From assembly GCA_020891255.1 (NCBI GenBank), contig BQFW01000013.1, positions 186,001-250,000 on the forward strand: a stretch of 64,000 bases of DNA, given 5' to 3'. This stretch comes from Entomortierella parvispora E1425 (Eukaryota; Fungi; Mortierellomycota). Numbering within the stretch: position 1 is the stretch's first letter; each line of letters begins with the position of its first letter. This document shows positions 1 through 64,000 of the stretch, one piece after another. A program made the position numbers and the translations under genes. The notes beneath the pieces were generated by a model that saw nothing but the letters and a program-made list of their open reading frames with translations, was not told the DNA's origin and did no database searches.

Positions 1-76
1 GCGCGTTTTTTTTCGTGGTACAGGAGAAAGAATGAAAACATACTGGGCTGTTGCTTCCAAAATAATAATCGTTTAC

Positions 77-860
77 GCTGTCTGAAGCATGGGCAATGGC
101 TCCAAACCCAATGTAGGCCAAATCAGATGTATACAGAGCAATGTTGGTAGATGCGGTGGCTCCCAATGTAAAGCGAGCGACAGTAGTGGTAGAGGCCTTG
201 TTGTAGACGACCACAAAGGAGCCAGTGTTCTCACGGATGATTGAGAAAATTCCTGTGGAAGGAACATCTTGAGGCACTTGACTATTGTTTAGAACAAGAA
301 AAAAGAGTATTCGTTAATATAAAAAAAAAAAGATCAGAAAAGAGCCATCTGCATTCTTGAATAAAGTCCGACTGCACTCACGCTGGAGTAGGTGCAGAGA
401 CGCCAGTAGCAGAGATATTGATAGTTGTCCAGTTGCCGTTGTTGAGACCCAACCACTCGAACTGTCCTGGCTGTCCCTGGACGGGCCACGCGACCTGCGC
501 GTTCAAGGCCCGGCTGGCGTCCCAGGATCCAATGGGCTGAGGGGTGGCCAGGGAAGAATTTTGAGCATTGTCGAGGTAGACGTTCTCGTTAAAGATGTAA
601 AGGAAGGTGGCCGATTCACTGTCAACAGCACAGACCATGCGACTCGTGGCCAAAGGTGTAGCGGTCCTGACGGTTTGCGAGAGAGGGGCAAAGTTGACAT
701 TGGGGCTGGTGAAGTGGCCGCTGTTACTGACAGAGTACGACTGCAGGGCATAGGTGCTGTTGGCTGCAGACGCAGCGTACTCGAGTCCTACCAGGAAGAC
801 CGAGTCATCCGTGGAGGCGAGACAAGGGTATCCCAGGTTGGGGATGTTGCTCTGTGACAT
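77..860 (-). CDS. Hypothetical protein, N-terminal part; 3' exons run off the left edge of the window
   Basis: ATG at 860 (MSQSNIPNLGYPCLAS...). Exon 860-382, GT..AG intron, then exon 281-77 continues in frame (QVPQDVPSTGIFSII...AHASDS) followed by a GTAAAC donor. Beta-rich, extracellular-like composition. No family assigned. Confidence 0.7.
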
Positions 861-1850
861 GATCACGCTCTCTAGAGGAGATGGATGAAGGAGAAAGATG
901 AGATGAGGATGAAGAGTAGAGAAAGAGAAAGGGGACGAAAAGAGAAAGAGAGAAAGAAGGAATGCAATTAGACTCGAGTAGAGAGTGGGAACAGCAGAAC
1001 AGAAAAAGACAAGGAACAAAAGGCAAAGTGGGAAGAAGAATACAAAGGAACAAAGGATTGAACTGAAGGAGGGAAACAGATGGATGCCATGCAAACAATG
1101 GGACATGCCCACCCGCCCGAGACCATTGTTGTTCCTCAGCCCGAAGAGAAAGGGCTGGGCTTTGACGTGATAGTAGTCATTGTGGACACAGCGCCACCGA
1201 GGGGAGAGAGGCGGTTCTTTCGTTTAGAAGGAGATACTGAGGAGAAGAAGAGAGAAGAGAGAAGAGCAAAAGGAGAGAAGAGAGAACAAAGAGTGGAATG
1301 CCATTCCTCTGACCGACTGCAAGGAGCCAAGGTCCATCGCGGTCAAAGGGCACGCGCAAAGGAACAGACAAGCCGAAAATAGGGACTGTTGTGCCTGTAC
1401 CTGGATATTATTATTAATTATATGGAGAGGGAGTATTTTTGGAGCGGAACAGGTGAATATATGTGATGTGTGTGTACGAATGAGAGGAGGGGATGAAGGA
1501 AGTGATCAATCAGCAATGTGTGTGTGTGTGTGTGTTTGCCGAGTGGGGCCAAGGGAAGGGGGCGAGATGGAAGAGGAAGGAAGAAGATGAGGATGTAGGG
1601 ATGCGGGATGGAGAGGGAGGATGGACGCAGGGGAGAAGGAAAGAAAGAAAAGAAAGAGAACAGAGAAACGGGCACAGGGGGAGAAGCGTGTTTCTTCTTT
1701 CACTCGGTCTGAAAGGCATTCCGGCGACAGGGCTGGAGGAAGAACAGAAAGAGAGAGCACTGAGATAGAGGAAGGTGCTCTCTCGATGAATGGCTGGTTG
1801 ACTGGTTGACTTGGGTGCTCTCAATCCTTGTTTTCTCTTTTTCTCTTTTC

Positions 1851-1901
1851 TGTTGATGTTGCTGTTGCTGCTGTTGCTGCTGTTGCTGCTGCTGTTGTTG
1901 T
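1851..1901. repeat. Imperfect (CTG/TTG)n microsatellite
   Basis: gttgctgttgctgctgttgctgctgttgctgctgctgttgttg; it produces the spurious polyQ/polyL ORFs. Confidence 0.8.
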
Positions 1902-2554
1902 TCAGGGCTCACCGTCCTTTTTTTTCCTTCTCTTTTTGTTTCTCTTTTTCTCTTGTTCTTCAGATGGACAGCTCTCTCCAGGGCATGGCCCTCTTCTCTT
2001 TCTTGACTTCTTTCCTGTTGCAGAGTCAGCTCAATTCCTTTGTGGCATTGCTGTTCTCTTCGGTTCAAGACGATGAGATGATGGATGTTATGATTCTTTG
2101 CGATGATAGGTGGAGACGAGTGGCCTTGCTTTGGACTAAAGACCAGGGAAAGTAGAAACTATGAACCATGAACCATGAACTGTGAGCTTGGATAGGCACT
2201 AAGGTGGGATGCGGTAGTCAGGGAGAGGTCCCTGCTCACAGCTTTTGTCTGTGTGTGCCCATGTCTGTGGTTCTTGACCGTTGAGTCTGACTGTCTCTGT
2301 CTCTGTCTCTCGCATAGACCACCAGAGGAGGGTTTTTTTTCTTCCTTTATTTTTATTTTTTTTCATTCATGAAACGTGAAAGGGAGAACAGGATGCAAGA
2401 AAGAGATTGATCAAGTGTACAAAAGGAATTGGTATAGACACGAGGATTCTTGCTTTCTTTTTTCTTTTCTCCTCCTTCACTCCTCTCTTCCCCTACTTTC
2501 CCCTTCTCTCTCTCTCACTCTATAGAAACAAGGCAGGGTCAAACAAACCCTGGG

Positions 2555-5148
2555 TTACATGATTGAACAGGCCCCTTCTGGAACCTCACTCCACCGTTGT
2601 CCTGTAAGGGCCTCCATCTCCTCCGCCGCCTGTTCTCGACTCGAGTCCTTGCGCTTCTCCTTGATCTCCTTGGGGAAGTAGAGCTTCAAAAAGTTCATCA
2701 TTGATACATCCAGGTTGCTTGCGTCTGCCTCGACCACAGAGTTGTGTTGTCGGCACACAGGGCAATGGATCATTTTCTTTCTCTGTGCTTTGATTAAGCA
2801 CCGCACACAAAAGACATGGTTACAGTTCAGCCGAATAGGCTTCCATGCAACAGCTATAGAGATGGCGTTTCCCAGGGATCAGAAAGAAAGAGAGACAGAG
2901 ACAGCAAAAAAAAAAAAAAAAAAAAGAGAGAGCTCTGATATTAGATATCCAATCCAATGTACGTATGTTCCCATGCAAAGGTAAAGAGGAATGAAACAAC
3001 AAACTCTACTTACACATGCAGATCGGACAAGCATAGTCATCAGGCTGAGGGATGATCGACACGAGCTGACAGCCGATGGTGTACGTGAGCGATTTCGAAA
3101 TGTTGTCGTTGTAAAATGGCTCGTTCTGCAGATGCTTGGGGAATCCAGAGCTTGCCCTATGGTTTTATACCAAGTTTCAAAAAAAAGGCACAGGTTTTCA
3201 TTTAGCAAACCTGCCAACAAACAAGAGAAGTAGCAATGAAATGAAATGGACCATAATAATAACAAACAAACACGATCGCGGCAAAAAATCAACCTACGTG
3301 AGGTTGGTGCGTTTGTCGTGTTTCTTGAGAATCTTTGTCATGGCCATCTGGTTCAACTCTTTGAACTGCTTCATCGTAATGAGCTCCGAATTTAGCTGGA
3401 AGAACGTGTTGAATGCAACCTTGGACTTTGGCTGCTTGAACTTTTGTGTCAACTTGCTGCGCTCCATCTCTTTCAAGAACCACTGAAGTTGCTTTTGTGC
3501 CTTTTCTGATGATCTCGTTGACCGGTCAGACTCTTGGTCGCCCACAAACACCTGAGCATCCAGATACGTCTTGAGAATCTCTCGCCATGTGTACATGTCC
3601 TTGTTGTGGGGAGACGACACGACCGTCAGCACCTTGCTGAGATCCTCGACTTTGGCCTCAAACTCGCGCTTGTTGGACTGCTGCAGCTTGCTAAGTTGCG
3701 ACACTTCCTCACCCAACTGATCGAAAAATGCAGTATCTGCAGTCAGTTCAATAACAAGGACACTAGAGAAAACAAATGGACGTTCAAAAGCAGCTAGAAT
3801 TAGTTTGCTAGTCGGGGCAAGATCGAACTACAGTCCCAAAGAGAAAAAGTGTATGGTTTGCAACCATTCAAGACGTTACCGTTTGCCATCCTCCTCTATG
3901 GTATGGAATCGAGTGTTGGTAGGCAGAGTCGACTCTGCAGACAAGTCGGATTGAAGGGCTGCATTGCCAGGGGTGATAAGAGTCTCCATAGGTGGTTCAG
4001 TCGATGATCCAGCAGAATCGGCCAAGGGTGTTGACAATGCAGGGGAGGGTTCAGCGGCGGATGTTGGCGAGACAATGTCCTCTGGTCGGAGTGGTGGCCG
4101 CGAGAGTGGCGACGGGGCATGGGGACGAGACGACGAGACTGCGACCGTTGACGATGATGCAACTCCCGATGGGGTGATTGTGCCTGAATTAGGTCCGTGC
4201 GCAAGGAGATTGTCTTGCTGCAGAGCATTAGTCGCCGTTGCCACTGCAGCTGCAGGAGGACTAGACGTGGTCGATTCTATATCGTGTGCCTTGTCATCTG
4301 CTGACATTGTTGATGAGGAGGTCACTGTGGTCGCTGTTGCTATTGCTGTTGCTGTTTCCGTTAAAGAAGGTGGGGGGGAGGCGGCCCTTGAGCCGGCAGA
4401 TGATGTCGCACCAGACATCAGCGGGTCATCATCCGTGTCCTCTGTGCCTGCCTCCGAGGGAGTTGTTGCTTCCTCGGACACTTCAGAGACAGAGGCATCG
4501 TCCAAGAGATCCTCCAGGCTCTGTGACTCTCCTGCCGACTCTCCTTCCCCCACAGAGAGCTGTTCGTGCAGATCACTGGTCGAGGACGAGGCGGAGCTGT
4601 TGAGGAATGCGAGTTCATGAGCAAAGAGTTTTGAGAGCGGGTCATCCTGTGCAAGAGGTGCAGGTCCAAAGCTAATTCCTCCAGCGGGATCAATGTCGTC
4701 AAGAACAACCTTGATGCAGGTCTTGAGGTGACTCTTGTCATCTAGAAGAAAAAGAGTGGAGACAATGCAATGAGAACCAAAAAGGTTGAGCGATTATTGC
4801 TATCAGCACAACAAAAAACAAAACAGGAAAGGCGAGGGTGCACGGAAGGAAGGGACTCAAGGCGAGTTATGGTAAAAGAATGGGCGTTGGGCGTTGAGCT
4901 TAAGGAAAAAAAAGTCTTTCACTGAACAGCAGTAACATACCATCGAACGAGTACTCGAGACGCTGCATGTCGCCAGACATGGACTGAGAGAGAAGGTTCT
5001 TGATGATGGGCGAGGGCAGACCCCGGTCGTCGAGCTCCTTGACGATGGCGTTGATCTTTTTCTTGAGTGCTTTGTAGTGGATCACATAAGGACGCCAACC
5101 CTCGGGCATCGTCTCTGCATTAGACTCGAGCGCCTTGCCAAACTTCAT
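2555..5148 (-). CDS. SPX-RING (C3HC4) E3 ubiquitin ligase, Pqr1/NLA-like architecture
   Basis: Exons 5148-4941, 4741-3880, 3762-3298, 3156-3014 and 2853-2555 splice in frame at GT/AG. SPX start MKFGK...YKALKKKI, SPX end KILKKHDK. RING CPIC...CNH.FCVRC...CPVC. C-terminus GACSIM. Confidence 0.92.
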
Positions 5149-5832
5149 GGCGGAATAAGTGAGTGAATGGAGTGAGCAGAATGAATGATATCAGGTAAAG
5201 GATTGATGAAGAATCGGAATGGACGCAAATGATGTAATGTGGGAAGCAAGAAGAACAAGAGAAGAAAAGGGACAGCGCAGAGGGAAAATCAAGAGGACTC
5301 AGTCTCTCATGCTCTCCTCTCCTTTCTTGTCCCTTTGGATTGTTCTCCACACGCACATGGCTTAAGGGCCACATCATCATCAAATTCTCCGTTCGGATGA
5401 ACAGAAACAGGCCCAATGGTCTGTTGCCCCCCTTCTCCCTGGCTGCCCTGTGCTCAGCTCTAGAAATGCTAGAGCTTCCTGTCAGATCGACCCTGTGCCA
5501 GTCACTCGCCCTGTAGCCGAGCCAACAGAACTCGACGGGGCCAGGGCGTGCCATAATGACAAAGAGTCCAATTGGACAGACCGCACCGAAATGGAAACAA
5601 AGGATAAACATCCATTGTTGGCCTGTTTTGTGCCTCCTTTGCTCTCTGCCTATCCCAGTGGTTCTCCCGTTGATGTTGTGTGCCTCTTAGTCCCATTGAG
5701 CTTTGCCTGCCAATAGCCATTGCGAACGCAACCGGTCGCAAGAAGCTCTTGCTGTGTGTGGTGGTAGGTGTCTTTTACACTGGGAGATATATTAAGAGTA
5801 TAGTTAAGAGGGTAAGTTTACAAACACGACAA

Positions 5833-7533
5833 TTATTCTGGTCCGTCCTTGGAGATCGAATGTCGTTGGTTCGATGAGGCATCCTTGGGACTTGGTGGTG
5901 ATCTCGGAGACGGTGAAGGCGGCGTAGATGATGGGGACGATGGCGTCGGGGCTGCGTGACGACAGCCCTCGACAGCCATCAGTGGTGGTGGACCATTCCT
6001 CACGGTTGTCTCGTATGCATCACCTAGGGTAAATCCTCCATCATGTGGCAAATCGGTTGTTGATGCAGGGTCCTGACCCCGAGAGTCGCTGCTGTTGTTC
6101 CTGGGGTGATCCACAGCTGCTGCTGACTCTGATGTTCTGGACTCGTGATCCAAAGTCGTGTGCTCAAGAGCATGGTTGTCCTCCACATGCCCACTGGGTA
6201 AGCTGGGTATGTCGGTCAATGCAATATCCTCTGTACTATCGCCATAGGTCGGCAAACGCGGTCCATTATGGTACATGGGTGGAGGTTCAAACTCTGGATC
6301 CATCGCTGCCGATCTCGGTCCGTTGCCTCCTGGGGTATTCCAACGCCATCGTCCTCCTGCTGGCAAAAGACTGGGCCGTTGTACAATGATAATGGAGCCC
6401 TCGCGGCTCTCGGTCTCAGCAACAGAGCCCCGATGTTCACTACTGACGGCAAGCTCATCCACTGTTGGTCCAGTTGCGGGTCGTGGATTCTTTGATCCCC
6501 TGCAGAAAAATAGCCTCCTGAGGAATGAGCCGCCTTCTTTCCCAATGGCGGCAGATGAGAAGGAAGAGGCACGCCCTCTGGTGGATCCATTGCCGTCATC
6601 AGTCGTGTCTGTCCAGTGCCGGAGTCTCCGTCGTTTGTTTCTGTAATGCCAAAAGCCCACGCCAAGACCCACGCCAAGGGCCAAGCAACAGGTTCCGATC
6701 AAAAGACCCTGGATAAGATACTCCTTGGAAGAATATTGAGCCGCAGATCCGCCAACACCAGAAGGAGCATCGTTTGTGCCCGGAAGAGTGCCGTTGCTGG
6801 AGCAGATGCCATACTGGTCGCCAGCATTTCTCTTTACACACAGGAAGGGCGTTTCACAGTAGGAGTCGTCCTTGCAGGTGCTCAAGAAGCATGAACTTTG
6901 AGCCAGGTACTCCCAGCTGTTGCAGGTGGTGGGGACACTGACATAATCCTGGACACAGGACTGGGTATATTTCGGTGTGTCACCAAAAAGCGAGTAGTAG
7001 TTGCCAGGCCAACAGTCCGAGTTGGATCGGTTCAGCTTGCCAGAGCCGGGCGAAGGCACGGGAAGAAAGTAGACGCCGACGCAGAGTTGATCCTCACAGA
7101 GGATGGGGTCGCTGGGGTCCTGGTCTCCGTCCACGTCCGTGCAAGGGTCGGTGTCGCTGCAGAGCATGGAGGTGGGGATGCACTGGGTGTTGTGGTAGCA
7201 GGTCATACCGCTCGTGTTGTTGACCCCCCAACAGCCCGCGCACTGGGGCGGGATGGTTGGACTCGGGGTCCCTGCCGTGGTCCTGGTTGGACTGCGCGTT
7301 GTCTTTGTTGCCTTGGCCTTTTCTTCAATAATGGCCGGGAGGGCAGGGTTTGGGAGGGCAGGATCTGCGACCGCAGCCGAGACAGTAGAAACGGACAGGG
7401 ACAGGGACAGAATAAAGAGGATCGTCAGGAGAAAGAAAAAGGAGAAGGGAGAAGAAGAGGAGGAGGAGGAGGGAGGAGGGAGATCTAGTCGAGGGATGCT
7501 CTTGCCTCTTGAGGCAGATCTGGTGGGTCGCAT
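5833..7533 (-). CDS. Single-pass type I membrane protein with Cys-rich ectodomain and PY motifs (566 aa)
   Basis: Uninterrupted ORF. Hydrophobic signal-like stretch FSFFFLLTILFILSLSLSVSTVSA, 16 Cys in the ectodomain, TM YLIQGLLIGTCCLALGVGLGVGFW followed by RNKRRR, cytosolic PPPMY and LPTY. Confidence 0.85.
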   Translation of the reverse strand: MRPTRSASRGKSIPRLDLPPPSSSSSSSPFSFFFLLTILFILSLSLSVSTVSAAVADPALPNPALPAIIEEKAKATKTTRSPTRTTAGTPSPTIPPQCAGCWGVNNTSGMTCYHNTQCIPTSMLCSDTDPCTDVDGDQDPSDPILCEDQLCVGVYFLPVPSPGSGKLNRSNSDCWPGNYYSLFGDTPKYTQSCVQDYVSVPTTCNSWEYLAQSSCFLSTCKDDSYCETPFLCVKRNAGDQYGICSSNGTLPGTNDAPSGVGGSAAQYSSKEYLIQGLLIGTCCLALGVGLGVGFWHYRNKRRRLRHWTDTTDDGNGSTRGRASSFSSAAIGKEGGSFLRRLFFCRGSKNPRPATGPTVDELAVSSEHRGSVAETESREGSIIIVQRPSLLPAGGRWRWNTPGGNGPRSAAMDPEFEPPPMYHNGPRLPTYGDSTEDIALTDIPSLPSGHVEDNHALEHTTLDHESRTSESAAAVDHPRNNSSDSRGQDPASTTDLPHDGGFTLGDAYETTVRNGPPPLMAVEGCRHAAPTPSSPSSTPPSPSPRSPPSPKDASSNQRHSISKDGPE

Positions 7534-7624
7534 GGGGCAAGTCGAGAGGTCAGCGACCCTGAATGCAAAGAGGAGGCAGAGAGAAAGAGAGAGAGGAATG
7601 GACTGTAATGGTGGTTAAGCAGCG

Positions 7625-7666
7625 GTGTAGGTGTAGGTGTAGGTGTAGGTGTAGGTGTAGGTGTAG
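7625..7666. repeat. (GTGTAG)7 microsatellite
   Basis: Seven perfect hexamers, about 90-130 nt upstream of the ATG at 7533. Confidence 0.9.
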
Positions 7667-8076
7667 GGGAGGGGGTGCAAGAAGGAGAAGGGAGGGAAGA
7701 GGGGGAGGTGGTGAAGAGGAGAGGGAAGCAAAGGCAGGAAGGACCTGCATGAAGAGAGAGTGCAGAGAGAGTGCAGAGAGGTGAAGAGAAGAGTCTTGAG
7801 CAAGTGAGCAGGGGTGTGCGATCCATCCATCAATTCAGTTCAATCGGGGTGCCAGAACACCCAACAGACTCGCTTTGCACATTTGCACAGAACACCACGG
7901 CAAAATGAAGTTCCCTCTTTTTTTGCATTGCTTCCCTTCCCCGCCTTCCCTGTTTGTTGTTTGTTCTGCCCTGTTCTCGCTCCAGACATTTCTCTCTAGG
8001 CTCCCTTCCTTCCTTCTTCCCTCTCTCTTCTCCCCCCTTTGCTCCCCTCAACTACGCATCAAACTCGCGTCTGCCA

Positions 8077-10446
8077 ATGGCCTCGCTTCAATCCGCATGG
8101 AAAATCACCCCGGACGAGATCCGCGTCGCCATGCGCGAGGCTGTTCATGCATGCAACGAACGCGGTCTCTACTTTTCAGGGCGATGGTATGCACCGATGC
8201 ATACCTTTTTTAGTTTTTTGACCCGTGGACCTGTTGGCTTTTTTGACTTGTGGTCTTGTGGACTTGTGAACCTGTTGACAAGAGCCTGAATTCATTCATT
8301 CATTCATTCACTCATTCATTCATTCATTCATTCATTCATTCTCTGACGCGCCATTATTTCTTTTCTTTGCTCTATTCCAGGGCCAGCGAGGCACTGACAG
8401 GACTACCGCCACTTGGTACCGGGAAACGGACTCGAAAGAGACGTGACATCACCACCCCCTGGACAGATTCGCTCTTTCTCAACTCTACCCTGGAGGCCAC
8501 GGACGAGGCCGAGGATGAGCACGACAGTTATTTGCTGGCAAAGACCTTGTTCGATCTCAAGGAGTACTATCGCGTCGCCGAGATTCTCAAGGGCCACACC
8601 AACTGCAAATCACGGTTCCTCAGGCTCTATGCGACCTATCTTGTACGCCAAAAACAATCAAATCGACCACATCATCCCTCTTTTCACTTTTATCTGATTA
8701 CTGTGCCATAACACACTCTTTACATCTTAGGCTGGCGAGAAACGGGAGCAGCAGGACAGAGGAGAGATCTTCAGTAAGGACATGACATGCGGACAAAATT
8801 ATCTCACGCTGCTTCCACCAGTATGTCCTCTTTGCTAACTGCAATGGCTCCATCAACCCGCTTATTCTTACAAAAGGCCACTTCGACAATACCATGAAGT
8901 CCAACAAGGAACTCTTTCGACTCGAGCAGGAACTCGAGGAAGGCTACGATGCAGACACTCTCGACTCCTTTTGTAAATATCTGTATGGAGTTGTGCTGAC
9001 AAAGACGCAACAAACCTCCAGAGCCCTCACAGTCTTGATCGAGTCTGTTCACCAATACCCGTACAACTGGAGCGCCTGGCTCGAAATCGCGTCCTGTATA
9101 CCCAACGAAGAATCCGTGAGTGGTGCTTTTTCCTTGCAGCTCTCTGTCCCTACTCTCTCTTCTCGCTGTTTCTAATCGCCGCCTTGTCCGTCGCTTATCT
9201 GGTGCAGGCGTATTCCATCGTGGATCAACTCCCTGTCAGTTTTATGACGAGTTTTTTCTTACTCCATGCAACTGTCGAAGATCCTGTCCGTCAAGACGAC
9301 TTTGAGGCGAGCTGGACAGAGTTATCAAAGCTGTTCCCTAACAGTGCCTATGTACAATGCGAATGGGCGCGCTATCTGAACAATGTGCAGGCTGCAGACA
9401 TGTCCGTCGAAAAGTTTGAGCAGCTCTTGAAAGATCACCCTTATCGACTGGACTATATGCAGGATTATTCGGATGCCTTGTTTGTGACAAAGAAGTACGA
9501 CCAGTTGAGCCATCTTGCCCGATACTGTGCCCAGGTTGACCCCTTCCGACCAGAGACATGCTTTGTCATAGGTAGCTAGCAGGCTTCCCTGGTTTGTTGT
9601 TTAGTGTATCAATGCAAATGGTGTCTGATGGATGCTCGGGCTTCTCAACATAGGAAATTACTACACAGCCAAAGGAGACCACGAATCGTCATTGGTTTAC
9701 TTCAAACGAGCTGTTCGGTTCAACAGGGGATTCTCAAAAGCCTGGACCTTGATGGGTCATGAATACATGGAGATCAAGAACGCTTACAGTGCTGCTGAGG
9801 CCTTCCGTCGAGCTATCGGTAAGATTGGCAAGGACAACAAGGAGCTGAGAGATGTGGTTGGCGATGGCACTGGAAATCAGTATGGACAATCTAACACGTC
9901 CTTCTATTTCTAGATTTAAATGTTCGTGATTTCAGAGCTTGGGTCGGACTTGGTACTGCTTACGAAGTCGCACGGATGCCGCATGTTGCCTGCCAACATT
10001 ACCGTCGAGCCTGTGCGATTCGACCTCTGGAAGCCAGTCTATGGATTCGAGTGGCTGACATGTTGGTCATGATCGGGGACGAAAGTGCGGCCATGATCTG
10101 TTATCAGCAAATTCTGGAGCTCGACAATCAAGGCGCTCAAATCCAAGCGCTCAAGGTCCTACCAGGACTCTATTCCAAGGCGGGCGATATTGAAACGGCG
10201 GCTCGTTATTATGAAATGAGTATACCAATGCTCAGCGATCAGGATTCGGAATCGAATGAACTGGCGAATGCCATCATGTTTTTGGCGAGGTATGAACGCG
10301 ATCGGGAGAATATCGAAAAGGCTACTCGATACGCGAATCAGGCCTTGAGTGTCCCGACGGTTCGACATCAGGAGGAAGCAAAGATCTTGCTGCGGGAGAT
10401 GGGAGTCATGACAGGGAGCAGTGAATTAGAACATGACATGACTTAG
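8077..10446 (+). CDS. CDC23: Anaphase-promoting complex subunit 8 (TPR protein)
   Basis: Multi-exon. N-terminus ...CNERGLYFSGRW|ASEAL, YLLAKTLFDLKEYYR, YPYNWSAW, VDPFRPETCFVIG|NYY, KAWTLMGHEYMEIKN, DFRAWVGLG, all typical of ANAPC8/Cdc23. Confidence 0.93.
8291..8340. repeat. (ATTC)n microsatellite in CDC23 intron 1
   Basis: attcattcattc run with one interruption. Confidence 0.85.
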
Positions 10447-10667
10447 AGCAGTGTAAACTCACCCTGTTACTACAGTCAAAATACCCCCAAGCAAATAAAG
10501 CATGTCATGAGAGAAAAAGATAAAATACAGAGATTTTTTATTTACAAAAACAGGGGGCACCACACTGGTGAAAGTATGAAGAGAGGATGAGGTAGAGGCC
10601 TTCTTTGATCTCCTTTTTTCACCGTCTCTCTCTCTCAGGTATTATTACTTTGTTCCTGATAATCTGT

Positions 10668-12564
10668 TCATCGGCTGAGCTTGCGATGATTCTTCCAGAC
10701 TTTGTGGTCAATCTCTTTAAAGTTGGTATTCTTGCTCAAGTCGATCAAGTACTTTGCCAGATGATAGAGTTCCCGATCCACATGTCTTGACACAGCCCCG
10801 TTCTTGAAGGCGCCAATCTTTAGCCCAGACTTTGGATTCATTGCAAAATTACGGGACCTGGGTAATTGAAGAAGAAAGAAAAAAAATGGTTAGAAGCTGC
10901 CCAATCCAGTCAAGTTGGCTTTGTGTCCTTCATCTGTTCCGCTACTTACAAATCGTCAATGTGGATGGTGTTCTTGGCCGAGTACTGGGGGAACTTTGTC
11001 CAGATGATATCCAATGCCTTGACCTGATGTTTGAAGGGTTTGCCATCACGCTGACTCATGACCGAAAACATGGTCGAGATATCCATGACAAATGAGATTT
11101 TGTATTCCGGATGGGTCAACAATCCAATGGTCGTCACTTTGGCCTCCAGTGCTCGCCACGAGGTCTGGGACCAGATCACGATATCATAGTGCTCATAGCA
11201 GACGGACAAAAACTCGTGCAGTCCAGGTCGCATCACTTCGATCATGGGGTTGTTCAAAGCCTTGCAGTCAATCAGTGTATAGTCCAGATCCAGCACCAAC
11301 AGTTTCTTTCCTGGCCGAAGGGTGTGCATGATATTAATGTCGCACTAGGAAAAAAAAAAGGGAAAAAGAAAAAATTAGGGGTCAGGAAAAAAAAATTGAG
11401 AATTACATGCGCAGAGGCAGGCTTCTGCTCTTTTGAGGTTGATATGTACCTTGGCAATTGCCGCCTTGAGATTCTTTTGGTTTGCTGCCATGCTGGCAAA
11501 TGCCTCATCATCAGGTGTATAATCCTCGTCCAAGTCATTGAGTACATCTGGCATCGTCTCTGGTGCCTTGATCACTTTTGCCTCCGGTGTGCCTATTTCC
11601 AGAATCTCATATGTCAGCCGTCTCCTTCGCAGAGCTCGATACCCTTCATCCCATAGAGCTGAACATTAACATACCCATCATCAAAAACGTCTGGTTGTCC
11701 TTGAGTGACAACGAAGAGAGTACAACATGATCCTCCTAGATGCGATAGAGTAGTGTTAGATGAAGGAGTGAGGGGATTGGTCGTTTGACAGATATGCCTT
11801 TCCTGCCATTGCATGTTTCACACGGATGCCCTGTCCAATGGTTTCTTACCGGCAGCTTTCCTCTGACGAGCATCAGCTTTTGTCGCTTTGGCTCTACATT
11901 CGTGAGCTCCATCTACCAGTCAAAACAACAAACAATTGTCAGCTTTTGGGAACTGCTTCCAGTCAAAAATCCATGCAAACCTCAATGAAGACATACAAGC
12001 TTGTTCTTTAACTCCCCAATGGTATAATCCAAATCCACTTCGAAAGGCAGCTTTTTCCCGTTCCTTGAGGAGGAAGAACAAAGAAAAAAGAGATGGAAAC
12101 TCGGGTTAGCACCATTTCCTTTCTCAAGTTTTTTTTCTTTTTAGTCCGAGACAGCGGTTCGTTGGCTTCAATTCTCACCATTGTGCTGTGAGGGATATAA
12201 CTCTCTTGTTGTTCTGGTTCAGTTGTTCGACTTCTGTGGCAGCCTCTGTGGTTTCCATGGCAGTTGATGGGGCTGCATTCAACAAGCTGCTGCAGCTGGT
12301 AACGGGATTGGAAGTTGACAATGATGGTTCGCTGAATGCGTCCGATGGCAGACCGATGGCAAGTCCTCCGGGCTTTCCTGTCCTGTCCTCTTCGACGTGG
12401 TCCATTGGCTCTGTTGTCTTCGTGGAGACGGACGCCTTGGATGGCATGGAGGCTGTCATTGATTCCTTGTTTGTCTCCACAACAGTCTGGGTGTCGACTG
12501 CAGCCGTCTCAGGCATGACACTGTCCGTGGTGGAATTAACGCCTGCGCTCTGGTTTGAAATCAT
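10668..12564 (-). CDS. UBLCP1: Ubiquitin-like domain-containing CTD phosphatase 1
   Basis: Spliced Ubl domain (RVISLTAQW|NGKKLPFEVDLDYTIGELKNKL|..ELTNVEPKRQKLML), HAD motif KKLLVLDLDYTL with intact DxDxT, RPGLHEFL, IHIDDL|SRNFAMNP. TGA at 10670-10668. Confidence 0.9.
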
Positions 12565-14599
12565 TGGTGCAGGGAAAGAAAGAGAGACAGGGAACGAAAG
12601 GTCGTGGGAATCGTATGGGCTGTTGATGTTGCTACTGTGGGTGATGGTGGTGGTGGTAATGACGGGAGACTGAAACGGAAAAAGAAAAAGAAGGGGCTGC
12701 CAAACGAGCAATGGTTCAATGCATGCCTTTGTGCCCCACAAGGCGAAGCACGCCCCGTGACCCGCTCTGCACGTGATGCCTCCTTGGGTTTTCTTTCTTT
12801 CCTTCTCTTCTTGATCCACATCCAACATAGAATCATGTAGTCCAGCGCTCCTTCACGCGGCCTTTTTGTACCAAATTCAATGTCATTCCAGCCCGTCTTC
12901 GAAAACAGTTGGAGGAAGCCCAAGAAATCATCCCTCCAGCTCTCTGACCTTGCGATGCCTCCTGCAACCGGTAAAAAAGAGTATCTCTCATCGCCCTTAG
13001 TCTCCTTATATCTCTGCTTCGCTTTTGATTTGTTTTTGACAAACAACAATTCTTTACAACTGAAAGTCTCCGTTGCTAAAACTTCTACTTACTATCCATC
13101 CTCCATCTTCTCTTGATCAACCGGCACACATTGTCCTGGGGTGGAAGAAAGCACCATTGTGGCAATAGAGGTGTTTCGCCCGAGCTAACGAGAATTCGAA
13201 TCAAGCCAAGGGATCCTCCAGAACCACTTTAATGGATATTTTCAACGGTTGTAGGAACGACATTCTACTACCAATCACAGTAAAGCCTCGATAATAGCCA
13301 TCGAGCAGTTTCCTCGCCTCCACGCCATGCCCTTTTCACCAACAGTGTTTGTTAAAACAAAGGGTTGCCTGTCAAATACAAAAGGGCAGCAGGGCAGCCA
13401 ATAAACAAGACATCTCTAAAGGTGCTCTACAACCTTATTTCGCAAAGATCCTCACATCCACTAATCGCACAACAAGTAGGCGCAACTCCAGGGACGACAT
13501 GAGATTGATACAGACGGAGAGACGGAGAGGTCATAGCCTTCATCAAACATTATTTTACTTTTGATGACCGGGGCTTGGTTTTGAGGACCAGAGCTATAGA
13601 GGCTGGTCTGCATGGACCATGCGACGATTGTAACTGAGACTAGCTGAACGGATCAATTGATACTTATATCAACAACAGGAAAAAAAAAAAAAAAAAAAAA
13701 AAAAAAGGAGGGTGTGGTCCTCCACACTGAAAGTCCACAGTCTCAGTCTCGAAAAATATAATCATTGCCACAACCACAGAAGGAATGTTGATGGAGGCTG
13801 GCTGACGGAAGGGTGGAACGGAAGACAAGGTCTCCATCAACGGCTCAGGCACTTAAAAATAGCATCAGTGAAAGACACACAGCTGAGGATGTGTGGTTGT
13901 AGTGGGGTGCTGGTTTTGGGTGAAGTACAGACAGTCAAGCATTGATCGCTTTTACCACATCTCAATTCCGCGAAATGGAAAAAAAGAGACGGCGGCGCGA
14001 ATAGAGTTGGGCTCCGACTCTCCTCACGGTGACACCAATTGACGCGTTTTGTCTTTTTGGGGCGATTTGGCCCACACGTTGACGAAAGCAACCTTCGGCG
14101 CAAGGTTAACGTATACGACTTTTCCTCGGTGAGAATTGGCATGAACACGTCTGTGGCGATTGCGGCCAGGTGTGTTTGAACGCCAACGGGTGCGCCACAC
14201 ATGAATTTGATTGCACAATGGCCTTTCTCAATCGCGGCATGATTAAAAAAATCACCATATGTTTTTGGTGTTGCAATTGTGGAGGTTATAAAATTTATAA
14301 TTTTACGTCCGAGAGAATTGAGTAGGGCCAATGACCAACCAAGGTGCCACTAGGTTGATTTTGTCTGTGTGCATGGTTGGAGACACGAAAAAGTGAAAAA
14401 TTGCTACAGGTAGGGGGTAACAGTTGACACGACGCGTCTTGTAATGAGAGTACATTTGAGGACGTAAAACTAACATGCGAAGCTGGTAGGGCGCAGGCGA
14501 TCTGGTTTATCGCGGCGTGCCCTCACGATTTTCTTGGACGAGTCGAAGCCGAGGGCTGAGGCTGTTGGACATGGTCTGCCGCGGCGTGCGCCAAGGATA

Positions 14600-15790
14600 A
14601 ACTGAGAATAGACTGGGTGGTAGGCGTGTTCTGTTGTACCTCTTGTACCAGGTGTTTGCCGTCTGCCTTCTTAATCGGGTGACCATACCAAGAGCAGTGT
14701 GAAGATCATCGAATCATTGTAGACAACGGCCTTCTGTTGCTATCTTCATTCAATGAGGGAGTAGGCGCTGTTTTGGTAGCTGTATTGTGTGGGAACGATG
14801 CTACGTTCTCACCACCTCCAAGCGGGTCAAAGCCTGAGCGCAGCTCCAGACCTTGATGGGGCGAGGACTATTCACGAACACATCCAGTCTATGCTGACTA
14901 TCATAGGTTTGACATGCCCTCAACCTCAAGTAGAGGGTAGAGCACGGAGCTCTTCTAACCTGGTCGTTTCCTCCATGAGTGACTGCACCTGCGCACCAAA
15001 CGGTCTGTGGATCCCGTTGAGAGAGAGTGATCGGACACTCGACGCTTGCTTGACCAAAAGGGTGAGGCAGTAGACAGTGGGTACAGCGATGTCTACTTTT
15101 TTAGCATCGGAGCCCAGCTCCTACGTCTGGCCCAGCTCGTACCCGGAATCTTGTTGGCCAGAAAGATCCAGCTGTTGAGATTCCTTGTGAAGTCGATCAG
15201 CTCCGACTTTTAGCCACAAGCTACCATCCAAACACCTACGGGCTCAAGTCTGATGGCCTCCAGATTGGCCAGCTTCTACATAGATCCGCAGGCGGAGTAG
15301 ATCGACTTCTACCTCCCTCGAATTCCAATCCCATAAAATCCAGATGCAGATGGTAGAACGAGACATAGATGGACGGAATATCGACGGCGCCACCCAGTCA
15401 TATCGGCCATAACTCGACCTGGATTAGCCCTTGTAATATCACCGAGCAACTTCAACACCAGCCCTGTGGAACTTTTGGACCTGCGTTGAATCGAAGGTCG
15501 AGGTGGCACAAGTTGCATCAGCCAGCAGCCTGCAAGAGCTTCAGATGATCTGACCTATAGCTGGGCTGGACGTGCAGGCGCGCGTGACAAAGCTGGTTCT
15601 TTCGAAGACAGCCTTCAGTCGGAAATAACCGATTTGTTTCTCATCGGTCAAGTTCAGGTCGCAGAACAAATAGAGTGGCCAGATTTGCCTGAATCCTCTG
15701 CTGACCCATGCACAGGCTGACACGTCCGATTCGGAAAGGTATTCAGCGATAATACTAAACAACTGGAGGCAACAAGTCAAAAGGTCTCTG
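14600..15790 (-). pseudogene. Decayed F-box/LRR-like gene, paralog of 19870..21441 and 60946..62517
   Basis: Collinear remnants in shifting frames with stops: IIAEYLSESDVSACAWVSRGFRQIWPLYLFCDLNLTDEKQIG, GRYDW, HLHLDFMG, FGAQVQSLMEETTRLEELRALPST*, PIKVWSCAQALTRLEV, KAVVY. The 3' limit is approximate. Confidence 0.8.
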
Positions 15791-16045
15791 GATCCCGTTG
15801 AGAGTGAGTGATCGGACACTCGACGCTCGCTCGACCGTGAGGGTGAGGCTGTAGACGTTGGGTACAGTGATGTCGATTTCTTGGAATCGGAGCCCAGCTT
15901 GTCGGCCACAAAGGTCCATCTGTTGACATTCCTTGTGAAGTCGATCAGCTCCGTCCTATACCCACAAACAACGCCCACAGGCTCATTGATCTGCCTCCAG
16001 ATTTGGCGACTCTCACAAGAGATCTACCAGCTTATCCATAGATCC
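15782..16045 (-). repeat. Direct repeat of ~15002-15286 (second fragment of the F-box pseudogene middle)
   Basis: Shared blocks tggatcccgttgagag.gagtgatcggacactcgacg, gggtacag.gatgtc, attccttgtgaagtcgatcagctccg, catagatcc; spacing about 780 bp. Confidence 0.85.
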
Positions 16046-16107
16046 TTTAAATCTATGGCTTTGGGCCCTTCCACCGTTGATAGCCGTCAAATGAAGACAT
16101 ACGCTCA

Positions 16108-16544
16108 GGAAGTCTGTGCGATTGCTGGATGGAGGCTGCAGTTCATTCAAGGCTGACTTGTTGATCTTGAAGTGGACATCACGGTGGTCATTCGTATCGC
16201 CATCATTTTTGAATGCTCGTGAAAGACATCCAAGAGGCTACAATGAAAGCTGTAAGTTTGTATGTGATATTACTAGAAACGAGAGATACGGATGAGGGGG
16301 GAGGACATACCTTGCGTATGAAATGACTAAGCTCTAGCGATGCCACTGAGAATGTCTTTTCTAGTGCGTCCTTGATATACGTGGTGTTTTCCTTCTTCCT
16401 GGCAGGCACAACTACAAAAGGTGTTGGCTGTCCGTCGGCTATCTGATTCCATAGATTCAGGACGATTGCAACACGTTTTGGTGTCTTAATCTGAAGTCTT
16501 GACCCAGTGCCAGGATGTGCAGAATATTGATAAGACCTTGTCAT
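16108..16544 (-). CDS. Putative spliced ORF with weak similarity to a Crinkler-type ubiquitin-like N-terminal domain; may be a pseudogene or chimeric
   Basis: ATG at 16544. Exon to about 16311 (..IRK|gtatgt), branch-like actaat plus TAG acceptor, exon 16242-16108 (PLGCLSRAFK...DFLS|gtatgt). LNLWNQIADGQPTPFVV..YIKDALE only loosely resembles CRN headers. Confidence 0.35.
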
Positions 16545-16604
16545 TTTCGACCTTCCGAAGGACGAGTGCGTTATTTGGCGGATAACTTCACTGACGCGTA
16601 ACTA

Positions 16605-16850
16605 TTGAGGAAAAGAGTGAGGGAGAGGGTGAGGGGAAAGAGGTAAAAAAAACCAAAGAAAGACAGCGGCGAGCCTCTTTGATTGGAGGGCGGGAAACAG
16701 AAGCTGCGCCTGTTTGTCTGTTGCCATCACCACCCTCCCCGTTATCAGTATGCCGCACACTCGTTGACGAGGAAGAGGGGGCGTGGAGGTGTGTCCATTG
16801 CGCAAACAAGCATCACCTTTTGTCCTTTCTCCAGCCCTGTCTACCTGTCA
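16605..16850 (+). repeat. Non-coding element X, inverted homolog of ~60375-60635
   Basis: aaagaaagacagcggcgagcctctttgattgg vs aaataaagacagcagcaagcctcttttattgg; tgtttgtctgttgc.atcac; tcagta..ccgcac; cctttct.cag.cctgtc. Confidence 0.75.
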
Positions 16851-19156
16851 GAGTTCGACCAATGAGGCGCCGAAGGTTGCCGGGTCAAGCGACAAGAGGC
16901 GCGTCTGTCTGCAGCTAGGGACTGATCCGCCTTGCTTTTGTTCCCTGTTGCAGCCAACATCATCACGGGTGGAATCTCAATCCTCCAAAGTGAGTGCCCA
17001 GCACAGTCACTTCCAAAAAAAAAGGGAGGCAGGTTCCAAGTGCCACAGACTTTTCGCCCCGATACCCTCCATGATCTTGTTGTCCAACGTCAGCCTGTTT
17101 GATCCAGCTTCCTCTGTCGCCTCGCTGGCACAAAAAAATAAAAGTTGGCGGGGTATTTTTAATAGAGAGCATGACCCATTTATTTTGACAACAACAAGCA
17201 CTATCGAGGGCCTGCTCTCAGTCAGCCTGCTCTCCAGAAAAGAAGAACAGAGCTGTGCAGGGTGCGCCAACGAGCAGGCGGCAGGCCATCGCACCCCACC
17301 TACCTTATACTTTACCTGGTAACCCTCAGGCAGCGGTATACACCCGCAGTACTCCAAGTTGGCCGTGTTAATAGACCTCCTCAGCCTCTCGGCCAAAGCT
17401 TTGCAACACTGAATACCGTGACTACAAGTCGAGGAGGCGTACCATAGAGCATCAAGGCGTACTGGGGAAGGGGGGACAAGGGGTGCAGTGTCTGACAAGA
17501 GGGGTGCAACAGACTTGGGCCCATGACAAAAGCAACAAACAACAGCAACAAGGAACAATGCAACAATCAAACAGAACAGGACCCAAGCTGTTGTTTTCTT
17601 GATCGAGCCAGGAAAGACGCAGCATCCAAAGGATTCGAACTGACGGAGGTAGTGTGGCGATCAAAGGCATGTGAGGGGCGGGAACGGTTCAGTGTGTGTG
17701 TGAAGAAGAGAGGAAAGAAGAAAGGAAAAAAGAGTCAAAAAGTGCCGCGCCTTTTTGTGTCCTTTCTCACACTCTGTCGCACTCTGTCCCACCCAGCCAC
17801 TCCCTCCCTCGTCATTCCCTTCCCTTCCCTTCCCTCACAACAAAAAAAAATAAAAAAAAGAGGGTCCGTCCTCCCTTCCCTCCCTGTGACAATCGATGCA
17901 CAGGCCCTTTTGTTTGTGCTCGCTTCTCCGTGAAGAGAGACCGATGCAACGATGAAACCATGTGCCCGGTATTCTCTCCCTGTGGTGGGCTCCTTTTCCT
18001 TGGGTCCATGTCAGTCTCTCTTCCACACCACACCTGTAGTCCAGAGGAAGGACTTCATAACACCAACGGCCTTCTGGAAGCAACGACAGGCTGATCTGTG
18101 CTCGACGTTGCATTCCTCTGCATCAAGGAGATGAATTCTGGCTGCGAGGCTCTAAACACCTCCGCCTGCTGGAGAGAACTGACACCATGCACAGCAAACT
18201 TGAAAAATGGACGGAGGAGAGAGAGATGTCAGCCCAAAGTGAGTTTATTCTGAAGGTGCTTGTCGCGGACAGTAAATCTGACCATGGTCCTCCTCCATCT
18301 TTTCGCTTTTTCTCTTTCCTTCTCTCTGGTTCTCGCTCCTGATCCATCCATTTCTCTTTCTCTCTTCTTGTCCCTCTTCTCTTTGTTGCAGATGTTGAAT
18401 AGGCAAGAAGGACAACTGCCAGCCACGGGCCATCGAAAGAAGAGTTTGACTGCAACAGAAATGTTGCAATAAAACTCGAATGCATCCCTCTGATTGAATG
18501 AACTAGGCCGAGTTGACGCTTCTCTTTCTCCCATGTCTGATTTTTGGTCCCTCACTGGCAGCCATCCTGAGGGAAGCGAGGCTGTGGTTGTGAGTCTTTG
18601 TTGTCGAGTCCATGTCAAAATATAGCGACCTGTCGTCATCTGGAGTTCCTCTGCCCACCATCGAAGCTACTTCGGAACAACAGGGTATGACGAGAACCAG
18701 AAGGTGGATCAGCCTTCATTGCCATTTTGGAATGGTACAATAATGTACAGCGAGGAAGAAATGCAGCCGGACCCTTTGAAGAGGCTATTCTCCTTTCATT
18801 CATGAAGCGATACAAGAACGCGGGCATCACAGTCCATCGCGATACATTCATCTCCCTCACAACCTCTTCTATTGATCCCTCTTCATGACCACACTGGTGT
18901 CCCTTTGGGGCAGAGTACCTCCGACATTTACAAGGACGGTCAAGATCCTGGTCGCTGGTCCGAACAGATAGACAAAAAAAAAAGAATAAAATGCAGATCC
19001 AGGACATGGCCCAGCCAAGATACAAGCAGCCTCGTTGGAATAGAGCTTACCCTTCGATGGCACTATGATTATTTTCACATGGTCCTTGCCTGTCTGCTTC
19101 GGCGAGGAACCATTTTTTTTTATATTATTTTCTATTCAATATTTTTTTTTCATGCG

Positions 19157-19216
19157 ACATTTGTTGCCATGGTGGATTGACGTCGACATCGGCCATATAT
19201 TTGGCCCTCTCTCTCT
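19157..19216 (+). promoter_or_regulatory. Putative core promoter of F-box gene copy 1
   Basis: 60-nt block identical in both arms, containing TGACGTC and a TATA-like CATATATTT between GGCC motifs, followed by a CT-rich tract. Downstream are putative 5'UTR donors (GTATGT at 19521 and 19742) and an acceptor at 19858-19859. Confidence 0.55.
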
Positions 19217-19869
19217 CTGTTTTTTGTGTTCTTCGTTCTCTCTTCTGCTTGCTCTTTCGCCTTCTTTCCAGAGAACATCCTCATCGCGCTCTTGCTCAGT
19301 TTTCAGCTTCCCCTTTACACCCCCGGCCATTCCTCAGCTCTTTCCCAAAGTTCCACTGCGATACACCCTCTTTCCTCTGCCCCCGTCTCTGCACCCACCT
19401 CTTCGGCCTTCAGAGACGCCTGCGCCCCATCCAGACGCTTTACAGACCTCGGCTTCCTCGACCTCCTTGCGCTTTGTTTCAAGCACCCACACGCGCACAC
19501 ACCCTCTCTTCCAAGCACAGGTATGTTAGTTCCCTTTCACAATCTGCTCATCCTCATAGGGCACGACCTCTTCACACCATCTCCATGCCGGCACTTGAGT
19601 ACTCACACACACACACACACACACCCTCTTCCCCTCTCTTCCCTCTCTCACTGCTAGACCAGCCTGCCGTTCTGTTGTTTTCTGTCCTTCCTCTCCTTGG
19701 GACTCTTACCTTGATTAAAACTCGTTTCCAGCCAACTTCAGGTATGTGTTCCCTCTCTCAGTTTTAACGGCTTCATCTCCTTCACCACAAAATACTCGAT
19801 GCCTCCTCTCCCTGCGCCTTATTAACAAACTCATTAATTATCTCGGCACTCCTAATCAGATATTCTACG

Positions 19870-21441
19870 ATGTCCGTCCTATTCAGCTTGCTTCCACTGG
19901 AGTTGGTTGGACTTGTTGCCGACTATCTCTCCGTGCACGACATTGCAGCATGCACAAGAGTCAGCCGAGGACTACGTCGAGTGTGGGCTCCCTATCTGTT
20001 CCGGGATCTCGACTTGACTAGTGAGAGTCAGGCCGGGTTATTGGATTTGGATTCTGTGCAGAGGCTCTTCGTGGAGAACGGTCAGCTCACGCGTTCCTTC
20101 GTGTCGGGCCATGCACTGGAGCACGGCATACTGTTGAGCGTGGCTAGATGCCCGAGATTGCGCTGCCTTGATCTTGACTTCCAACGCGGTTTCAGGGATT
20201 CCCCTAGCAGTACACTGGAGCTGGTTCGTTCCTTGACAATGAATAGTCCGTTCCTGGACCGTGTCACTCTGCATGGACATTATGACTGGACGGTCACCTT
20301 GAGTCTCTTTTCCCACTGCCGTTGTCTTTCTGAGCTGCATCTGGATTTCGCTGGGCTTACCATTCGCGAAGAGCCTGTGATGATTGATGAGTTCTATGTC
20401 GAATCCTTGTCCGGACCTGCTAGACTGACGAACGTGAAGCAGATGTCGTTCAGTGGTCTAAGGGGTTCCATCGATAGGATTGCTGACGTACTGAGCGCTA
20501 GTCCCAACCTGGTGGCTCTTACGATCCATGTTGATGGCGGCTGGTCACTTTGCGAAAAGTCCAGAACGAACATCATGGCGATCGTAGGGAATCTCCAAAG
20601 CCTGACCTGGAAAGCCAACCAGGCTGGCGAATGGGTGTTGGACCAGATGTTGGCTCTCGGGGGGCATGCCAAGAAGCTGACCATCGCGGTGCCAAATGTT
20701 CAGAGTCTCGGCTCCCTTGCCAGGAGTGGGGCTACCTCAGAGTCGATTACTCTAGATGGCATTTTCGGCTTTTTTGGCAACGACGTTCAGTCTTTCCTTG
20801 AGAGGGCTACTAGGCTGAGGGAGTTCTGCGCTCTGCCCCCCACCTTGTTGGAGCAAGGCCACTTGAGGATCAGATCCCATCATTTCCATGACGGAGCGGG
20901 CCTGATGGACGACCTGCCTTGGGTGCTGGACCTTGATGGCCCGACCCAAGTGTGGGGCTGTTCACTGACATTGACCCATTTGGAGATAGCCGTCGAATGT
21001 CTCTACCCCGCCTTCGATGAGAGGGACGAGTTCTCCCCGCCAAGCCAAGTCGAGCATACAGTCGTCTACCAACAGCTTGGCCTTTTGGTCAACCTCCAGC
21101 TCCTGCGTCTGGGGCAGAGAAGGGCGCCGATTCCAGGTGGCGTCGGAGAAGGACATGGAGGATATCAAACATCTTGTTTGATGTTGTCCCTTGAGTCGGG
21201 CATTGACCTGCTTCGTGACATGCAGGCGATGCGCACTCTTGACGTCCGATGGACCGCGCACCGGATCGGCGCGCCTGAGCTGGAGTGGTTCAGCACCCAC
21301 TGGCCCAAGTTGGACGCTGTACTCGGCCTCACAGACCTCCCCCCCGGTGCTGGTCAGCATTGTATCGTTCGCGCCGATCTTGCTGCCGATTGGATTTTGG
21401 CCCATCCTCGTGGAGTTGGCCGCAGCCACCACACGGCATGA
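19870..21441 (+). CDS. F-box protein with degenerate LRR-like region, copy 1 (523 aa)
   Basis: Intronless ORF. F-box LLPLELVGLVADYL...RVSR.LR..WAP.LF; LxxLxL repeats; C-terminal SLESGIDLL...LEWF..HWPKL module. Confidence 0.9.
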   Translation: MSVLFSLLPLELVGLVADYLSVHDIAACTRVSRGLRRVWAPYLFRDLDLTSESQAGLLDLDSVQRLFVENGQLTRSFVSGHALEHGILLSVARCPRLRCLDLDFQRGFRDSPSSTLELVRSLTMNSPFLDRVTLHGHYDWTVTLSLFSHCRCLSELHLDFAGLTIREEPVMIDEFYVESLSGPARLTNVKQMSFSGLRGSIDRIADVLSASPNLVALTIHVDGGWSLCEKSRTNIMAIVGNLQSLTWKANQAGEWVLDQMLALGGHAKKLTIAVPNVQSLGSLARSGATSESITLDGIFGFFGNDVQSFLERATRLREFCALPPTLLEQGHLRIRSHHFHDGAGLMDDLPWVLDLDGPTQVWGCSLTLTHLEIAVECLYPAFDERDEFSPPSQVEHTVVYQQLGLLVNLQLLRLGQRRAPIPGGVGEGHGGYQTSCLMLSLESGIDLLRDMQAMRTLDVRWTAHRIGAPELEWFSTHWPKLDAVLGLTDLPPGAGQHCIVRADLAADWILAHPRGVGRSHHTA

Positions 21442-21939
21442 AGATATGTAAACCACAGATTGTTGTACCTTTATAATTCCTTTGTATTTTTAGTTGTCAG
21501 TAGTCCCTTTTCTCCTTTGTATTTGTATCCTTTCATTCTTCCCGTCTTGATATTTGTTCTTTGTTTTGATATTTGTTCTGCTGTTCTCGTCCATAGTTGT
21601 TCTTCCTTTTTATATCTGTTCTGCCATTCTTTGTCATACCGCCTTTCTGTAATATATTCTTTCAAGGACTTGATCCTCCAAAACCAAATCAAAGTATCTG
21701 TTTCTCCAATGAACAGGTAGGCTTAGATTGTCCGCCCCTCCCCAAAAGATGTGGTCCGATAATCGTAAGAAAAGACGACCCTCAGATAATCCAACAAAAT
21801 GAAGCACGAGGGACCGAGTCTGTAGAAAGATCAGACGAGGCTAGAAAGAAGGAGACAGAAGAAGAAGAAAAAACAATGATTGCTCAACACAGACGTGAGG
21901 GTTGGTGCCTGGATGGTTTCTTGACGAAGCAAGCAAGAA

Positions 21940-21974
<35 letters not shown>

Positions 21975-22057
21975 CGAGTGGAGCGGTGGAGTGCAGATGG
22001 ACAAATGATTGGTATATTTCATGGTAGTTCACGGTGGCCAGAGAATAGCACCATTTT

Positions 22058-24163
22058 TTAAACTGCTGCGTATGCTGGAATCATGGCCCGTGGTAATGTC
22101 TCGGGAAGGATACTTTCACCGCCGCTTTCGACTGCCCGGATCAGATGCATGGCCACCGCAAACTCATTCTCGTCCAGATATCCGTTCGCATCCCAATCCG
22201 CCAGTGTCCACACCTTGGCTAAAATTTCCATTGACAAACCTGTGCTCATGAGGTACGGCTTCGCAGTTCCTCCATGGATCTTCCCTTCCACAGGCCTTAG
22301 ACTCATGAACACGGGCATTGCGCTGGCTTTATCTACGCTGGCAAAGTGCCAGTAGCTTGGGGGAATTTCTCCACCTCCAGGACTCAAGAGGTTACTGGCT
22401 GAGTCAAGAGAGAGGAAAGGGTTCCTCTGTGCCTGGTCCAAGAGCGGGTTTCCCTGTGGGAACCGATGCATCAGTTTTGGCAAGTCGAAAGAAAGTGCCT
22501 CCTCAACAACTTGCAGGATGGGCTCCTTGATCTTTGAAAAAGATTCAAACTTGTAGGCCCTCAGTGATTGACGGAACTTTTCCAGGTTGGGGAAGTCACC
22601 TTCTGGGATGGCGTAGAGTTGTTGCACCTTCAAGAACTCCTTGTCCAGGTCCCGGATCAGTTCCTGTTGCTTGGATGTCTTTCCAAAGACGGCTGGCATC
22701 TCCTTCTTGAGATGTCCAATCAAGTACGCGTGTACCTTGGCCAGTCGAGCACGTTTGACAATCTCGTTCACTTTTCTAATGGCAGCGTTTCGGGGCAGGT
22801 CGCGCAACTCCCTGATCAAATCTGCTTGCTCTGCATCCAGAAGCGCACGACAGTCCTCGAACGCGTTTGGAGGTCGATTGAGCCAAAACGATCCCAAGTA
22901 CACTCTCATGACCTCTGGAGTCTGGATCACCTTTCCGAGGGACCACATCAAGGCGCCATAGACGCGCATCAGCTGTTGTTGGTTGACCATGTCGGACTTG
23001 TTGAGGATCACGCGCACCTTTTCCTCTTGACCCTTGAGTGCGTAAATGGAAGATTTGAATTCGTCCGAGATGTCCAGCTTGTGAGAGTCAAAGAAGAGCA
23101 GGATCAGATCGGCCCGCTCTGCGAACCATTCGATCGTCTTTGTGAAATCATAGCCGCGCTCGATCCTCTGCTTGTTGCCGGCGAGAATACCAGGAGTGTC
23201 GATTAGAGTCATGTTCTCGAGCAAAGGAGATGGACATTGTGCCACTTGGAAACGGGTGAGGAAAGCCTGTCCAAACTTATTGAGACCGCGGAAAGGCATG
23301 TCGGCGGTCACTGCAGCAGCGTTTCCAGGGATCACGCGCGACTCGACACCATTCATGACTGCAACGAACCTATCCGTCTGAGGAGAATGACAGGGGTAGG
23401 AAAGTAAAAAGAAATGGATTAAACCTTTCGATCCAGATGGTCGACAATGTCAACAGGGTGGAAAAAAAGAGAGGCCCATTCTTTTTACCGTTGGTTCAAC
23501 GCCAATATGTGATCCTGGATAGTCACATTCTGTGAGGGTACGAATAAAAGTGGTCTTTCCGGTGCTGTATTGACCCAAGAGGAGCACCATGGGTTTGGCC
23601 TCAATATCACTGTCCGACAATGGCGCAGAGTGGAAGCCCTCAAAGTTGTAAGTTGTCTCCAAAGGGCGAATCTTTCGTCGGTATGTGTCCTTGAGCTCAT
23701 CCATCAGCGGTCTGTAGTCATCATGGATCAGGTTCGAAAATGATCCTCCTCCTGCGATCCCATGGTGGTACGCCATGGACTGTGGTCTCGATGGTGCTGG
23801 CGAATAGTCGCGCTCGTGGCTGTAGCCTCCTGCGCCGCCTCCATGGCTGGGCCCACCCTGACTTTTACTGAACTTGTTCTTTTTGTGCTCCTGGTAAGAG
23901 GCTTTGCCAGCCGGTGTAGTTCCTGAGCGAGTGGAGAACATGGAGGGCGCTGGACTGGAGGCTGTAGCAGCGGTCTTTAGAATCTCCTCGCCGTAGTAGT
24001 CGTTGTTGTGCATAGAGGACTGTTTTGTGTAGCCATAGTCGTCTGTGGGACCACTGGCATGGACCACTCCCCGAGTTGGGGTGCTGGGACCACTGCTGAG
24101 CCCACCCTTGAGGCTCGTTCGAATAGCCTCGGACTTTTTTCTGACGTCTTGTCCAAAACCCAT
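22058..24163 (-). CDS. EH-domain-containing dynamin-like ATPase (EHD/RME-1 family)
   Basis: Exons 24163-23489 and 23377-22058. P-loop LLGQYSTGKTTFI, IGVEPT|TDRF, DTPGIL, RVILNKSD, RVYLGSFW; C-terminal EH domain (VWTLADWDANGYLDENEFAVAMHLI). Confidence 0.95.
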
Positions 24164-24936
24164 TTTGACGAGATGTTGGGCGAAAGTTCGCTGGTGGAGG
24201 GTGGATGCGAGGGCACCAGGGTAGAGCAGCTCTGGAGGAAGAGAAGATATTAGAAGAGAGAAGAGGAGCAGGTGTTAGAGGAAGGGAAGGAGAAGAGTCA
24301 GAACAGGTGAAAAAAGAAGTGATTGAAAGAAAAAGCTTCTCCTGATAATGATGGAGGCGCTTTCTTTTGTCCAAGTCGGTCTGACATTCCCTTTTCGACT
24401 GGCTCATCTTTTAGTAGATGTCGGGTGCGGTTGTAACGAGTTTTTTCTGTTCTCGTTCTTTGCTCATCCCCCCTGTCCTATCTCCAATGATGGCGCTCGA
24501 GAGTGTCGGAAGGTGCATAGTTGCGAGAGTACCCGCGGTTGCGCTTTTGTTGAAAAAAACAAAGAAGTATCCGATGCTCTAGAAAGGTCCTTCCTCTCAA
24601 GATGGGGAAAAGGGTGATCGGCGATCACGATGATGATTTTCTACGAATGACGAGGTGATCTCGAACGGTTCTTTCAGGAACGATGACACAATGCACCGAG
24701 CTCACTTTCTTTTTATGTTCCCATGCACCCCATGGCAAAAAGGCCGTCGACTTTGTCCGTTGAACTGCTATCGAACTGTCGGTGTCGCTGCATTGTGCGC
24801 CACCTCCCTCCGTTTTTCCCCCTTCCTCTTCTCTTTGCGCACTTGTCTTTGCCATAGAGTACAATCGCCTTCTCATCACCCTCTAAAACTCTATCGCTCA
24901 TACCCTTCATTTGCAGCAGTTAACTCCTATACCAAA

Positions 24937-27522
24937 ATGCCCTTTGTTCAACCGACCGGAGTTGCGGTCGGTCGCCCCAGTGGTGTGGCTCCCCTCATCA
25001 ACTCTTTCAACGATCAGATAAGGAGAAGTGATAGCAGCGGCACTGGCTTCTCTTCCCTCAGGAAAAAGAATAACGAAAAGTCTTGCCATGTGGTCAACTC
25101 TTGGGTCAAGAGTTCTACCAACCTCTTTTATTTCGCCACCAAAGATCAGCACTCGGTTCCAAAGCGCAAAGAGGTCGGCACCAAAGGCCATAAAGCCGCA
25201 AAGACGAGCAATGACCATGATGGCACCATCTGGATCTTTACAAAGACCTGGCAGCCTGTCGGTGTAGCTGTGCAGTCTGTTGTTGTCTTTGTACATGATG
25301 TCGTTGAGCATTGCGAGCGCTATCAGCCTATGTTCGCAGCTTTTGCAGGCAAGGGTATCGAAGTCCAATCTTTTGATCTCCCGGGGTTTGGTGAAACAGG
25401 TGTGCGAGCAGATGCACAAGGTATCACAGGGGGGTAAGTATCATGGTCAATGCAACAACAATCAGAGCTCTCGCTCCACAGGCTGCTAATCAATTTTGTT
25501 CATTTTCCCTCGACCATGTCGCCGATCCACTCTCACACAACGAACAGCTACGACGCTCTCCTAAAGGAAATCGACAGCGCCATTGATCGCGCTTGTGCAT
25601 CACGCCCTCAAAAGCCCATCTTCCTTATGGGCCATGGGATGGGTGGTGCCCTCGCCTTGAACTATGTTTGTGGACTCGGTCTTCGAATCACTTCTCTTGC
25701 AGGTCTCATCTCGTCCTCGCCCTACCTTAAACCTGCACTCGCCGGCGCCGGATCTCGTTTCCCAGGGACGTACAATCGGCTTGGAAAGTGGCACCCACAT
25801 CTCTCTATCCGATTCCCAGTCATTCCTGAGGAGCTAACGCGCGAAGTGGAGGAACAGGAGCGCCATCAGGAAGACGGCTTGATTATGGACAGTGTGTCGA
25901 TGCAGTGTTTGGGCGACATGATTTACCAGGGTCAAAAGGTGTTGACCAAGCGATGGAGACACTTCCCGGCGCAGCTACCAACCATGTTGGTGCATGGGAC
26001 AGCAGACCCAATCTGTTCCTTCTTGGCAACCCAGCAACTGAGTCAGCAAATCATTCAAAAGTTGAAGCCTGATAGCTTTGTCTTCAAGTCTTGGAAGGGC
26101 GGCATGCATGATCGTAAGTGGAAAACAAGGGCAGCTTTTTTTTTTTTTTTGCTCAGATCAACTTTTTTCCTCTTTCATATTGACTCTTTTTATTTGATAT
26201 CTTCAGCTCATTGGGATGTTGATGCACAGAGTGTCAGGAGCGAGTATGTGCACTGGATCCGAAGCAGTTATCGGCGGTATGTCAAAGCACCCCTTGAGCC
26301 AGAAATGGTGGCCTCCATCACGATCAAGTCAGCTCGGATCAGGAACAGACGGTCATCCATTGCCGCCGCACAGCGAGAGAAGGAAGAGGAGAGACAAAGG
26401 AAGAAGCTGGCAAAGGAGCAAGAGAGGTTGTCTCCCCAAAAGAAAAACGGTCCAGGATCTAAGTCAAAGGATGGTAATGAATTTGCGATGGCGACGGCAT
26501 CAGCGAGCTCAGAGACATTCGGCATCCAGCAGAATGGCTCCTTTGAAAACAGAATAGACTTGACAACACCGGCTGCTACTTCTGCCCTTGAAGGCAGTGA
26601 GGGCAAAGTCAGTGATAAAAAGACAAAGGACAAAAAGAAAATCAAAGCTGAGAAACCAAAGAAGCTGTCCAAAGCCGAGAAGAAGCAAATCGAACTGGAG
26701 CAGAAGAAAGCCCTTCAGGCTCAGTTACAGGAACAGACACAGAGGCAACAGCAGGAACAGTTACAGGATCAGCAGCAGGCACAACCGCAGGAGCAGCAAG
26801 CAGCCTCTTTAGACATGGTCAACGTTGTTGTTAATGGTGTCCCAGGAGTAGAGACACCTCAAACTCTTGCTCCCGAGGCCATTGAAACGGAAGGTCTCTC
26901 GATTCCGACCCTGTCTTTGCCAGATCAAGTGGCAGAACTCCATTCTGCACTCTTGACCGCAGCCTCTATGGGCACGCAACCACCCATTTCTTCTCAAGAA
27001 GACTCCCCGGATCACGATCAGCTGTCTTCGCAATCTAGCAATGAGGAGAGAACAAGCGAGTCCAAATCGCTTTCACTGGTCGCCCCAATTGAAATTGCTC
27101 CAAGCACAGAGCCAGGAACAGATCCCGGCTCTACGGAGACAGCCTTACATCCACCAGAGAACCCTTCAGATATGCAGCCCTCTTCTGAAACTGCGGACCA
27201 GGAGACCTTTGTACTTGCCACTGTTGCTGAGCCAGCCATTGGAGCCGAGGTTGTATCAACGGAGACTACCAGTGTGCTGGGGGAAGATGTTGCGGCAAAG
27301 GAATTGAACAATGATGTCTCTTCGGTCGAACCTGAACAGGAACGTTTGTCGGAGGAGCAAAATTCTTCTGAGCATACACCCGAAATGATCCAAGAGTCGA
27401 TCCACAACACAGAATCGGATGCCTCCTCTGAAGTGCATACGCCAGAGATGCTAGCTTTGCCATCTTCCATGGAAAAAGAAGTAGAGATAGCTGCTCCATT
27501 ATCAGCTGGTATTGTCGGCTGA
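24937..27522 (+). CDS. Monoglyceride-lipase-like alpha/beta hydrolase (Hydrolase_4 fold), probable pseudoenzyme, with long acidic tail
   Basis: Exons 24937-25433, 25548-~26113 and ~26205-27522. Motifs VFVHDVVEHCERY, FDLPGFG, FLMGHGMGG, HGTADPIC, GGMHD. Confidence 0.88.
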
Positions 27523-27655
27523 TTCATTCAAAGTCGATTCACTCACATCCTTTCGAATAAATCCCTGTTTATTATAGCCCATCTTTAGGAATGGAGGAAG
27601 GAACTGAGGACGGCGGGGTTCTTTGCTCGGTCAAGGTAGAGCAGGAGGCTGTCGG

Positions 27656-28323
27656 TCATATCTTCGTGTTTCGGAGGCCATTGTACATCTGAGGAGGTTC
27701 ACCCTTTTGGAAGACCTTGGAAGTAGGGAAACCTGACAATGACGCGTTTCCCAGATCAGTCAGGTCGTGACAACTAAGAGTTCAGGGCAAGGACGCGCCG
27801 AGTCCTCACTTTTTTTTCTCTTGTTTTTTTGTTACTTTGGTTCGCGTGTTCTTTAACAAGTGCAGAGTTCATCTTTACAGCGCCATCGACTGCCTCGATC
27901 TTGACATCCCGCCCTCTCATTTCTTGAGACACTGCTTTGTACTTGGGCGCGAATCTGCTGACGAGAACAAGAGAACAAGGGGTGCTTTCTAGCTGGATCA
28001 ACATGAAACATTTCGCGCCAAAGAGAGAGGAAAGTAGACATACTGTTTGCAATGACCGCTCCAGAAGGCAAAAAAGTTGACAATGACCAATTGCTATCAT
28101 GGTATAGGAACAAGTGAAGAACAAAGTTTGAGGATGCCTTGGGAACATGAATTCACAGTGAAAGAGGGATGCAAGTTTTCGCTATATCTGAATCCAAGAC
28201 CTCGGATCGGAAAGAGGTTGCATTGACTAGGACAACATTATCCTCCAAGTTGTACACACGAGCAAGGACAGGCGCTTTGAAGAGGATGGCTCCTATAACG
28301 AGCAATGGCTGAATGAACTTCAT
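27656..28323 (-). pseudogene. Degenerate tandem paralog of the adjacent PDI gene (signal peptide plus one thioredoxin domain, WSGHC)
   Basis: Exons 28323-28186 (MKFIQPLLVIGAILFKAPVLARVYNLEDNVVLVNATSFRSEVLDSD), 28093-28044 (QLVIVNFFAFWSGHCK), 27954-27836 (FAPKYKAVSQEM...) and 27732-27656 (FPTSKVFQKGEPPQMYNGLRNTKI*). Intron positions match the PDI gene; the first donor reads AT, not GT. Confidence 0.8.
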
Positions 28324-28425
28324 TGGTTAGAGAGCAAGAACGTTGACGCAGGAGCCGCCATGGGGGATTGTTTTCTCTTTTTTTTATTAGATTTTTTCAA
28401 TGTTTAAATACAGAGATGCGAGGAT

Positions 28426-30168
28426 CTACAGCTCGTCCTTGATGTTCTCCTTCTTCTCCTCCTTGACTTCCTCTTTGATCTCGGTAACCTTTTCCTTGAC
28501 TTCGACCTTGGGGGCCTGCTTAGGCGCAAGATGAGGTTCAAAGGAATAGGGGAAGGCACGTTTTGGCTTGGTGGTCGAGTCCGCGAGCCAGCTCTGAATT
28601 CCCTCAACATCAAAGCCATAGCCGACAAAGGGCACAAACGCCTTCTTGCCAGGGTTGATCAACAACAAACCGGGGATGTCGCTTGAGATCTGGAACTGGT
28701 TCATAAACTTGACAACGCTCTTGTCCAGCGCATCCATCCAGATGACATGAATAGCTTTACCGGCGTCATGGGTTGCCTTTTTGACCTGCTGCAACGTCTT
28801 CATGTTTTGCTCGTGGGCAGCAGTCGACTCTTCAAACTCCTCCTCATGTACCAAGAAGGCAATCAGGCACGATCCAACGCTCTTGTCCAGACACTCCAAC
28901 TTCAACTCAACCTGGTTCTCAATCTTTGTAATGTTGGGGTCGAACTCGACCACGGCGGGCTTAGGTTTGCTGTTGTTGCTGTCGTTGTTTGTGGAGGATC
29001 GCTTCGAGTTTTTGCCTCCCTTGGAGGAAGAGGGCTCGGCGTGTTCGTTGAGGAAATCTGACAAAGGGTCGCGCTTCATTTCTCCTGTGTATGCGACAGG
29101 CTCTTCGCTACCCTTGGGGAAGACAACGAGGGCTGGAAGACTCTCAACATTGTACTTTTTCAAAACGGCGTCGCTGGGGGTGCGGAACTCGCCGACAATC
29201 ATCCTGTCCTTCATGTCCGTTGCCAATCCCTTGTACATGTTGCTGGAGGCTGTCTTCTTGGTGAAAAGGACAGCGCGTGGCTTATCCTATATGAGGAAAG
29301 ACAGTAAAACTATGAGTACATGATAGATTCCATGATGGTTTATACTCGTCAATGTGGCAAACGTGTCCTTACCTGGTTGGTGGCCAATTCGTCAATGTTG
29401 ATGATCTTGTCGCTCGAGGGGTTGGCAGTGACCAGTTGAATATCGTTTGGAATCTTCTTGACCAAGTAGTCGACGATATCCTTGGCTTCCCGGCGACCTT
29501 GGTAGTCCTCGGGGTACTTGACGCCCTTTGTTCCTTTTCTGTTGGCGGGGAAGACCTTGATAGTAGGGAAGCCTATTCGCGTGAGTTGTAACAAACACGT
29601 CAGTGAAGGGGACGGGGCAAGCAGGCAATCAGTCCTCTTTGAAGCTGTTCATGTTTCAACTCTGTCGTACCTTGAATGCCGTATCTGGAGCAGGTGGGTC
29701 TATTCTTGTCTTCGTCACAGTCGATGGCAACCATCTTGACGATACCATGCAAGTTCTGGGCAGCAGCCTTGTAGTGGGGAGCAAGGCTAACACAGAAGAA
29801 GAGAACAAAGACCAATGGTTAGCAAGGCTGAAGCGGTTCATGTTTCAAGTATCCTTGCTTGCAGTGTAGGTCAAGGCGTAGACGTACTTTTTGCAGTGAC
29901 CGCACCAAGGCGCATAGAACTCGACCATGACAAGATGCTAAGTGAGGTTGGGGAAGGGTTCGTTAATCTTCTGGTGCACTAGGTCGAAAGTCATGGTCGA
30001 CGTCATGGGAAACGAAACAGGATGTTTTACGTTGGCATCCATGACTTCGGAGTCGAAGGTGCTCGAGGTGACCTCGATGACCTTGTCGTTGGAGGAGTAG
30101 AGGCCGGCCAAGGCGGACTGCGAGAGAAGCAGGGCGCCAAGGGCGATGGAGGCGAGACTGTGCTTCAT
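28426..30168 (-). CDS. ER protein disulfide isomerase family member (MPD1/PDIA6-like, one active thioredoxin domain)
   Basis: Signal peptide MKHSLASIALGALLLSQSALA; spliced VEFYAPWCGHCK|NLAP; G|FPTIKVF; C-terminal KDEL. Confidence 0.93.
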
Positions 30169-30812
30169 GGGAGTAAATGTGGAGAGTAGGGATGATGAGG
30201 AATGGAGAGGAGAAAAGTGAAGAAAAGCAAAGAAAAGCGGACAATTCACCTTCCTTGAAGAGAAAAGAGGAGAGAGGGGACGTTGGACGCGTAAAGCGAT
30301 GATTGGCTCACAGAGGATCAACTTTATTGGTGGCAACAATCACTTGTAGAGCAGCAGGTTCATGTTCTTTGCTCCCTGCTGTGCACCAGGGGCAGCACCA
30401 CCAGTGAGACCGGCGCGGGCTGGTCCATGGTTTGCTTCACAGACACGGCGACAACTCATATACCCATTCCCCTGCGGAATTCTCTTGTAGAGCAATTGGT
30501 GTGGCGTCCAGGTGGGTATCCATTTTACACACAAGTCCCAGTCCAACGTGTCATGTCGTCGTTGTCTGCATCCCTGTAGGTGCACGAAGCTGCAGGCCCA
30601 ACCATCGCCAGCAGTAACGTGCGGAGGAGAGAAGGAGCAGCCATGATGAGAAGGATATGTGAACTAGGGGGATTGGAGGCGTTTGAAGGTGGAGAGTGGG
30701 GGAAGCAGAGCATCGATCGAAATGGTGGCTTAGAAATGGACAGATCCGTATTAGAGCCTTGGCCGTGTGGAATCTTAGCAGTCTCTCTTTCTGTGCAACA
30801 ATCTTAATCAAA

Positions 30813-32230
30813 ATGGTATGGAGCGAGAGACCCTGCATCCAATGCCTCCATGGACCATCCATCAATCGATCCATCGCTGCATCGCCTTGTTCACCCATCG
30901 GGACCATCCGCACAAGCTGCGTCATCCAGGACCAACCGTCGGCAGTTTTCTTGGAGAAAAAAAATACTTGTGGCGACATCTTCAGTCATGGACAATTCAT
31001 CTGAACATGGAAGACCCTTCATCATCAGTCCAACATTCACCATTCCAGACAGCGGGGGCTATGGAGAAGCCATGAAGGACGAGAAATAGCAACAGGAGGT
31101 TGTCTGAAATGAGGAGGATGTTGGACAGGATCGACAAGAAGCAAGCAGCAAGCAACTGGACAATCTCTTTGGATGAATTCATGCATGGCGAAACAGACAT
31201 CCATGCACTCGCTCAGTCGACCCTTTTGGGAGAGAACTCTACAACGATCGCTTCAGAAATCGACCAGTGATCTTTCCCAGAACCGCTGATGCTTCGCAAA
31301 GGAAACATGGACTCGCCATGAAGGGATGTCCTTTGGTTTTTCTGGATTTTATGCAGGACAACCGGTTTTGACAAGAAAACCTCAATGGAGGAACTTTGAT
31401 GCAATGACCATCATCACCAAACGACATCACTCGACATCAGTCAAAGGATCGGGATCAGTCAGAGACACCATCCACCTTGGGAGGAATCATCAGAAACTCA
31501 TGCATCTTTTTTGCACGTTTTTTTTTTCCATTCCCAATCTCGCAGGTTAACGTTCCTAAGACCAGAAACACCTACTGCAAGGGCAAGACCTGCAAGAAGC
31601 ACACTGCCCACAAGGTCTCGCAGTACAAGACCGGAAAGGCTTCGCTCTTCGCTCAGGGTACGGTTTTTTCAATTCTTGTTTTTATCACGGAAGAACGACC
31701 TACTGCAAAAAAAGCAATTGAAGACTGACCAAGCCCTTTTCTCAATATTCTTTTACATTATCTCTGCCAATGTCACCTATCTGGACGTTTTTTCATCTGG
31801 AATCATTATCATGGAATCAAAACACCCACTCGATCATGGACTTTTTTTTTTCTAAAAAAATGATGGACTCCCATAACAGGAAAGCGTCGTTATGACCGGA
31901 AGCAGTCCGGTTATGGTGGTCAGACCAAGCCCGTCTTCCACAAGAAGGCCAAGACCACCAAGAAGGTCGTCCTTCGTTTGGAGTGCCAGGTCTGCAAGTA
32001 CAAGCACCAGATCGCCTTGAAGCGCTGCAAGCACTTCGAGCTCGGTGGTGACCGCAAGCAGAAGGGTATGTCTCTCCCCATTCATTTGTTTTTGCTGCGG
32101 ATATCGTTTGTGTCCATGGGTGCGATGATGACCCAAGGGGAAAAAAACTGCGGATTTCTAACTTGGCTTTCCCTTCCTCCCCATCTCCTTTTTGTTGATG
32201 CGAATTATAGGTCAGGCTCTTACCTTCTAA
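30813..32230 (+). CDS. RPL42: 60S ribosomal protein eL42 (L44/L36a)
   Basis: ATG-only first exon (30813-30815, aaaATG|gtatgg). Exon 2 from 31546 [16 protein letters not shown]; exon 3 [28 protein letters not shown]...; last exon 32211-32230 (GQALTF*). Confidence 0.95.
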
Positions 32231-32452
32231 GTTATTATCGACTTGGAGAGTACCATTGCCAATCAACAACGTGTGCTCCTGTTTTTCTTCTTGCAATAAA
32301 ACCTGGATTGTCGCACAATCAAAAAACCTCCCCCAATGCTTTGTTCAGATGCGCTGCGTTCATGATCAGGAGGAACCGGGGTATCATGGTGATTAGAGAT
32401 ATAGCTGAGGATAGGAGAAGGCCACTCGATTGTTTATTACATTATTAATCAA

Positions 32453-35400
32453 TTAATTGGCATTGGCATCCATGTTGTAATCAAACTGGAATCCCTCTTC
32501 GCCGAGTCCAAAAACATGGTCATGGTCTGCAGGGAAGATATCATAGGCACCTTGTCCCTGAGACTGCTGTTGGAGTTGCTGTGGAGTGAGCGTTTGCCCT
32601 GAAGAAGGCAGGTACTGCTGCTGTTGCAACAGATCTGAATTCACAAAGTCGCCCGACTCGTATTGTCCATACAAGGGCAGATCCCCCTGATCATCATCCT
32701 CCCCAAACAAATAGTTTTCACTGTTGGCTCGAGTCGGCTGCTGACTGTTTTCGCGGCTCAGTGCCTCAGCCTCGGCCTCTTCTTGAGTCGTCATCAATTC
32801 CCTAAATTCCTCTTCCAGATCCAACATCACCTGCACATCCTCCTCTGCAGGCCAGTCGCGAACCGTCAAGGGATCTGGGAGAAGGGCCTGTCTTTTAAAG
32901 AGGTCGCTTCCCATCTTGAATCCGGCCTTGGCCTCATCTCGAATCGGTCTCGGGTTTGATCCCAAACGGGCATTCAAACAAGAGACACGCAAGGCCGCAA
33001 TCAGAGTCTGGTTCAGCTTGTGTTGGATCCCGCACCAGTTGGGATAGGAGTCCAGCAGCAATTCGACGTGGTGATACAGCACATTGGAGAGCTGAGTGCA
33101 GATCTTATGGGCAGTGTTGAAGTACCCTTCTGAAGCACTAAGTGACCGGTGGTGCTGAAGGTTGTAAGGGGATCGACTGCCACCGGCTGCATAAAAGTAG
33201 TCGTCCGATTCAAACTTTACGCGTGGAGTGGATCCATCCTGATCCTCCGAGCATGCAAGCGAGCTACTGCGACTGAACAAGCTATCGTACTCCTGTGTCA
33301 GAGTCTCTGGCGATTTGTAAGAGGCGGAACGGCTCGGTGATTTGAGGTATTGCGGGATCGGCAAATATGATGACTGAAGCATGATCGTGATTGTGTAATA
33401 AAACATGGTCATGATACCTAAATAAAAGAAGGTATGTTAGAACCTTCCTTTCGAGTCACACAATGTTTGACAATACAAAATGTTTGCCTCTCATGATCTT
33501 CTTACCGAGTCGTCCATTGATCTTGTGGTTAATGTCCGGTTCATCCACTTCTTTCCTGAACCGCAAATTCGGTGGTATACCTTGCTCCCAGGCAATCAAA
33601 TCGGCCTGCAGTCCTTGGAGTTCATTATCTTCCAGCCAGGCCCGCTCGGAGCACCGACTTGCCTCTACAGTCGTCGACACTGACGGTCCAAAAGGACTAC
33701 GACCGCTCATGCTACCCGCACTACCTCCACCGCTACCGTGTCCTTCCGTGGTTCCATTTGCATGAGAGCTTGGTTCGTATGATCCGGCAACCTGAGAATC
33801 GCTCCTGGATTGCAAATAAAGACCTACGCGTCGGCCAATGGACCATAGTTTGACCTCCTCCAAGAATAGAACACGAGCATATGTTCCTCCATCTGTCACG
33901 TCGTCTTCAGCTTCCAGAAGCATCTTCATTCGCTCCAGATGACGTTTCACCTCAGCCGACTGGGACCCAGATCCTGAAGAGCGCTTTGAAATGTCCTCAC
34001 CCTTGCCTTGCCGCTGCAAAAGAGTCATTTTCAATCCCGTAAATGACGGCAGTTTCTCCTTCGCAGGGACATCGTCTGGGCTCCTGGTAAGGACATTTTG
34101 TGTGTGTCGATGAGGATGCTGGTCGGGCTGCTCGTCTTCCATCCCAGCATCCGCGTCGCCAATCTCGTCATCACTGCTATCCGGCTCCTTGGCCGCTTCC
34201 GATTCATCGTCATCGCCATCATCGTCGTCAGAATTAGAATCTGCCATTCGATACGTATGTCTCTCTACCTGCAACGCCACCGTTTTCGCCTTCATTAGCT
34301 TCTTTTCTTGTCGTAACCGCTCTGCCTTTGTAGTAGCGCCTCGCCTCTTTCCAGTGACAGCAACTTCTAACCCGCTCGAGTTCAAAGGTGATTTCCGCAT
34401 GCCGCCTAACCCGATGCAGCCCTTGATCCTCGGCAATTCGGCCGTAATCTCCAACGTGTCCATTCCATGGGGCCACCCAAAGTAGAGTCGTGACATGGAA
34501 TCACGGGCGTAAAAGGCCCAAAAAGCCCAGAGGCGCTGTTGATATACTGAATCGGGGATCAATCCCTTTCTCGAGAGCATGGTCTGACTTTCGAGTTCCA
34601 ACTCCCGTAAGGATTGTTGACCGTCTTCCAAACCTTCGTCAGTCGTTGGCATGATCTTGTAGGTGCCACAGTACCAAGCCATGCCAATTACCAAAGGAAA
34701 GACTCCGTAGATAGCCTGTGACCCCAAAATGTTGCCCAGCATCCTTGATAGACGCATCCTGCCATGGATATATTGTTGAATTTCTAGAGAAACAAGGATG
34801 AATCATTCAGTCAGTTCATTGGCCATTTTCGGAAGTAGAGCCAAAAAGGCCAGTAGTCCTTTACCTTTGGCTCGATCACGGAACTGGATGGCGCGTTTGA
34901 TGTCGCTGTGCCTGGCCAAATGCTTGCATGCCGTCATAAATACAATATTGAGCAAAAAGAGCGAATGTGGATTCTGAGGCTCAAGCAAGTGCAACTCAAC
35001 TGTTGCTCGGTTGATAGTTGGATAGTAGAAGCAAGCGTTCTGTAAAGATAAAAAAGAAGAGGGTCTGTCAGCGACTGGAAAACTGTCGTGCTTCGTGAAT
35101 TCCGTAGAATTCAATAAAACTCACCTCAAAATACACATCCACAAGGAAATTGGCATCTTTCGGAAGCATGAGCAGCTGTCGAGGAATCCCACGAAGGTCG
35201 CTCGGAGATGCTGAAAAAGGCGCCGCCCACAATTCGTCCTCTTCCTGCGAGATGTGACGAGGCAACATGATGCTGTAGTCGTATTGTCTGCATTCCAACA
35301 TCTCCTTGGCTATCTTTTGCATCCGGACACTCTCCTTTCGACTCTCAGGCTTCGCCGAAGGAGCAACTACCTGTCCTTGAGTCAACTGTTTATCTAATGA

Positions 35401-37492
35401 CACAGATGACTCTTGGCCCTGAACCCACTGGGCTGAGCTCTGATCCTGCTGACTTTGTATCTGATTAAAAGATGTAGAGCCAATGCTGGACACTGGAGTG
35501 CTCACGTTGCCCCGCAGCAGGCTAGTGGACTGATCAGAGCCTGTAGTGGGCGACAAAGACGGTAGCGGCCATGAAGAGGAGTCGGTTGCTGGGTATTGTG
35601 CTGGGATTCCAACGGCTGAAACAGGAGCTGCGGATGAAATTGAGTGGTTTGCCTTTGCCTTTTGTCCAGACTGCAAATGTTGATGTGGATGATGCGGCAT
35701 AGACTGTAGAGACGAAGAGTACGATTGCTGGGGGTGTGACGAGTCAATTGCCTGTTGAGTTTGAGGGGCAATATCTGACTGCTGCTGCCGCTCCTGCCGT
35801 CGCTGCTGCTGCAGTTGTTGCTGTTGTTGCTGGTGGTGTTGCAGATGTTGCTGCTGCTGTTGATGTTGTTGTTGCAGTTGTTGCTGTTGGACATGCTGTT
35901 GTTGTTGATGTTGCTGCTGTTGTCGCTGTAATGGGGGCTGTTGCTGCTGACTGGGCAAAGGCGCGTTCAAGCTGACTACCCTCCTCTGGTCAAGATTTGC
36001 GAAACCAAGATCATTCTCACTATATCCCTGTGGAAGCAAATCGGTTGCGCGTTGACCAAACGACGAGAACCCTGGGTATCCTCCAGCCTGCTGTTGTCCT
36101 GATCTCTGGTTCGGCAGCTCAAACGGTGGCGATTGCAAAGGCATGGCTTGATTGATAGTCGGCTGATTGAGATAAGTCGCAGAACCAAACAACGTGTTAT
36201 TATCCTGCATGTCTGAGAGGGATGGCAGCTGGCCTCGAGCTGGCGACACAAATCGCGACGCATCTGCATCCTGATAGTCTCTGGGCCACAGGTTGGGCGT
36301 TGAGTTGGGCTCAAACTTGACATGCGCCGTTAGCTCGTCCACAGTTAGGTGGGCTGTATTGTCGTTCGTCAATATGTTGGCGCGATCGGCTCTGATCGAT
36401 CCTGGGTTGGCGATGCGGATCGATTTTGCAATCTGTTTAGCCTGACCACTTAAAGCCTCCTTCCTGTAATCCAGGTCCGCATCAGTGGGTTCGGATGCAT
36501 GTCCGGGGCTAAAGAACTGGGGTGTCCTGTATGCAGAAGCGGATTCGGTTTCTGGGCCTGATGACGATGGACCCTGGACCGAAGGATTGGTCAGCTTCCT
36601 TTGTGCGGAGAGCTTCTTTGCAGTCGGTGGTTTTGACTTTTTGGGCTCTGCAGATCCAGCTCCGGTTTCCGCGCCTATCCCTGATCCTGATCCAGAAGAA
36701 GCAGTGATTGCAGAAGATGACACGCCCAAGACCTTCTCCTTGCTCAGCGGTGAGTCGCCCCAGGTGGAACGCGACAACTGCGCATCCGTGTAGATACAGT
36801 CGGCCTTGTTCCTCTGGCAGTTGGAGCACGGCACCCCGCTGTCGCACTTTCGCTGTTCAACAGAACCCAAAATAGAATGTAGAAAAAAAATTGTCAGGGT
36901 CCCAATCTGGCTCAACCTGAAAAAAAACAGAATGTTTGCCTTCAACAATGAAAAATGCTTGCGCTTGGTATTGGATGCGTACCTTGTTTTGGCGACATCT
37001 ATTGCAGGAGGTGGCCACTTTGTGCCGCTTTCGGGTTTTGGTGGAGGCCTGGAGGATAGTCAGGTCCATTTTTGGCCTGCCGTTGATGCCAATCATTCTA
37101 TTGCTGTCACCAATCCCAGTGCTGTTGCCACTCGTCCCTACTGGACTGGACCGGATGGGCTGCAGTGGCTGAGGATACATCGAAAGGCGCGCCGCCGTCG
37201 AGAAGGGGGGGTATGCCATACCTAGGCTCTGATTGTTACTGTTGTTGTTGTTGTTGCCACCGCCCCCATCTATGCCGGATATGGGTGGGGGTCTTGGGGC
37301 GATGGGGGTTGTCATTGGATTGGAGAAAGAAGGATAGTCGCGCATGTTCATGATAGGTCGGGATAGGTCGTCGTTCTGAAAGTGGAGATTGTTGTGGGAA
37401 TAACCGTTGAGGGGCCGAGCGCCGTTTTGTGGTTGTTGTTGCTGTTGCTGACGCGGATGTTGACGGTACTGTTCGCTTGGCTGAGGAAGCAT
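32453..37492 (-). CDS. Zn(II)2Cys6 fungal transcription factor with Fungal_trans-like middle region and polyQ tract
   Basis: Exons 37492-36983, 36852-35125, 35039-34865, 34783-33506 and 33417-32453. Cluster CNRCRQNK|RKCDSGVPCSNCQRNKADC; LVDVYFE|NACFYYP.IN; RLWAFW..Y.RD...L.FGWP. Start codon is uncertain. Confidence 0.88.
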
Positions 37493-38450
37493 GAGGGAGA
37501 GGACAACCACACCAGTCTCAATGTTCTGGTTCTCTTTTGTCGGTGGTAACGGTTTTATGAAGGGATATGGGGAAGGGCGAAGAGGGGCGCGAGGAGGGGT
37601 GCGAACTGGATTGAATAGGAGCACGAATCAACAGCGCAGTGTTACTGCTCCTCTCGGGCAGTCAGTCTGTTGAGGCTGGGTAGGATGGAATAAAACAAGA
37701 AAAAAGAGAAAGTGTCGGCTGCAGAGAAAGGGCTTGCGGGCTGGATGATATGAAGAGAGCGGGACTCCAAAAGCGAGGAGTGTGGGGGAAGAGAGATAGA
37801 GAGATGGAGAGAGATGGAGAGATATGGAGAGAGACCGAGACAAGAGATATGAGCAAGGAAGAAGAGAGAGAGAGAGAGAGAGAGCGACGAAGAAGAGGCG
37901 GAATAACAGAATGTTGGTGGAATAGAAGAGCGTTGGAAGAACGTCGATCGAAAGAGCGCCGGGGGGTGGTGGCACGGACGGACGGACGGACAGGGAGGAG
38001 GACGATTGATTGTCGAGGAGACAGAGGACTGACTGGGAGTGAGTGACACGAATGCCAGGGACCAGACACTCTGGATGAATTATCCTGAATTAGGGAAAGG
38101 GAGGAAGGAGGAAATGAGACTGACACCTGGAAGGGAGGAGGCGGAGGAGGAGGAGGAGGAGGAGGAAGATGACGACGATGATGATGATGGGCGTGCAGTG
38201 GCAGAGAGGGAGAGAGGGAGAGAGGGAGAGAGGGAGATGACAGAGATGACGGATGATGCCAAGGCGAGACAAAGGGTGGAGGAAAGACAAAGAGGGAAGG
38301 ACATTGGAGATGCAGGCATGTGCGTGAGTGCATGGCGACCGTGGAAAGCTTTGTCTGTTCTGTTTGCTGCTCAGCCTGATTCTGCATGGAAAAAGTTAAA
38401 ATAAAAACTAAAATTTTGGAGATTAAAATTTATTTATTCTCGATTTCAAG

Positions 38451-41400
38451 TTAGTCGAGCAACGAGCTGTGGCCAAATGGCTGTTGTTGCTGTTGCGGCT
38501 GCTGTTGGAACTGGGCCTGCATGGGTTGCATAGGCTGCATAGGCTGCATAGGTTGCATAGGCTGCATAGGCTGCTGTTGATATCCCGTCTGGTAAACAGG
38601 CTGCTGCTGCTGTGCTGGCTGCTGTCCTGGGTATACAGTGTTATACACAGGCTGTTGTTGAGTCGCGTAATTGTAAACAGGCTGCTGCTGCTGCTGTGTC
38701 GAGTATCCACCACTGTACACGGGCTGCTGCTGTTGCTGCTGAGGCGGCTGTTGAAGTTGCTGCTGAGGTTGCTGGTACGATGGCATCTGCTGCTGCATAT
38801 ATTGAACTTGGGGTTGCGACTGGGAAACGGGTGGGGTCGTCTGGTACAATGGTTGCTGCTGTTGCTGTTGGATAGGCTGTCCATAAACTGGAGATTGGTA
38901 CGATGACTGTGTAGGTTGCTGATAAGGCGCTTGGACAGCGGGCGACATAGGTTGCTGTTGCTGTTGCGGTTGGAATGCAGGCTGGACGTGTTGTTGCTGT
39001 TGTTGCTGATAAGGAGAAGGTGCAGACTGATACATGGGTGCCTGCTGCTGTGCTGGAGGCTGTTGCTGGGCCGGCTGGAAAGGTGCCTGAGGCGATTGCA
39101 TCACCGGCTGTGTCTGCGAATAAGGCTGCGATGCATATGGACGAGGAGCTTGTTGTTGATGTTGAGGTGCAGCGTTGGGCACAGTGTAGCTTCCTTGCCT
39201 CTGAAGAGGTTGCTGCAGCTGGGGCTGCTGTTGAATAGGTGCCATTGGCTGCGAGGGTTGGATTGGAGCCGGCTGAGGTGTCAGAGCAAATGGTCCGGTG
39301 TTTGGGATGGTCATTGAGTGACTGGACTGAACAGGCTGAGACGGTTGACCTGGCACAGAATGCTGAGGTGCTCCGTAGTTGAAGCTCTGGGCGGGACTAG
39401 CCATGGGAGCAGTTGCAGGCTGAGGGGCAAAGGCTGGTTGGGGGGCGTACGCAGGTTGAGGTGCATATGTTGGTGCAGTTGGTGGGGCAGCCATGGGCGA
39501 CGAATAACCCAGAGGTGCTGCAGGAGTCGACCACTGGCTACCCATGGGTGGTGCTGCTGCCGAAGCGGGCATGCGCGATGCACCACCAAGCTGCAAACCC
39601 ATCATGGCGTCCGAAAGCTGCGATCCCGAAGACGCAGTCGAGACACCGCCGCCCAACTTTGACAGTTGATCCTTGAGCGCTTTAGATTCACGCTCGGATT
39701 TAGTTGCTAGCACCTGTCGTTCCAACATCCCACGCTCTTCCTTTCTAGACTTGCAAAATTGGTCCACCGCCTTGGAGAGATCCTGCACCTGTTCATTGAG
39801 ATCCTCATAGAATCTGATTCCCTTTTTGTAGCCGTCTTGTATGGTCAAGTAGGAAGCCTTGGTCCTAAGCAGCTGATCGACGAGACCATTCCGTTTTCTT
39901 TCTGTGGTCTCCCATATTTCCTGCAGTCCTCGCGCCTCCTGGCCATTCATGAGCTCTTTAAAGTGCGCGGTGAGCTCCTGCATCAACGCTTGTTGGTGAT
40001 GAATAGTGGCAGTGATGCGAGTTTGGTGGGGTCGGTACTTTTCGAGTTCTTGAGAAAAGAGTTGAGGTTCAATGCCGGTCGACTTTTTGTTCAAAATTAG
40101 CAGATTGGAAATGTCGTCTTGTTGCGTCTAGTTGAATATGTTTTTTTAAACAAATAAAAAAAAAAAAGGAGCGTGAAGTTCAGTATACGGCCATGTTCAA
40201 AAGGTATGAAGCTCATCATCCGGTTCAAGAATCCTACCTTGACTTTCATATCCTCAAGGGTCTCCATGCGTTCTTGCTTGAGCTTTTTGAGTTTGGCAAT
40301 GACCTCTTCCACTTTAGCAACGGTCTTGAGAATAGCTTCGCTTTCTCCACTGTCTTCCACATCCAAAAGACTGTTGTCCGATTTCGTAGAGCCTTTCCTA
40401 GTCTTGCTGGCCTCAACAACCACCCGAGCAAAGAGTTGATCCAGTGCAGCTCCTTCTCGACCCTCGCGCAAGACCATGACATTGTTTGCAATTTGGTCAA
40501 AAGACCGGTAAAGATTTGCATCAGAAGTGGCTGCCTTATCAATCGACTCCAGCAACGCTTTAGAATCTGTCCTATATGCTTGGGTCAGTGGTCCGGATGG
40601 GCGCTGGGTCCAGAGGTCCGCATACTTTGCCTGTATCAAATTTTACCGTGTGGAGATTAGCACGCCGGTACTTCATACAGTGAAAAACAAAAACCAATAC
40701 CCGCACCATGTCCTTACCCTCATCATTTCGCATTGGCTGCGTTCCTCGTCCAATGACAGGTTGACATTCTCAATGGTATCTCGTGTTCCGTTCTTGAGGC
40801 GGTCCAGATTGCCAATCAATCCAGCGATATAGTCACCTCCAGTTTCCTGAGCCTGGATGAAATCAGCACATTCCTTGACAGCACTAGTGGGCACAGCCAA
40901 GGTATCCAACGTAGCAAGCTGGCTACCACTGTTTCCATTCTTGAACTTGTCCAGTCCTGCCGGCAAGTTCATAAACTCAAGTGCGCTGCTCAGCTCCTGG
41001 TTGGCAGTCTCGCACTTTTCAACCTCTGACCGGACGAGCTTCGCCTTTTCCTCCGAGTAAAGACTTGACGACTCATGGACAGAGAGTGGGATCAGCTTTT
41101 GGAAAGTATCTGGACCAATGACTTTTTGCATCTCGCTTTGAGTATAGAGCTCAGAGATGGGCAAGGGCTTGGTAACGTTCATCTTCTCGAGTGCTGGCAG
41201 GGATCCTTCGGCGGGGACAGCCTCATGGTAAATCATGTCGTTGTCGCGAACAGCCTGGTTTTTCTTTTCCGTGATTACAGCAAGGTGCGTCTTTGTAATT
41301 TCATGCAAAGTTGTTGCGGCCTCCTGCGTCAATGTCACAGTTGGGTGCGAGCTTTGAGTGAATCCTGAAGCAAAGGTCTTGGCCTGCTTCTCTGCATCCT

Positions 41401-42449
41401 TGATAGCGGTCTCTGCAATCTGAGCTCTGCTGACCATCTCGCCCCACTTTGAGTCTGACTCTGCAGCCAAGGATCGATAATACTGTGCAATTGCAGTGAA
41501 CAGCTTTGTTTTGATCTACAAAAGTAGGGCGTGTGTGTGTTAATTCAAACCCTCCACATATATGATTACTAGCAGGAATCAAAAAGGAGTGCATAAATTA
41601 CCTGGCACATTGTCTGCCAATTCTTTTCAAAGACTTGCTTCGAAACTCCATCAGTCATGGCCTCGACCGTAGTCTGGTAGCTCCCTGCGACCTGAGCGGC
41701 AAGTTTGGAGATGAGCGAGGGCTTCTTCTTTTCAGCGAGCGTCTTTTCCCAAAAGACCTCTTGTGCTTGCGCCAACATTAATGAGACCAACATCTTGACT
41801 GTATCTCGGCTCAAGTCGATTGAAGGCGCGTGCAGAAAGTTCTCGTTGATATATGTGTAAATTCCAGCAGATGCCTGATAAAAGTGGAATGCTTTCTTGA
41901 CACCCTCTGGTTCGTTTACTCGAGTTTGAGACGTTGCGATGGCGGAAAGAACCGAGGCAATGTTGAAGATGGTGCTTGCTTTCTCAAATGCCAAGGAAAA
42001 CTGTGAGGTGGGTCGTTGCGTGAACGCATCATACCTGAAATATATCAAAAAAAGAGATTGTTACATGCCAAGACTTTTTTTTTCATTTCTTGTGTACCAA
42101 CGGGCGACGCTGCCCTAGCCTTTAGCGCGACCCGGGAAAGACAGCACAATATAAAACATAGGCATGGTCCTTACCACATGAATCCAATCTTGATATGAGC
42201 CTCGTCGACAGGGAAACGCAGGTCGAGGATTTCGAGCTGGCCAAAATAACGGTAGAGGACATCCCTGCCCGTGACGTCGTTTCCAGCCCCGCGCATATCC
42301 TGGCGCAAACGGTGGATGGTTCCGGTCTCCTCAGCATACTTCTCAGGGTCGTCCTGGTATGAGACAGCGATGTAGCGCTTGAGGGGAGTTACCCAGTCGA
42401 CCTCGTCGGTCCTCTTGAGAGGCACGGATATCATTGGAGACTGTGCCAT
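38451..42449 (-). CDS. BRO1: BRO1-domain ESCRT accessory protein with V domain and Pro/Gln-rich tail
   Basis: MISVPLKRTDEVDW..PLKRYI, LYRYFGQLEILDLRFP, W|YDAFT.RPTSQFSLAFEKAS.IFN, RDNDMIYHE, YSEEKAKLVR; P/Q-rich C-terminus. Confidence 0.92.
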
Positions 42450-42971
42450 GGCTGCAGTGGAAGGCGAATAGGCCAGAGGGAGAGGGAAGGGAATGCAAGA
42501 AGGGGGAGCAGAATGCAGACCGAGATGGGAGAAGCAAAAAGAAGGGGAGGAGAAGAGGAGCAGTAGCAAAGATGGGAGGATGAGAATGCAGGCCGTGGGG
42601 AAGAATGAAGGAAAGAAGAGTGATGAGAAGAAGCAAACGGAGGAAGGAGGGCGAGTGGAACACGCTTCCCCCCTTGGTCACCTCGACGGGGACGGGGATT
42701 GGGCGCATCGGTCCTTGTGCGTGGAGGGAGGGAACGATGTGGGGAAGGGGTGCGGATCGCATGGGCTGCGGGCCACGCAAAATGATATCATGGTCCCTTG
42801 CCGCAGACTGGTCGGTGCACCCGTCGCTCTTTTCTTTCTCTCTTTCCTTCTCTCTTTCTTTCTTTCTTTCTTGACTCATCCACACAACCCTCACCTTCGT
42901 CATCTCAGTACTTTTACCTCAAACACAACGCACACACACACACACACACACTCAACAAGAACAGGAGCATC

Positions 42972-44281
42972 ATGGTCGACGAAACGAAACCCGCTGGATT
43001 TCGACTCCGCGTCAGCGCAGGACCGGACACGGACCATCTTACCATCCTCTCCGTCAACGACGACTCCAACCCGCTTCAGATCGAGTCTGACGAGTTCGTA
43101 GGTCAGATTGTCGTTCGCATCAAGGGCCTCGACAAAAAGTTTGGTTATGAGCAGGGCCAGCTGAAGGACAACCTCAAAGTCTTGCCTGATAGCCCTTGGT
43201 TCACAAAGCCTGGCGGCGATAACAACCTGAGCTCTGTTCAGGTCTCGGGAAGGTTCAAGCGCGAGTGGCCAGGAGATCAAGTCGTCTTTGGGGTAAGGAC
43301 CAGCAGCGATGTGTTTATGGGACGACTTTGAAATATCAGGCAGGGGCAGGTGGAAGAGGGGACCCTGAATCCTTGGCACACTCAATTTCCACAATTGCTT
43401 TTTGTCATTTCTCGTCCATTGATGCGATCATGCTGACGGATCAAGAAAAAAAATAGCGACATATGTAGCTATCACGCGCAAAATGCTGACTCCTATCTTT
43501 GCCTCCCCTATTAGAACCAATTCGACAAACCCTTGCGCCTTCCACCTTTTTCCTGGATAGCACTGCGCTTCATTCAATATATTGACCCTGGACTAAAGGC
43601 CGATATTTACAGTGACCGTCCTTGGGCCTTTAGTCCACTTATTGCGACCATGAACACAGTCAACGTTGCGGGTTGGCACATTGATCCCGCAACAAAGGAC
43701 AAAGCAGACAGGGCGGAAAAGATCGGGCAAGAGGAGGTCAAGGAACGGCTCGAACAAGAATTGCCGCCTTGGCCATCGCCTGACGGAGAGCACATTGTGG
43801 AGGACACATCCCTGTTGTTTTCGTCACCAAAGCAGGTGCCAGAGGAGGGTGAGCCCACTCAGGACGATGCGTCCAATGGGGTCGCCACTGCTTCGGATAA
43901 GGAGAGTGTAGTGCCCCCGACAACGGCACTCAACGTGAGCGCTCGCCGATCATTCTTTTCAAAGGAACAAAATCTAAAGGAGCACAGCTACCGACCAGAT
44001 CAAGTGTATGGATTCGACTTTTTCAACCCCTACTTGGACTTTGCCAACTTCACGCTCAATGTCCCTGGATTCAGTGTTGATATAACGCGATACTGGGATG
44101 GACAGGTAAAGTGGTACCTCAGACTCGGATTTCACTTGTGCAAGGCAAAAAATGGACTAACATGCCTCTTTACTCAATCCTATAGCCACTTACCTATGTC
44201 ATCAAGGCACAGGACGACTCGGTCATCTTCATGGTTTTCCAGTTTGAGTTACTTCCCTTGGAGGATACCATTGTAGAATGA
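42972..44281 (+). CDS. DUF1769-like protein
   Basis: FRLRVSAGPD...SDEFVGQIVVRIKG, SVQVSGRFK..W.GD.VVFG|NQFDKPLRLPP...IDPGL..D...RPWAFSPL; last exon PLTYVIK..DDS.IF.VFQFEL, TGA at 44279-44281. Confidence 0.8.
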
Positions 44282-44459
44282 CCTCGACCCAGGCAAATAG
44301 AGCAACTGGCATCTACCAAACATTAAATACAAAGCGCACGCCCTTTTGGCCTTTAAGTGAACCGAAACTTTGGGATCCAATGTAATAGATCTGGCTGGGA
44401 CCGGATCCCCTTGGACAGCTGCCAGTGCTTTCATTGTCTTTTGTCCACATGAGTATCGA

Positions 44460-44786
44460 TGCCACAGAACACCTCTTGAAGATTACGCAGTCTCTTCTGG
44501 AACTCAAACTCGATCGTTGTAGGATTGTCGCACTGGATATCAAAGCCATCCCGTTCATGAACATGAAAACGCCCTCAATCTCGAATCTGGATTGGCTCAG
44601 CTGGGTACACATTGCTGTTTGGAGAGCTTGGATTTTCTGGGCACCAGGCAAAACATGGAAGAGGATGACTGTCAATGGATACTTGACCACTTGCCAGCGC
44701 TCCAAGTGATAAGTGATGACTTTCGCGAGGATGAAGATGTTCGCGAGCAATTGCTGTGCAGGATGATTGACCTCGCCCGGATCTAA
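44460..44786 (+). pseudogene. C-terminal relic of an F-box/LRR-like gene
   Basis: HLLKITQSLLELKLDR, then a frameshift, then GYQ...ALNLESGLAQLGTHCCLESLDFLGTRQNMEEDDCQWILDHLPALQVI*. This matches the SLESGIDLL...LDV...EWF..HWPKL module of the intact copies. No upstream F-box part seen. Confidence 0.65.
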
Positions 44787-45402
44787 TGGCTCTACAGATA
44801 TTGGACGTGTTGCTTTTTGTAATAAACGCAAGCATCGTTGCATTTTCAAGAAGAACGCGAGCAACAGACTATCCGCGCACTTTTGACTGTGCATCAAACG
44901 GCTCCGTTGGCCCTGACCTCCTTTGTTCATTCAGGGCGGGTATCTGGTAGAAAATCTCGGAAATACAAGCATTTGGTATTTGACCCGTCTTCGCATCTGC
45001 ACTGCGCCGCCTATGACGAAGCATTGACTATGTTGCCTCTTTGAGAGCATTGGTCAATTGAAAAACAGCGCCCCATTGTTGCGCAAAAAAAAAAAAAAAA
45101 AAAAAAAATCTTCGGCGCGCTGAATAATACGGCGTGAGCAATGGGCGGAGCTGGTCGTTCCCAGGGGCACAGCGCGTCTGCACACAGTCGCATCGTTCAA
45201 CGGACAACGCTTATTTTTGACAAAGCAAATTGGGAACGGAAAAAAATATAAAAGGTGGGGTTGGAGAGAGTGCAATCCATCATCAACCAAGCATCGCCTC
45301 TCTCTCCTCACAAGTCTTCTCCTCCTCTGATCTTCCCACCTCTCTCTCCTCTCTACAGCAATTGCAACCCTCTCAGACACGACAAAGCTAACTCATTAAT
45401 CC

Positions 45403-47214
45403 ATGTCGCAGCCCAAACCCTCGACAGTCGTACTGTCTTTTTCGGAAAATGAGTCCACAACCACCATTGCCAACACGATCACAGACGTTGTGCCACCCTC
45501 AAGTGCCACGGCTGACAAAGCTACAACCTTGGACAAGCTTCGAACAAATTTGACGCCTCTTCTCCTGTACGTTGTGTCAACGGCCCAGTTCCTGGATGTT
45601 GGTAAGTTCAGCTCTGGTTTAGTTGACAGGGCCAATGGTGTCACAAACTTCGTCATATTTCGACATTGATTTCTAACCCATATTGTGTGCTTTGATTTTT
45701 TGTTGTTCTCCACAGTCAATGGCGCATCGGTCTCGGTCGCAATCCTTCCTATCGCAGAGGGACTGCAATTCAAGATGCCCGAAGTCATTTGGATCCTCAA
45801 CGCCTACACCATTGCCTTTGCCGGCTTGCTTCTCGTCTCGGGTCGACTCGGTGATCTGTTTGGTCATCGCCGGATGTTTCTGGCCGGTCTGCTCTGGTTT
45901 TCAACCTGGGCCATAGTCGTCTCGTTCTCCTCCACACCTCTCATGTTTATCATTGCTCGTGCCCTTCAAGGGATGGGGGCAGCAGGAACTGTCCCCACTG
46001 CTATGGCCCTCATCGCCACCAACTTTGCACCTGGCCCAGAGCGCACTAGGGCTTTTTCCGTTTTTGCAGCTTTTGGTGGCCTGGGAGCTGTGACAGGCAT
46101 CCTTCTGGCTGGTGGACTGATTGCCAGCATTGGTTGGCCATGGATCTTTCGCATCTCGGCCATTGCAGGTCTTGTCCTCTTTGTCCTTGGTTTTCTCGCC
46201 ATCCCCGTTAGTCCACCCAAGGCCGAGAAACCAAAAATCGACTGGATTGGCGCTGCCACAGTCTCCCTTGGTGTCACCGGTATTGTTTATTACATCTCGA
46301 CTGGTTTGGAGGATGGATGGGCCAGTCCCAAGACACTGCCCGTCTTTTTCGCGGGCTTGATTCTTTTGAGCCTGTTTGTCTTTACTGAATCCAAGGTGCA
46401 CTCGCCCCTGATGCCTCTTCGGATCTGGAAAAACAAGTCGTTCGCATCCTCGGTCGTCCTGGCGTTTGTCTCCATGGGCATGTTTCAAGGTGTCATCTAT
46501 TTTAGCAACCTCGTCTTTCAAGAAGTGTACGGCTGGACCGCCCTTCAGTCTGCTGTTGGGTTCCTGGTCCATTCACTGTTGGCCGTGGTCGTCTTTACGA
46601 CCCTGGGCCGTGTGATGCCTCGTCTCTCGCTCAAGCCATTGATCATGACTGGTTTCCTCTTGAGATGCATCACGGCCTTGATGTTTGCGTTCATGAACGA
46701 ACACACCTCGTATTGGGCCATTCCCTTTCCTGCCTTTATTATTCACATCTTTGGTGTCGGATTCTCGCTTCTGCCTATCCAAGTCACCGCAGTGAGGGAC
46801 GCCGACAACAAGGACCAAGGACTGGTCGGAGGCATGTACAATACCGGACTCCAGCTGGGTGCCCCCTTTGGAATTGCCATCTTTAACGTGATTGCTCTGT
46901 CCATTAACGGTAGTAGCAGTGACGCGTCTGTCAATGGCGGGCCCTTGTTGATGAAAGGATACAAGAACGCGTTCTTTGGTATCGTTGCCTTTGGTATCTT
47001 TGGATTCCTGTTGACCACAGCACTGCTGCCCTGGGATAAACCCAATCGCCCCGCAAAGGCCACCACGACTGTATCCGATATTGCGGTGGAGGCAGGCGCG
47101 GAAGATCTTGAGAAAGGCGAATCTGCGATCGAATCGAAATTGGATTCTGAAGTCAGCACAATTGTCAGCGTCAAGATCCCGGAACGTATCAAACCGTCCA
47201 TGGCCAATCTTTGA
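45403..47214 (+). CDS. MFS transporter, 14-TM DHA2 (EmrB/QacA-like) family
   Basis: Exons 45403-45601 and 45716-47214. AQFLDV|VNGASV.VA.LPI, WILNAYTIAFAGLLL..GRLGDLFGHRR, WPWIF; many TM segments. Confidence 0.93.
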
Positions 47215-47429
47215 AAAATCAGTCTTCGTTTTCATTTTATTTGCATATACCCCTTCATCATCGCCTTTTTGCATTGACCATTGGCACTGTAATTTATTCA
47301 TCATGTAGACAAACAAAATCTGTTAAAGACTAACTAGAAGTATATAAAGAGGAAGAAAACACTCTGAGGAAGCAATTAGACAAAGAGAGGATTGGGGAGA
47401 GTAAAAGGAGAGGAGAAGCACAGAAGCAG

Positions 47430-47879
47430 TTAAACAACCACCAAAGGCGTCTTCTTCTCATCCGGGTAGTAGATCTCGGTCACTTCAACCGTCTCTTCCT
47501 CTGCAACCTTTGCCTTTGTGTTGGCCACGGTGCATCCGCTCGACATCCATCCATTCATCCAGTTGCGCATACCCTCCAACTTGCTCCTAGTCTTGGCGTC
47601 CGCATTGGCGTACTCGTCCGTGGCCATGATGGTATCAAACTCGGTATTGAGCGTCGTCTGAATCTTGCGCTGGAAGTCTTCTCTGGCCTGGTCCTTGGCC
47701 CGTTTGTACTCGAGGTCAGCCTCGTGCAGGGCTTGTTTGTACTCGATCTCGTATTTCTTGGACTCTGACTTGATATAGTCTTTGCGTTCTTTGAACATGA
47801 GCCTGAGGGCAGCAGCGTTCTCCTTTTCGGATTCCGTTGCTGAGGAGTCGAAGTAAAAGTAGTTGAAGATGAACGACAT
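47430..47879 (-). CDS. Small helical protein of unknown family, paralog A (149 aa)
   Basis: Intact ORF with coding-like codon use; TATAAAAG-like element on the minus strand about 150 nt upstream; homologous to 59206..59700 (SEKEN.AAL, AT.EYA.AD.KTR.K, YYPDEKK). Confidence 0.85.
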   Translation of the reverse strand: MSFIFNYFYFDSSATESEKENAAALRLMFKERKDYIKSESKKYEIEYKQALHEADLEYKRAKDQAREDFQRKIQTTLNTEFDTIMATDEYANADAKTRSKLEGMRNWMNGWMSSGCTVANTKAKVAEEETVEVTEIYYPDEKKTPLVVV

Positions 47880-48637
47880 GGCTAAATGGTTCGATGGAGT
47901 AGTGTTTTTGAAGAAGAGGAAAGAGAGATGAGCGAAAAGGCTGGTGTGAGAGGGTTGTGGCTGGTGTATTGCTGTTTGAGCGTTCTGAAGAGGATGGGGA
48001 AAAGAGGGCTACAGCAGAGTTGGTTGGCCCTTTTATATTCATTCTACATCTCAAGAACAGATAGAAGAGTTCCCCAATGACACAGGCCAAGATGACAACC
48101 ACACAAGCTGGCCCTCGATCAAGGAGCGACCCGCTCTGCAAGGGAAAATAGATTGTCGACTCGAATTGGAAATTTTGTGATTCTCCGATCAGACACACGC
48201 AATGGGCTTGGCGTGTTTTTTGAGGTTGGACAAACAAGAGTCGATCTTGGCACGCAGAGCCATTTGTCGCCGATGTTGAAGGATACGAGGGAGGGGTGCG
48301 ATGACACCCGCACTTCACCCTGTGTGCGTGGCGCTCTACTTTGCGTCTTCCACCCCATGATGTGGATGTTGTGAAACGACTGCCAAGAGCTACTATGAAA
48401 GTGATCAGGCCGGTGGGGAATCTCGCCACGTAACCCATTTATCCAGATCTTTCCTCAATGCCTGCATTGTGAATGGACCAACCGTTGTGATTCTGAGGGT
48501 GAGGCAGAGAGGTATTATGAAAAGGAAAAAAGTGTACAAGGATTATTTCAGATATTTTTATTGCGGCGATGAGGTGTAGAGGTGTTGCAAGAAAGGCCGC
48601 ACAGCCTTCTATCGACTCGTGAACACGGAAAAAGATC

Positions 48638-50401
48638 CTAATGGAGAGCTTTTGCAATGCCCTCCAGTACGGCAACTAGACCTGCCGCACCAGCATCTTG
48701 GACCTTCTCGTGACCACCTCCCATATAGGCCGCACGACCGCGCATGGGTTTCATATTTGCAGTGGCCGCCGCTCCCTCTTTTGCAGCCTTAAGAGCATCC
48801 TCCATGTTGCCAGTGTTGGCCAGAGTATTCGCAAAAGGCTCAAGGGCATCAATCAAGGTTCGGTGTCCTGGGCGTGCCGTTGTGTACTTGTACAACGTGT
48901 TGTTCAATGCCTGCATCATGGCCTTTCCCCACACCTGTGGAGACAATGCTGTGGCACCTCCCCTGGTCTCGTCTTTCAGACTCTGGGCCAGACCGTCCAA
49001 AAACAGACAATAAATGATTCCAGAGGTACCACCCATGGAGGTCTCCAAGAGGGACGAGATACGCGCCAATGCAGCAGAGGGGTTGTTGAGAGGCAGTTCT
49101 GTTCGCTGAGCGGCATCGTACACGGCGGTGACACCCGATAGCAGCACCTCACCACAGTCACCATCGCCCATGATCTGGTCGAGTCGAGTCACTTCCGGCT
49201 CCTTGTTCACCACATTCTTGTATGCCGCGTCGATCGCCTCTTCCCAAAGGGCATTTGAAGCTGGTGTGAAAGTCCGGGCTGGTCCCTTTTCAAAGTCTTC
49301 CGTGCTTTCTGTATCCTTGGTAGCTTTGGTATGATTGATCCAACCAGGACAATGAGCTGGCTCGTCCAACAGCAACAAGATTTCCTGGCACTTGGCTTCG
49401 TCATCCTCAGGCAGCACCAGCAATGAGATACTGGCACCAGGCATGGCCAATCCGGTCATATAGGTTCCCGACAAGACGCGCTCAGCTCGAATACCACGAG
49501 CCTTCACAGCATCCACAGCCAACTTGGTCACCAAACCCATCTCCAAGTTGGAGGTTGCACCCAGGTTGTTGACAAAGACCACCACCCGAGTTTTGTCTTC
49601 CCTGCAAGACTTGAAAGGCCGACTCGAGGTAATGTGATCGACCAGACTCCGCACAAGAGATGTTGCAGGCTCCAGTTTTCTCTTTTCAAATCCAGGTTCG
49701 TTGTGGATACCCATGCCGACTTCTATCTCGTCGTCTTCCAAGGTTCGAGGAAATCCTTGACCGGGAACCGAGGCTGCATTGAGAGCACAGCCGATCGTAA
49801 ATGTATGGGCGGCAACGTATTCGGCCACCTCCTTGACCTTCTCAAGCGAACCTCCTTTGGCAGCACAGGCGCCTGCCAACTTGTAAACCAACACTGTGCC
49901 TGCCAATCCACGTCTGCCTACTCCTCCTTCGTCATCATCATTCTCGTTCACCACTCCGACATCGTCACCAACAACCACCATGGCGACTTTTGGCTGGGGC
50001 TTGCCCTGGTTGACATGCTCAGACTTGAACCTTTCCACCGCACGACCAAAGTTCAACACGTCGCCCGTGTAGTTCTTGATGACCACGAGCGTGCCTTTTT
50101 TGTCCGAGTAGCACCGACGCAAGCAGGAAAGAACCTGGGAGGACGAAGGGGACGCAAAGACGTGTCCCGAGACCGAGGCTGACAAGATACCCTGACCCAC
50201 AAACCCTGCGTGGGCAGGCTCATGACCCGCGCCTCCGCCACAAAAGAGGGTAACTTGACGCTCACGCAAGGAAGCCAGACCTTGAGAGTAGACAATTTTT
50301 TCCTTGTCATCCAGACGGAGGTGGGGGTTCGCAAACACCAAACCCTGGAGAGAGTCTCTGACGAGGGTCTTTGGATCGCTCGCAAAGTGCTTGCCGGACA
50401 T
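48638..50401 (-). CDS. DAK1: Dihydroxyacetone kinase (DhaK-DhaL fusion)
   Basis: GGGAGHEPAH, KNYTGD.LNFG, VGRRGLAGTV, GMGIHNEPG, GDGDCG, MGGTSG, GHRTLIDAL, GRAAY, DAGA. Confidence 0.96.
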   Translation of the reverse strand: MSGKHFASDPKTLVRDSLQGLVFANPHLRLDDKEKIVYSQGLASLRERQVTLFCGGGAGHEPAHAGFVGQGILSASVSGHVFASPSSSQVLSCLRRCYSDKKGTLVVIKNYTGDVLNFGRAVERFKSEHVNQGKPQPKVAMVVVGDDVGVVNENDDDEGGVGRRGLAGTVLVYKLAGACAAKGGSLEKVKEVAEYVAAHTFTIGCALNAASVPGQGFPRTLEDDEIEVGMGIHNEPGFEKRKLEPATSLVRSLVDHITSSRPFKSCREDKTRVVVFVNNLGATSNLEMGLVTKLAVDAVKARGIRAERVLSGTYMTGLAMPGASISLLVLPEDDEAKCQEILLLLDEPAHCPGWINHTKATKDTESTEDFEKGPARTFTPASNALWEEAIDAAYKNVVNKEPEVTRLDQIMGDGDCGEVLLSGVTAVYDAAQRTELPLNNPSAALARISSLLETSMGGTSGIIYCLFLDGLAQSLKDETRGGATALSPQVWGKAMMQALNNTLYKYTTARPGHRTLIDALEPFANTLANTGNMEDALKAAKEGAAATANMKPMRGRAAYMGGGHEKVQDAGAAGLVAVLEGIAKALH

Positions 50402-50829
50402 GGTTAAGGAAGGCTGCTGTACTGGTTTTTCGTGTTGCGCGTGGGAAAGTGATTGGCAGGCAAGAAGAGGCGAAAAGGACTGGATAATAGTAAAGGATTC
50501 AAGTCAAAGGGGACAGGGGACCAGCTTTTCGGGGACGTTCTTGTGGTGCTGAGGGAATCTTGGAGGGTTCGTGAGAAAGGAATGTTCTTTCATGGGCGTC
50601 GCTTTCTTTTTCGCATGCGGCGAGGCGTGTCGACTGGATGCATACCCTTAAGCGACCTGACCCAGCCTTATTTTCCCAACGGTCCTTTGTGTGCCTGCCA
50701 CTGTTGCCTGTGGATCTGAGTGAAGTAGTCCCGTTTATTAAACACCACTGAAGAAGGTCAAAAAGAATGAATGCAAGGTGAAGAGGGTATATAGGGCAGT
50801 ATTGAAAGCAGGGACCAGATGTAGGGGAC

Positions 50830-51895
50830 TCAGTTATGTCGGAATAGCTTCATGCCAAGCCAGTTGAAGAGAACTGCAAGTACCGTTACCGGGATGGTCA
50901 CCGGTACGAGCATGCAGTAGTGGCTATCCTGTTTGATCCAGTCCAGCGTCTAATGGTTGGGTTGTTAGGGGGTCAAAGGGGTCAGCATACATCCTTTTAC
51001 TTGAGTTGACGCTCACCATCAAGATGTTCTGTTCCAGTTGCCTTACCTTGTTTCCTGTCATTGGCATATAGTTGCTGGCCACCAGTGCATACATGCTAAT
51101 CGTAAAGCCGACCATGGTCGAAAAGAACAACAGGTAGCCCCAGAGATAGGTTGTGTCTGGTTCTTGATCTGAGATTAGAGTCGTAAACCTCCTGGTATGA
51201 TGCGGGGTATTAGGCGCCTTGGACCGATGTACATTTGGGGTTGACGCGGTAGAGGATGAAAACGATGTATTGTTGATGGTTGCTCCACCTGTTGCTCCAG
51301 AGTCCACCCCTCTTAATCCCCGAGAGTCGCCATTCAACTGTGGTAGCTTTGAGGAAGAGGATGTAGAGGAGACTCGTCGACGACGAAGCAATAATCCCTC
51401 TAGATCGCTTGGTGTACGGTGGTGTTGGTGATGTGACGAAGAATGCGCGTATGAGAGAGACTGAGGTCTTGAGGCGAGTGCTTGCTGCGACCTGCTATTG
51501 TGGTTAGTGTTGTGTAGCGTTGAAGAGAGGGAGAAGGGCGAGGAATTGAGGTCGTGTGAGGCATGTTGTTGATGCGTTGGCCACAGAGGTCCGTTGTTGC
51601 TATTTGGGCCGATATGGTTGGAGCTGAAGCCATTGCTATGGTGGTACTGCATCGAGACTGAAGAGGGAAGGCTGTGGAAGGTGTCTCGTCTGTGCTCAAG
51701 GTACCCTGCAGAGTAGGCAGCCCCGTTGGACACGGACCGAGAGGTCAGCGGAAGAGCAATGTTGAGAGGCGAGGGTTGATGCGGTGGCTGTTTGCGGTGG
51801 GGCGACTGTGCGGACGATGAGGATGCAGGTGGCCCGTCGAGTGGATGTGGACCTTCAGCATCGGATGCTGCAGGCTGGTCTGTAGTGGAAGGCAT
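50830..51895 (-). CDS. PIG-Y/Eri1-domain protein (GPI-GlcNAc transferase subunit) with long disordered N-terminus
   Basis: TM1 YLWGYLLFFSTMVGFTISMYALV, intron after GNK, then exon 2 TLDWIKQDSHYCMLVPVTIPVTVLAVLFNWLGMKLFRHN*, the characteristic PIG-Y C-terminus. Confidence 0.85.
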
Positions 51896-52474
51896 AGAGT
51901 AGTCAGGCAGACAGGCAGGCAGGCAAGCAGACAGGCAAGCAGACAGACAGACAGACAAGGATGGAGGCGACCGAAAGAGAGCGAATGCATGCATGCATCC
52001 TCTTTCGAAGGAGAGACAACAGGTTCGGACGAGCAAAGCCACCGAGCCGCCTCTTGGGAAAAGATCACCTTCGGAGTGTTTATTGTGCGGAGATCATCCC
52101 TTTGCTTTGGCTGACCCTGTCCTCGGCATCTGTTCCCTCTCTCTCTCTCTTTCGTCTCTTTTCACTCTCTTTTCCCTCTCTTGTCCCTTCACTGTCCTCC
52201 TACTGTCTCTCCTGCTACTGCCATTCACTCGGGATTGACCCTCTACTGTTGGATTCATCTGGCTCGGTAGGCATCTGTTCATCTCGGACGTGATCGATAC
52301 ATCCGGTGCCTGATTCATTCCGCTAACATTCTCTCTTGACCTTGCAGCGATCACAGCCATTTCCTCGATTCGGCTCGACTTGTACCCTGTTTCTGCAGCC
52401 TACTTTGGATCGATTGAACGGACAGAGCACATATACCAGCATAGGCGGAGGAGCAGGGAGAACGCGGTTCACAG

Positions 52475-55315
52475 ATGCATGCTGCCACCTCCAAGCGGAT
52501 AATCCAGGCCGGAGCTCGGTCATGGGATAGTCAACTGGCAGCATCCATGATCCGCCTGTTCACGGCTCGACACCGCCTCGGCAACCACCACCCTATGGCA
52601 TGCAGTGTGGCACCACATCAAATGCCTGCACAAAGGAGGGCGATCTACCATTCCGCTGCAGGGGCTATGCTGGATTACGATCCGTCAGCTGTCTCCCAAC
52701 GCAGCTCGTCCGGAAAACGGTCAGAGGAACCAACGCAGCCTCGCCTCACCATCGGAAGTTTTCTCGCACCACCAGGGACCGAGAAACACCCTAATCCATA
52801 CGAGACTATTGCAGACAGCTTCAAGGAAAAGGACGACTCTAACTTCCGGACACTTTGGGATCGAGACAGTCCCAACGCCCACGATCCAGTCTCTCCAGTG
52901 CAAATGATGAAGGAGGCCGTCGCCTCTGGAAGTGCTCGTCAAGTTTGGCATACCTACAGTCGATTGCGGAGGATGAGAAAGGGCGAAGACTGTTGGTTCA
53001 GGTCATCGAAGCTGTACTTCACGATGTTGCACTGTCTTCAACGCTCCAGAATACCGGAATCTTCCCAGTGGGCTACGGAGATCTATGGGGAGATGGCTCG
53101 ACACCATTCCCCCAAGATCCAGACTCTCAACACCGTTCTGGATATTTTGGTCCGCCACAGTGACAACCTCCAAGTGGCTGTCGATTTTTTCCACAGGGAG
53201 GCCGACCGTTTCAACATCTCACCGACAGTTCGAAGCTATAATATTATCATCCGCGGATTGGCCACAGGCGGTCAACTTGAAGAGGCCATCAAAATGTATG
53301 AGGACATGCGCTCAGGGGCCATTCAAGCTCGACCAGACATTACTACCTACTCAACCATCGTCGGCATCTATACCCGCAAGAATATGCATGATCAGGCGGA
53401 CGCAATTCTGAAAGACATGCTGAACGACAATGTCAAGCCCAACATGTGGATCTTCAATACAGCGATCAGTCGATTGGTGAAAAAGAAGGATTTCGCTGGC
53501 GCACGCAGGGTTATGAATCTCATGGAAAGCCAGGAGCGAAAGCCTGATGTCATTACCTACTCGACTCTCATCGACGGCTATGCAGAGGATGGAAACGAGG
53601 AAGAGATTGCCAAGATCCAAGCTGAGATGGCTCTAAACCATGTCTATCCTAATGCAAGGACGATCACCAGTACCATCAAGGTCTTTGCCAAATCCAACCT
53701 GGATTCCGAGATTGATGCACGTTTGGAGGCCATCATGAAGTCTCTGCCCACAGGAGAAATGAACGAGCTGACATTTGGCGTACTGATGAACGTTTATGGG
53801 AAACGCAAGGATCTCGAGGCTGCTATGGGCATTTATGATCATATCTCCTCCAAGGGACGTGTAGTTAACGATGTGATCGTCAACTCATTGCTGGACGGGC
53901 ACGTACGTGCGGACAAAATTACAATGGCCAACAAGATCTTTCACGACCACTTTACTGTCCGACAGGCCCGTCCCACGTCTTCACTGACATATAGTATCAT
54001 GATTACTGGGTGTTGCAAGCAAGGAAACCTCAGGGACGCGTTGCACTATTATCATCAGATGAACCTCTTCCAGATCGACCCCGATTCGGTCGTCTGCAGT
54101 CGCCTTATTCAGCTCTACCTGCAGCACCATCAACTTGAAAACGCCCAAAATATGCTTCGACTCATGCGGAACACGTCCCTGGATGTCTCTGTACACACCT
54201 TCACAATGATGATTGACTATCTGTCCAACGTCCAGGACAACCGTGGTGCGCTCCGGTGCTATCAGCAGATGGTCGATGACGGTGTCAAGCCTGATGTCCA
54301 TTGTTATACGGTCCTTATCAATGCGCACATGAGGGCTAAAAACTACATGGCCTGTGACCAGACGTACGAGCGGATGATCAAGGCTGGGATCCATCCAACC
54401 CTCGAAACCTTTACGTCCATGGTCCACGTTCACTCGAAACAAAACAACATCTACAAGCTCAAGGACTACTGGATGGCCATGATGGAGTCAGGACTGCTCC
54501 CAGATATCAAATCGTTCACGCTCTTGCTACAGAGCTATGGGCAGCAAGGCAACATTGAGATGGTCGAGTTTATCTACAAGGAGATCATCAGAAGCAAAAT
54601 TCCGATGGATGCCATTACTCTCACAACAGTAGCAAGCGCGTACGCCGCGTTGCCGAACCTGAATATCGCGAGACTGGATGATATTTGGGCCACCATGGAG
54701 GATTTGGACTTGCAGCCGACGCCCGAGTATTTTAAACGGCTCTTGGATGCCTATGGAGAACGTGCGCTGCCTGACAGAGTCATCAAGCTATGGCAGCAGT
54801 CGCAGACTCTGGCCAGGCCTCTGTGCTGGGTCCCGTCCCAAAGTAATCTGCTTCACCTGATCGAAGCGTGTAGGGAAAGAGGAAACATGGAGACGTTGCA
54901 TTCAGTGTGGCGTGCGGCCACCGTCGGGATGTATTGGCCACCGATCACTGTTGAACCGCGGGAACACTATGGAGATGATAACGCTCTGGATGAACACCAC
55001 CTTGGCTCTGATGGTACCGCTGGAAAGAGCAAAAAGATTAGAATGCTCCGACCTGAACCACCAGTGTTTACCGCCTACTTGAACGCACTGTTGACCCACA
55101 ATCGCTTCTCTGAGATTGAACAATTGCTCGAAGAGGGGTGTGACCAGATGAAGATTCGACCCAGAACCAAGGATTTCGAGCTGTTGTTTACCGGGCTGGC
55201 TCAATACGGCTTCTTGGCGACGGAACTGAACAAGATGCGAACGATTGTGTTGGCCAAATGGCCCCAAGTTGAGGCGCTGGTGGACACCATTATCCGGGAT
55301 ACACGCAAAATATAG
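52475..55315 (+). CDS. Pentatricopeptide-repeat protein, probably mitochondrial
   Basis: Tandem ~35-aa repeats, e.g. TVRSYNIIIRGLATGGQLEEAIKMYEDM, DITTYSTIVGIY, DVITYSTLIDGY, DVHCYTVLINAH; Arg-rich presequence-like N-terminus. The true start may be a downstream Met. Confidence 0.93.
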   Translation: MHAATSKRIIQAGARSWDSQLAASMIRLFTARHRLGNHHPMACSVAPHQMPAQRRAIYHSAAGAMLDYDPSAVSQRSSSGKRSEEPTQPRLTIGSFLAPPGTEKHPNPYETIADSFKEKDDSNFRTLWDRDSPNAHDPVSPVQMMKEAVASGSARQVWHTYSRLRRMRKGEDCWFRSSKLYFTMLHCLQRSRIPESSQWATEIYGEMARHHSPKIQTLNTVLDILVRHSDNLQVAVDFFHREADRFNISPTVRSYNIIIRGLATGGQLEEAIKMYEDMRSGAIQARPDITTYSTIVGIYTRKNMHDQADAILKDMLNDNVKPNMWIFNTAISRLVKKKDFAGARRVMNLMESQERKPDVITYSTLIDGYAEDGNEEEIAKIQAEMALNHVYPNARTITSTIKVFAKSNLDSEIDARLEAIMKSLPTGEMNELTFGVLMNVYGKRKDLEAAMGIYDHISSKGRVVNDVIVNSLLDGHVRADKITMANKIFHDHFTVRQARPTSSLTYSIMITGCCKQGNLRDALHYYHQMNLFQIDPDSVVCSRLIQLYLQHHQLENAQNMLRLMRNTSLDVSVHTFTMMIDYLSNVQDNRGALRCYQQMVDDGVKPDVHCYTVLINAHMRAKNYMACDQTYERMIKAGIHPTLETFTSMVHVHSKQNNIYKLKDYWMAMMESGLLPDIKSFTLLLQSYGQQGNIEMVEFIYKEIIRSKIPMDAITLTTVASAYAALPNLNIARLDDIWATMEDLDLQPTPEYFKRLLDAYGERALPDRVIKLWQQSQTLARPLCWVPSQSNLLHLIEACRERGNMETLHSVWRAATVGMYWPPITVEPREHYGDDNALDEHHLGSDGTAGKSKKIRMLRPEPPVFTAYLNALLTHNRFSEIEQLLEEGCDQMKIRPRTKDFELLFTGLAQYGFLATELNKMRTIVLAKWPQVEALVDTIIRDTRKI

Positions 55316-55802
55316 AATATAGACGCTCGCGCACGAAATATCACTCACGTACCGATCTCCATTGTACTTTTTTTCCAATTCTTGGTTACATATTGAAGGC
55401 ATGTTCCGAAAAAGCGACTGGCTTTGAAAGAATGTATGAAAGCCTGGGTCAGAGTCGCCCTGAGTTATTTGCAGATCTCTTTATTCCCTCAGTGGATTCC
55501 TTCCTAGGATGGCTTTTGTATTGTGGCAACGAGACTTTAAAATACCATCGGACAATCTGGAGCGTGGGATGGTCTCTTTTTGACATGGATTAACAATGGA
55601 GCCGCTGAAAAGAGGTCAAAGTTTGAGAAACGAAGATGAACGAACAAAAGCAAATACAAGGGCCGTAATGGCCCATTCGGCCTTTTTCTTTCTTTGACCC
55701 GCTCCGCCGGCAATCATGTTGTGCACCACAATGCACCTTTACTCCCCGGCGATCACAATAAAGGACCGTGATCTCGCGTAACTTGCGTAACACGTCCCAG
55801 TC

Positions 55803-55809
55803 TATAAAA
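55803..55809 (+). promoter_or_regulatory. TATA box of the Cys/His microprotein gene
   Basis: TATAAAA followed by a pyrimidine-rich leader, a putative 5'UTR intron (55923-56013, GTAACA..CTAAC..TAG) and ATG at 56032. Confidence 0.65.
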
Positions 55810-56031
55810 CCTACCGGGCCCGTCCTTAGCTCCCTTCTTTTTTCCTCCTCCTCCTCACCCCTCCATCTTCTCACGCGCCCACTCGCATATTCTTCAACCA
55901 ACCGCACCTTGTCCCAAAACACGTAACAGCTCCAACTCTAGTACGCATTGTTGAATCGATTGCGTCTATCTTGTCCTTCAGCTCTAACCCCCTCCAATCA
56001 CTTTCAATCCTAGGCACCTTTCCAAGACACC

Positions 56032-56250
56032 ATGACACTCTCCAACATCTCTGCCTCTCCTTCGGCTTCCTCAAACGGTTGCAGCCACGGCCATCACCAG
56101 CACCCTGATCTGGTCAACTTTGCTTCAGACATGGGAGGCAACCCGGGCGTCAACGTCCTCTGCGTCAAGTGCTTGATCGCCCATCCTGATTCCAAGATCT
56201 GCTCCAAGTGCTCCCTCTGCCTGGACCGCTGCTGCAGCTGCCCCAAGTAA
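56032..56250 (+). CDS. 72-aa Cys/His-rich microprotein (candidate metal- or Fe-S-binding)
   Basis: All 9 Cys are TGC and all Lys are AAG; acaccATG context; TATA box and 5'UTR intron upstream; lies in the gap between the PPR and carrier genes. Confidence 0.8.
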   Translation: MTLSNISASPSASSNGCSHGHHQHPDLVNFASDMGGNPGVNVLCVKCLIAHPDSKICSKCSLCLDRCCSCPK

Positions 56251-56769
56251 TTCAAGGGGAAAAAAAACGGCGAGCTGACATCAGGATCAAAATGTACATT
56301 TTTTTTTGTTCCGAGGCATCTCGCAGCGGAGATACCGCTTTGCCCCTCCCGTCAACTTGAATTACTTACTATCAATGAACCCCTCTAAATCCTGGATACC
56401 ACCCCTTCAACAATGAAGGGGAACTTTATGAGTCTCGACAAAAAAAAGGAAAGGCGCCACAGCCACCACACGTATCGCAGGATTTGTCCACAAATAAATG
56501 ATGAAAAGAAAAGAACCACCACGGATGAATTCCTCCGCATCTTTCATTCTTGCGACAAAGAAGGCCGACATGTTTGTTAGGGATCAGAAGGGTGGGTAAA
56601 AATACAAGGAGATATTTATCGCAGAAAAATGAATTACAAAAGACAAAGGAAAACAAAGAATCAATCTATCAAAATTGTCTATGTTGCTCGACACACAAAA
56701 AAAAGAAAATAACAGGGCGGCCAGCAATGGTAATGGAGGAGGTCAGTTGGCTGGTACATGAAAGAAAAT

Positions 56770-57644
56770 CTAATTTAAGCTCACAGCCATCTCCGTCTTT
56801 TCATACTCTCTCTCCCTTTCTTGGAATACTCGTTCCAAGCCTTCATAACCTCCAGCCGCCGTCAGCTCCATCAATTCCTGTTCCCTAGCCGCCTGCAGTT
56901 CCTGTCGGCGCTCCAACTCTCGTTCCGCCATCATCTGATCCAAATAGCAAGCCATTTCTCGGTCCTCACTCTCATACCGCCTGGCATCCAGCTTTCGCTT
57001 CATCACCTCAAATACCAGGAATCCAACACTGGCTGCTGGGACCGCACGGATCGCCGTGGCACCAAAGCTCGAAAACAAGAACCTTCTCCAGCCACCTCCC
57101 TGTTGCGCCTGATATTTGCATTCCTGCCAAGTCATTTGATACAGTTGGGACGAGATTGAAGTGCCAGAGCGCATGGAGGACGAATTGAGATGTTGACTGT
57201 GAGGCGAAGGCGCAAGTCGCTCGCGCTGTGCCTGGAGTTCAGCCTCTTTGGCGTAAAAGATGGCGCGAACCTGTTCCATTGGGTAGTCGATGGCTTGGTA
57301 GGCAACAGCAGCTGCAGCTCCAGCCAAGAGGACAAAGGTTGGCTCGAGTAAAAAGTATGGTCTTTCTTCCTTCTCTGACTGCGACAATGACGTTGAGGTA
57401 ACGAGAACGGGCGCTGGTGCTGTAGAAGCCGAGGGTGTGGTGGCGGATATAGATTTGCCATTGTCCGTGTTCTCTGACGAGGCGTTAGCGTCATAGAGAT
57501 TATAGTCGGCATTCATCTTTGCCTTCAATGCCTCCATATCTTCCCGGATTCCGTACAGCTCGTCGATAAAGTAATAGTATCCCTGCTGCTTCACCCACTC
57601 GAACACTCCAAAGAAGAGTCCACAGGCCAAAGAGTCCTAAACAC

Positions 57645-57680
<36 letters not shown>

Positions 57681-58696
57681 ACAAAACATTGGCAAAACAT
57701 TCCCACAGACCTTGCACTACAAACCATGACCTGGATCCACCCAAAGGACAACATACCTTGACAAGAGTCAGCGCAAATCCACGGTAGACAGTCTTCATTC
57801 CCAGCTCCTTCAGTGTGGTGATAGCAAAACTAGCCATGCTCTTGTGTTTGCCTCCATGAGCCAAGTCCTGAACCTGGAACTTGACTTTTAACGAGTCCAT
57901 TGGGGCTGCGACCAAGCTCTGTGCCGCTCCTGCCAACGCTCCTGCCATGAACACCGCTGTGAAAGGTGGAGGGGGAAACGTCCTTGACTTTTGATATGTG
58001 AATGCAGGATGAAAGATGGGTAATGTGAAGATATAGGTCGTGTACAGCACCGATCCGATGAAAGAGTTCATGATTAAAGGTGGCAGCACTTGTCGATACA
58101 CGAATCCAGCTCCTTGGGTCCTGATCGCATGAGCGACCATCCCGATCGAAGTTGCTCGAAAGAACTGCGAGCGTTTCGAAAGCTGCCTGTTGGCCTCGGT
58201 GGCGATCAAGCGGTTGGCGGGTGTGGGGATCATTCCCATGGTGGCCGCACGAGCCATGACCAGGTAGTCGACGCGCATGGGGCGAAACAACTGGAGACAG
58301 GCAAGCACATAAGATGAAGTCAGTGCGTGATCCATTGAAATAAAAAAAAGGGCAAGCAAGATCGGCATGACGAAAACAATGTGTCACCTTGATCGGTACC
58401 CTGTACCAGAACTGCAGGGCTTGGAGCAGCATTGAACGGGCAACGGCCGTGGGTACACCCACGGTGGCGGAGCCACGGACGGTATCCTTGTCGCCATGCT
58501 CAATAACAGAGGAGGCGACGATGGGGCTCTTTGCACCTTGTGTCTTGGACGGTGAACTGTGGCGACTGGATTGGGATGATGAAGTAGGGAGTGCAGCAGG
58601 GCTGGAAAGCACCGACTGTGGCTGTTGAGGGGAGACAAGGACATAGACGCCTGAGGGTATTGTGGTGGCGATGGCCTGTTGATGAGGGATGATCAT
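56770..58696 (-). CDS. Divergent mitochondrial carrier family protein
   Basis: Exons 58696-58388, 58290-57757 and 57636-56770. Motifs APMDSLKVKF, YRGF..TLVK|DSLACGLFFGVFE, YPMEQVR, IRAVPAASVGFLVFE; first repeat RVPIK|LFRPMRVDY. Confidence 0.88.
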
Positions 58697-59205
58697 GAAG
58701 AGCAAATGTGTGTACTGGGGTAATTCATTAGGAGGGGCAAGGAAATAAAGGAATGCCAAAGAAAAAACAAAAAAAAAAGGTCCGAGGACAGAGAAAAGGG
58801 AGAGAGGGGAGAGAGATCGGGAGAGACAGCGAAAGCGGCGATGGGGATCAAAGACAGAAAGACAGACGCTGAATCCCGAGTGGGGATGGGTGGATGTGCG
58901 AAGTGAATGGACGAAAGCAAGGAGAATGCAACAACGCAACGCACGGAATCGGAAGGATGCAGTCGGACCAAAGGTCCATCCGTCCAGGAACAGCCACACT
59001 CTGCCCGAGAGAGAGTCGGAGGGGAGGGACCCCCAAAAAAGATAAAAGAAAGATGAGCCAAAAAAAAACGGAGTTTGCCACCAATCACCATTCCAGTCAA
59101 GAATGGAAATTTTTTTTTATTTTTTTTTCTTTCTCTTCTGTGTGCGCTGTCTGCTGTCTGCTTCTTTGCCACATGCTGCTACATTGCGTTCACTCGCTTC
59201 GCCCT

Positions 59206-59700
59206 TCAGAGCTCCTTCTCGTACGGTTGCTTCTTCTCATCAGGATAATACTCGTCCGTCGCCTCAAAGAACACTTCCACAACCTCCTCGCCTCGATCGT
59301 TGGACGAGTAGCCCTCCTCCTTCATCCATTTGCGGAACTTGTCCACCTTGCCGCGGGTCTTGTCGTCCGCCTTTGCGTATTCCTCCGTCGCCACAATGGC
59401 ATCAATCTCGGCACTGACTCGGATAAAGATCTTTTGGTGCAATTCCTCCTTTGCCTGCTTCTTGGTTCGCTTGTACTCGGCCTCGGCCACGTCGACCGCC
59501 GCCCTGTCGTTGTGGGACTGGTCCTTTACTTGCCTGTACTTGATCTCGGCCTCCTCAGTGGCACACTTATACTCGGTCTTGTACTCCTTGGCCTCGACCT
59601 TGAGAGAGCCCTTGCGATCCTTGATCAATACTTTGAGTGCTGCCCTGTTCTCCTTCTCAGAATCGGTCAAAGAGGAAGAGGAGCAAAAGTAGCTGAACAT
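59206..59700 (-). CDS. Small helical protein of unknown family, paralog B (164 aa)
   Basis: Intact ORF homologous to 47430..47879, with one extra ~21-aa helical unit. Confidence 0.85.
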   Translation of the reverse strand: MFSYFCSSSSLTDSEKENRAALKVLIKDRKGSLKVEAKEYKTEYKCATEEAEIKYRQVKDQSHNDRAAVDVAEAEYKRTKKQAKEELHQKIFIRVSAEIDAIVATEEYAKADDKTRGKVDKFRKWMKEEGYSSNDRGEEVVEVFFEATDEYYPDEKKQPYEKEL

Positions 59701-60374
59701 GATGGTTGTTTTGTCTTTGGAGAGGGGTGAGCTTTTTAGAAGTGAGCTTTTTAGAACGAGAGTAGGAGGTGCTTGGTGGATGATCCGTTGTTGAAGTGAT
59801 TTGGTTTTTCTTTTGAAGTTGAAAACACTTTTCTTTTAAACAAAAACCCCGACTTGATCGCAAGACTCGATCGACACCTTGAACAGGTAAGGACCGATTG
59901 ATCCTAGCAATGAACTGCAACGCCACGCAATGAGTTACGTTGCCTAGCATTGTTTTTCGAGCGCCAGGACTCGATCTCTTCAGCCCGCTTGGGCATCACA
60001 TCGCGTTGCCAAGGCTGATGAGCACCCAAAACGCGGGTCTTGGCAGCAAATCACCCTCTGCACTGGTAAAAATAAATCAAAAATCTCCAAAAGTGGAAGA
60101 CAAAGCGCGGTTGTTGATTTTGAACGAGTGGCGAAGCTATCTCTCCTGTACTGCCTGCACTAGCCATGTTTGACTACGCAGACCCGTCTTTTTCAAGGGC
60201 TGCAGTCATCTCATCAGGCGAGTAGCATTTTGAACAGGAGACCATATTCTCCTCTCAAAATTAAAAAAAATCATCGATCGCTACTGCGATACCACAATTG
60301 CTGCGAAGCAATGGATGTCAATGAGTTATCGTGGTTGGTTGTGCTTCAACGATTGGAGCAGAGCAACACTTTCA

Positions 60375-60635
60375 GTCAGGACAGGCCTGAAGAAAGGGCA
60401 GAGGAAAGCCAGCAAGGAGAAAGGCGACGCTCATTTGCAACGAGAAAAAAAAAGTGCGGGGTACTGATGACGGGGCAGGACAGGGTTGTGATGAGCAACA
60501 GACAAACAGATACGACTCTTCTTTCCCTCTTTCTCTTTTGCACTGCACTCCTAGCCATGTTTGCCAATAAAAGAGGCTTGCTGCTGTCTTTATTTGGTAC
60601 TTTCCGCCTCCCTCTCTCACCATATTCTTCAACAA
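60375..60635 (-). repeat. Non-coding element X, inverted homolog of ~16605-16850
   Basis: Its reverse complement aligns to 16605-16850; it abuts the 3' end of the right inverted arm. Confidence 0.75.
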
Positions 60636-60945
60636 CACAATTTTTTTTAAAAAAAAAATTATCGACGCTGACTTGTTCATTGAAAACAAAGGATATATCA
60701 GACACTTTGATTTGATTTTCGAGGCAAGTGCTTGAAAGAATATATTACTAAAAGGCAGTGCGGAGAAGGACAACAGAACATATATACGAACGAAGAAACA
60801 ACTATGAACAAGAACAGCAGACCAAATATCAAAACAAACAAGGAAGGACGAAAGGATACAAATACAAAGGAAAAAGGAGACGGACAACTAAAAATACAAA
60901 GGAATTAGTCTATAAAAGTACAACAAACAACAGATCATCAGGTCT

Positions 60946-62517
60946 TCACGCCGTATGGTGGCTGCGTCCAACGCCACGAGGATGGGTCAAGACCCAATCG
61001 GCAGCAAGATCGGCGCGGACGATACAATGCTGACCAGCACCGGGGGGGAGGTCTGTGAGACCGAGCACGGCGTCCAACTTGGGCCAGTGGGTGCTGAACC
61101 ACTCCAGCTCAGGCACGCCGATCCGGTGCGCGGTCCATCGGACATCAAGAGTGCGCATCGCCTGCATGTCACGAAGCAGGTCAATGCCCGACTCAAGGGA
61201 GAACATCAAACAAGATGTTTGATATCCTCCATGTCCTTCTCCGACGCCACCTGGAATAGGCGCCCTTCTCTGCCCCAGACGCAGCAGCTGGAGGTTGACC
61301 AAAAGGCCAAGCTGTTGGTAGACGACTGTGTGCTCGACTGGGCTTGGCGCGGTGACCTGGTTCCTCTCATCGAATGCTGGGTAGAGACATTCGATGGCCA
61401 TCTCCAGATGTGTTAATGTCTCTGAGCAACCCCACACTCGGGTTGGACCCTCAAGATCCAGCATCCAAGGCAGGTCGTCCATTAACCCCGCCCCATCGTG
61501 GAAGTGGTGGGATCTGATCATAAGGTGGTTCTGCTCCAACAGAGCTGAAGGCAGCGTGCAGAACTCCCGCAGTCTGGTGGCTCTCTCAAGGAACGACTGA
61601 ACATCGCTTCCGAATGCGCCGAGAATGCCGTCTAGAGTGAGCGACTCCAGGGCCGTTCCACTCCTGGTAAGGGAACTGAGACTCTGAGGATGTGGCACCA
61701 CGATAGTGAGCTTTTTGGCCTGTCCTCCCAAAGCCAACATCTGGTCCAAGGCCCACTCCCCAGCCTGGGTCGCTTTCCAGGTCAGACTTTGCAGATTCCT
61801 TACGATCGACATGACATCCGCCCTGGACTTTTCCCGAAGTGACCAGTCACCATCAACTTCAATCGTAAGAGTCTCCAGGTTGGGACTAGCGCTCAACAGA
61901 GCAGAGATCTTGTCAATGGAACCAGTCAAACCACCCAGGGACATTTGTGTAACGGTCATTAATCTGGCGGCTCCCATCGTAGATTCGTCATAGATCAGAT
62001 CGGGCATCATAGGCGCTTCGCCAATGATCGCCCCATCGAAATCCAAATTCAGCTGAGCAAGACATCTGCAGTATGAAAAAAGGCCCAAAGTCGCCGTCCA
62101 ATCGTATGGTCCACGAAGGGCTACATGGGCCAGAAATGGGCTTCCCAAAGTCACATCAAACACAAGTCCAAGTGCTCTACTTGAAGAGCATCTGGATTGC
62201 CGTTGGAAGCGAAGATCAAGGTAGCGCAATCTCGAGCATCTGGCTGCACTTAGCAAGTCACCATGTTCCAGTGCCTGATTGGTCGCGAAGGAGCGCGTTA
62301 ACTGACTGTTGGCTACGAAGAGCCTCCTCACCGAATCTAAATCAAGCAAACCGACTTGTCGCTCACTGGTCAAGTCGACTTCGCAAAACAGATAGGGGGC
62401 CCAGATGCGACGTAGCCCTCGGCTGACTCTTGTACATGCTGCGATATCAGATTCGGATAGATAGTCTGCCACAAGGCCGACTAGTTCAAGTGGAAGCAGG
62501 CTGAAAAGGACAGACAT
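60946..62517 (-). CDS. F-box protein with degenerate LRR-like region, copy 2 (523 aa)
   Basis: Same length as copy 1 and aligns without indels; identical N-terminal 21 residues. Confidence 0.9.
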   Translation of the reverse strand: MSVLFSLLPLELVGLVADYLSESDIAACTRVSRGLRRIWAPYLFCEVDLTSERQVGLLDLDSVRRLFVANSQLTRSFATNQALEHGDLLSAARCSRLRYLDLRFQRQSRCSSSRALGLVFDVTLGSPFLAHVALRGPYDWTATLGLFSYCRCLAQLNLDFDGAIIGEAPMMPDLIYDESTMGAARLMTVTQMSLGGLTGSIDKISALLSASPNLETLTIEVDGDWSLREKSRADVMSIVRNLQSLTWKATQAGEWALDQMLALGGQAKKLTIVVPHPQSLSSLTRSGTALESLTLDGILGAFGSDVQSFLERATRLREFCTLPSALLEQNHLMIRSHHFHDGAGLMDDLPWMLDLEGPTRVWGCSETLTHLEMAIECLYPAFDERNQVTAPSPVEHTVVYQQLGLLVNLQLLRLGQRRAPIPGGVGEGHGGYQTSCLMFSLESGIDLLRDMQAMRTLDVRWTAHRIGVPELEWFSTHWPKLDAVLGLTDLPPGAGQHCIVRADLAADWVLTHPRGVGRSHHTA

Positions 62518-63144
62518 CGTGGAATCTAATTAGGAATGCTGAAGAGAGGATGAGTGCTTGTTAATAAGGCACACACAGCGAAGGTAAGAGACATCAAATC
62601 TTTCGAGATTAGAGCCATATAAACTGAGAGATGACTACCTTACAGTAGGTGGGAAACGAGTGTTAATCAAGGCAGAGGTTCCAAGGACAGGAAGGACAGA
62701 GAAGAGCTGAACGGCGGGCTGGCCTCTCGATGAGAGTGGGGAGAGAAGGGGAAGAGGGGGGATCTTATGTGAGTACTTGAGTGCTGGCATGGAGAGGCTT
62801 TGAAGAGGTCGTGCCTTGTGAGGATGAGCAGATTGTGACAGGGAAACAACATACCTGTTTGGAAGAGAGGGTGCGTGTGCGTGTGCGTGCTTGAGACAAT
62901 GCGCGAGGAGGTCGAGGTCTGGCAAGCGTCTGGCTGAAGCGATGGCGTGTTTGAAGGCCGAGAAGGTGGGCGCAGAGGCGGGGGTAGAGGGAAAAGGGTG
63001 TGTCGCAGTAGCTTCGGGAAAGAGCTGAAGAGAGGCCGAATGTGCAAGGGAAAGCTGAAAAGTGAGCAAGAGTGTGATGAGGATGTTCTCTGGAAAGAAG
63101 GGGAAAGAGCAAGCAGAAGAGAGAATGAAGAATACCAAAAACAC

Positions 63145-63204
63145 AGAGAGAGAGGGCCAAATATATGGCCGATGTCGACGTCAATCCACCATGGCAACAA
63201 ATGT
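63145..63204 (-). promoter_or_regulatory. Putative core promoter of F-box gene copy 2
   Basis: Identical to 19157-19216; a conserved GTATGT 5'UTR donor near 62854 and an acceptor at 62526-62527. Confidence 0.55.
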
Positions 63205-64000
63205 TGCATGAAAAAAAAAATATTGAATAGAAAATAATATTAAAAAAAATGGTTCTTCGACGGAGCTGACAGGCAAGGACCATGTGAAAATAATCAGAGT
63301 GCCATCGAAAGGAAGCTCTATTCTAACGAGGCTGCTTGTATCTTGGCTTGGCCATGTCCTGGATCTGCATTTTATTCTTTTTTTTTTGTCTCTATTGGTT
63401 CAGACCGGCGACCAGGGTCTTGACCGTCCTTGTAAATGTCAGAGGTGCTCTGCCCCAAAGAGACATCAATGTGGTCATGAAGAGGGATCAATAGAAGAGG
63501 TTGTGAGGGGGATGAGTGTATCGCGATGGGCTGTGATGCCCGTGTTCTTGTATAGCTTCATGAACGAGAGTAGAGGCCTCTTCGAAGATCCGGCTGCATT
63601 TCTTCCTCGCTGTACATTATTGTATCTGTTTCATTTCAAAATGGTAGTGGAGGTTGATCCATCTTCTGATTCTCGTTATACCCTGTTGTTCCGAAGTAGC
63701 TTCGGTGGTGGGCAGAAGCACTCCAGATGATGACAGCTCGCCATGCTTTGACATGGACTCAGCAACAAAGAAAGGCTCACGACCATAGCCTCGCCTCACT
63801 CAGAATGGCTGCAAATGAGGGATCAGAAATCAGACATTGGTGAAAGAGAAGCGTCAGCTCGACCTCATTCATTCAGTCAGTGGGATGCATTCGAGTTTCT
63901 ACTGCAACATTTTTACTGTAGACAAAGGCCTCTTTTGATGGCCCGTGGCTGGCAGGTGTCCCCCTTGCCTGTTCAATATCTGCAATAAAGAGAAGAGGGG

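Follow-up and report, generated by a model that had tools for sequence, protein, structure and literature searches.

Bacterial-type [4Fe-4S] ferredoxins are marked by the motif CxxCxxCxxxCP, whereas C4 zinc ribbons and treble clefs, such as the zinc fingers of RecR and eL37, carry two CxxC knuckles 8-9 residues apart. Two-zinc modules (FYVE, ZZ, AN1, C1, SBP) hold eight metal ligands in 30-60 residues. Fungal metallothioneins are small, Cys-dense, intracellular proteins built on CC, CxC and CxxC motifs. The CCxC string of Cox17 is its Cu(I)-binding motif, and Dre2/anamorsin contains Cx2Cx7Cx2C. The Mortierellaceae, abundant soil and rhizosphere fungi that include the industrially used M. alpina, have been studied for their metal tolerance and for bacterial endosymbiosis. 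A full-text literature search on Mortierella and metallothionein yielded, among the matches listed, no description of a protein like the one reported here.

The window that we analyzed is a stretch of 64,000 nucleotides of contig BQFW01000013.1 (about 186,001-250,000; assembly GCA_020891255.1) from Entomortierella parvispora E1425, a soil fungus of the Mortierellaceae. It contains a single-exon coding sequence at 56032..56250 on the + strand (stop codon included) that runs from ATG to TAA and encodes a 72-aa microprotein. The protein has nine Cys (residues 17, 44, 47, 57, 60, 63, 67, 68 and 70) and five His, four of them in an N-terminal head (19, 21, 22 and 24) and one, H51, in a C-terminal Cys module; the ORF and these positions agreed exactly with the initial annotation. 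The exact 72-aa protein was recorded from this contig only, where it is already called as a gene in an annotation made by AUGUSTUS with RNA-seq-derived hints (PMC8759367). Since 33 ORFs of at least 30 aa lie within 2.5 kb of the locus, an ORF of 72 codons is not by itself beyond chance. No tandem repeat was found at the microprotein region, so the ORF is not a repeat artefact. A different part of the window (35802-35929) carries an imperfect tandem repeat, 9/21 nt and rich in TGC/TGT, whose translation in one + frame is a long poly-Cys. A Gln-rich coding repeat on the opposite strand is the likelier explanation, which is a caution for anyone looking for Cys-rich ORFs in the E. parvispora genome.

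A TATAAA box, taken as a putative promoter element, is indeed present at 55803..55808 (+ strand), 229 nt upstream of the ATG, and TATAAA was found 229-326 nt upstream of the ATG in five of nine orthologous loci. No ATG occurs between the box and 56032, so that 56032 would be the first AUG of a spliced and an unspliced transcript alike. A rule-based scan picked out a putative 73-nt intron in the 5' leader (55941..56013, + strand), which begins with GTACGC at 55941, contains CTAAC at 55984-55988 and ends with AG at 56012-56013, with a branch A 26 nt upstream of that AG. At the same place, the nearest relative carries a candidate leader intron of 66 nt (L003:3938-4003), 44% identical to that of E. 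parvispora compared with 76% for the next 17 nt; the same simple rule gave no candidate in the other genera. The codon bias that had been noted was also found, with a GC content of 0.75 at third codon positions (GC3) versus 0.47 at first and 0.51 at second positions, and TGC used for all nine Cys; GC3 of the neighbouring 946-aa PPR gene is 0.62. In the 3' flank, two blocks are identical in the metagenomic relative although the whole flank is only 57% identical: a 15-nt block at 56302..56316 (+ strand), consisting of a T-run followed by GTTCCGAGG, and a second block at 56391..56399 (+ strand), CCTGGATAC. The two blocks may be 3'UTR regulatory or processing signals.

Direct searches for related proteins were uninformative. 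A word-index protein search with the 72-aa sequence returned only the query itself, and an exhaustive phmmer search of 1.84 billion representative proteins returned the query and three long repeat proteins, which were rejected as homologues because the matches were repeat artefacts; no other E. parvispora protein came up in it. Neither the microprotein nor any of eight family members matched a Pfam family at E up to 10, a sequence search of the PDB gave nothing significant, no paralogue was found within the 64-kb window by tblastn and regular expressions, and an ESM Atlas feature search gave scores of at most 0.81, which is chance level. Since direct protein searches had failed, we turned to synteny. 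The PPR gene upstream of the microprotein has orthologues throughout the Mortierellaceae; their contigs were retrieved, and six-frame translations were scanned by regular expression and HMM. Gene order was compared over window positions 51,000-58,700 and the loci L005, L008-L012 and L016. The order of a PIG-Y domain gene, the PPR gene, the microprotein slot and a mitochondrial carrier gene was kept across most of the Mortierellaceae genera examined, and the gap after the PPR gene held, at each of the loci listed next, one same-strand ORF with the same C-terminal Cys pattern.

Synteny together with the Cys pattern identified orthologues in Gryganskiella cystojenkinii (L005:11633-11851, also 72 aa), Gamsiella multidivaricata (L008:9627-9998), Mortierella sp. 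GBA30 (L009:10269-10478), Linnemannia elongata (L010:10691-10918), M. alpina (L011:9459-9701) and Lobosporangium transversale (L012:10402-10719). Three further orthologues came from soil metagenomes (L002, L003 and L004; JGI 3300029943 and 3300030054, ENA ERZ27249417) and belong to a close relative of E. parvispora. The source organism is apparently unsequenced, and its PPR protein is 81% identical to that of E. parvispora. A metagenome scan with the family profile returned one contig that was already known and one false match, rejected because it lay out of frame in a bacterial glycosyltransferase. At the syntenic site in Lunasporangiospora selenospora (L016) no orthologue was found, the slot being occupied by a different, 332-aa gene, and in Actinomortierella ambigua (L015) synteny is broken after the PPR gene. 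The contigs of E. lignicola and E. beljakovae stop just after the PPR gene and stand outside the presence/absence count. Within the genomes searched, the family thus appears limited to the Mortierellaceae, a range drawn from a few genomes and from a profile search on a word index, the exhaustive search having used a single sequence.

The expectation that such a gene would be missed by annotation was correct for the other fungal assemblies, five of six of which have no gene called at the locus (G. cystojenkinii, Mortierella sp. GBA30, L. elongata, M. alpina GCA_015679415.1 and L. transversale), but not for E. parvispora itself, where the gene is called. A profile search recovered annotated members from Gamsiella (KAG0368654.1/XP_051414898.1) and M. 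alpina (CAO3567623.1), along with one JGI and one ENA metagenome protein (P0050, P0051, P0052, P0053). The Gamsiella and M. alpina proteins, the only two fungal genome entries recovered for the family, are labelled "hypothetical" or "unnamed" proteins. In the metagenomic locus L003, a prokaryotic gene caller had placed an out-of-frame 72-aa ORF (L003:4154-4372) over the 3' end of the true gene.

Comparison with the closest relative showed the ORF to be a genuine coding gene kept by purifying selection. The coding sequence is 81% identical between the two, compared with 43% for the promoter, 53% for the first leader exon and values of 44% and 57% for the putative intron and the 3' flank. By the Nei-Gojobori method, 26 synonymous and 15 non-synonymous differences give a dN/dS of 0.094 (binomial p = 1.7e-8 against neutrality). 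Constraint extends over both halves of the protein, with a dN/dS of 0.13 (p = 8e-4) in the N-terminal half (residues 1-42) and of 0.04 (p = 2e-6) in the C-terminal half that contains the Cys module; selection on the N-terminal half favours the upstream ATG over Met34 as the start. Between genera, where synonymous sites are saturated, pN/pS of the module is 0.06-0.40, and orthologues belonging to at least six genera retain the start, stop, frame and eight C-terminal Cys. The failure of the direct protein search to find a homologue would be expected if the ORF were a chance one or part of a conserved non-coding transcript. Because the substitutions are frame-specific and the reading frame is kept across these genera, this reading is essentially refuted, and we regard it as barely credible; the initial claim of a genuine gene was borne out.

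The N-terminal part of the protein (residues 1-42; 56032..56157, + strand) is a variable head rich in Ser, Asn, Gly and His that contains C17 and the string HGHHQH. Its length across the family ranges from 15 to 84 residues, and beyond the nearest relative it could not be aligned between genera; it evolves fast, frequently bears His and in some members also Cys. In the AlphaFold2 (AF2) predictions, pLDDT was below 50 over residues 1-39, which suggests that the head is disordered. C17 and the His cluster had been proposed to form an N-terminal site, but the closest relative has Arg in place of C17, and the cluster, whose position is not conserved, is missing in two orthologues. His is moderately enriched in the heads as a whole (25 of 425 residues, 5.9%), and a long tract rich in His occurs in one metagenome member. 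The head has a mean Kyte-Doolittle (KD) hydropathy of -0.69 and no Lys or Arg among its first 30 residues; hydropathy averaged over 11 residues is highest (mean KD 2.19) for the segment beginning at residue 40, beside the Cys module. Since the head has neither signal-peptide-like hydrophobicity nor early Lys/Arg, the cytosol is the default location. The cytosol is reducing, and clustered Cys there usually bind metal.

Another idea is that the Cys serve thiol or disulfide chemistry instead of metal binding. The product would then be a mini-protein that senses redox state or is held by disulfides, such as a Mia40-relay substrate of the mitochondrial intermembrane space, or else a peptide with heavy S-acylation. 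That the invariant Cys are even in number is consistent with this idea, as are the position of the gene between two genes for mitochondrial proteins, the PPR protein and the carrier, in genera with an orthologue, and the fact that CCxC strings are common S-acylation sites. However, in eukaryotes the neighbours of a gene predict little about it, the protein lacks twin Cx3C or Cx9C helix-loop-helix motifs, the head is not signal-peptide-like, and the absence of Lys and Arg from its first 30 residues makes a classical mitochondrial presequence unlikely. We therefore consider thiol or disulfide chemistry quite improbable.

The conserved part of the protein is an eight-Cys module at residues 43-70 (56158..56241, + strand), delineated from alignments of orthologues over the full length (A4) and over the module (A6, 12 module copies), with the pattern L-CxxC-x9-CxxCxxC-x3-CCxC in E. 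parvispora. Every one of the 12 copies has C44, C47, C57, C60, C63, C67, C68 and C70, so that the check on Cys conservation that had been suggested came out positive for these eight but not for C17. Across the family the module spans about 27 residues and follows the pattern CxxC-x8/9-CxxCxxC-x2/3/13-CCxC, with a short, often basic tail. Several other positions were also conserved. First, L43 is invariant in the full-length alignments, Val being found only in the second Linnemannia module, and P52 is nearly invariant across module copies. Second, a Gly-Leu precedes the first Cys in most genera, which also have in common a Tyr-Lys-Pro-Glu-Glu-Leu linker and a Cys-Ala-Tyr-Cys (CAYC) element. Third, aromatic residues (Y, W, F) inside the module are conserved in orthologues, that of CAYC being kept in most. 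The conservation of L43, P52 and the CAYC aromatic fits a folded mini-domain. H51, which had been counted as part of the C-terminal cluster, is not conserved among orthologues. Lastly, the L. elongata orthologue consists of two tandem eight-Cys modules (17 Cys in 75 aa) with almost no N-terminal head, indicating that the module is a duplicable unit.

The initial annotation had singled out a ferredoxin-like CxxCxxCxxxC, and this motif does occur literally at C57-C67. An Fe-S or rubredoxin-type Fe protein ([4Fe-4S] ferredoxin-like or [2Fe-2S]), acting as an electron carrier or an iron or redox sensor, would account for it; in principle the eight invariant Cys could ligate a cluster, and the Cx2Cx8Cx2C of the family is reminiscent of the Dre2/anamorsin motif. 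However, nine of the 12 copies have x2 behind the fifth Cys and one (Gryganskiella) has x13; x3 occurs in two, those of E. parvispora and its nearest relative only, and the residue after the fourth Cys is Cys, never Pro. No Fer4-type Pfam family matched, the sole ferredoxin-type match in the PDB (PscB) had an E of 2.4, and the predicted hairpin-plus-turn differs from the (beta-alpha-beta)2 fold of ferredoxins. Because the spacing, its one piece of evidence, is not conserved, the Fe-S reading is weak, and we consider it very improbable, slightly more so than thiol or disulfide chemistry.

Structure prediction pointed to small zinc-binding folds below significance. The full-length AF2 model (pLDDT 50) was set aside as unusable. 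Among five AF2 models of the module, one reached a pLDDT of 91.8 and the other four 47-56; the best (m6142d80a42ee, window 56146-56247) has a beta-hairpin bearing the first CxxC (model residues 3-6 and 11-14), followed by a short helix. All profile matches in the PDB were non-significant, the best being the C4 zinc finger of RecR (E = 0.035) and the zinc ribbon of eL37 (0.37), followed by the Cys-rich domain of zDHHC palmitoyltransferases (0.6-0.8) and PscB. The zDHHC resemblance was rejected as chance-level, as its E values were obtained with a full-length profile and the match was lost with a module-only profile. With the module model, Foldseek returned nothing below E 1 and VIA-align nothing above Z 2.9, and ESM Atlas shape matches reached TM 0.5-0.7 over about 30 residues, values that carry little meaning at such length. 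The top rows of all three fold searches were small zinc-binding domains, all sub-threshold, including RanBP2/NZF, ribosomal ribbons, FCS, FYVE, ZZ, AN1, C1, SBP, endonuclease VII and the FAM76 N-terminus; no ferredoxin was among the rows listed. The Cys-rich N-terminal part of vertebrate FAM76 (PF16046) was among the nearest Atlas shapes (TM 0.63 over 30 residues), and FAM76B is known for its His-rich tract.

Because eight invariant Cys are clustered in a protein predicted to be cytosolic, they most likely ligate metal, which makes the initial proposal of metal binding plausible, and the metal is probably zinc. The reading that we put first, with about an even chance of being right, is a structured two-zinc mini-domain joined to a disordered, often His-bearing head, in a cytosolic, Mortierellaceae-restricted protein. 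It is favoured because the spacing is rigid, because non-Cys residues including aromatics are conserved and because the first four Cys resemble zinc knuckles. The eight thiolates would fold the module around metal, the likeliest load being two Zn(II). A site like that of a zinc ribbon or treble clef would be made by the first two CxxC knuckles, while a second or bridged site would be completed by the tail, CxxC-CCxC. Such a module could act as a compact structural or partner-binding zinc finger, to which the His-bearing head would possibly add weak metal capture. Several points count against two zincs. No likeness to a zinc finger reaches significance (profile E values start at 0.035), four of the five module models are poor, and the orthologous promoters had no known metal-responsive element in common. 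Adjacent CC and CxC are more typical of metal-thiolate clusters, as in metallothioneins and Cox17, than of simple Cys4 zinc fingers, and a metallothionein with inducible expression would be just as compatible with the TATA box and the marked codon bias.

The main rival is accordingly a new family of metallothionein-like buffers or detoxifiers, metal-induced, in which the module would hold a polynuclear Cu(I), Zn(II) or Cd(II) thiolate cluster and the His-rich head would add capacity. The protein is small, Cys accounts for 30% of its module and falls in CC, CxC and CxxC motifs, the CCxC that never varies in the family is the string by which Cox17 binds Cu(I), and the duplication in Linnemannia recalls modular metallothioneins. 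The His content of the heads, with the long tract of one member, would suit such a role, and expression may be strong or inducible, judging by the TATA box and the high GC3. On the other hand, Cys make up only 12.5% of the whole protein, and strict spacing with conserved non-Cys residues, Y, W and F among them, is atypical of metallothioneins. No Ace1/Cup2-, Mac1- or Zap1-type element was common to the orthologous promoters, and a scan of these promoters for common k-mers and for ZRE, CuRE, Ace1, GATA, CCAAT, MRE, Yap and Aft sites gave nothing consistent. No metallothionein family of Pfam matched eight members at E up to 10, in agreement with the initial view that the protein differs from typical fungal Cu-metallothioneins. 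We judge a metallothionein-like function possible but rather unlikely. There is a smaller chance, though a better one than for Fe-S or thiol chemistry, that the module is an undescribed metal-cluster domain (a bridged Zn2/Zn3, polynuclear Cu(I) thiolate or non-canonical Fe-S center) with a His-rich antenna, in a lineage-specific metal or redox sensor or chaperone.

Judged by sequence, the microprotein represents a new family within a familiar kind, that of small Cys-rich metal-binding or zinc-finger proteins. The family has been largely missed by current resources, with neither a Pfam model nor a significant structural relative, and it was found by synteny-guided reading of raw DNA where direct phmmer of 1.84 billion proteins gave spurious matches only. 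As a conserved, probably highly expressed Cys/His microprotein, it would be a reasonable candidate in metal handling by Mortierellaceae, and its practical significance is modest at present.

Among the described systems closest to the module is the C4 zinc ribbon or treble clef. The two knuckles of C44xxC47-x8/9-C57xxC60, with the spacing of RecR and eL37, are invariant in the 12 copies and coincide with a predicted hairpin at the first knuckle, as in a zinc ribbon, and a hydrophobic residue likewise precedes the first Cys. The likeness to RecR and eL37 is non-significant, however, and covers the first four Cys only; the CxxC-CCxC tail has no counterpart in these fingers, and no Pfam zinc-ribbon family matched the microprotein family. 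With the two-zinc modules it shares eight potential ligands in a short segment and a place among the top structural rows, whereas their ligand spacing is different and much looser, sequence similarity is lacking, and the structural scores stay at Z of at most 2.9 and Foldseek E above 1. The zDHHC Cys-rich domain shows a matching CxxC-x3-(K/R)P...C-xxC-xxC spacing, Lys-Pro pair included, yet the family has no DHHC motif or membrane spans and is too short for the flanking helices.

The comparison with fungal metallothioneins (Cup1/Crs5-type, Neurospora Cu-MT and arbuscular-mycorrhizal GintMT1-type), drawn from general knowledge, is likewise two-sided. The microprotein resembles them in size, Cys density, likely intracellular location and CC/CxC/CxxC motifs, and in the duplication of its module in one lineage, Linnemannia. 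Unlike them, it has its Cys nearly confined to the last 27 residues, behind a long, disordered, non-Cys head, and it conserves aromatic and other non-Cys positions. With bacterial-type ferredoxins it shares the C57-x2-C60-x2-C63-x3-C67 spacing in E. parvispora, but not the Pro, a second motif, a Fer4 match or the ferredoxin fold. Cox17 has in common with it the invariant CCxC and differs in its twin Cx9C coiled-coil-helix fold, the microprotein having no Cx9C pair and no sequence similarity to it.
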